Below are positions 1 to 32,969 of a stretch of 32,969 bases of DNA, in pieces. Position 1 is the first letter of the stretch. Each line of letters starts with the position of its first letter. This DNA comes from Candidatus Taylorbacteria bacterium RIFCSPLOWO2_01_FULL_45_15b (GTDB taxonomy: Bacteria > Patescibacteriota > Minisyncoccia > Phycocordibacterales > 01-FULL-45-15b). A program made the translations under genes and the position numbers. The notes below the pieces were generated by a model. The model worked only from the letters and a program-made list of their open reading frames with translations. It had not been told where the DNA came from and ran no database searches. The DNA lies in assembly GCA_001822655.1 (NCBI GenBank), contig MHRX01000010.1:4200-37168 (forward strand), written 5' to 3'.

Positions 1-8
1 TTGGGGCG

Positions 9-335
9 TTGTATGATCTGTACACTACCGTACTGAAAAGCGTGGAACTCTGGGATGTCGCGGCCTCTGCGCATCTAGCTGTTGTCTGTGCTATGAGGAA
101 TACGTCGCCGGTCGTCATTTTTCAGAAGCTTTTTGCGAATGGCACATATATTGAGAGCGATGACTCGCTTCATGGGTGGCTTCTCGAAAAAGCAATCTCG
201 CGTCTCAATGCAGGGCAGGCCTCAAAAATACTGACGTGGCTGGAGGATGAATTTGGCGAAGGTTGGCGTGGGGGAGATGCATGTTTGCAGATTCGACGAG
301 TTATAAAAATTGCTTCCGCGCTTTTTAGAAAATAG
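9..335 (+). CDS. hypothetical protein, probably 5'-truncated by the window edge
   Basis: The ORF starts at TTG in the track, but the frame stays open back to nt 3. A clean hairpin terminator follows it. I recognise no family motif. Confidence 0.4.
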   Translation: MYDLYTTVLKSVELWDVAASAHLAVVCAMRNTSPVVIFQKLFANGTYIESDDSLHGWLLEKAISRLNAGQASKILTWLEDEFGEGWRGGDACLQIRRVIKIASALFRK

Positions 336-353
336 CACATATCATATCAAATC

Positions 354-379
354 CCGCAGACTGTTCTGCGGCTTTTTTT
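354..379 (+). terminator. rho-independent terminator, possibly bidirectional
   Basis: Stem CCGCAGA (354-360), loop CTGT, stem TCTGCGG (365-371), then C plus T7 (373-379). It sits between convergent genes, and the T-run overlaps the priA stop codon. Confidence 0.6.
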
Positions 380-2285
380 ATAAAAGTGAATCAGGATCCA
401 CCTCTATATTTGCGTGTGGCGGCAATGACCGCAAAATTTTTGCAATCTCGTCTCTTGGCCAGCGTTTAGCATCAAGACGCAAAACCGCGTTCATCGAAAA
501 AGAGCCTTTTGGAGCTCTTATATATGAAGGGAATACATCCAACTCCTCTTCGGGGAGCATTTTCTTGAGATGCGCCATATCCTCGGCAATTCTCTCCTTC
601 GCTCCGGTAAAGACAATTTTAATTATTACTTTGAAAGGGGGAAAACCGACGAGTTTTCGTATTTCGATTTCGCTCCGTACAAATTCCGCCAAATTGCCGC
701 TCGTGGCGTATGCAAAGACGGGCTCGTCCGGTCGGCGGGTCTGAACAATAAAACGTTTTTCGGCAAGCGTCCTTAAATCAATAATCGTGCGCAATATCTT
801 TTCGTTCATTCGGAAATCTGGTATTGAAAAAAGAGAGTCAATTGTCGCAACGAGGATGTTTGAAATAGGGCGGTCAAGATACAAGAGCGCCATTTCTGTT
901 CCGATAAGAATTGAGCCCGGTGTTGTGTAAAAAGACTCGGCAAGCGCGAGCGCTCGCGCATGAGATGGCGCCTTGTCCTTATCCATGACAAATAAAGTAA
1001 CATGAGGAAATAGCTTTTTTATCTCCTCCTTCACGCGGTCAACGCCGATACCGAGCGCTATCAATTTCCAACTGCCGCAATGACTGCAGAGTTCGTCCGC
1101 AGAACGTTTCTCACCGCAACTTAGGCACAGAAAAAAGTTTTCTCGCACTCCAGAATGCAGAACGACCGATCTGCCACATGTCTTGCAAACGACAATGTTT
1201 CCGCAATCGCCGCAGACTGTAGTCGGTGAAAGGCCTTTCCGTGCGGCAAGAATAAAAAAGTTCTCATTTGATACCCTGTTTTCCTCCACAAGTTTTATAG
1301 CTTCCTCGGAAAAAACAGCGAACCGCTTCGGCGTTGACTTGTATGTGCGCATATCTGTCACTTCCGTAAACGCCCTGGTCAAAGAGCGCTGTTTTAAGGG
1401 TGCCAATTCGAAAGCCTCTCCGTTCATATGACGATTTGAGGTTTCTACGCGAAGTAAACTGTCCCCGAGAATCAACTTTGCGCCGATTTCCTTCGCATAC
1501 TGTTCGGCGACAAAGCGGACATCAACAACGGGACGACCGATAGTCTTATATGAACGAGAATTCTCTCGATCAACGACAATTGCGCCGATATCTTTGCGAG
1601 GCATGTGAAGAAAAGCGCCGGTCGCTATGATGAGAACGGGGTGATGTGTTGTAAGAGCTTTCTTATAGACTATCGAAGCCCCTTTGGCGGATGCGCCTCC
1701 GTGCAAAACAAATGTATATTCCTCAATCCCTTTCTCTAGAATCTTCGAGGCCTTATGAATATCCTGAACTGTCGGAAGACAGAAAAAAACCGAATTTCGC
1801 TTGGCAAATTCTTCCCTGATGAGGCTCTTGTAATGAGTATATCTGTCGTCGGTTGGGCCCTGTGTTACATATATATCATGTCGTGACCGTGCGGCATGGT
1901 CAGAATTTTTATCCGCAAGAGATACGGCATCGCTATCGGCAATTGTCGGCAAAAGCGTGCGAATGACCGGACCAAGAGGCGCGACGTAGTAAGCCGCTGT
2001 CCTCTCAACAGCCCGAAGGAATTCGCTCCTAAAATAGCCCTTCGCGGAAAGAGGTACAAGCTTTTTCATCTCATAGGGCAGTGACTTTATTTCGCCTTTG
2101 GTGGCAGATACGGGCCTAATGCGAGCCACGACTCCGAAGAGTTTCTTTTTGCGAAGGGGTATTTCGACCAGTGATCCTGTCGGAATATTATCAGAGCAAA
2201 AATAGGACAACTCGTCCTTTTGAGCACCCTTGGAAAAAGGAATAACATCAACTATGTACATAAGAGATAGTGCAATAGTATTCAA
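378..2285 (-). CDS. priA: primosomal protein N' (PriA)-like; helicase core motifs degenerate
   Basis: 635 aa with overall PriA layout. It has the cysteine-rich Zn-binding insertion CGDCGNIVVCKTCG...CLSCG...CSHCG and a PriA-like C-terminus (VGFPPF). The Walker A position reads TQGPTDDRYT and the DExH position reads DREN. Confidence 0.8.
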   Translation of the reverse strand: MNTIALSLMYIVDVIPFSKGAQKDELSYFCSDNIPTGSLVEIPLRKKKLFGVVARIRPVSATKGEIKSLPYEMKKLVPLSAKGYFRSEFLRAVERTAAYYVAPLGPVIRTLLPTIADSDAVSLADKNSDHAARSRHDIYVTQGPTDDRYTHYKSLIREEFAKRNSVFFCLPTVQDIHKASKILEKGIEEYTFVLHGGASAKGASIVYKKALTTHHPVLIIATGAFLHMPRKDIGAIVVDRENSRSYKTIGRPVVDVRFVAEQYAKEIGAKLILGDSLLRVETSNRHMNGEAFELAPLKQRSLTRAFTEVTDMRTYKSTPKRFAVFSEEAIKLVEENRVSNENFFILAARKGLSPTTVCGDCGNIVVCKTCGRSVVLHSGVRENFFLCLSCGEKRSADELCSHCGSWKLIALGIGVDRVKEEIKKLFPHVTLFVMDKDKAPSHARALALAESFYTTPGSILIGTEMALLYLDRPISNILVATIDSLFSIPDFRMNEKILRTIIDLRTLAEKRFIVQTRRPDEPVFAYATSGNLAEFVRSEIEIRKLVGFPPFKVIIKIVFTGAKERIAEDMAHLKKMLPEEELDVFPSYIRAPKGSFSMNAVLRLDAKRWPRDEIAKILRSLPPHANIEVDPDSLL

Positions 2286-2372
2286 TGCCGAGTATTGTGT
2301 CTACGCCCTGAAAATCTTTTTTTGACCGCTAGATGATGTATAATGACAACTTAAATAAAAAAAACACTCCTT

Positions 2373-3674
2373 ATGAATCCTCCTCACAAAGAATCATTTA
2401 TTATCCAAGGACTCGACGGTCAAAAAAAACTGGACGGTGAAATATCCATCGAGGGAGCAAAAAATGCAATCTTGCCTCTGATCGCGGCGGCAATCGCCGT
2501 GGAAGGGATATCATCCTTTACCAATGTTCCGGAAATAGAAGACGTCTCACGAATGGAGGAAATACTGGCGGCGCTTGGAGTTAAAGCGGTTCACCGAAAT
2601 AATGCAATGACCATCGACCCGTCGGGCTTTACCGGAACGAGATTGCCTCGAGACATCGCAAAGAGAATGCGCGCCTCGGTCTTTCTAACCGGACCAATTC
2701 TCGCAAAAAAGGGAAGAGTGGATTTTCCTCACCCCGGCGGTTGCGTCATTGGCGCGCGCCCAATTGATATTTTTGTGGACGGTTTTCAGAGAATGGGCGC
2801 GGCATTTACGGAAAACGATGAGTTCTACTCCTTCGCCGCAAAAGGCCGACTACGGGGCGCATCAATATTTCTAAAAATCCCAAGCGTTTCGGCAACGGAA
2901 ACATTCATGATTGCGGCAAGTCTTGCCGACGGCAGAACGACGATTAAAAATTCCGCAATGGAGCCGGAGATCGATGTTTTGGCGCGATACCTGCGCTCAT
3001 GCGGCGCTAATATTTTCGGCGAAGGGTCGCCGACGATTGTGATCGAGGGAGTCGAATCATTGCAATCGCCAAAGGAACCATTTAACAATATCCCCGACAG
3101 AATTGAGGCGGGCAGTTTTCTCATTCTGGGAGCGCTTGCGGCAAAAAATCTGACGCTAAAAAACGTGGAGCCGAAACATCTCGAAGCGGTCATCTTTGCT
3201 CTCCAAGACTCGGGCGTACCAATTAGTGTGGGCGACGATACTATTTCGATTTCCGACAATGAAACTCCGAACAATGAATTTAAAAGCTTTAATATCAAGA
3301 CGCATGAGTATCCCGGTTTCCCGACTGATCTTCAAGCTCCATCCGTGATTTTTTTGACACAGGCAACCGGCGAGAGCGTTATATTTGAAACGATTTTTGA
3401 GGGACGCTTAAATTTCACTGAAGACATCGTCCGCATGGGAGCAGATATCAAACTGTGGGATGCTCACCGCGCAACCGTCAGGGGTCCGACTCATCTGAAG
3501 GGCCGTGAGCTCGAGGGACCGGACATCCGTGCGGGACTTGCGTTCGTCATAGCGGGACTTATTGCAAAAGGGGAGTCAACAATCAGAAATGTATACTACA
3601 TTGATAGGGGATACGAAAAAATTGAAACAAGACTCTCGAAGCTCGGCGCATCGATACAGAGAGTGAGCGAATAA
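2373..3674 (+). CDS. murA: UDP-N-acetylglucosamine 1-carboxyvinyltransferase
   Basis: 433 aa. It has the MurA N-terminus (ISIEGAKNAILPLIAA), the active-site Cys loop HPGGCVIGARPID, the C-terminal motif PGFPTDLQAP and the ending YIDRGYEKIE. Confidence 0.95.
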   Translation: MNPPHKESFIIQGLDGQKKLDGEISIEGAKNAILPLIAAAIAVEGISSFTNVPEIEDVSRMEEILAALGVKAVHRNNAMTIDPSGFTGTRLPRDIAKRMRASVFLTGPILAKKGRVDFPHPGGCVIGARPIDIFVDGFQRMGAAFTENDEFYSFAAKGRLRGASIFLKIPSVSATETFMIAASLADGRTTIKNSAMEPEIDVLARYLRSCGANIFGEGSPTIVIEGVESLQSPKEPFNNIPDRIEAGSFLILGALAAKNLTLKNVEPKHLEAVIFALQDSGVPISVGDDTISISDNETPNNEFKSFNIKTHEYPGFPTDLQAPSVIFLTQATGESVIFETIFEGRLNFTEDIVRMGADIKLWDAHRATVRGPTHLKGRELEGPDIRAGLAFVIAGLIAKGESTIRNVYYIDRGYEKIETRLSKLGASIQRVSE

Positions 3675-3682
3675 TTCGATTA

Positions 3683-3705
3683 TCAAAAAACGGCCTGATG
3701 CCGTT
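3683..3705 (-). terminator. rho-independent terminator for the 149-aa minus-strand ORF
   Basis: On the minus strand: AACGGC, loop ATCAG, GCCGTT, followed by TTTTTT (plus-strand A-run 3685-3690). Confidence 0.55.
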
Positions 3706-3755
3706 ATGTGAGGAATATCGATTGCGGGTGGGGAATAACTGCGGACCATTGTCGG

Positions 3756-4205
3756 CTAGTCTCGAGATACATTGTAATAATCTTTCGAATATTTTTTTTC
3801 GAAAATTTTCTCTGCACACCGCAGGAATCGTCCCAGAAACTCCGGGTCGGAAATCTGAACATCGTTCATGTACAGACTCATGCCTTTCACAGCAGGACCA
3901 TTAGGCTCCAACCTCTCAATCGCCTGAATTACTCCGACCGTCGCCGCTTGGCAACCCGTCTCTTTCATCATGGCAAGTACAGTCAGTCGCCTTGATTCAT
4001 GTAACATCACCGTTAACGAAAAGACAATATCACCGACACGCGCAAGTGCAGTGGCTTGCCCAATCGACCAGTCCAGATTTAGAAGACCATTGAGCATAAC
4101 CCGGGCAACGGCATGGAACCTCTGAACTACCTCGGCATTGTTTTTGTTCCACTCCCACGCAAACACAGAAAGGCGATTGAAAAGATCTCTTTCGCTGGCA
4201 TTCAT
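3756..4205 (-). CDS. hypothetical protein
   Basis: A 149-aa ORF with its own terminator, divergent from mreB. No recognisable motif. Confidence 0.45.
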   Translation of the reverse strand: MNASERDLFNRLSVFAWEWNKNNAEVVQRFHAVARVMLNGLLNLDWSIGQATALARVGDIVFSLTVMLHESRRLTVLAMMKETGCQAATVGVIQAIERLEPNGPAVKGMSLYMNDVQISDPEFLGRFLRCAEKIFEKKYSKDYYNVSRD

Positions 4206-4297
4206 TTATAATTTCCTTTCCACGGGCAACAGTATCACTATGCGACAGGGCTGTCAAGTATCCCCGACAAGAAGAAACAACTACAATTCATTTAATT

Positions 4298-5311
4298 ATG
4301 TCTATCTGGACAAGAAAGTTGGGAATCGATCTCGGCACAGCAAACACGCTCGTTTTTTTGCCGGGAAAGGGAATTGTGCTAAATGAGCCGTCAGTTGTAG
4401 CAGTATCGCAACAAGACAATAAAATCCTCGCGGTCGGCCTTGAGGCAAAAAACATGATCGGCAAAACTCCTGAAAATATAATCGCCTACCGACCAATGAA
4501 AGATGGCGTCATAGCGGACTATCGCGTTACCGAAGCCATGCTCCGCTATTACATGACGAAGGCTCTCGGACGATTCAACATATGGCGACCTGAAGTCATG
4601 GTTTCTGTTCCCGCCGGCGTTACTTCAACCGAGCGACGCGCCGTCATAGAAGCGGCAATAAAAGCCGGAGCTAAAAACGCGTATGTGGTGAAGGAACCGA
4701 TTCTCGCGGCCATCGGAGCGGGGATTCCGATTCACGAAGCGAGGGGACATATGATCGTGGACATCGGCGGAGGGACGACGGACGTTGCTGTGATCTCACT
4801 CGGGGGCATCGTCGCTTCCACTTCAGTTAAATGCGCGGGAAACAGAATCGACGCCGCCATCGCGGACTACATTAAAAAAACTTTCAATCTCGCAATTGGA
4901 GACAAAATGGCGGAGGATATAAAAATCCAGGTGGGATCCGCCGTTCCGCTCGAAGAAGAACTTTCGATGATCATAAAAGGAAGAGATTTTATTACGGGAC
5001 TTCCACGTACAGCGGAAGTGCGGACAAACGAGATAGTGAAATCCATAGCAAAAGAACTTCGAGAAATGATAAAAGCGATTAAAGATGTTCTCCAAGAAAC
5101 ACTTCCTGAACTTTCGGCGGATATTATAGACAATGGCATCATTATGACGGGTGGTTCCTCTCTACTTCGTAATTTTCCCGAACTTGTCTACCGAAGGACC
5201 GGAGTAAAAGCCGTGCTGGCGAAAGAGCCGCTTTACTGTGTCGCGCGAGGAACAGGCATCGCACTCGAACATTTGGATACTTACAAAAAAACTGTTATAG
5301 CGAAGAGATAG
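4298..5311 (+). CDS. mreB: rod shape-determining actin-like protein MreB (stand-alone paralogue)
   Basis: 337 aa. It has the phosphate-1 motif LGIDLGTANTLVF, NEPSVVA, the phosphate-2 motif VDIGGGTTDVAVISLGG and the adenosine motif IIMTGGSSLL. Confidence 0.9.
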   Translation: MSIWTRKLGIDLGTANTLVFLPGKGIVLNEPSVVAVSQQDNKILAVGLEAKNMIGKTPENIIAYRPMKDGVIADYRVTEAMLRYYMTKALGRFNIWRPEVMVSVPAGVTSTERRAVIEAAIKAGAKNAYVVKEPILAAIGAGIPIHEARGHMIVDIGGGTTDVAVISLGGIVASTSVKCAGNRIDAAIADYIKKTFNLAIGDKMAEDIKIQVGSAVPLEEELSMIIKGRDFITGLPRTAEVRTNEIVKSIAKELREMIKAIKDVLQETLPELSADIIDNGIIMTGGSSLLRNFPELVYRRTGVKAVLAKEPLYCVARGTGIALEHLDTYKKTVIAKR

Positions 5312-5650
5312 ATGGGCGCGGCTCACAGCTAGAAGTTATTTGTTACTGGTTGAAATAGCATCAGATAAGATGGGCGCGGGGTCATGAGCGATAGGTGTGA
5401 AAGGAAACAGATAAAGCATCGATTTCTAGCGGTCTTTTAAAAAAACTTTACATGGCGTAATAACTATGCCAAGCTGTAAAAAGTCCGAGGATTTGTCCCT
5501 CTGGATTTGCTTGCTTACCAAATCCTGACGGGTAAGCAAGCATAAAAATCACGGTTCAGGTCGAGCAGGATATCTGCCTAATCCTGCCGGTATAATGTGG
5601 CAGTATGCTTGCCATAGCCCGGGAAGAGCGATCTTCCCGGGCTAATTCTT
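5310..5650 (+). ncRNA. candidate structured non-coding RNA or long structured 3' UTR (unclassified)
   Basis: No ORF of 60 aa or more on either strand. The 12-mer AGATGGGCGCGG occurs twice (5310-5321, 5368-5379). There is a 12-bp hairpin at 5508-5542 whose loop AAATCC can pair with upstream GGATTT. A 7-bp hairpin lies at 5565-5587. A GC-rich 10-bp hairpin GCCCGGGAAG/CTTCCCGGGC lies at 5617-5642, followed by a weak T-rich tail. Confidence 0.3.
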
Positions 5651-5706
5651 TAAATTCAACTTGATTGTTTTTTTCCACCGAATAATTTTCACCCAATAAT
5701 CCCGAT

Positions 5707-5734
5707 AAAAGTGTACGATATATCGTACACTTTT
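5707..5734. repeat. 28-bp perfect palindrome AAAAGTGTACGATATATCGTACACTTTT
   Basis: Every position was checked for self-complementarity. The 14-bp core TACGATATATCGTA is identical to the palindrome at 25143-25170. It lies about 200 bp upstream of the ORF starting at 5939. Confidence 0.9.
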
Positions 5735-5938
5735 CGTGTATGGCTCATTTCCACTGTGAATGTTTCATTTCCTTGTCTATGAATTCTTCGCTAATAATCC
5801 TTCGCAAAGATTCCTTCGCAAAAAAGACTTCGTCCCATATTTTTTTTCGTAGTGCATGTTTTTTATATTAGCCGTGTAACAAAAAGAAAAAAACTTGAAA
5901 TATGTCTCGTATTTGGTAGTGTGAATCGAGGAGCTCTT

Positions 5939-6520
5939 ATGAAAAAAATTGATATTCCGTGGACGCTTTTTAACCGTAAAGTCGATCATTCGTCAACTGA
6001 ACAGATGGCTGAAAAGGGGCGCAATATATGTATCGGGAAATTTGCCGCCGAAAGCTCATATTGGCTTCATGTTGCAACATATCGAGGGAGGGCCGACACG
6101 TTGGGACTGTTTATAGACAAAGGTTCTGCGATCGCTGACGAAACAGAGAAATGCTTGCTACATTTTCGCGCGACAATTGATGTATATCTTCACGGATGCT
6201 CATGGTGCCGCGGGAGAGGCTACCCCATAATTGACTCGATCACATTCCAAACGCCATTTCTCAACACCTCGCCAGTGTCCGGCTTTTCTTTGGATGCACC
6301 ATATTCGAAATACTTTCTGTTACTCCTACGGGAGGCTACGGAATTGGTCGAGAGAGCCGAAATACTCACTTACGAAGCAGATGTTTATCCTTTAGAGGAT
6401 TACTCTGCCGAGCCGAAAGAGCGACGCCTGCGAATTAAAGATCTTAATCAAAACAAATTTGGTTTTGAGGCCGTTCAATCATATTTGTTGAGTACGCCTA
6501 CAGGGGCAGCACTACCCTAA
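5939..6520 (+). CDS. hypothetical protein (one ankyrin-like repeat motif)
   Basis: The track ORF is 5852..6520. I prefer the internal ATG at 5939, which is preceded by GAGGAG with a 5-nt spacer. WLHVATYRGRADTLGLFIDKGSAI resembles an ankyrin repeat. A terminator lies directly after the stop codon. Confidence 0.5.
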   Translation: MKKIDIPWTLFNRKVDHSSTEQMAEKGRNICIGKFAAESSYWLHVATYRGRADTLGLFIDKGSAIADETEKCLLHFRATIDVYLHGCSWCRGRGYPIIDSITFQTPFLNTSPVSGFSLDAPYSKYFLLLLREATELVERAEILTYEADVYPLEDYSAEPKERRLRIKDLNQNKFGFEAVQSYLLSTPTGAALP

Positions 6521-6540
6521 GCGCATCTTGCGCTTTTTTA
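6519..6540 (+). terminator. rho-independent terminator
   Basis: AAGCGCA, loop TCT, TGCGCTT, followed by a T-run (to 6539). Confidence 0.7.
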
Positions 6541-6582
6541 TTTATAAAACACCAAAGCCCGAATTACTGTTATACTTTTTTT

Positions 6583-7224
6583 ATGAAAAATGACTTCGTT
6601 GTCCATCATGCATATTGCATAGAATCCAATCCCGAAGCAGGAAAAAACTATGCTCGCGACCATATCGCGAAGACCCACGGAGAGTCGTTTCTAAAAACAA
6701 GCCTGGTCGAACTCATCTACGAAACTCTCACGATCGACGGCGCGCGAAAACTAATTGCACTCCAGTCGAGAACACCGCTGTATGAAAAACAATTCTTTAT
6801 TACTCTAGCTTCCTCGCTTACTCGTGAGACGGAACATGCGCTTCTCAAAATGTTTGAGGACCCAACACCTAACACGCATCATTATTTAATAACACCCCGC
6901 ATTGGAGCACTGCTCCCGACGCTTCAGTCGCGACTGCACATTCTCGATATGGATCGCGATGAAAAAATTGTTTTTAAAAGCGCTGAAGCGGAGCAGTTTG
7001 CCCAATCAAATATTGGTGAACGGCTTGCTTTTACCAAAAAAATGGCAGACGCAATGGAAAAGAGCCAAATTCTAAGATTTCTCGACGAGCTCGAGGTACT
7101 TCTGTACACGAAAGGACTTTCAGACAAGCGCGCGCTCCAAAAAATAATGGACGCAAAAAAAATACTGCACTCCCGAGGTGCGAGCGTAAAAATGACTCTT
7201 GACGAAATTGCGCTTAGCGTATAA
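6583..7224 (+). CDS. holB: DNA polymerase III delta' subunit-like protein
   Basis: 213 aa. It has HHAYCIES at the N-terminus. The sensor and box region TEHALLKMFEDPTPNTHHYLITP...LLPTLQSRLHIL matches the AANALLKTLEEPP...TI.SRC pattern. There is no Walker A, as is usual for delta'. Confidence 0.6.
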   Translation: MKNDFVVHHAYCIESNPEAGKNYARDHIAKTHGESFLKTSLVELIYETLTIDGARKLIALQSRTPLYEKQFFITLASSLTRETEHALLKMFEDPTPNTHHYLITPRIGALLPTLQSRLHILDMDRDEKIVFKSAEAEQFAQSNIGERLAFTKKMADAMEKSQILRFLDELEVLLYTKGLSDKRALQKIMDAKKILHSRGASVKMTLDEIALSV

Positions 7225-7278
7225 AGGGAGTAGCGCGAATTGCGAGAAATCCCAGAAACCGATAGTATGGCATAACTG

Positions 7279-7827
7279 ATGTATAACTTTACAGAGACAA
7301 AAAAGCGTTTTTCGGGAATCGAAGAATGGTTAGGAAAAGAATACCTCGGACTAAGGTCCGGGCAGGCAACACCCTCCATTCTCGACGGCGTTATGATCGA
7401 ATCATACGGATCAAAACAGCCATTAAAACATGTTGCGGCAATTTCCATTGAGGATGCGAAGACATTGCGCATTGCACCGTGGGATGCGAGCCAAATTAAG
7501 GATATCGAGAAGGCGATTCTTGTATCAAATCTCGGTCTTTCGGCGCGACCGGATGATACGGGCGTTCGGGTTTCATTCCCCGAACTCACCGCGGAACGAC
7601 GGACTTCCATTATTAAGGTTGCCAAGGAAAAACTTGAGGAAGCAAAAATTTCCGTCCGCAAAGAGCGCGAGAAAACATTGAAAGACATCGATGCGAAAGA
7701 AAAAGAGGGAACAATTACAGAGGACGAGGTAAAAAGACTCAAAGCCGAGCTTCAAAAAATGGTGGATGCAGTCAATGCAAAGCTTGAGGAAAGCCGCGCG
7801 AGAAAGGAGAAGGAAATAGCGGGATAG
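7279..7827 (+). CDS. frr: ribosome recycling factor
   Basis: 182 aa. Typical Frr features: LRSGQATPSILDGVMIESYG, NLGLSARPDDTGVRVSFPELTAERR, and a charged coiled C-terminus. Confidence 0.95.
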   Translation: MYNFTETKKRFSGIEEWLGKEYLGLRSGQATPSILDGVMIESYGSKQPLKHVAAISIEDAKTLRIAPWDASQIKDIEKAILVSNLGLSARPDDTGVRVSFPELTAERRTSIIKVAKEKLEEAKISVRKEREKTLKDIDAKEKEGTITEDEVKRLKAELQKMVDAVNAKLEESRARKEKEIAG

Positions 7828-7996
7828 TATTTGGTATATGGTATGTAGTATTTAGTATAGAGTATAAAAATCGCTCAACACACTAGAGAAAATTTCTCTC
7901 GCAGAAATATAAAAATTTATTTCGATCGTCATTTTCAAATACTAAATACTAATTCCCCATACTACATACAACATACTAAATACTATATACTAATCC
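7828..7996. repeat. intergenic imperfect inverted repeat built from GTAT/ATAC words
   Basis: The left arm contains GTAGTATTTAGTAT (7845-7858). The reverse complement ATACTAAATACTA occurs twice in the right arm (7939-7951, 7973-7985). A small central hairpin GAGAA/TTCTC lies near 7885-7899. The element fills the whole frr-rseP spacer. Confidence 0.7.
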
Positions 7997-7999
7997 TCT

Positions 8000-9091
8000 A
8001 TGACCTTAATTCTTTTCCTCATCGTTCTCGCAATTCTGGTTTTTGTCCACGAGGTGGGCCATTTTGTTGCGGCAAAAATTGCCCGCATGAGGGTGGATGA
8101 ATTCGGCATCGGTTTTCCTCCAACAATTGCAAGCGTTCAAAAAGGAGAAACGAAATACGCTCTAAATATCATACCGCTCGGCGGCTATGTAAAAATATTC
8201 GGCGAATCGCCATCCGAGAGCGAAGCGGGGAGCCTCACCGATTCACGCAGTTTCGTTTCAAAAAATCGCGGCCTACAAGCGATGGTGCTTATCGCGGGTA
8301 TTCTTTTTAATATGATTTTCGCCTGGGGACTCGTAAGTCTCGGCTTTATGACCGGTATGCCGACAGCCTCGGGTGGAGCACCAGTCACCGAACTCAAAAA
8401 TCCGCGCCTGCTTGTCATTAGCCTGTATCCCGAAGGCCCTGCAGAAATCGCGGGAATGAAAGTAGGGGACGAACTGACTTTTGTCGGCACACCGGCAGAA
8501 AGCGTGGCCGCTCTCGAGCCTCAACCCGTGCGTGAATTTATTTCAAGCCACCCGAACGAGCCGATATTATTTAAAGTAAAGAGGGGAGAAGAAATTAGGG
8601 ATATTTCCATCGAACCATCAACTACTTTGATTGGTGGACAGACGGTAGTAGGAATCTCAATGGATATTGTCGGCATTCAAAAACTTGCCCCTCACAAAGC
8701 TGTAATTGCGGGTTTTGCCATGACTGGAGACATTACCGTCGCGGTCGTAAAGGGGATTTACGGACTGATCCGAGACGCGATTCTTGGCCGCGCTGATTTC
8801 TCGCAAGTTGCCGGACCTGTCGGGATTGCTGGACTCGTAGGAGATGCATCACGCCTTGGGTTTGCATATCTCATTTCCTTCACAGCGCTAATTTCGATTA
8901 ATCTCGCGGTGCTAAATCTCGTGCCTTTTCCGGCACTCGACGGAGGGAGACTTTTGTTTGTCGCGATTGAGGCGATAACTCGCCGCAAAATTCCGCACAA
9001 AGTGGCAAATATTGCAAACACCATCGGTTTTTCACTTTTAATTCTACTTATGATAGTTATTACTTATAAGGATATTATTAAATTATTTTAA
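8000..9091 (+). CDS. rseP: RIP metalloprotease RseP (site-2 protease, M50)
   Basis: 363 aa. HEVGHF (HExxH) sits in the first TM segment, a PDZ-like middle region contains GMKVGD, and the motif NLVPFPALDGG is present. Confidence 0.9.
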   Translation: MTLILFLIVLAILVFVHEVGHFVAAKIARMRVDEFGIGFPPTIASVQKGETKYALNIIPLGGYVKIFGESPSESEAGSLTDSRSFVSKNRGLQAMVLIAGILFNMIFAWGLVSLGFMTGMPTASGGAPVTELKNPRLLVISLYPEGPAEIAGMKVGDELTFVGTPAESVAALEPQPVREFISSHPNEPILFKVKRGEEIRDISIEPSTTLIGGQTVVGISMDIVGIQKLAPHKAVIAGFAMTGDITVAVVKGIYGLIRDAILGRADFSQVAGPVGIAGLVGDASRLGFAYLISFTALISINLAVLNLVPFPALDGGRLLFVAIEAITRRKIPHKVANIANTIGFSLLILLMIVITYKDIIKLF

Positions 9092-9095
9092 GATC

Positions 9096-9380
9096 ATGAA
9101 ATTCGAGGCTCCCTACGCTTTTGAAAATAGCGACGCAGAAATATTAAAAACCATTAACGAAATCCAGATGGAGCTTATGAAACGGCTTTTCGGTTTTACG
9201 CCCTCTGATGAAGATCAAATGAAATGGGTAACGAAGTATTCAAAAATGTTTCGCGACATTGCGAATAGCCACCACGATATTATTCTTGATTATGCAATTG
9301 AAAATAAAAAAGAATCTGCTCTCGACCGCATTGAAGCACTCCTCTACAAACACGAGCAATTCGATACTTTGGAAGCTTAG
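9096..9380 (+). CDS. hypothetical protein
   Basis: A 94-aa ORF starting 4 nt after the rseP stop codon. No motif recognised. Confidence 0.45.
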   Translation: MKFEAPYAFENSDAEILKTINEIQMELMKRLFGFTPSDEDQMKWVTKYSKMFRDIANSHHDIILDYAIENKKESALDRIEALLYKHEQFDTLEA

Positions 9381-9632
9381 CAACGCTCTACCGCGTAATA
9401 AATTTCCCCGGTCTCTAATCCACGCCACAGGAAAACAGAAATCTCGCCTGCAATCAAAACACACTCACGACATACCGTAAGTAATCCATAACCAATACTA
9501 GCAGTCGAAATACATTGCATCCATCTATCTATTTATCTTACTATCTAGCTATATTCCACGATCGTAAATAATAGTTTGATTTTCAAATCGATCTGTACCA
9601 GCATGCAGGCGCCGGAAACTCTGCAAGGATGT

Positions 9633-9660
9633 ATAAAAAAACACCTCGCGGAAGAGGTGT
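9633..9660 (-). terminator. rho-independent terminator for the 224-aa minus-strand ORF
   Basis: On the minus strand: ACACCTC, loop TTCCGC, GAGGTGT, followed by T7 (plus-strand A-run 9634-9640). Confidence 0.65.
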
Positions 9661-9674
9661 AGAGTTGTGGCGCC

Positions 9675-10349
9675 TCACTCTCCATTTACGAGATTAAAGT
9701 GGGCGCTTTCGAAAGTTAGGCTGGAGAGCGCGAGTTTCTCGACCAAATATTCAGCGACCTTTTTTGAAAATGCCGCCTGCTGATCGGGGTCGAGAGGATT
9801 GTAGAGCTTCGCAAGCTCCTTGCTTTCGGCTTCATTGAAGTTGTATAGATGGAACCGAAGAAATGTCTCCGCGTCGCCGAATCGCGAATCACCTATCACC
9901 ACCTTTTCAAATGCACGCCATCCTGCGACAGTATAAGGCGATCTCACTTTCACACCATAATCAATCCTGCGGACTTTGGGGTTTTCCGTTATCGGCTCGA
10001 CCCGCATCACGACGTTGAATGCTGTATTCGTGAGTACATACATGTCAAGTCCGGCAAAGTCACTGCGCCGCCAAATAGGGATCATGACGAAGGAATCATA
10101 ACGCCGCACCTCTTCTCCTGTTCCGGCCTTAACCACAATAGTCCCTTTTTTTATTCGATCGAACGCGGTGATCAAGCCTGTCACGAGAAGTATAAATGAC
10201 AGAAACGAGAGCAAGATGCGCTTCCCGATTTTGTCGTCGCGATCGTCCGGCCGCCAAGTGATGCATTTCACCAAACCCCAAAGACACAGGATCGCAACCA
10301 CCCCAAACACCGCAGACCATCCGTATGAATGAAAATGAAACTGTCCCAT
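9675..10349 (-). CDS. hypothetical membrane protein
   Basis: 224 aa with two N-terminal hydrophobic segments (WSAVFGVVAILCLWGLV and ILLSFLSFILLVTGLITAF) and a soluble C-terminal domain. It has its own terminator. Confidence 0.55.
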   Translation of the reverse strand: MGQFHFHSYGWSAVFGVVAILCLWGLVKCITWRPDDRDDKIGKRILLSFLSFILLVTGLITAFDRIKKGTIVVKAGTGEEVRRYDSFVMIPIWRRSDFAGLDMYVLTNTAFNVVMRVEPITENPKVRRIDYGVKVRSPYTVAGWRAFEKVVIGDSRFGDAETFLRFHLYNFNEAESKELAKLYNPLDPDQQAAFSKKVAEYLVEKLALSSLTFESAHFNLVNGE

Positions 10350-10456
10350 AATTTGCCTTTATTTGTTGAAGAACACTTGTTTATACACTATATATTTTTT
10401 AACGTTTCGTCAAGTACTGTAAGGAAGTGCGCTCCTGTATGATAGAATTCACTTCC

Positions 10457-11713
10457 ATGAGACAATCTCAACTATTTTCAAAAACGAGACGCGAGGCTCC
10501 AAAGGATGAAGTGGCAAAAAATGCAGAGCTTCTGATTCGTGGCGGGTATATTCATAAGGAAATGGCGGGAGTGTATTCTTTCTTGCCGCTCGGACTCATC
10601 GTCCTCAATAAAATCATTCAAATTATCCGGGAGGAAATGAATGAAATAGGAGGGGAGGAGATCTTGCTTGCGTCTCTCCAACAAAAGGATACCTGGCAGA
10701 CAACAGACCGGTGGGACGATAAGAAAGTTGATAATTGGTTCAAAACGAAATTAAAAAACGATACTGAATTGGGACTTGGCTTCACGCACGAAGAACCATT
10801 GACCGCGCTTATGCGAGAGCACATCCGCTCTTACAAAGACCTACCGCGATACGCATATCAATTCCAGACAAAATTCCGCAACGAGACGAGAGCAAAGAGC
10901 GGCATCATGCGAAGCCGCGAATTCATCATGAAAGATTTGTATTCATTTTCGAAGAGCCAAAAAGAGCACGACGAGTTTTATGAAAAAGCCAAAGAAAGCT
11001 ACATTACAATTTTTCAAAGAATAGGAATCGGGGAGAAAACATATGTAACCTTCGCGTCCGGCGGATCATTCTCAAAATTCTCGCACGAATTCCAAACAAT
11101 AACTGACGCGGGGGAAGATATTATTTATATTTCGGACGAAAAGAAAATAGCACTGAATAAAGAGGTGATGAATGACGAAGGACTTGCCGCAGTCGGAGTC
11201 AAAAAAGAAGATTTGCGCGAAGCAAAGGCAGTAGAGGTCGGGAATATATTCAGCCTTGGAACGCGGTTTTCAGAGGCGATTGGACTTACGTACGTCGCTC
11301 TGGACGGATCAAAGAAACCGGTCATTATGGGAAGCTACGGAATCGGGCCGGCACGATTGATGGGAACCGTTGTCGAGCTTTTTTCAGACGATGCCGGAAT
11401 CGTCTGGCCAAAATCAATCGCTCCGTTTGATATACATTTAATAGAAGTTCCGTGCGACGAGTCGACAAATAAAGCCGCGACGAAATTGTACGAAAATCTA
11501 AAGAAAGCGGGCGTTAGCGTTCTTTACGATGACCGCGACGCACGGGCAGGGGAGAAATTTAGCGATTCGGATTTAATTGGAATTCCTACACGCATCGTCA
11601 TCAGCAAGAAAACAATTGAAGAGGGGATGCTTGAGGTAAAGTCGAGAGCAAAGGGGCACGTCACAAAAATGACAGAATCGCAATTAGTTGCAAGCATAAA
11701 AAAAGCGCAGTGA
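10457..11713 (+). CDS. proS: proline--tRNA ligase (short form, no INS editing domain)
   Basis: The N-terminus MRQSQLFSKTRREAPKDEV matches the ProRS start, so I prefer the ATG at 10457 over the track's GTG at 10427. Class II motifs FRNETRAKSGIMRSREFIMKD and GSYGIGPARL are present, with an anticodon-binding C-terminus. Confidence 0.9.
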   Translation: MRQSQLFSKTRREAPKDEVAKNAELLIRGGYIHKEMAGVYSFLPLGLIVLNKIIQIIREEMNEIGGEEILLASLQQKDTWQTTDRWDDKKVDNWFKTKLKNDTELGLGFTHEEPLTALMREHIRSYKDLPRYAYQFQTKFRNETRAKSGIMRSREFIMKDLYSFSKSQKEHDEFYEKAKESYITIFQRIGIGEKTYVTFASGGSFSKFSHEFQTITDAGEDIIYISDEKKIALNKEVMNDEGLAAVGVKKEDLREAKAVEVGNIFSLGTRFSEAIGLTYVALDGSKKPVIMGSYGIGPARLMGTVVELFSDDAGIVWPKSIAPFDIHLIEVPCDESTNKAATKLYENLKKAGVSVLYDDRDARAGEKFSDSDLIGIPTRIVISKKTIEEGMLEVKSRAKGHVTKMTESQLVASIKKAQ

Positions 11714-12771
11714 AAAAATATCTTGAAAAATTTTACCGACTGGCATCCAATGACATAGGCATAGATCTCGGTACCGCTAATACACTCGTATATCTAAAGG
11801 GGAAAGGCATCGTATTAAATGAACCTTCGGTCGTCGCGGTCAATGAAAAGACCGGGCGCATTGTTGCGGTTGGGGCACAGGCCAAACAAATGCTTGGCCG
11901 CACGCCCGGCCACATTAAAGCTGTTAAGCCCCTTGTGGACGGAGTCATATCTGATTTCGAGGTTACCGAGGAGATGATCTCTCACCTTTTGAGGCAGGCA
12001 GGCAGGAATTCCAAAAAACTTCTCGGTCCGCGAGTGGTCATAGGCGTTCCATACGGCATCACCAATGTTGAATCACGGGCAGTCAGAGATGCGACGCGGA
12101 ATGCCGGGGCCCGCGAAGTGCATATCATAGAGGAACCGATGGCGGCGGCGCTTGGCGTCCGACTTCCAATCAAGGAACCTGTCGGAAATATGATTATTGA
12201 TATCGGCGGGGGAACTTCAGACATTGCGGTTATATCGCTTGGGGGAATCGTGCGGGCAAAGACGCTAAAAAGCGCCGGAGTTAAGCTAAACGAAGACATT
12301 ATTGCCTACGTTCGAGGTGAATTCAAAATTTTGATTGGCGAGAAGACCGCGGAGGACATAAAAATCAGTATAGGTTCGGTCATACCAATGGAAGCCATGG
12401 AGTCCACGATCAAGGGCCGCGATCTTGTTACCGGACTTCCAAGAGAAGTTGTGCTTACTGATTCGGATATTCGAGAAGCAATAGCGCAGTCTGTTGATCT
12501 TCTCATTGATTCCGTGAAAGAAGTCCTGGAGACGACACCGCCAGAGATCGTGTCTGACATTATGCAACGCGGGATTCACGTTGTCGGCGGAGGAGCGCTT
12601 ATAAGAGGAATGAAAGAGTTGCTCGAAGAATCAATCAAGATACCAATCCATATGCCGAGCGATCCGCTTACCGCAGTCGCGCGGGGAGCTGGGATTGTTC
12701 TTGAAAATATCGAAAACTATAGAGACGTGCTAATTCAAAGTGATGATGACTTACCTCCGCAGACCACATAA
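11710..12771 (+). CDS. mreB: rod shape-determining protein MreB (operon copy)
   Basis: 353 aa. It has NDIGIDLGTANTLVY, IDIGGGTSDIAVISLGG and HVVGGGALIRG. The GTG start overlaps the proS stop codon (GTGA). Confidence 0.92.
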   Translation: MKKYLEKFYRLASNDIGIDLGTANTLVYLKGKGIVLNEPSVVAVNEKTGRIVAVGAQAKQMLGRTPGHIKAVKPLVDGVISDFEVTEEMISHLLRQAGRNSKKLLGPRVVIGVPYGITNVESRAVRDATRNAGAREVHIIEEPMAAALGVRLPIKEPVGNMIIDIGGGTSDIAVISLGGIVRAKTLKSAGVKLNEDIIAYVRGEFKILIGEKTAEDIKISIGSVIPMEAMESTIKGRDLVTGLPREVVLTDSDIREAIAQSVDLLIDSVKEVLETTPPEIVSDIMQRGIHVVGGGALIRGMKELLEESIKIPIHMPSDPLTAVARGAGIVLENIENYRDVLIQSDDDLPPQTT

Positions 12772-13546
12772 ACAAAATACGTCTCATGCGATTTTATGGT
12801 GGACTGTCCTTGTTCTCGCGATGATCATCGTTACTCTTAATTTCTCTTCCTGGACGATTCCAATCGGACAGCGCTTTGCGCAAGTGGCGTGGAAACTGGC
12901 TCGCCCGATACGCACTGCGACAGCCGCCGTTACGCTACCGTTTACGTCAAAAAACGCACTCCTTTCGGAAAATGCGAAACTTAAACGCTCTATTCAACTA
13001 TTTACAAATGAAAAAAATCGAATTGCCGTAATCGAAGAAGAAAATAAAGTGCTTCGCGACGTCTTCAGTAGAAGCATTGACAGATCATTTGTTGCGTCAT
13101 ACATGCTAAGAAACGGGGGGAGCGCGCCATATGATGTCATAGTCCTCGATGCAGGAGCGCGGGAGGGAATTCAAACGGGAGATCGCGTTTTTAGCGATAG
13201 TGTGACCGCCATCGGTGTTATTACCAGAGTCTTCGACACAACATCATTTGTGTCGCTCTTCTCTTCACCGACTGTTACGACTACATGCATCCTTGGAGCA
13301 GAGGGTGTGGTTCTTGAATGTGTCGGCCAGGGTTCCGGAAACTACGAAATAAAAGTGCCGCGAGATATTGATGTGGCGATAGGTGACGCCGTGTTTCTAC
13401 CGGGAATTCGACATGATATCCTCGGAATGATTGACGAAATCATTGACGGCGGGCTTGCTCAATCTGTGAAAACTCTTCTCTTTCGCGCTCCAGTACAAGT
13501 TGAAAAAGAGTCCATTCTCCTCATTGAGGCCGAACACTCGCAATGA
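12740..13546 (+). CDS. mreC: rod shape-determining protein MreC
   Basis: 268 aa with an N-terminal TM segment, a coiled-coil (ENAKLKRSIQL...EENKVLRD) and a beta-rich C-terminal domain. It sits directly after mreB. Confidence 0.7.
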   Translation: MMMTYLRRPHKQNTSHAILWWTVLVLAMIIVTLNFSSWTIPIGQRFAQVAWKLARPIRTATAAVTLPFTSKNALLSENAKLKRSIQLFTNEKNRIAVIEEENKVLRDVFSRSIDRSFVASYMLRNGGSAPYDVIVLDAGAREGIQTGDRVFSDSVTAIGVITRVFDTTSFVSLFSSPTVTTTCILGAEGVVLECVGQGSGNYEIKVPRDIDVAIGDAVFLPGIRHDILGMIDEIIDGGLAQSVKTLLFRAPVQVEKESILLIEAEHSQ

Positions 13547-13824
13547 AAGAGAGAATTATTTTTAACGTAATCCTTCTTCTTTCTTGCCTTTTTACTCCGT
13601 GGTGGTTTGTCGCCTTGGTCATGGTGATCGGAATGATCATATTCGAAGCATATGTGGAAGGAATCTTTGGAGCTGTCTTTACGGACATTTTGCTCGGCGG
13701 ATCAAATTGGTCTATTTTTTTCGGCATTAATTTTCTACTATCAATAGGAGCGATCTTGTTTTATATTTTCGCATTCTATCTCCGAAGGCGTCTTTTCTTT
13801 GTGTCGGACAAGGGGCGTTTCTAG
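13543..13824 (+). CDS. mreD: MreD-like small membrane protein
   Basis: 93 aa and entirely hydrophobic (about 3 TM segments). Its ATGA overlaps the mreC stop codon. The call rests on position between mreC and mrdA, and the protein is shorter than typical MreD. Confidence 0.45.
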   Translation: MKERIIFNVILLLSCLFTPWWFVALVMVIGMIIFEAYVEGIFGAVFTDILLGGSNWSIFFGINFLLSIGAILFYIFAFYLRRRLFFVSDKGRF

Positions 13825-13869
13825 AACTCAAAACTTCCCCGGGATTCCCAATGGCCGTATAATATATGA

Positions 13870-15573
13870 ATGCGGAAGCGTAGAATACTCGATTTCTTCA
13901 CAAAGAAAACCGATCAGCGGTCATCGGAAATTTTTCCTGAAGAGATTTTTCTCGACTCGACGAATCTGCCCTCATTTGACATTCATCAATTTGAAGGGCG
14001 TATGGAAAAGCCGATATCAAAAGGTGTCTTTATTGTCGCCGGATTATTTTTTTTTCTAATCGGCGTTGGATACCTCGTAAAAGTCGCCGACCTCCAGATA
14101 GTCGAGGGATCATCTTTCAGCGCGCGTAGCACCAACAACCGACTACAGCACGAGTTATTTTTCGCGGAACGCGGCGTGATTACGGACCGAAACGGCGTCC
14201 TGCTTGCATGGAACGGCCCCAACAAAGCTAGCCCGGAATTCTCAAGGCGAGAGTACACGGCTATTGCAGGGCATGCGCACGTCCTCGGATATGTTAGATA
14301 TCCAGCAATCGACGCGAACGGATTTTATTACGAAACGGAATACAAAGGGGTAACGGGAGTAGAGGAATTCTATAATTCCTATCTATCCGGAAAAAACGGA
14401 CTTAAGATAATCGAGACGACAGCACTCGGAGACATCACATCGGAAAATGCGATCACGCCGGCGGAACATGGAGAAACATTGCGACTCTCAATTGATTCGG
14501 AGTTTCAAGAAAAATTTTACGACATCATACGCGAACTCTCAAATGATGTCGGTTTTCTGGGCGGCGCGGCCGCACTCATGAATTTGAAGACGGGGGAAAT
14601 TCTCGCGATGACAAGTTACCCGGAGTACAGCCCCGATCTTCTCACCAACGGCGCCGACAATGAACAGATCACCGTGGCATTGAATGCCCCCGGCACTCCG
14701 TTTTTAAATCGTATTACGAGCGGGCTGTACACGCCGGGATCAATAATGAAAGCGTACGTCGCGCTCGGCGCATTAAATGAAAAGATAATTTCACCAGATC
14801 GTCAAATTCTAAGCACAGGCTCTCTTGTTATTCCAAATATTTACGACAGTGAAAACGCTTCTGTGTTCAACGACTGGAAAGCGCACGGCTACGTGGACAT
14901 GCGTCGAGCCCTCGCAGTATCGTCAAATGTTTATTTTTATGAAATCGGCGGGGGATACAAGGACCAGGCCGGTCTCGGCATAACAAACATCGAAAAATAC
15001 TTTAGAATGTTTGGTTTTGGATCGCCTGTCGAAGCCGAATTTTTCAGGGGGCCTTCGGGAACAATACCGAACCCGTCGTGGAAACGCTCAACCTTTGAAG
15101 ACGATTGGCGACTCGGCGACACTTACAACACGGCGATAGGGCAATATGGCGTGCAAGTCGTACCAATGCAGGCGCTCATTGGCGTCGCGACGATTGCAAA
15201 CGAGGGTGTCGTACCGGTTCCGACTATTATAAAAACCGACGCGCCGTTGTTCGGAAAACCAGTCGATATCCCTCGAGAATATTTCGAGGTAGTAAAGGAG
15301 GGTATGAGGCAAGGAGTACTCGAGGGCACCGCCGCCGCACTCAATGTCTCGGGCCTCAATATCGCCGCCAAAACAGGAACAGCGGAGATAGGGTCATTGA
15401 AACAATACGTAAATTCCTGGGTTACAGGTTTCCTGCCGTACGATGATCCTAAGTACGCATTCGTGGTGGTTATGGAAAAGGGGCGGCGTTCAAACTTGAT
15501 CGGCGCGCCGGCTGTGGCCAGACAATTTTTTGAATGGATGGCGATCAACCGCTGGGAAGAATTTGTCAAATAG
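13870..15573 (+). CDS. mrdA: penicillin-binding protein 2 (elongasome transpeptidase)
   Basis: 567 aa with an N-terminal TM segment. The motifs SxxK (GSIMK), SxN (SSNVYF) and KTG (AKTGTAE) are present, and the gene follows mreBCD. Confidence 0.88.
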   Translation: MRKRRILDFFTKKTDQRSSEIFPEEIFLDSTNLPSFDIHQFEGRMEKPISKGVFIVAGLFFFLIGVGYLVKVADLQIVEGSSFSARSTNNRLQHELFFAERGVITDRNGVLLAWNGPNKASPEFSRREYTAIAGHAHVLGYVRYPAIDANGFYYETEYKGVTGVEEFYNSYLSGKNGLKIIETTALGDITSENAITPAEHGETLRLSIDSEFQEKFYDIIRELSNDVGFLGGAAALMNLKTGEILAMTSYPEYSPDLLTNGADNEQITVALNAPGTPFLNRITSGLYTPGSIMKAYVALGALNEKIISPDRQILSTGSLVIPNIYDSENASVFNDWKAHGYVDMRRALAVSSNVYFYEIGGGYKDQAGLGITNIEKYFRMFGFGSPVEAEFFRGPSGTIPNPSWKRSTFEDDWRLGDTYNTAIGQYGVQVVPMQALIGVATIANEGVVPVPTIIKTDAPLFGKPVDIPREYFEVVKEGMRQGVLEGTAAALNVSGLNIAAKTGTAEIGSLKQYVNSWVTGFLPYDDPKYAFVVVMEKGRRSNLIGAPAVARQFFEWMAINRWEEFVK

Positions 15574-15660
15574 TTGGTTAGTTTATAAGTTTATTAGTTA
15601 AGCATCGCTTTAGTTGAAATTTACCTTCCTTACTAAACAAACCTCTTCACTTCTTAACTC
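15574..15660. repeat. GTTAGTT-word hairpin spacer (copy a)
   Basis: It starts right after the mrdA stop codon. It contains AGTTTATTAGTTA (15588-15600), which is identical to 19248-19260. The right arm CTTACTAAACAAACC (15629-15643) is the imperfect complement. Confidence 0.7.
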
Positions 15661-15900
15661 TGCTGGGCTCTAAGTTGCTATTTGGTAAAAATGGTGCTGG
15701 GTATATTATCTGCTTTCCGTGTCATCATGGAGAGAGCGTTGGGGCATTTGCGGGCAGGTAATAGACAGATGTCTGACGGCGCGCATACGGAACTCTTGTC
15801 ACTTTCGTACCATCGCCCATTGTGATTGCTTGAAGAAAAATCTGCGTCATTATGGAGGCGGCAAATTGTGAGTGATACCGCATAATTTCGGCGCAAACTT

Positions 15901-15935
15901 TTTTACATTTTACATTTTACACTTTACGCTTTACA
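15901..15935. repeat. 7-bp tandem repeat, 5 units
   Basis: The units read directly as TTTTACA, TTTTACA, TTTTACA, CTTTACG, CTTTACA. Confidence 0.85.
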
Positions 15936-15944
15936 AAGATTCAC

Positions 15945-15984
15945 CAACTACACTATCTTCGCCATGGCGAATATAGTGTAGTTG
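15945..15984. repeat. 40-bp near-perfect palindrome
   Basis: The sequence is CAACTACACTATCTTCGCC ATGGCGAATATAGTGTAGTTG. 19 of 20 position pairs are complementary (the single mismatch is 15957/15972). Confidence 0.85.
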
Positions 15985-16369
15985 AGTGTCAAGAATCTCT
16001 CGATATAAGAGGTTTTTGAGATGGCTTCTAATTTCAAGTTACCAGTTTCTCGCCACAAGTGACATAAACCGTCTTTTTCTAGAGACGAATGGCTGGAATC
16101 TACAAAACCACTTCATCCATTGCGCTAAACGAAAAATGCCGTATACTGGAACCCATCTTAAAATAGATGGCGTTGCGAGATTGTTTTTTTATCGAGTGAA
16201 ACGACGGAGTACAATAAAAGCCATTCCATAATATCCGTCGAGGACAAGCACCAAGCCATGATCGAGAAAAAACAGTCGCGGTAGCCAAGCGAGATTTATA
16301 TTATTTTAACAGTCTCTCTGCGATTTATTTTATGATAAGTTCTAACTGAACAATTAACGACACAACTTT

Positions 16370-16837
16370 ATGGGAGAAAAAAAGGAGTATCTTACAAAAG
16401 AAAAATTTAACGAACTTTCAGCAGAATTGGATCATCTGCGAAAAACTAAGCGAAAGGAGGTGGCGGAAGAGCTTGAATATGCAAAATCAATGGGCGACCT
16501 CTCGGAAAATGCCGAATACCATGAAGCGCGAGAAGCCCAAGCAAGCGTCGAGGAGAGGATATCAAAACTTGAAAATATCTTGAAGAACGCGACGATAATG
16601 GAGCATCACCACACGGAGGCGGTCGGCATCGGCTCTTCGGTAAAAGTCGAGAAAGGGGGCGATGGAAAAATTTACGCTTTCGAGATGGTGGGTTCCGAGG
16701 AAGTTGATGTAACGCAAGGCAAGCTCTCCATTCACTCGCCGCTTGGACAAGCAATGCTCGGAAAAAAGAAAGGTGAAACTTTTTCATTTGTCTCTCCAAA
16801 AGGCGCGATGAAATATAAAATTGTTGACCTCGAGTAA
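16370..16837 (+). CDS. greA: transcription elongation factor GreA
   Basis: 155 aa. It has the N-terminal coiled-coil with the acidic tip (GDLSENAEYHEAREAQ) and a C-terminal FKBP-like domain ending in SPLGQAMLGKKKGE. Confidence 0.93.
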   Translation: MGEKKEYLTKEKFNELSAELDHLRKTKRKEVAEELEYAKSMGDLSENAEYHEAREAQASVEERISKLENILKNATIMEHHHTEAVGIGSSVKVEKGGDGKIYAFEMVGSEEVDVTQGKLSIHSPLGQAMLGKKKGETFSFVSPKGAMKYKIVDLE

Positions 16838-16909
16838 AAGCGCCAAACCGCCTCTTTAATAATACTTGCAACTTCGCGGGAATATTAAAAACCGTGATAA
16901 TGTATATAC

Positions 16910-18493
16910 ATGCTTTGGGCTGATTCAATAGCAGAAAACGCAAAAGACCGATTTGCAGAAAAAATCAGAGAGGGGAAACCCTTGATTATTCGTGATGAAA
17001 AAACCGCCTCTGGCAGAGTGCATGTTGGTTCTCTTCGGGGCGTGGCTATTCATGGACTTGTTAGCGAAGCGCTGACCGACCTCAATGTTTCAAATGCATT
17101 TCTTTTCGAGATCAATGACTTTGACCCCATGGATGGCTTGCCAGTCTATCTTGATCAAGAAAAATTCAGAAAGCATATGGGAAAACCGTTATGCAAAGTT
17201 CCTTCGCCTGACGAGAAATCATTAAATTATGCCGAATACTTCGCCGATGAATTTATCGATGTCATCAAAGAAGTCGGGTTTTCGCCGAATTTTTATCGAG
17301 CAAGCGAAATGTATTCGAGCGGGAGATTCAATAAAGCAATCGAGCAGGCTCTGAAAAAAGCTTCCGTTATTCGCGATATATATAAAAAAATTTCAGGCAC
17401 GGAACGACCAGATTCATGGCTCCCCATTTCCGTAATATGCGAAAATTGCGGAAAAATAGGGACAACAAAAGCCACCGATTTTGACGGCATGACTGTCCGC
17501 TATGAATGCGGAAACTTCGCCGCATGGGCAACCGGCTGTGGATCGTCCGGACGAGTTTCGCCATTTGACGGGAAAGCGAAGCTACCCTGGAAAGTCGAGT
17601 GGGCCGCCAAGTTCACGGTTCTTGACGTTGACATAGAGGGTGGGGGCAAAGATCACTCGACGCGGGGCGGGGCACGTGAAGTCGCCGACGCAATATCCCG
17701 CGAAGTCTATGACAGAGAGCCCCCGCTCAATATTCCTTATGAATTTTTTCTCGTGGGCGGTAAAAAAATGTCCTCATCAAAGGGAGAGGGGTCTTCTGCA
17801 AGGGAAGTCGCCAGTCTCCTACCACCCCACATGGTTCGTTTTCTCATGGCTTACAAAGAACCTACGAAAGTGATCGACTTCGTTCCTGACGGCGACACGA
17901 TTCCGACACTTTTTGATGCCTTTGATAAATATGCCGCGTCATTTTTTGCGGGAACTGCCGACGATTACGCAAGAACGATCGACATATCCTTGCCGTCCGA
18001 CAGCGCCTTTCGCGGAAAGCACCTCTTACCGCGTTTTTCTCTCGTCAGCTATTTGACGCAGATGCCTCATAAGAATATAGAAAAAGAAATTGCGTCCTTT
18101 TATGAAACAAAACTAAATCTGGTAGATATACAAGAACTCAATCTTCGAGAAAAATATGCGAAATATTGGCTTTCAACATGGGCTCCGGAAGATTACAAAT
18201 TCGAAATTCAGGACAAGCTTCCAGAAGAAGCACTCCTGTTTAATGAAATGCAGAAGAAGACCCTGGGCGACCTTTCGGAATACTTTCAAACCCATAATAA
18301 TCTCTCCGGGCCAGTCATCCACGCTAAGCTTCACGATTTTAAATCCGCGTCACATCTTTCGCCAACTGATTTTTTTTCAATGATCTACATTTCGATACTT
18401 GGAAAGAGTCATGGTCCAAAAGCAGGCTGGTTTTTGTCTGTTCTCGACAGAGACTTCCTAATTCGGCGTTTTAAGGAAGCCTCGCAACAGTAA
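16910..18493 (+). CDS. lysK: lysine--tRNA ligase, class I
   Basis: 527 aa. It has a HIGH-type motif (SGRVHVGSLRG) and a KMSKS-type motif (KKMSSSKG). Length and layout fit class I (archaeal-type) LysRS rather than class II. Confidence 0.85.
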   Translation: MLWADSIAENAKDRFAEKIREGKPLIIRDEKTASGRVHVGSLRGVAIHGLVSEALTDLNVSNAFLFEINDFDPMDGLPVYLDQEKFRKHMGKPLCKVPSPDEKSLNYAEYFADEFIDVIKEVGFSPNFYRASEMYSSGRFNKAIEQALKKASVIRDIYKKISGTERPDSWLPISVICENCGKIGTTKATDFDGMTVRYECGNFAAWATGCGSSGRVSPFDGKAKLPWKVEWAAKFTVLDVDIEGGGKDHSTRGGAREVADAISREVYDREPPLNIPYEFFLVGGKKMSSSKGEGSSAREVASLLPPHMVRFLMAYKEPTKVIDFVPDGDTIPTLFDAFDKYAASFFAGTADDYARTIDISLPSDSAFRGKHLLPRFSLVSYLTQMPHKNIEKEIASFYETKLNLVDIQELNLREKYAKYWLSTWAPEDYKFEIQDKLPEEALLFNEMQKKTLGDLSEYFQTHNNLSGPVIHAKLHDFKSASHLSPTDFFSMIYISILGKSHGPKAGWFLSVLDRDFLIRRFKEASQQ

Positions 18494-18514
18494 GATGGCT
18501 TCGGGTGGCTAGAA

Positions 18515-18547
18515 AATAAACCTGGGGAAACAGGTTTATTTTTATTT
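18515..18547 (+). terminator. rho-independent terminator after lysK
   Basis: A 10-bp stem AATAAACCTG / CAGGTTTATT with loop GGGAAA, followed by TTTATTT. Confidence 0.7.
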
Positions 18548-18598
18548 ACGTCGATTCTGTGTTGTGATCATTTCTCGCTCATTTTAGGGCATATTCAT

Positions 18599-18663
18599 GT
18601 GGATAACTATGTAGCGTCGTGGTATGAAGTGTAATAAAATGTTGCTATGTGGGATGAAGTGGT
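18599..18663 (+). promoter_or_regulatory. putative MraZ operator: GTGG/GTGT boxes in 10-bp phase
   Basis: GTGGA starts at 18599, GTGGT at 18619, GTGTA at 18629, GTGGG at 18649 and GTGGT at 18659. All five share one 10-bp register, about 150-215 bp upstream of mraZ. Confidence 0.55.
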
Positions 18664-18814
18664 ATAAAAGCTTTTCCCACGAACACGTATGAAAATAAAA
18701 CGAAAAATTGTGCGTGAGAAAAAGGGAAAAGCAATTTTTTTCAGAGTCGTGCTCTTTATGTCGGGTCTCAAACTTCGCGAGCCTGTTCTCGTTCCGGTTA
18801 AAAATCGTTAACAC

Positions 18815-19249
18815 ATGCTGATCGGAGAATACACGCATGTGCTTGACGAAAAAAAACGTGTATCGTTGCCTGCAAAGTTCCGCAAGGAACTCGGCAGAAA
18901 AATAGTGATTACGCACGGACTTGATAACTGCCTCTTTGTTTACCCAATGAAAAGTTGGGAAAAAGTCTCGGAAAAACTTGGAGCACTATCAATGGGAAAA
19001 TCGGAGACGCGCGGATTCAACCGTTTTATGCTCGCAGGAGCCGTTGAGGCGGAGGTTGACAATATCGGACGAATTCTCATACCAGATTTTCTGAAAGAGT
19101 TTGCGAGTCTGAATGGCAAAGTAGTGTTTGCAGGTATTCATGACCGAGTTGAAATCTGGAACGAGGCAAGATGGACACAATACAAAGCGCGCGTTGAAAA
19201 GGATGCGGATCGGTTGGCGGAGCAGTTGGGAAGTATAGGAGTCATTTAG
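18815..19249 (+). CDS. mraZ: transcriptional regulator MraZ
   Basis: 144 aa with a duplicated SpoVT/AbrB-like module. Typical features are present: LDEKKRVSLPAKFR, the second repeat DNIGRILIPDFL, and VEIWN. Confidence 0.93.
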   Translation: MLIGEYTHVLDEKKRVSLPAKFRKELGRKIVITHGLDNCLFVYPMKSWEKVSEKLGALSMGKSETRGFNRFMLAGAVEAEVDNIGRILIPDFLKEFASLNGKVVFAGIHDRVEIWNEARWTQYKARVEKDADRLAEQLGSIGVI

Positions 19250-19306
19250 TTTATTAGTTATAAAGTTTGTTAGTTATTAAGTTACAACCAATCAACTAAG
19301 AAACTA
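19250..19306. repeat. GTTAGTT-word hairpin spacer (copy b)
   Basis: It fills the mraZ-rsmH spacer. It contains AGTTTATTAGTTA (19248-19260) and AAGTTTGTTAGTT (19263-19275). The right arm AACCAATCAACTAAGAAACTAA is the imperfect complement. Confidence 0.7.
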
Positions 19307-20212
19307 ATGAACTCCACAACTAAACACATACCGGTTCTTTTAAAAGAAACAATAGACGGACTCAATCTTCGCCCCGGCGACACCGTTGTTGATGCGACAC
19401 TCGGCGGTGCGGGACACGCGCTCGAGATCGCAAAAAGATTCGGTCGCGATATTCATATCGTGGGCATTGACGTAGACGGCGCATCGCTCCGTCGAGCGGA
19501 GGTAAAACTTAAAAAAATCGGCGCGTTCTATAGCCTGATCCATTCAAATTTTCAAAATCTTGAAAGGATTCTCGGTGAAAAGGGCATTACACGAGTGCAG
19601 GGAATTTATTTCGATCTTGGTTGGTCAATCGACCAATTTGAATCAGGAGGACGGGGATTCTCTTTTCAAAAGGATGAGCCGCTCTCAATGACGCTCGGCG
19701 ATAATGCGGCTGACTACAAATTTAACGCGCATCAGATCGTGAACGAATGGGATGAAGAAAACCTAAGATCAATCATAGAATCCTACGGCGAAGAATCTCA
19801 CGCATATCGAATCGCAAAGGGTATTACAACAGCGCGCGCCAACGGCACTATTCGGACTTCCGGACAGCTTGCCGAAATCATTAATTCAAGCGTCCCTAAG
19901 TATTACACCTGGCGACGCATTCATCCGGCGACAAAGACATTTCAAGCAATCCGAATCACCGTAAACGACGAACTGAATGTTCTGAAATCAAGCCTCGGAT
20001 CAGCATATAACGTTTTGGAGTCAGGTCGCATGGTCGAAGTGATTAGCTTCCACAGTCTGGAAGACAGAATAGTCAAGCGGACTATGAGAGATTGGGACGA
20101 CGAAGAAAAAGGGAAAATGCTGACAAAGAGACCCATCACGGCTTCTAGTTGGGAAACAAATTTAAATCCGCGTTCTCGTAGCGCAAAACTTCGAATTTTT
20201 CAAAAAAAATGA
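19307..20212 (+). CDS. rsmH: 16S rRNA (cytosine1402-N4)-methyltransferase
   Basis: 301 aa. It has HIPVLLKE, the SAM site DATLGGAGH, DLGWS and SFHSLEDRIVK. Confidence 0.93.
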   Translation: MNSTTKHIPVLLKETIDGLNLRPGDTVVDATLGGAGHALEIAKRFGRDIHIVGIDVDGASLRRAEVKLKKIGAFYSLIHSNFQNLERILGEKGITRVQGIYFDLGWSIDQFESGGRGFSFQKDEPLSMTLGDNAADYKFNAHQIVNEWDEENLRSIIESYGEESHAYRIAKGITTARANGTIRTSGQLAEIINSSVPKYYTWRRIHPATKTFQAIRITVNDELNVLKSSLGSAYNVLESGRMVEVISFHSLEDRIVKRTMRDWDDEEKGKMLTKRPITASSWETNLNPRSRSAKLRIFQKK

Positions 20213-20550
20213 CACTAGAGTTTTTAAAAAATAATACAGACATTTCGGCCACGCGAAAAATCGTCGCGTGGACTCTCGGAATTATGCTTGTCGCTTTGGT
20301 GGCGGGCTATGTTTACTATATAAAAACAGCCATCTACAATATCGCCGAGGCAAGTCAGCTTGAATCGGATTCGGCCGAACTCTCCGGCCGTTTAAGCGAA
20401 CTTGAGTATAAATATATTTCATTAAAAAACGGCATCACCGAGGCAAGGGCGAGGGAACTAGGATTTGAACCTGTCGTATATCCGCAGTATGTAAAGAAGC
20501 CGCGTCCTCAATCATTACTTTCTCTCGACCAAAGAAATACCACGCGGTAA
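20209..20550 (+). CDS. ftsL: FtsL-like cell division protein
   Basis: 113 aa with a single TM segment (IVAWTLGIMLVALVAGYVYYI) followed by a coiled-coil. It lies between rsmH and ftsI, and its ATGA overlaps the rsmH stop codon. Confidence 0.5.
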   Translation: MTLEFLKNNTDISATRKIVAWTLGIMLVALVAGYVYYIKTAIYNIAEASQLESDSAELSGRLSELEYKYISLKNGITEARARELGFEPVVYPQYVKKPRPQSLLSLDQRNTTR

Positions 20551-20562
20551 TCTAGTCAACAA

Positions 20563-22275
20563 ATGCTCGGGCTTAAACATGCATGGCGAATATGGGTCAT
20601 GATGGCCATCATCTCTTTTTTCGCTGTTGTCATAATTGGCAAGCTATATCTTATTCAAATTGCAAACGCTGAAAAATATCGAGAAAAAGCCAATAAGCAG
20701 TATTTTGGCTCGACACCGTCGGAAAGTATTTCCAGAGGAACGATCTTCTTCCGAAGCAAGGACAACAGCTTGGTTTCGGCCGCGACGCTAAGAACGGGCT
20801 ACACGCTTGCCATCAGTCCGCCAACAGTTACCGACGCGAACAAAATTTACGAATCAATCAATGCAGTTGTTCCCATCAATGCTGATGATTTTTTTGCCAA
20901 AGCTGGTAAATCAGATGATCCTTACGAGGTAATTGCAAATCATGTTAGTGAAGATAATGCGCGCACTCTAAAAGAAGAAAATGTTAAAGGCATTATTTTG
21001 TCGGACGAGCGGTGGCGATATTACCCCGGCGACTCCCTTGGGGCTCACGCCGTCGGGCTCATAGCTTATCGAGAAGATGAGCTCGCTGGGCGGTACGGTC
21101 TTGAGAGATACTATGAGGACACTCTCAACCGCAAGGGTGAAAAATTATACAAAAACTTTTTTGCCGAAATCTTTACCAACATAAAAAAATCTGTTTCATC
21201 TGCCGACAATCATCGCGGCGACATCATTACCACGATTGAACCATCGGCTCAAATTTCTCTGCAAAAAGCGCTTCAAGCAGTGCAGAACAAATGGGATTCG
21301 AAGACTTCCGGCGGTATTGTTATCAATCCAAAAAATGGAGAAATTTACGCAATGGCCATTGAACCAACCTTCAATCCAAATGATTTATCAGCCGTTCGAG
21401 ATGCAACAATATTTTCGAATCCGATCATAGAGGACGTATTCGAGATGGGGTCGATAATAAAACCACTGACGATTGCCGCCGCAATGGATGCCGGATTTAT
21501 AACAGCAAGCACGACATACAACGACCGGGGATTTCTCGTCATTGATGAGTCGCGCATTTCAAATTTCGATGGAAAAGGCCGAGGCATCGTGTCTATGCAG
21601 GAAGTGTTGAGCCAGTCGCTGAATACCGGCGTAGCCTATGCTGTAACAAAGATGGGGAAAGACATATTCCGCGACTATCTGAAAAAGCTCGAGATCGGCG
21701 AGGAAACTGGAATTGACCTCCCAAATGAGGCGCACGGCCTCATTGCAAACCTCGACAGTCCCCGCGACATTGAATACGCTACAGCCTCATACGGCCAGGG
21801 CATAGCGCTCACTCCCATCGCAACAGTACGCGCACTGTCAACTCTAGCCAACGATGGAAAATTGCCAAATCCCCATCTCGTATCAAAAATTAATTATTCT
21901 ATCGGGTTTTCAAAAGCGACCAGCTTCCCAGAGGGAAAACAAGTCATAAAAGGAGAAACCGCCAAGGAGATAACGCGTATGCTCGTCGAAGTGGTTGATA
22001 CGGCGCTAAAAAACGGAGAAGTCAAAATGGAACACTACAGCATCGCGGCAAAGACGGGAACTGCCCAAGTCCCCAAAAAAGATAAAAAAGGCTACGAGGA
22101 AAACATATTTTTCCATTCATTTTTCGGATACTTTCCTGCATTCGACCCAAAGTTCCTTGTCTTTCTCTACACGATGGACCCTAAGGCTCGCTACGCCTCC
22201 GAGACTCTGACAGATCCATTTATTGACCTTACGAACTTTTTGATTAATTATTATGAAATTCCGCCGGACAGATGA
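20563..22275 (+). CDS. ftsI: penicillin-binding protein, FtsI/PBP3-type transpeptidase
   Basis: 570 aa with an N-terminal TM segment and a PBP dimerisation region. The motifs SxxK (GSIIK), SxN (SQSLN) and KTG (AKTGTAQ) are present, in dcw context. Confidence 0.85.
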   Translation: MLGLKHAWRIWVMMAIISFFAVVIIGKLYLIQIANAEKYREKANKQYFGSTPSESISRGTIFFRSKDNSLVSAATLRTGYTLAISPPTVTDANKIYESINAVVPINADDFFAKAGKSDDPYEVIANHVSEDNARTLKEENVKGIILSDERWRYYPGDSLGAHAVGLIAYREDELAGRYGLERYYEDTLNRKGEKLYKNFFAEIFTNIKKSVSSADNHRGDIITTIEPSAQISLQKALQAVQNKWDSKTSGGIVINPKNGEIYAMAIEPTFNPNDLSAVRDATIFSNPIIEDVFEMGSIIKPLTIAAAMDAGFITASTTYNDRGFLVIDESRISNFDGKGRGIVSMQEVLSQSLNTGVAYAVTKMGKDIFRDYLKKLEIGEETGIDLPNEAHGLIANLDSPRDIEYATASYGQGIALTPIATVRALSTLANDGKLPNPHLVSKINYSIGFSKATSFPEGKQVIKGETAKEITRMLVEVVDTALKNGEVKMEHYSIAAKTGTAQVPKKDKKGYEENIFFHSFFGYFPAFDPKFLVFLYTMDPKARYASETLTDPFIDLTNFLINYYEIPPDR

Positions 22276-22353
22276 GTTAGTTTAAAAGTTTAGAAGTTTG
22301 TTAGTTTGTTAGTCTCGCCTTTCAACTAATAAACTATATAACTAAACAACTTC
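22276..22353. repeat. GTTAGTT-word hairpin spacer (copy c)
   Basis: It fills the ftsI-murF spacer. It contains AAGTTTGTTAGTT (22294-22306, identical to 19263-19275). AACTAATAAACT (22324-22335) is the reverse complement of AGTTTATTAGTT. Confidence 0.7.
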
Positions 22354-23661
22354 ATGCGATCCATATTCAAAAAAATCATTTCTAAATTACTTGAAATCGA
22401 AGCTCGTCTCGTCTTGCGCAAATACAAACCTCGCATCATTGGCATCACCGGAAGCGTGGGCAAAACCTCGACTAAAGACGCGGTATTTGCGGCGATTTCT
22501 TCACATTTTCATGCCAGAAAAAGCGAGAAGAGTTTCAACAGCGACATAGGCATCCCTCTGACAATAATCGGTCTCCAAAACGCTTGGAGTAATCCTCTAA
22601 AGTGGATGGCAAATATAATATCAGGCCTTTCGGTAATTCTTTTTCGCGGTGACTATCCCAAATGGTTAATCCTTGAGATCGGGGCTGACAGACCTGGGGA
22701 CATTAGCCGCGTCGCCAAGTGGCTGAAGCCAGATATAGTCGTAATTACGCGTTTTGGCAGTGTACCGGTACATGTTGAATTTTTCCCATCGCGCAGAGAT
22801 CTAATCGCTGAAAAAGGAAAACTTGTCGAATTTATGAAAGATGGAGGAAATCTCATCGTAAACGCTGATGACGAAGATTCGTTCGCCATGACAAAACTAA
22901 CCCGCAACAAATATACCGCGTACAGCCTTGGCGGCACCGGCGCGGTCGTCGGTTCACACGAAGGAATTTACTACGAAAAGAATTTAAATGGCCAGGATAT
23001 ACCCGCCGGCACCACATTCAAAGTGAGCTACGGCGGCAATTGCTTGCCCGTGATTCGAAGAGGCGTCCTTGGCATTCAACACATATATCCAACGCTTGCC
23101 GCAATCGCTACGGGACTGACACTAGGCATCAATCTAGTAGAAATAGGGACATCACTGGAGCAGGATTTTATCACACCCGGGCGTATGCGACTTCTCGACG
23201 GAATCAAAGAAACATACATAATCGATGACTCGTACAATTCATCTCCAGTTGCACTGCATGAAGCTATTCGGGTGCTCGGCGAAATCAAAATTAAAAGAGC
23301 CAGAAAAATCGCCGTCCTCGGCGACATGCTCGAACTTGGGAAATATTCGGTGGAAGAACACAAGAGCGCCGGCGAAAAAGTCGCGCGCGTCGCAAAAATT
23401 CTCATTACCGTGGGAGTGCGAGCACGCTACATCGCCGAGGGTGCGCTAAACGGCGGAATGAATGAGGCGTGTATTTTTCAATATGAGGATTCGCGTAGCG
23501 CGGGAAAATTTCTCGATACCATAATAAAAAGGAATGACATTGTGCTCATCAAAGGTTCACAGTCGATCAGAATGGAACAAATCGTTGAAGACCTAATGGC
23601 AAATCCAGAGGAAAAAGAAAAACTTCTTGTGCGGCAAGATGCGGATTGGAAAGATCGCTAA
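22354..23661 (+). CDS. murF: UDP-N-acetylmuramoyl-tripeptide--D-alanyl-D-alanine ligase
   Basis: 435 aa. It has the P-loop GITGSVGKTSTKD, IIDDSYNSSP and the Mur ligase C-terminal domain (LGDMLELG). Confidence 0.88.
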   Translation: MRSIFKKIISKLLEIEARLVLRKYKPRIIGITGSVGKTSTKDAVFAAISSHFHARKSEKSFNSDIGIPLTIIGLQNAWSNPLKWMANIISGLSVILFRGDYPKWLILEIGADRPGDISRVAKWLKPDIVVITRFGSVPVHVEFFPSRRDLIAEKGKLVEFMKDGGNLIVNADDEDSFAMTKLTRNKYTAYSLGGTGAVVGSHEGIYYEKNLNGQDIPAGTTFKVSYGGNCLPVIRRGVLGIQHIYPTLAAIATGLTLGINLVEIGTSLEQDFITPGRMRLLDGIKETYIIDDSYNSSPVALHEAIRVLGEIKIKRARKIAVLGDMLELGKYSVEEHKSAGEKVARVAKILITVGVRARYIAEGALNGGMNEACIFQYEDSRSAGKFLDTIIKRNDIVLIKGSQSIRMEQIVEDLMANPEEKEKLLVRQDADWKDR

Positions 23662-23865
23662 GCAATCGGACAGTAAATTCGCTCCCCAAATACTCAAATT
23701 TTATTCTGACATTCTTGAGAACATTAGAATAAAAAATCACGCAGTAAAGATGCGCCTGAATCGAGCCTGATTCTGAAACCCGCAAGCCCGCCTTCGGTTA
23801 TTTTTGTGCGCCTTTCTTCTCTCGCTTCGACATAATGAAAACAAATACCCATGTCAATACATCAA

Positions 23866-23890
23866 CAAAAAAATCGGCCGAGGCCGATTT
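23866..23890 (-). terminator. rho-independent terminator for the 140-aa minus-strand ORF
   Basis: On the minus strand: AAATCGG CCTCGG CCGATTT, followed by a T-run (plus-strand A-run 23866-23873). Confidence 0.55.
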
Positions 23891-23894
23891 ACTT

Positions 23895-24317
23895 CTAATC
23901 TTTTAAGTCCATCCACATCTCATCCATCACTTCAGCTTCCGTGGGTGATTGAATCGTCGGTTTAGAATTTAAAAAAACAACTCCGAAGAAAAAAGTGTCG
24001 TTTCGAATCATATATCGAGCTCTAATAGCTCCGTCGTAAAATCCGACGCGCCTCACAATTATTCCCCGAGACGTTTTCAGCATTCGTGCTACTGCTTTCA
24101 TCCTGGGGGTCGCCATATTACTCAATTCCGTACTTGGCACACCAGCTTCATGAGTTGACGTTTCCCAGAGTCTTTTGAGTGCTTCGTCCGTAAGATAATC
24201 ACGGATCTTGCCCTCAACATCAACAAACATCGCATCGCTTGCACTGTGCAATACAAGCAAACATCTCGGCAAATAATCCGCCAATTCTATACCCGGTCTC
24301 ATTTCAGACTCAATCAT
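23895..24317 (-). CDS. hypothetical protein
   Basis: A 140-aa ORF with its own terminator, divergent from the tRNA locus. No motif recognised. Confidence 0.45.
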   Translation of the reverse strand: MIESEMRPGIELADYLPRCLLVLHSASDAMFVDVEGKIRDYLTDEALKRLWETSTHEAGVPSTELSNMATPRMKAVARMLKTSRGIIVRRVGFYDGAIRARYMIRNDTFFFGVVFLNSKPTIQSPTEAEVMDEMWMDLKD

Positions 24318-24460
24318 AAAGATGCCTTTCCATTCGAGACTCTATGCATATTTAGCTCACCTGTCAATGAGTAGCGAATTTACAATACTCGTCGCAATGG
24401 AGACGACGCAAAACACGGCGCTAATTTCGATTTTTTAAAAATAATGGTATGCTTTTTTTG

Positions 24461-24503
24461 CTTAGATTCTTATTCTAGATTCGATATTCTAGATTCCAGA
24501 TTC
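24461..24503. repeat. AGATTC / 14-bp tandem repeat
   Basis: TATTCTAGATTCGA (24471-24484) and TATTCTAGATTCCA (24485-24498) are tandem, with partial units on both sides. AGATTC starts at 24464, 24477, 24491 and 24498. Confidence 0.8.
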
Positions 24504-24518
24504 TATGTCAACGGCTAA

Positions 24519-24568
24519 AACAATTCGCAGCGAATTGTTCGCCCGAACATTTTGTCGAACAAAATGTT
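24519..24568 (+). other. two adjacent perfect hairpins with 3-nt loops
   Basis: The first is AACAATTCG, loop CAG, CGAATTGTT (24519-24539). The second is AACATTTTGT, loop CGA, ACAAAATGTT (24546-24568). They lie immediately 5' of the tRNA-like element. Confidence 0.7.
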
Positions 24569-24572
24569 TTAG

Positions 24573-24637
24573 GGCACTATCGTCTATCGGCTAGGACATC
24601 GCCGTCGAAAGGTGAGGAATGGGTTGGGACCCGTTCC
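24573..24637 (+). pseudogene. tRNA-like 5' half (Glu-type acceptor and D arm, anticodon-like arm, long hairpin) with no T-arm
   Basis: Positions 24577-24598 are identical (22/22) to 24775-24796 of tRNA-Glu. A 5-bp stem TCGCC/GGTGA carries a 7-nt loop GTCGAAA with U33 and A37 in place, which would read as anticodon CGA. A 9-bp hairpin follows at 24616-24637. No canonical T-arm or 3' acceptor strand follows directly. Confidence 0.4.
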
Positions 24638-24770
24638 GCAAGACCTTTTGAGATATAATTGAGCCTGCGAAATTTTATCCAAAGAGTGTACTGGTCCTGT
24701 AAAGATGCGAGCAGGTGATATAAGATAATAGAATATGCGGCCCTATCGGTTGTGATAGGTGCCTGTGGAC

Positions 24771-24842
24771 GGCCCTATCGTCTATCGGCTAGGACACAGC
24801 CTTCTCAAGGCTGGAAGCAGGGTTCAATTCCCTGTAGGGTCA
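24771..24842 (+). tRNA. tRNA-Glu (anticodon CTC)
   Basis: A manual cloverleaf of 72 nt. The acceptor stem is GGCCCTA/TAGGGTC. The D stem is GTCT/GGAC. The anticodon stem is CAGCC/GGCTG with loop TTCTCAA (CTC at 24804-24806). The variable region is 4 nt. The T stem is CAGGG/CCCTG with loop TTCAATT. The discriminator is A, and no CCA is encoded. Confidence 0.85.
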
Positions 24843-24940
24843 AAATACGAAAAAATACTGAACTGCTTCAATATTTTCTGAAAATTTGAAGACGGAGTGT
24901 TGTTTTGTCAGCAGGCAAAACCGCGAGTCCGAGGCTGGAA

Positions 24941-24966
24941 AATTTCCGTCTGACGAGACGGAAATT
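24941..24966. repeat. 11-bp perfect hairpin
   Basis: AATTTCCGTCT, loop GACG, AGACGGAAATT. Confidence 0.7.
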
Positions 24967-25098
24967 ATTGTGGCACATGCAGGGATGTTTCAACAGTATT
25001 TAAAACCGCTAGCTGGGGTCGCGAGTACTTACGTATTTTAGAGATTTTTATCTTTAAAATACTGCGGCGAGCAAGAAACCGATGCGACCATTTGTGAC

Positions 25099-25128
25099 CC
25101 GCGATCTGCCATGATCGTGGTTTTTTCT
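25099..25128 (+). terminator. rho-independent terminator ending a non-coding block downstream of tRNA-Glu
   Basis: CCGCGATC, loop TGCCAT, GATCGTGG (8 bp with one G-U pair), followed by TTTTTTCTT. Confidence 0.65.
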
Positions 25129-25142
25129 TGTCTAAAGTTATA

Positions 25143-25170
25143 TATTTCATACGATATATCGTATGAAATA
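25143..25170. repeat. 28-bp perfect palindrome TATTTCATACGATATATCGTATGAAATA
   Basis: Every position was checked. It shares the 14-bp core TACGATATATCGTA with 5707-5734. Confidence 0.9.
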
Positions 25171-25202
25171 CGTTATGATTCAAACGCATACGTTAATCAA
25201 AT

Positions 25203-25256
25203 TACATTATTCATCAACCTACATTATTCCCGCGGTCGCGTGAATAATGTAGGTTG
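25203..25256. repeat. TACATTATTC repeated twice direct and once inverted; 15-bp hairpin
   Basis: The direct copies are at 25203-25212 and 25220-25229, and the inverted copy GAATAATGTA is at 25242-25251. The arms CAACCTACATTATTC / GAATAATGTAGGTTG (25215-25256) enclose a 12-nt GC-rich loop. Confidence 0.8.
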
Positions 25257-25266
25257 CCAGTGAACT

Positions 25267-25288
25267 ACCCTGCGCACAAGCGCAGGGT
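25267..25288. repeat. 9-bp GC-rich hairpin
   Basis: ACCCTGCGC, loop ACAA, GCGCAGGGT. Confidence 0.7.
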
Positions 25289-25341
25289 GTTCTGGCGAGA
25301 AGTCATAAAAGTACACGGCGACGAGTAAAATATTCGTGGCC

Positions 25342-25356
25342 GGTTCCCTGTAGGTC
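25342..25356 (+). other. fragment resembling the 3' end of tRNA-Glu
   Basis: GGTTCCCTGTAGGTC compares with the tRNA's GGTTCAATTCCCTGTAGGGTC. The exact shared 11-mer TTCCCTGTAGG is at 24828-24838 and 25344-25354. Confidence 0.45.
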
Positions 25357-25424
25357 GTTTCCCAAAATACCAAGAAACTTTTTCAATCAGAATATCAAAT
25401 GTGATGCTGAAAATAACAAAATAT

Positions 25425-25456
25425 TTGACATATTATACACAGTGTGCTTATATAAT
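25425..25456 (+). promoter_or_regulatory. sigma70-like promoter candidate
   Basis: TTGACA (25425-25430), then a 17-18 nt spacer, then TTATATAAT (25448-25456). It lies about 30 nt upstream of the AAAGGA RBS and the ATG at 25486. Confidence 0.45.
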
Positions 25457-25485
25457 TTATAGAAGAACTTCACAAAGGAACTCAA

Positions 25486-25989
25486 ATGAAAAGATTGATC
25501 GTCGCAAGACACGTCCGCCCTGATCAGAATGGCCGAGTAAACTATTACGAAGGAATCAAATCCGTGGAGGAGCTCTGCGAAGCTATTCAACGTCAGTTTC
25601 AGAATCTCGGCCAGACGGTTATTCTCACTTCAACATTAAGCCGGGCCAGAGATACCGCAGAAATTCTCTCCAAAAAACTTGGGGCGGATGTTGGGGCACA
25701 TCCCGAGCTTAGTCATGACGCGCTGGAAATGCACGAGGAAAAGAAAAAAATTGCTGTTGCTTTGGTGATGAAAAGTGCCAAACAGTATGACACTGTCATT
25801 GTCGTAACTCACCATTCCTCAACTTGGTGTATTCCTCGAGAGATCGCCTTTATGTGGTATGAAAGCGACAGAGAGAAGTGGAATGTATTTAATGAGTGTG
25901 AACGCTTCACCATCGCCGAGTATGCGTGCGCAAATGTACTCGATATGGAAACAGGTAAAGCAATCGCAAATTTAGGATGGACAGGCTAG
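25486..25989 (+). CDS. histidine phosphatase superfamily protein (SixA/PGAM-like)
   Basis: 167 aa. LIVARHVRPD fits the RHG-type motif, STLSRARDTAEIL fits the SP..RA.QTA pattern, and VIVVTHHSS supplies the C-terminal His. The call is by pattern only. Confidence 0.45.
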   Translation: MKRLIVARHVRPDQNGRVNYYEGIKSVEELCEAIQRQFQNLGQTVILTSTLSRARDTAEILSKKLGADVGAHPELSHDALEMHEEKKKIAVALVMKSAKQYDTVIVVTHHSSTWCIPREIAFMWYESDREKWNVFNECERFTIAEYACANVLDMETGKAIANLGWTG

Positions 25990-26089
25990 CATATACGAAA
26001 TGATTTATAAGAACCTTCCCCCGATTCCCGTCCCGATCACGCAAAAAGAATTGAAAGTTGAATTGGTCCCATGACCAGCACCTCCGAAC

Positions 26090-26113
26090 CCGTCATACGA
26101 ATGACGGTTTTTT
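26090..26113 (+). terminator. rho-independent terminator
   Basis: CCGTCAT, loop ACGA, ATGACGG, followed by TTTTTT. Confidence 0.75.
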
Positions 26114-26219
26114 AATACCTAATAAGGTTTTGGGGAAACGTTGTGTAAATAATCCATCCGTCAATCGTCTATAAGGAAGACATTGAAATAATGTTGATTT
26201 TGACCTATAATGCTCCTTC

Positions 26220-27794
26220 GTGTCTAAAAAAAACGATTTAAATGAAAAATATTTAGTGCCAGTAATGACGAGAGGCGAGAGGCTCCGTTATTTTTTGCTT
26301 GTCGGCATGTGGCTTTTTTGCCTCATCTATTTCTGGACGTGGTGGCTTCAAAAAGACCACGTATTTCAGATCTCAACCTTTCTTATTAGCAGTCTGATTA
26401 TTGCTTGGTCTACCGTAATTCCTGGATATTTTTTCTATTTTGTCGGACGAATGTCGCGCTTCAATCCCGAAATCCCGATTCCGAATCTAAAAGTCGCAAT
26501 GGTTGTTACCAAAGCTCCCTCGGAACCATTTTCAATAGTCGAAAAAACACTCCGCGCGATGCTCTCTCAAAAGCATCCGCACGACACATGGCTCGCGGAT
26601 GAGGACCCAAGCGAAGAAACCACGAAATGGTGCGCGAATAACGGCGTCTATCTTTCCACCCGAAAAGGAGTGCATGGCTATCACCGACACACTTGGCCAC
26701 GACGCACACGTTCGAAAGAGGGGAATCTTGCGTATTTTTATGATACCTACGGATATGAAAAATATGACATAGTCGTACAAATGGATGCCGATCACATTCC
26801 GACCGGGAATTATCTTGAAGAAATGATCCGACCATTTGCTGATCCCAAAGTCGGTTATGTTTCGGCTCCGAGCATCTGCTCCGCAAATGCGAGCGGGAGC
26901 TGGTCTGCGCGGGGACGACTGCATGCGGAGGCCATTATGCACGGACCCCTTCAGGCGGGACACTCGCGGAACTTTGCTCCGCTTTGCATAGGTTCGCACT
27001 ACGCGGTACGAACAAAAGCACTAAAGGAAATCGGCGGCGTTGGCCCGGAGCTAGCGGAAGATCACTCCACGACCCTTATGATGAACGCGCATGGCTGGAG
27101 AGGAATCCACGCATATGACGCATTTGCGGTAGGGGACGGACCTCTTACGTTTGCCGATTGCATGACTCAAGAATTCCAGTGGTCGAGAAGTCTCATGATC
27201 ATTCTCTGCGTGTGGCTTCCCAAGTATTGGCGGCGGTTGCCCCTCCGGCTCAAATTTCAGTTTCTTTTTTCGGAATTGTGGTACCCGTTGTTTTCATTCA
27301 CGATGCTCCTCGGTCTCTCGCTTCCCGTGGCGGCAATTCTCCTGCGGAATCCTCTCGTTTCTGTCACATACACGGATTTTCTGCTCCACGCCATACCCAT
27401 AAGCGCCTCGATTCTCGCTGTGGTCGCATTTCTAAAAAATCACCGCTACTTGCGACCCACCAACGCGCCAATGCTTTCATGGGAATCTGTCCTTTTTGTG
27501 CTTGCACGGTGGCCGTGGTCCTTATATGGTTCGTTCGCAGGACTCTTCTACAGCGTCTTTAAAAAAGTTCCGCATTTTCGAGTAACACCAAAAGGGAAAA
27601 GCGAGTCGTATGTACCCTACAGAGTACTGACTCCTTATCTTGCTATAATCGCTTTATCGCTCATTCCGGTTCTTATCCGGACTGACGCCGGAAATGCGAA
27701 CGGGTATTTCTTCTTTTTATTTTTGAATGTATTTTTCTATGCAATACTCGTAAGCGCCGTATTTATTTTACATAGAAGAGAGACAGCTAAATAA
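26220..27794 (+). CDS. membrane-embedded family 2 processive beta-glycosyltransferase (cellulose synthase-like)
   Basis: 524 aa with 2 N-terminal and about 5-6 C-terminal TM segments. The motifs LADEDP, SKEGNL (K.GN), QMDADH (DxD), AEDHSTT (TED) and QEFQW (at the QxxRW position, nt 27168-27182) are present. There is no PilZ domain. Confidence 0.8.
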   Translation: MSKKNDLNEKYLVPVMTRGERLRYFLLVGMWLFCLIYFWTWWLQKDHVFQISTFLISSLIIAWSTVIPGYFFYFVGRMSRFNPEIPIPNLKVAMVVTKAPSEPFSIVEKTLRAMLSQKHPHDTWLADEDPSEETTKWCANNGVYLSTRKGVHGYHRHTWPRRTRSKEGNLAYFYDTYGYEKYDIVVQMDADHIPTGNYLEEMIRPFADPKVGYVSAPSICSANASGSWSARGRLHAEAIMHGPLQAGHSRNFAPLCIGSHYAVRTKALKEIGGVGPELAEDHSTTLMMNAHGWRGIHAYDAFAVGDGPLTFADCMTQEFQWSRSLMIILCVWLPKYWRRLPLRLKFQFLFSELWYPLFSFTMLLGLSLPVAAILLRNPLVSVTYTDFLLHAIPISASILAVVAFLKNHRYLRPTNAPMLSWESVLFVLARWPWSLYGSFAGLFYSVFKKVPHFRVTPKGKSESYVPYRVLTPYLAIIALSLIPVLIRTDAGNANGYFFFLFLNVFFYAILVSAVFILHRRETAK

Positions 27795-27801
27795 TTAATG
27801 C

Positions 27802-28785
27802 ATGAAACGAATCCTAGAAATAATCCTTATTGCGTTGCTTATTGCAGTACCATTATTTATTGCTGCGAAAGATGGCAGACGTGCAATAACAAGCCTCCTG
27901 TGGCAACCGGAGGTGGCCACAAAAACCATACCGCACATTCCTGAAGAAGGAAGTATCGCCCTTCAATTTGGCATTTATGATCCCAAAACAGAACTCTCGA
28001 CCTCAAGCGCTTTCGAGATTGAACAGATTTTTATCTCCTGGATTGACTATGATAAATCGGACCTGCGGGCGGGCTTGCAAAACATCAATCAAAGAAATCG
28101 AATTCCATTTGTGACGATAGAACCGTGGCCGCGCGCTCTGAAAAAAGAAACACTGCTTGCGGATATTACCGGAGGAGAATACGATGAAACCATTTTGGAA
28201 TTTTGCAAAATACTAGAATCAACGAGTGAGGAGATCTTTGTTTCGTGGGGACATGAAATGGATCAGGATTTAGCGGCGCGATACCCATGGTCCAACCAAG
28301 AACCAGGCTCATTTATAACGGCGTATGCGTACGTCCACGACAAATGCTCTACCGCTCCCCATGTAAAATGGGTATGGGGACCCGTCATGAAGGACACGAC
28401 AACCGCATATTATCCCGGCGAAATATATGTAGACGTAGTCGGTTTCCCGATTTATAGTTTCCCTCAATACGATAGGCAAACTATTGGAAGAATCCGTCCG
28501 TTCGAGGAGGTCATGAATGAAAAATATGAGCGCGCAAAAAAATACGGTAAACCGGTCATGATTACAGAAATGGGAGTTACAGGGTCGCTTGAATTTCAAC
28601 AATTGTGGCTTCAAAACGCCGTCGAGAGTTTGGCGCAAAACAAATGGCCGCTTCTTACGACTATTATTTTCTTTAATAGCGTCGATACTGGAGGCGCATG
28701 GGGAGCCAATTTACCAACCCCAAACTGGCATATCAATCCCGAATTTTTAGACGGATTTCTTTCGTACTATAAGAAGAACGAATAA
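27802..28785 (+). CDS. membrane-anchored glycoside hydrolase, clan GH-A (GH26/GH5-like)
   Basis: 327 aa with an N-terminal TM anchor. WGHEMD is the candidate acid/base motif and MITEMG the candidate nucleophile motif, about 110 aa apart. The gene starts 8 nt after the GT2 gene. Confidence 0.55.
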   Translation: MKRILEIILIALLIAVPLFIAAKDGRRAITSLLWQPEVATKTIPHIPEEGSIALQFGIYDPKTELSTSSAFEIEQIFISWIDYDKSDLRAGLQNINQRNRIPFVTIEPWPRALKKETLLADITGGEYDETILEFCKILESTSEEIFVSWGHEMDQDLAARYPWSNQEPGSFITAYAYVHDKCSTAPHVKWVWGPVMKDTTTAYYPGEIYVDVVGFPIYSFPQYDRQTIGRIRPFEEVMNEKYERAKKYGKPVMITEMGVTGSLEFQQLWLQNAVESLAQNKWPLLTTIIFFNSVDTGGAWGANLPTPNWHINPEFLDGFLSYYKKNE

Positions 28786-28807
28786 TCCTAATATCATCTT
28801 CGATTAA

Positions 28808-28832
28808 CAAAAAAGAGCTCGAACGAGCTCTT
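28808..28832 (-). terminator. rho-independent terminator for the 392-aa minus-strand ORF
   Basis: On the minus strand: AAGAGCTCG TT CGAGCTCTT, followed by TTTTTT. Confidence 0.65.
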
Positions 28833-28851
28833 GAAAACCTGCCCACGACTT

Positions 28852-30030
28852 TCAAAACCTTATAGGCCGATACCCAAACTGGCTACTCGCGCGTACCGCC
28901 CACCTGTTGTCATATGGTGCAACAATAAGCGTCGAGCGAAGCTGACTTGGATTCGGCATTCGTAATAGCCAGCTCGTGTCAATATACAAGCGTCCCTCAT
29001 ATTCTCTAAAGACGCTGTAATTTGGTGGTGTCGCCATCAACACGCCCTCCTTTGTCCACGGCCTGTCTTGAAAAACCTCGTAAAGGATCAGAGCGGGCTG
29101 ACTGTCGTCATTTTCGCTCCGTGCAAACTGAACAAACGGCAGCCAGTGTATCCATTCTCCAATTTTCTCCCCATTCGCGAGAATAAATCCCACATGCTTT
29201 AGATCAGACTGAATGGACGAGAGATAGAGCACGCGAGATGGACCACCTGGCTTTCCATAGTGGAGCAACTCCTGCCTTCCCTCAGGGCTCATATCGTGCT
29301 CACCGAGAAGCCCGCTACCGGCAAAGTTTTCTTCATAGCCCGCCTTGCCGGCATCTCCAAGAAAAGTGACAAATCGTCTCATGCTCTTCACGCCATCAAT
29401 TCCATGAAACGTTAAACGAGTACCATTCAGGCGTACATACTCCAGGTCCACAACTTTTGGACGAGCATTTGGAAGCTTGAGGATACGATTTCCGGCCGCG
29501 CATGAAACAATAAGTTCCTGCGTAATGTAGTTCACAATAACGGCAAAAATCGGCACACCTCTTCGCACACAGCTAATGGCCGAGGTTGCGCCAGTGATCG
29601 AAACAGGGAAATCGAATTTCTCTTCCCATTTCTTTACCGATTCTGTGTCTCCAAGTATTTCTCCAATCTTCGCATTTCGTGGAAAACTGTTCAGAAACTC
29701 TTTCAGTTGGTTTGACCGGTCCGTCGGATCGCAAATGAAGACCGTACGAAACGTTTGCGGATCATTCGGCCGAAATGTGTCGCTGACTTGCTTTCCTCGT
29801 GACCCAATTTCCTCAGTTACAACAACCGCTCCCGCATCATACCGACCCAATTCTTCGCAAATCGTGATTTCCGGACCCGCATCCATACCGAGAGTGTCTT
29901 TCGTCTTTTTGCTGCCATAGGCGGCAACGGGTCGAAGAGCATCGTCAACGGTCGAATGTCGAAAGTCATAGTACGCTTTTAGCGCCGCCGATATAGCCAC
30001 GTTCAGATGTGATATTTCTACTCCTTGCAT
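28852..30030 (-). CDS. IMPase/FBPase-fold (FIG superfamily)-like protein with a divergent C-terminal half
   Basis: 392 aa. KKTKDTLGMDAGPEITICEELGRYDAGAVVVTEEIG aligns by eye with the SuhB region KGSNDFVTNVDKAAE...IITEESG. FICDPTDRSNQL aligns with WVIDPLDGTTNF. I cannot place the C-terminal 200 aa. Confidence 0.4.
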   Translation of the reverse strand: MQGVEISHLNVAISAALKAYYDFRHSTVDDALRPVAAYGSKKTKDTLGMDAGPEITICEELGRYDAGAVVVTEEIGSRGKQVSDTFRPNDPQTFRTVFICDPTDRSNQLKEFLNSFPRNAKIGEILGDTESVKKWEEKFDFPVSITGATSAISCVRRGVPIFAVIVNYITQELIVSCAAGNRILKLPNARPKVVDLEYVRLNGTRLTFHGIDGVKSMRRFVTFLGDAGKAGYEENFAGSGLLGEHDMSPEGRQELLHYGKPGGPSRVLYLSSIQSDLKHVGFILANGEKIGEWIHWLPFVQFARSENDDSQPALILYEVFQDRPWTKEGVLMATPPNYSVFREYEGRLYIDTSWLLRMPNPSQLRSTLIVAPYDNRWAVRASSQFGYRPIRF

Positions 30031-30191
30031 ATGTTTCCTTTCAAGTAACTCCCTAGATTGTTCTCCTGGGAACGTTTTTTCTTTCCTGACATTATTCCTG
30101 TATCCCTAGTCTGTCAATCGAAGGCTTGGCAAGATTTGTCAAAAATGCTATCTTAGGGCTTTAGACAAGTCTCTACAGTAAAATACCATTA

Positions 30192-31427
30192 GTGGGGACT
30201 TCTTTAATCTCCCGCTCTTTGAAAAAGATAAACAAACCGGCTGACACCGGATTTTTTGTCTCAAAACCTCAAACGAAAGGACCTATGCGACCGCGATTAG
30301 AGTTCGAATTACTGGATCAAATTTCGCTCGGTGAAAATATTTGGGTATTCGCCATCACGGGCGGCCCCTGCAGTGGAAAAACAAGCGGCCTCGCGTATCT
30401 CGAGGAGAAGCTGACAGCTCGGGGATACAAAGTTCTCATCGTCCCTGAATCGGCCACAAAACTGATATCGGGCGGCATCTTGCCCTGGGAGATGGCCACC
30501 AGTCAATTCCAGCGAGGAATATTGGTTGATACGCTCGCTGTAGAGCAAGTATTTTTCGAAGCAGCACGCTACTACAGAAATCATGGGAAAAAAGTAATAG
30601 TGCTGTGCGACAGAGGGACCAAAGACGGCGAAGCGTACATGGGGAAAGACCCATACGCTCGACTATTAAAATCCTTCGACTACTCTGAAAACGAGCTCTG
30701 CGATCAGCGGTATCACGCCGTATTTCACCTTCGCACCGCAGCAATAGGCGCGGAGAAATTCTTTACACTGGAAAACAATAAGGCGCGAAAAGAGACACTC
30801 GAGGAAGCGCGAGCACTCGACGAGCGAACGCTCGAAGCGTGGCAGAGACACCCGCATCCGCGCGTGATCGACAACAGCACGGACTTTGCCGGAAAAATGC
30901 ACCGGCTGTTCGCAGAAATCTCGGCCGTCCTTGGCGACCCAGTCCCGCTGGAGATCGAGGACAAGTTCCTGATCCTGAAAATTCGTCCAGAGGATATTAT
31001 CGTCCCGTTCCACACGGCGCACATCATCCAGAACTATCTCGTCTCACCGCAAAAAGGGGATGAGTACAGAGTGCGCGCACGAAGTGACGGGGAAGGTACG
31101 ACATACTTCTATACGGTGAAAACAGAAATCGAGCCGGGCGTCCGGGCTGAAAAAGAGCGACTGGTTGATTCGCGAGAATACCACTCGCTTCTCTCGCTTC
31201 GCGATCCCGAGTGTGTTGAGATCCGCAAGAAGAGAATTTCTTTCTTCTGGCGGGATCAATACTACGAAGTTGATCTCTTCGAGTCCCCGGATCCGACCCT
31301 CACTCTAATGGAGGCGGAGAGAACGGACCGAAACTCCAGTCTTCAGACACCGCCCTTTATTCCGGTAATACGCAATGTGACAGGGAGTAAAGAATACTCA
31401 AATAAGGAAATTGCACGAAAAAAATAG
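30192..31427 (+). CDS. P-loop NTPase (AAA_28 / NadR-like) fused to a CYTH (triphosphate tunnel) domain
   Basis: The Walker A motif is ITGGPCSGKTSG and a Walker-B-like motif is VIVLCDRG. The C-terminal CYTH signature is LEIEDKFLI (ExExK), IIQNYL, YRVRARSDG..TYFYTVK, RAEKE, KKRISFF...YEVDLF and LMEAE. The start may be the internal ATG at 30285, preceded by AAAGGA. Confidence 0.7.
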   Translation: MGTSLISRSLKKINKPADTGFFVSKPQTKGPMRPRLEFELLDQISLGENIWVFAITGGPCSGKTSGLAYLEEKLTARGYKVLIVPESATKLISGGILPWEMATSQFQRGILVDTLAVEQVFFEAARYYRNHGKKVIVLCDRGTKDGEAYMGKDPYARLLKSFDYSENELCDQRYHAVFHLRTAAIGAEKFFTLENNKARKETLEEARALDERTLEAWQRHPHPRVIDNSTDFAGKMHRLFAEISAVLGDPVPLEIEDKFLILKIRPEDIIVPFHTAHIIQNYLVSPQKGDEYRVRARSDGEGTTYFYTVKTEIEPGVRAEKERLVDSREYHSLLSLRDPECVEIRKKRISFFWRDQYYEVDLFESPDPTLTLMEAERTDRNSSLQTPPFIPVIRNVTGSKEYSNKEIARKK

Positions 31428-31442
31428 GCACTTACTATATCT

Positions 31443-31475
31443 AATCCCGTCAGGCAATACTGATGGGATTTTTTG
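31443..31475 (+). terminator. rho-independent terminator
   Basis: An 11-bp stem AATCCCGTCAG / CTGATGGGATT (one G-U pair) with loop GCAATA, followed by a T-run. Confidence 0.7.
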
Positions 31476-31530
31476 TTGGCGCAACGCAACCTCTCCGCCT
31501 CCGTTTGATAAAAAATATTAAATTATTAAA

Positions 31531-31553
31531 AAATACTTGATCAAATACTTGAT
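31531..31553. repeat. direct repeat AAATACTTGAT x2
   Basis: The copies are at 31531-31541 and 31543-31553, separated by a single C, in an AT-rich tract. Confidence 0.8.
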
Positions 31554-31559
31554 TTAAAT

Positions 31560-31599
31560 CACATACTATAACTCCGCTATAGCGGAGTTATAGTATGTG
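31560..31599. repeat. 40-bp perfect palindrome
   Basis: CACATACTATAACTCCGCTATAGCGGAGTTATAGTATGTG is fully self-complementary, with 18-bp arms around TATA. Confidence 0.9.
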
Positions 31600-31605
31600 A
31601 ATGTT

Positions 31606-31637
31606 AAAAAAAATCGCCGCACGTTATGGTGCGGCGA
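31606..31637 (-). terminator. rho-independent terminator overlapping the end of the 162-aa ORF
   Basis: On the minus strand: TCGCCGCAC, loop CATAAC, GTGCGGCGA, followed by T8 (plus-strand A-run 31606-31613). Confidence 0.6.
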
Positions 31638-32112
31638 CAGTAGTTTTTCTCGACGAGGCTATGCCATCGTTCAAGACCGCGGCAATGGCGCGGCCGAAAA
31701 CAAATAAATTTCTTTTGGTGAGATTCTGCGGTCTAAACAAGAAAGCCTTTCTGCTTCGCTTATCGAGACGCATCGTAAGATCAATAAATACCACGTGCGA
31801 TCGGACTCTAAAAAACGCATCAGCTCCGTGAAATCGGTCGAGCGCTGTCCCTATACTGCAGTAGAGCATGAGATCCTCCGCGTCAATTTCGTCGAGGTGC
31901 GCTTTGACAGACGCAAACAGACGGCGGGCGATTATTGTCGAAGGGGCCTTAGGGTCCCAGCGCCGTTCGTCTTGACGGCGCGCCGCGTCAGTAATTGCCA
32001 ACGCGAGATCAAGATAGTCGGGAGTGTCAAAATTGGAAGCGCAACACCCAAAAACCCTCTTTTCCCAAAACATGCCCGCCGAAAAAACTAACGGATTTCG
32101 TTCAAGGTACAT
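31624..32112 (-). CDS. hypothetical protein
   Basis: A 162-aa ORF. It is the longest ORF here, and a terminator sits at its 3' end. No motif recognised. Confidence 0.45.
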   Translation of the reverse strand: MYLERNPLVFSAGMFWEKRVFGCCASNFDTPDYLDLALAITDAARRQDERRWDPKAPSTIIARRLFASVKAHLDEIDAEDLMLYCSIGTALDRFHGADAFFRVRSHVVFIDLTMRLDKRSRKAFLFRPQNLTKRNLFVFGRAIAAVLNDGIASSRKTTVAAP

Positions 32113-32193
32113 TCGGATATATTCATATCACTAAAGCAACCAATCGGTCAAACGATAAAATCGGAGACCTTCGGCATCTGTATAAAAAGTTTT

Positions 32194-32217
32194 GGCCTCC
32201 GCAAAAATGCGGAGGCC
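32194..32217 (-). promoter_or_regulatory. terminator-like hairpin in the leader of the 162-aa ORF
   Basis: A 9-bp stem GGCCTCCGC / GCGGAGGCC. On the minus strand it is followed by AAAACTTTTTA, and it lies about 80 nt upstream of the ATG at 32112. Confidence 0.35.
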
Positions 32218-32625
32218 TGTGTGAACTCATCCCCTAAGATAACAGGGGATTGGTCGCGTAGCGCGACGCTTAAATCCAGGAATAAAATTACGACTTGCCT
32301 CGGTATTCGACTCACGATTTCCTCGGCGCTTTTCTGACGCACTTTTTTGCGTAGAATCAGCGAGAGTTAATTTTTGTGGGATTCTGATTGTCGGTTGAAA
32401 CAAGCTGACATTCTTGGGTTTAAACATGCTATACCTTGGGTTTATTTTACTGTTGTTTGAGCCAAACCGCCTAACACTGTAGTTTTTTTATCAAATAAAG
32501 TCAATTCAATTGTGGACACGCGAGCTGTAACCTCCTGATCCCTACTATACCTATACACGCGAAGCAATATGGTGATACATAAATATAAAAGATACGCATC
32601 CAGAGAGTGATGGCGCAGGTAATTA

Positions 32626-32790
32626 TTATTTTTTTCTCTTGCTGTATTTTTTTACGACAAGACGAGCAATATCCGGATCCGCGGATGGGGGAAGCGTGTT
32701 TTCCTTTGCAATACCGTCTTCAGGAGTTGGATTTTCGATCCTATCTCGAATTGCGTCAAAATCCGAGCTGAAATCTTTGGGCTTTTCCAT
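32626..32790 (-). CDS. small ORF (54 aa), hypothetical
   Basis: This ORF is not in the track, which appears to cut off at 60 aa. It reads MEKPKDFSSDFDAIRDRIENPTPEDGIAKENTLPPSADPDIARLVVKKYSKRKK and starts 12 nt after the yqeY-like stop codon. No clear RBS. Confidence 0.25.
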   Translation of the reverse strand: MEKPKDFSSDFDAIRDRIENPTPEDGIAKENTLPPSADPDIARLVVKKYSKRKK

Positions 32791-32802
32791 AAAAATCACG
32801 AG

Positions 32803-32969
32803 TTACTTAAAAAGTGATTCAACAACTTCTTTCACATCGGCTCCGGCAGCTTTTCCCTTGAGTTCCTTCATCACCGTCCCGATAAACTGACCGAGCTTTG
32901 ATGCATCCGCAATACCGAGCTCTGCCTTTTTTGCCTCTGCCACTCTTCGTATTTCGTCTTTACTCATAG
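32803..32969 (-). CDS. yqeY: GatB/YqeY domain protein, C-terminal part (5' end outside the window)
   Basis: My own translation of the minus strand gives ...SKDEIRRVAEAKKAELGIADASKLGQFIGTVMKELKGKAAGADVKEVVESLFK*. This matches the YqeY C-terminal pattern (MGKVMG.VM...KGKADG..V...V). The frame is open at the window edge. Confidence 0.7.
   Translation of the reverse strand, partial: MSKDEIRRVAEAKKAELGIADASKLGQFIGTVMKELKGKAAGADVKEVVESLFK

Follow-up and report, generated by a model that had tools for sequence, protein, structure and literature searches.

A small hairpin-structured element joined to a displaced tRNA-Glu fragment in a Patescibacteria genome

Known insertions and repeats at tRNA genes

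Genomic islands and prophages reportedly enter tRNA and tmRNA genes by means of tyrosine integrases, with sublocations in the anticodon loop, in the T loop and at the 3' end, as Williams is said to have described in 2002 in Nucleic Acids Res. The locus described here was found in a window of 32,969 nucleotides from Candidatus Taylorbacteria bacterium RIFCSPLOWO2_01_FULL_45_15b (window denotes this whole stretch; all coordinates refer to it, position 1 being its first letter) and resembles such islands in several respects. An insert lies at a loop position of a tRNA, a partial tRNA copy bounds one end while the gene is rebuilt, and inserts form tandem arrays at one and the same tRNA. Unlike the kilobase-sized islands with an integrase by the att site, the unit measures only about 165 nt and has neither an integrase nor an ORF. 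Moreover, the 5' portion of the tRNA is duplicated in place of the usual 3' portion, the junctions are scattered over nt 13-60 instead of being fixed, and the insert brings its own covarying hairpin core.

Campbell-type insertion-duplication, the textbook single-crossover entry of a circle with a 5'-terminal gene fragment, is used with suicide plasmids. It predicts the order observed here, that is, native flank, truncated 5' fragment, insert and full gene with a new upstream region, and it also predicts that the repeat is the carried fragment. Unlike in the usual case, the circle is hypothetical here and, at about 200 nt, would be very small if made of double-stranded DNA. The E. coli tyrT operon harbors distal 178-bp repeats and the rtT RNA (Rfam RtT). 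These, too, are tandem non-coding units by a tRNA gene, each with a copy of the tRNA end, but they lie downstream only, belong to another phylum and have no core in common with the element described here; the RtT model had no match in 24300-25100 at E <= 10. The element shares with MITEs, REP/BIME and the Rickettsia palindromic elements that it is small, ORF-less, hairpin-forming, multi-copy and patchy in occurrence. In contrast to MITEs and REPs, its tRNA-linked copies are devoid of generic terminal inverted repeats and of a short fixed target duplication, and are flanked by copies of the neighboring gene. In CTX-phi and IMEX, XerCD recombines a single-stranded attP, which folds into a hairpin and thereby mimics the target duplex. 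The order of units downstream of tRNA genes (see below) matches the expected trace of such a hairpin-bearing single-stranded circle; unlike in CTX-phi/IMEX, the upstream unit has no antisense arm by its fragment, and neither an Xer site nor a replication gene was identified. The family to which the element belongs, here called core A, is not in Rfam 15, and no description of it was found in the literature on tRNA repeats, structured RNAs and palindromic elements of CPR/Patescibacteria and on rtT. Apparently, the element is undescribed. The bacterial tRNA mimics treated in one preprint are other RNAs.

The locus upstream of tRNA-Glu

The first-pass annotation had drawn attention to a tRNA-like 5' half with an anticodon-like arm and an extra hairpin, just upstream of an intact tRNA-Glu gene. 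All sequence features that it listed were found at their coordinates; their interpretation is a different matter. The features of the locus are compiled in Table 1.

Table 1 Features of the tRNA-Glu locus in window coordinates
Feature	Position	Strand	Basis or remark
Terminator-like repeat hairpin, TCGCCCGAAC-ATTTTGT-CGA-ACAAAAT-GTTTTAGGG	24539-24574	+	Abuts the left edge of the fragment
Displaced tRNA-Glu 5' fragment, tRNA nt 1-34	24573-24606	+	30/34 identical to 24771-24804
Junction linker GAAAGG	24607-24612	+	Four-unit alignment of upstream units at tRNA-Glu
Accessory module, TGAG - 9-bp hairpin (24616-24637) - GCAAG	24613-24642	+	Other copies in the same genome
Core A	24636-24712	+	Covariance model R1, 68.5 bits; this copy belonged to the training set
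AT-rich tail, from element to intact gene	24713-24770	+	Sequence, 10-nt repeat search, fold
Intact tRNA-Glu(CTC) gene, no encoded CCA	24771-24842	+	ARAGORN; Rfam RF00005, 53.5 bits
tRNA-linked type-B units (GACGGAG..ATG-hairpin-CGCGAG...GACGAG...)	24843-25356	+	Read by eye

The displaced fragment comprises the acceptor 5' strand, the D arm, the 5' strand of the anticodon stem and the loop as far as the first base of the anticodon. As first described, 24573-24598 copies the acceptor strand and the D arm of tRNA-Glu: only one position differs from nt 1-26 of the gene (C4 to A), and 24577-24598 is identical to 24775-24796 in 22 of 22 positions. An exact repeat of 22 nt at a distance of 198 nt is far beyond chance. 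Nucleotides 27-34 are more diverged (24599-24606, TCGCCGTC, vs CAGCCTTC in the gene); TCGCC at nt 27-31 is a genuine tRNA-Glu allele of three relatives (G341, G375 and G310). As to a foreign tRNA-Glu allele as a possible source of the odd acceptor strand, the exact 14-mer GGGCACTATCGTCT of the fragment's 5' end has at least 120 matches in the collection of species genomes, scattered over unrelated phyla, and is therefore too short to inform. The terminator-like hairpin to the left has a second copy in the same genome (C56:11774-11809), just past the stop codon of a gene, and the two copies differ by compensatory stem changes (ACATTTTGT/ACAAAATGT vs ACATTCTGT/ACAGAATGT). It is a neighbor and lies outside the core-A element.

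Directly to the right of the fragment and on the same strand as tRNA-Glu, 24613-24712 is one copy of a conserved structured module that consists of an accessory hairpin (GGUGAG-hairpin-CGCAAG) and core A; its end is 59 nt upstream of tRNA-Glu. Elsewhere in the genome, the accessory module is present at C10:1041-1071 (minus strand) and C48:186-223. Seventeen of 19 accessory hairpins from 14 genomes fold to 7-9 bp, their stems being varied and their flanks conserved, and the hairpin also adjoins tRNA-Lys, tRNA-Thr, tRNA-Ala, 5S rRNA and protein genes. The 9-bp hairpin at 24616-24637, which had been likened to an oversized variable arm, is thus present but is not a variable arm, since it is the element's own accessory hairpin. 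In agreement with the earlier description, no T arm follows it.

Core A starts with P1/P2, a long hairpin of 16 bp in which a single A is bulged out (ACCUUUUG-A-GAUAU...AUAUCCAAAGAGU). After it come GUGUACUG and P3, a small stem-loop whose loop reads UGUAA. This fold covaries strongly. The share of paired cells over 27 copies is 92.7%, with double changes at 17 of the 20 pairs; none of 500 shuffles reached any of these measures, and controls with slid pairing were paired to at most 52%. At paired positions, G-U (12) outnumbers A-C (4), and the unpaired bases GUGUACUG and UGUAA are conserved. The copy at 24636-24712 has three broken and two G-U pairs among its 20 and is a member of the family: an HMM built without it still detects it with E = 3e-6.

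The tail carries a second short copy of the tRNA 5' end, GGCCCTATCG (24739-24748), which had already been seen in the first reading. The near-antisense GATAGGTGCC (24754-24763) forms with GGCCCTATC (24739-24747) a local hairpin of 9 bp with one bulge. Homologous upstream units at tRNA-Glu occur in three other families (genomes G004, G349 and G336), and their tails are non-homologous and without such a hairpin. In G004 and G349, the counterpart of the linker reads GAGAGG. ORFs of at least 60 aa are absent from 24318-24964 on either strand, sigma-70 promoters were not found on the plus strand of 24300-24850, where the number of sites is no higher than in shuffled sequence, and the unit at 24573-24770 has no terminal inverted repeats, the flanking repeat being 34 nt of tRNA.

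Two of the features that made the locus look like a tRNA are not conserved. The stem TCGCC/GGTGA with the loop GTCGAAA (24599-24615) is indeed present, but it is not conserved as an anticodon arm: five base pairs are formed here only, and three in G004 and G349. It is a chance pairing of the fragment's TCGCC allele strand with the conserved GGUGA of the element. Likewise, GGTGCCT (24758-24764) is complementary to GGGCACT (24572-24578), and the pairing is used in the minimum-energy fold; no counterpart exists in G004, G349 and G336, so that covariation does not support a long-range acceptor stem. This pairing is a local by-product of the additional short copy, sense and antisense, of the tRNA 5' end, in which GATAGGTGCC pairs equally well with the adjacent GGCCCTATC. 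Neither the 5-bp stem nor the 7-bp pairing alone is beyond chance, and the fold of 24572-24770 is unexceptional (z = -1.81; 8 of 200 shuffles were equally stable). ARAGORN called the gene at 24771-24842 as the sole tRNA and nothing in the upstream stretch, and Rfam at E <= 10 gave no tRNA match upstream of 24771 in 24300-25100. At gathering thresholds in the whole window, and at E <= 1 at three other loci of the module, Rfam returned only canonical tRNAs and chance matches.

Copies in the genome, in relatives and in the phylum

Model R1 matches 28 copies in the window's own genome (G000, 0.92 Mb). Eighteen of these have a tRNA at a distance of at most 700 nt, in every case on the same strand. 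Among the 33 tRNA genes of this genome, 22 have a direct copy, at least 10 nt long, of their own 3' part downstream, and five have an upstream copy of their own 5' end. In the class, core A was detected in 9 of 201 sampled genomes, with one to four copies each vs 19-28 in G000. For a wider view, a core word, i.e., an exact 25-nt pattern with 21 specified bases, was scanned in a collection of 185,579 species. It gave 125 matches on 119 contigs, and all records whose titles name a taxon are Patescibacteria; in viral contigs there was no match, hence no phage carrier was found. A tRNA lies within 400 nt of 59 of the 125 matches, 26 tRNA species being represented, and 51 of these 59 are on the same strand (38 downstream and 13 upstream of the tRNA). 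Eight of the 13 units upstream of a tRNA carry an exact copy of its first 13-60 nt, with junctions at nt 13, 17, 17, 18, 23, 26, 42 and at least 60. The core-A family is tied to tRNA genes and co-oriented with them: about half of its copies adjoin a tRNA gene, nearly always on the strand of the tRNA and bordering a duplicated part of it.

Not all copies are found there. Core A also occurs beside 5S rRNA, at the ends of protein genes and inside a MITE-like composite far from tRNAs. Four near-identical copies of this composite are present at unrelated non-tRNA loci of the genome, which speaks for mobility, and it is in the composite form that terminal inverted repeats are seen. No recombinase, reverse transcriptase or other gene was found inside the unit or linked to the core-A family. 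A small GIY-YIG gene was noted at tRNA-Arg.

The upstream units at tRNA-Glu allow a closer comparison. G004 (CTC) and G349 (TTC) have the junction after nt 34 in common with G000, followed by GAGAGGTGAGG, and their fragments each bear nt 34 and the D-loop variants of their own gene. The direct repeat of G004 is an exact 35 nt; the fragment of G349 is interrupted by a nested insert of 72 nt. A common junction together with identity to the resident tRNA in each lineage would require gene conversion or repeated re-integration. In G336, the same element is placed after nt 19 of tRNA-Glu. G030, from the genus of G336, has a plain tRNA-Glu, and the sequence upstream of this gene is homologous to the flank at the G336 fragment (85% over 54 nt, BLAST). 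The two are a single filled/empty pair within a genus, which does not indicate the direction, gain or loss. G001, from the genus of G000, has no upstream unit at tRNA-Glu. A tblastn search with five flanking proteins revealed no shared neighbors at the loci of G001, G004, G349 and G336 except for a murE fragment in G336, the arrangement of which differs.

Downstream of tRNA-Glu, the window contains units with another type of core (type B), compared by eye only. At the end of this stretch, the tRNA-Glu 3' end is present once more (GGTTCCCTGTAGGTC, 25342-25356), and comparable units lie 3' of tRNA-Gly, tRNA-Val, tRNA-Arg and tRNA-Ala in the same genome and of tRNA-Glu in G004. Typically, downstream units are closed by a stem in which the tRNA 3' end occurs as an antisense and as a sense copy, the parts being arranged as sense / short spacer / antisense / body / sense; this stem imitates acceptor and T stem of the adjoining tRNA. 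An antisense arm beside the fragment is absent from the upstream tRNA-Glu units of G000, G004, G349 and G336. These are, therefore, an upstream variant of the core-A family, and one mechanism may not cover upstream and downstream units alike.

A probable insertion scar and its alternatives

The stretch 24573-24770 is most likely the scar of insertion and duplication left by a small, ORF-less, hairpin-structured mobile element, and not a tRNA-like gene. Among the explanations offered initially, "scars of repeated recombination" comes closest, since a displaced tRNA 5' fragment is joined to an inserted repeat element. The element (~165 nt: accessory hairpin, core A and AT-rich tail) would have come to lie in the former anticodon loop of tRNA-Glu(CTC), after nt 34. 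tRNA-Glu would have kept its function owing to the duplication of nt 1-34: the left copy would retain the native upstream flank and now be a dead fragment, and the right copy would be part of the intact gene 3' of the element's tail. We infer that a circle with the element and a piece of tRNA integrates via a single (Campbell-type) crossover inside this piece, either through homologous recombination or through some recombinase. Such a circle could come from recombination between two direct repeats, and its junction would read tail, tRNA nt 1-34, GAAAGGTGAGG. Owing to the near-universal conservation of tRNA sequences, the cassette could spread across lineages; the fragment may later be partly homogenised with the adjoining gene by gene conversion and would otherwise decay. 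Most likely, the element itself depends on the conserved fold for its propagation, as folded single-stranded DNA or as RNA. This picture of movement is drawn from the comparison of sequences.

Alternatively, the unit could be a functional structured RNA and not a selfish element: co-transcribed with the tRNA, as a 5' leader here and as a 3' trailer elsewhere, it would be released by tRNA-processing enzymes, with the tRNA-derived flanks as processing handles, and act as a small RNA or as a cis-acting folding or processing element. The strong covariation of core A, the co-orientation with tRNAs (18/18 in this genome and 51/59 phylum-wide), the preponderance of G-U over A-C mismatches at paired positions (12 vs 4), the conserved unpaired nucleotides and the likeness of the downstream closing stem to acceptor and T stem of the neighboring tRNA would all fit. 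However, core A is present in just 9 of 201 genomes of the class, in copy numbers from 1 to 28, and is missing at the corresponding tRNA of relatives from the same genus; copies lie by 5S rRNA, at protein-gene ends and in the MITE-like composite away from tRNAs; and the copy at 24636-24712 has three broken pairs. We consider a purely functional RNA possible but unlikely. It is compatible with mobility, and a mobile element may itself need an RNA fold.

The two partial tRNA 5' copies in tandem (24573-24606 and 24739-24748) could also suggest a plain local duplication of tRNA-Glu followed by drift, without any foreign element, which was among the initial proposals. This is correct for nt 1-34, which are tRNA-derived, but not for the interior: 24613-24712 is a conserved module that recurs at 28 genomic sites and in many further genomes, no sequence similar to nt 35-76 comes after the fragment, and the junction of fragment and element recurs in other families. 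A decayed tandem duplicate is thus very improbable. Even less credible is a non-canonical tRNA-like gene with a large insertion, or a tRNA-Glu with a very large intron and the upstream fragment as exon 1, which would yield a functional RNA when spliced to the body of the gene downstream or to some cryptic 3' half. It is true that the D-arm sequence is intact, that a stem of 5 bp closes a loop of 7 nt with U33 and a purine at 37, that an acceptor-like closure is possible and that nt 34/35 is the classic anticodon-loop site of bacterial tRNA introns. But the T arm is missing, ARAGORN and Rfam (E <= 10) gave no upstream match to a tRNA or to a group I or group II intron, stem and closure are not kept in G004, G349 and G336, and the junctions of other upstream units are spread from nt 13 to nt 60. 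Splicing is not needed, since an intact, uninterrupted tRNA-Glu follows directly downstream, and with the copies duplicated a group I splice would need one nucleotide to serve as the terminal U of the 5' exon and as the terminal G of the intron. An intron in a single interrupted gene copy is at odds with the intact gene and the duplication of nt 1-34; models of group I (Intron_gpI) and group II introns matched neither here at E <= 10 nor at three other loci of the module at E <= 1.

Returning to the insertion scar, it is tempting to speculate that core A and the accessory hairpin are the nucleic-acid half of a novel insertion system of Patescibacteria that uses a copy of host sequence as a programmable homing address, although we regard this as decidedly doubtful. 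The unit, folded, without genes and ~100-200 nt long, would carry a tRNA end, a 5S rRNA end or the end of a conserved gene, and the host gene would be rebuilt on landing; movement could rely on a recombinase acting in trans, or on the fold as a ribozyme or deoxyribozyme. If targeting were indeed programmable, this would be a very compact site-specific insertion system.

Irrespective of the mechanism, such units cause spurious "tRNA halves", pseudo-tRNAs and odd hairpins to appear near most Patescibacteria tRNA genes, and can mislead tRNA counts, callers of att sites and genomic islands, and gene-start calls. That a strongly reduced genome of 0.92 Mb bears 28 copies of the module, and duplicated tRNA ends at two out of three tRNA genes, speaks either for an unusually successful parasite of the cell's most conserved sequences or for an aid to tRNA expression. 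The flanks of the units are copies of conserved gene ends, and differences that are exclusively synonymous suggest a DNA route between diverged lineages, in which tRNA genes would serve as portable homology. The TCGCC allele of the fragment and a kinase piece in genome G254 suggest, at the level of sequence, that the target piece may be imported. In G254, a core-A element lies between a 42-nt copy of the first 14 codons of the kinase gene and the real gene, and all 10 differences between the two copies are at synonymous third positions.

The stretch upstream of tRNA-Glu

The sole tRNA gene of the window, tRNA-Glu(CTC), is preceded by a stretch that the first-pass annotation described as possibly tRNA-like. 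The features on which this was based are all present on direct reading of the sequence (see table): the exact 22-nt copy of tRNA-Glu, the 5-bp stem with its 7-nt loop, the 9-bp hairpin, the second GGCCCTATCG and, as pairing partners, GGTGCCT and its complement GGGCACT. Aligned with the gene, the copy spans tRNA nt 1-34 with 30/34 identical positions. The reading as a tRNA-like RNA is not supported: ARAGORN and an Rfam check found no tRNA and no other Rfam family in this stretch, even at E ≤ 10, and neither stem nor closure is kept in relatives. Likewise, the interior is not a decayed tRNA but a repeat module that recurs elsewhere in the genome. The suggested recombination scar is supported, in the more specific form of a displaced tRNA-Glu 5′ fragment with a copy of an element family. 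Altogether, the locus is probably such a fragment followed by one copy, slightly worn, of an element that is structured, lacks genes and is anchored at tRNAs; its mechanism we infer. The copy is an ordinary member of the family, atypically placed.

The assembly (923 kb, 57 contigs, 91% complete; window at C10:4200-37168) has cell-wall genes next to the locus, a PBP transpeptidase and a Mur ligase; among named records, the PBP is closest to that of a MAG titled "uncultured Candidatus Saccharibacteria" (54% identity). ARAGORN on the whole assembly found no tRNA-Glu(TTC), tRNA-Ser(CGA), tRNA-Trp or tRNA-Tyr and only one tRNA-Met. As tRNA-Ser(CGA) and tRNA-Glu(TTC) adjoin each other in relatives (loci L013, L014, L040), the genome probably has both, in the ~9% that the assembly is missing. 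The direct-repeat cluster upstream of the fragment consists of short TTCTAGATTC-like words that recur on several other contigs (C30, C27, C11, C12, C15, C52). Two copies of a terminator-like hairpin, flanked by conserved sequence (TCGCCCGAAC...GTTTTAGGG), differ by compensatory changes in the stem.

Positions of features in the window and in other contigs and genomes
Feature	Position	Remark
Direct-repeat cluster	24465-24505	
Terminator-like hairpin, copy 1	24539-24574	
Terminator-like hairpin, copy 2	C56:11774-11809 (L005:1500-1535)	directly after a gene's stop codon
GGGCACT	24572-24578	
tRNA-Glu 5′ fragment	24573-24606	
Exact 22-nt copy	24577-24598	identical to 24775-24796
5-bp stem, 7-nt loop	24599-24615	
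9-bp hairpin	24616-24637	
Core A	24636-24712	
HMM match	24640-24704	E = 3e-6
Second GGCCCTATCG	24739-24748	
GGTGCCT	24758-24764	
tRNA-Glu(CTC) gene	24771-24842	
Type B units	24843-25356	downstream of tRNA-Glu
tRNA 3′-end copy GGTTCCCTGTAGGTC	25342-25356	end of type B units
Hairpin recurrences, same genome	C10:1041-1071 (-); C48:186-223; C20:1960-2022	
Composite copies, same genome	C7:5717-5788; C32:1677-1748; C51:5611-5682; C35:11745-11816	
tRNA-Arg(TCT)	C56 ~4273-4640	5′-end copy at -362
tRNA-Ile(GAT)	C18 ~14255-14435	
tRNA-Lys(TTT)	C19 ~14175-14352	
Kinase-start copies (L044)	376-417 and 560-601	L044 = G254:C9:39900-40850
5S rRNA unit (L021)	G040:C3:38464-39545	
Protein-gene unit (L041)	G346:C1:85500-86500	

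Core A and the accessory hairpin

A search of the genome with its own 24540-24850 showed that the hairpin and the sequence after it recur at other sites, with compensatory changes in the stem among the recurrences, and an HMM from five other copies matched the window. The conserved module, core A, was aligned in 27 copies, taken from the window's genome and 14 relatives. Its parts are a 16-bp hairpin in which one A is bulged (consensus ACCUUUUG-A-GAUAU...AUAUCCAAAAGGU), a conserved GUGUACUG and a second hairpin of 4 bp with the loop UGUAA. In this alignment 92.7% of cells are paired and 17/20 pairs have changes on both sides; 0/500 shuffles reached the observed values, and pairing fell to ≤ 52% with slid partners. 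At paired positions, 12 G-U pairs stand against 4 A-C mismatches on the strand shown. A covariance model (R1) detected 28 copies in the genome; that of the window scores 68.5 bits and has three broken and two G-U pairs, a number somewhat above that of the median copy.

The 9-bp hairpin, likened before to a variable arm, forms an accessory module of its own immediately 5′ of core A, with the pattern GGUGAG-hairpin-CGCAAG. In the set, 17/19 copies fold to hairpins of 7-9 bp whose stem sequences are highly varied, and the module neighbours tRNA-Lys, tRNA-Thr, tRNA-Ala, tRNA-Asn, 5S rRNA and protein genes. Together with core A and an AT-rich tail it makes up a unit of ~165 nt.

Units at tRNA genes

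Each of the 33 ARAGORN tRNA genes of the genome was compared with its own 700-nt flanks. A direct copy (≥ 10 nt) of the tRNA 3′ part lies downstream of 22/33 genes, in most cases with the T-arm region repeated in inverted form in between, and a 5′-end copy lies upstream of 5/33 (Asn, Glu, Ile-GAT, Lys-TTT, Arg-TCT). The typical downstream unit reads: tRNA 3′ end, short spacer, acceptor 3′ strand in antisense, covarying hairpin, T stem and loop in antisense, a core of type A or B, and tRNA nt ~54-76 once more in sense. Among the 28 core A copies, 18 are ≤ 700 nt from a tRNA gene, all 18 on the tRNA's own strand and 15 downstream; the tRNA-Glu unit is the clear upstream case.

The type B units after tRNA-Glu have the form GACGGAG..ATG-hairpin-CGCGAG...GACGAG...GTGACCA-like, and this core also follows tRNA-Gly (three genes), tRNA-Val, tRNA-Arg and tRNA-Ala in the same genome and tRNA-Glu in the relative G004. 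At tRNA-Arg(TCT), a 14-nt copy of its own 5′ end is followed by hairpins rich in GC and a small ORF whose start resembles GIY-YIG (MIGYVYILKDENHQFYIGST...); this looks like a different, gene-bearing insert in the same 5′-end-duplicating arrangement. The first 10-11 nt of tRNA-Ile(GAT) and tRNA-Lys(TTT) are copied ~180 nt upstream, and after the copy comes a third type of element with many CCCGCCCGAAC...CGGGCGGG hairpins.

Among the same-order genomes searched, three further upstream units were found at tRNA-Glu. In G004 (another family, CTC) tRNA nt -1 to 34 are copied exactly (35 nt); GAGAGGTGAGG, the hairpin and core A follow, and a tail of 36 nt leads to the gene. G349 (TTC) has its junction after nt 34, as in the window; its fragment carries T34, matching its own gene, and is split at nt 12 by a nested 72-nt insert. 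G336 (CTC) has the same element with its junction in the D loop, following nt 19. In every genome, fragment and gene have lineage-specific D-loop variants in common, which implies gene conversion or re-integration. The four tails are unrelated to each other, and an extra GGCCCTATCG/GATAGGTGCC hairpin is found only in that of the window. The anticodon-like stem has 5 bp in the window versus 3 bp in G004 and G349, and no closing 3′ strand is present in G004, G349 or G336. G030, of the genus of G336, has a plain tRNA-Glu; the sequence upstream of it (AAAATCTGTTATAAATAT...) has its homologue in the flank on the G336 fragment (85% over 54 nt), not in the sequence preceding the intact gene. The two form a filled/empty pair, showing that the native promoter side remains with the fragment. 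G001, of the genus of the window's genome, lacks an upstream unit at tRNA-Glu and has a downstream one.

The family is widespread yet patchy in Patescibacteria. BLAST of the unit against 40, then 250 same-order genomes found it in dozens; core A is present in 9/201 sampled genomes of the class, with 1-4 copies each apart from the window's genome. A 25-nt core A pattern (21 specified bases) gave at least 125 matches on at least 119 contigs of a species-level genome collection and none in the viral collection. Among the matches listed, all taxon-named records are Patescibacteria (Paceibacterota, Nomura-, Kaiser-, Taylor-, Lloyd- and Vogelbacteria, and MAGs labelled "Saccharibacteria"), and 59 lie ≤ 400 nt from a tRNA, covering 26 tRNA species; 51 of these 59 are co-stranded with it (38 downstream, 13 upstream). 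Of these 13 upstream cases, 8 are preceded by an exact 13-60 nt copy from tRNA nt 1, with junctions at nt 13, 17, 17, 18, 23, 26, 42 and 60 or beyond. The upstream arrangement is therefore a regular minority form, and its tRNA junction is not site-specific.

Probable mobility and targets other than tRNA

In G254, a P-loop kinase gene has a second copy of its first 14 codons (42 nt, MLIGITGTDGAGKG), with accessory hairpin and core A between this copy and the real gene. The 10 differences are all at synonymous third positions, as would be expected if the target piece was imported and each copy evolved within a working gene of a different lineage; this fits import, not decay in place. In the window, the diverged nt 27-31 of the fragment (TCGCC) equal the tRNA-Glu anticodon-stem allele of G341, G375 and G310, and that it pairs so neatly with the GGUGA of the element is therefore most simply a coincidence of this allele. 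In G040, a core A unit lies after the 5S rRNA gene, and its end repeats the 3′ end of 5S together with flank (CCAGAACTTAGTATTCGAT); 5S rRNA is thus also an anchor. The window's genome contains four near-identical MITE-like composites of ~350 nt at unrelated non-tRNA loci, in which long terminal inverted repeats (AGAGCCTATCTCC... / AGAGCCTATCTCCAATCTAA...) enclose core A; some carry small nested palindromes (GTCGACAGGGATATTGTCGAC). Taken together, kinase-start copy, TCGCC allele, 5S target and composites point to a mobile cassette that spreads horizontally, carrying a piece of a conserved host gene. That the unit is primarily a functional co-transcribed RNA, which would be compatible with mobility, appears unlikely.

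The order at the locus is native flank, truncated fragment, element, new upstream tail and intact gene. A circle bearing "tail + tRNA nt 1-k + element" that joined the resident gene by a single crossover would yield this order, and recombination between the two repeats could regenerate the circle. Like integrase-borne islands, the cassette has a tRNA target, rebuilds the gene and leaves a partial tRNA copy as a scar; unlike them, it is only ~165 nt long without an ORF, lies on the 5′ side of the tRNA gene, and has scattered junctions and a covarying fold. The unit was also compared with tRNAs, group I and II introns, RtT repeats and MITEs and, on the defining features examined, is none of these. 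Rfam 15 contains no matching family, and we found no description of the element in the literature on CPR/Patescibacteria tRNA repeats, structured RNAs, palindromic elements and rtT. At one further locus (L041), a core A unit begins within the last codons of a protein gene, whose stop codon TAG falls inside the accessory hairpin.
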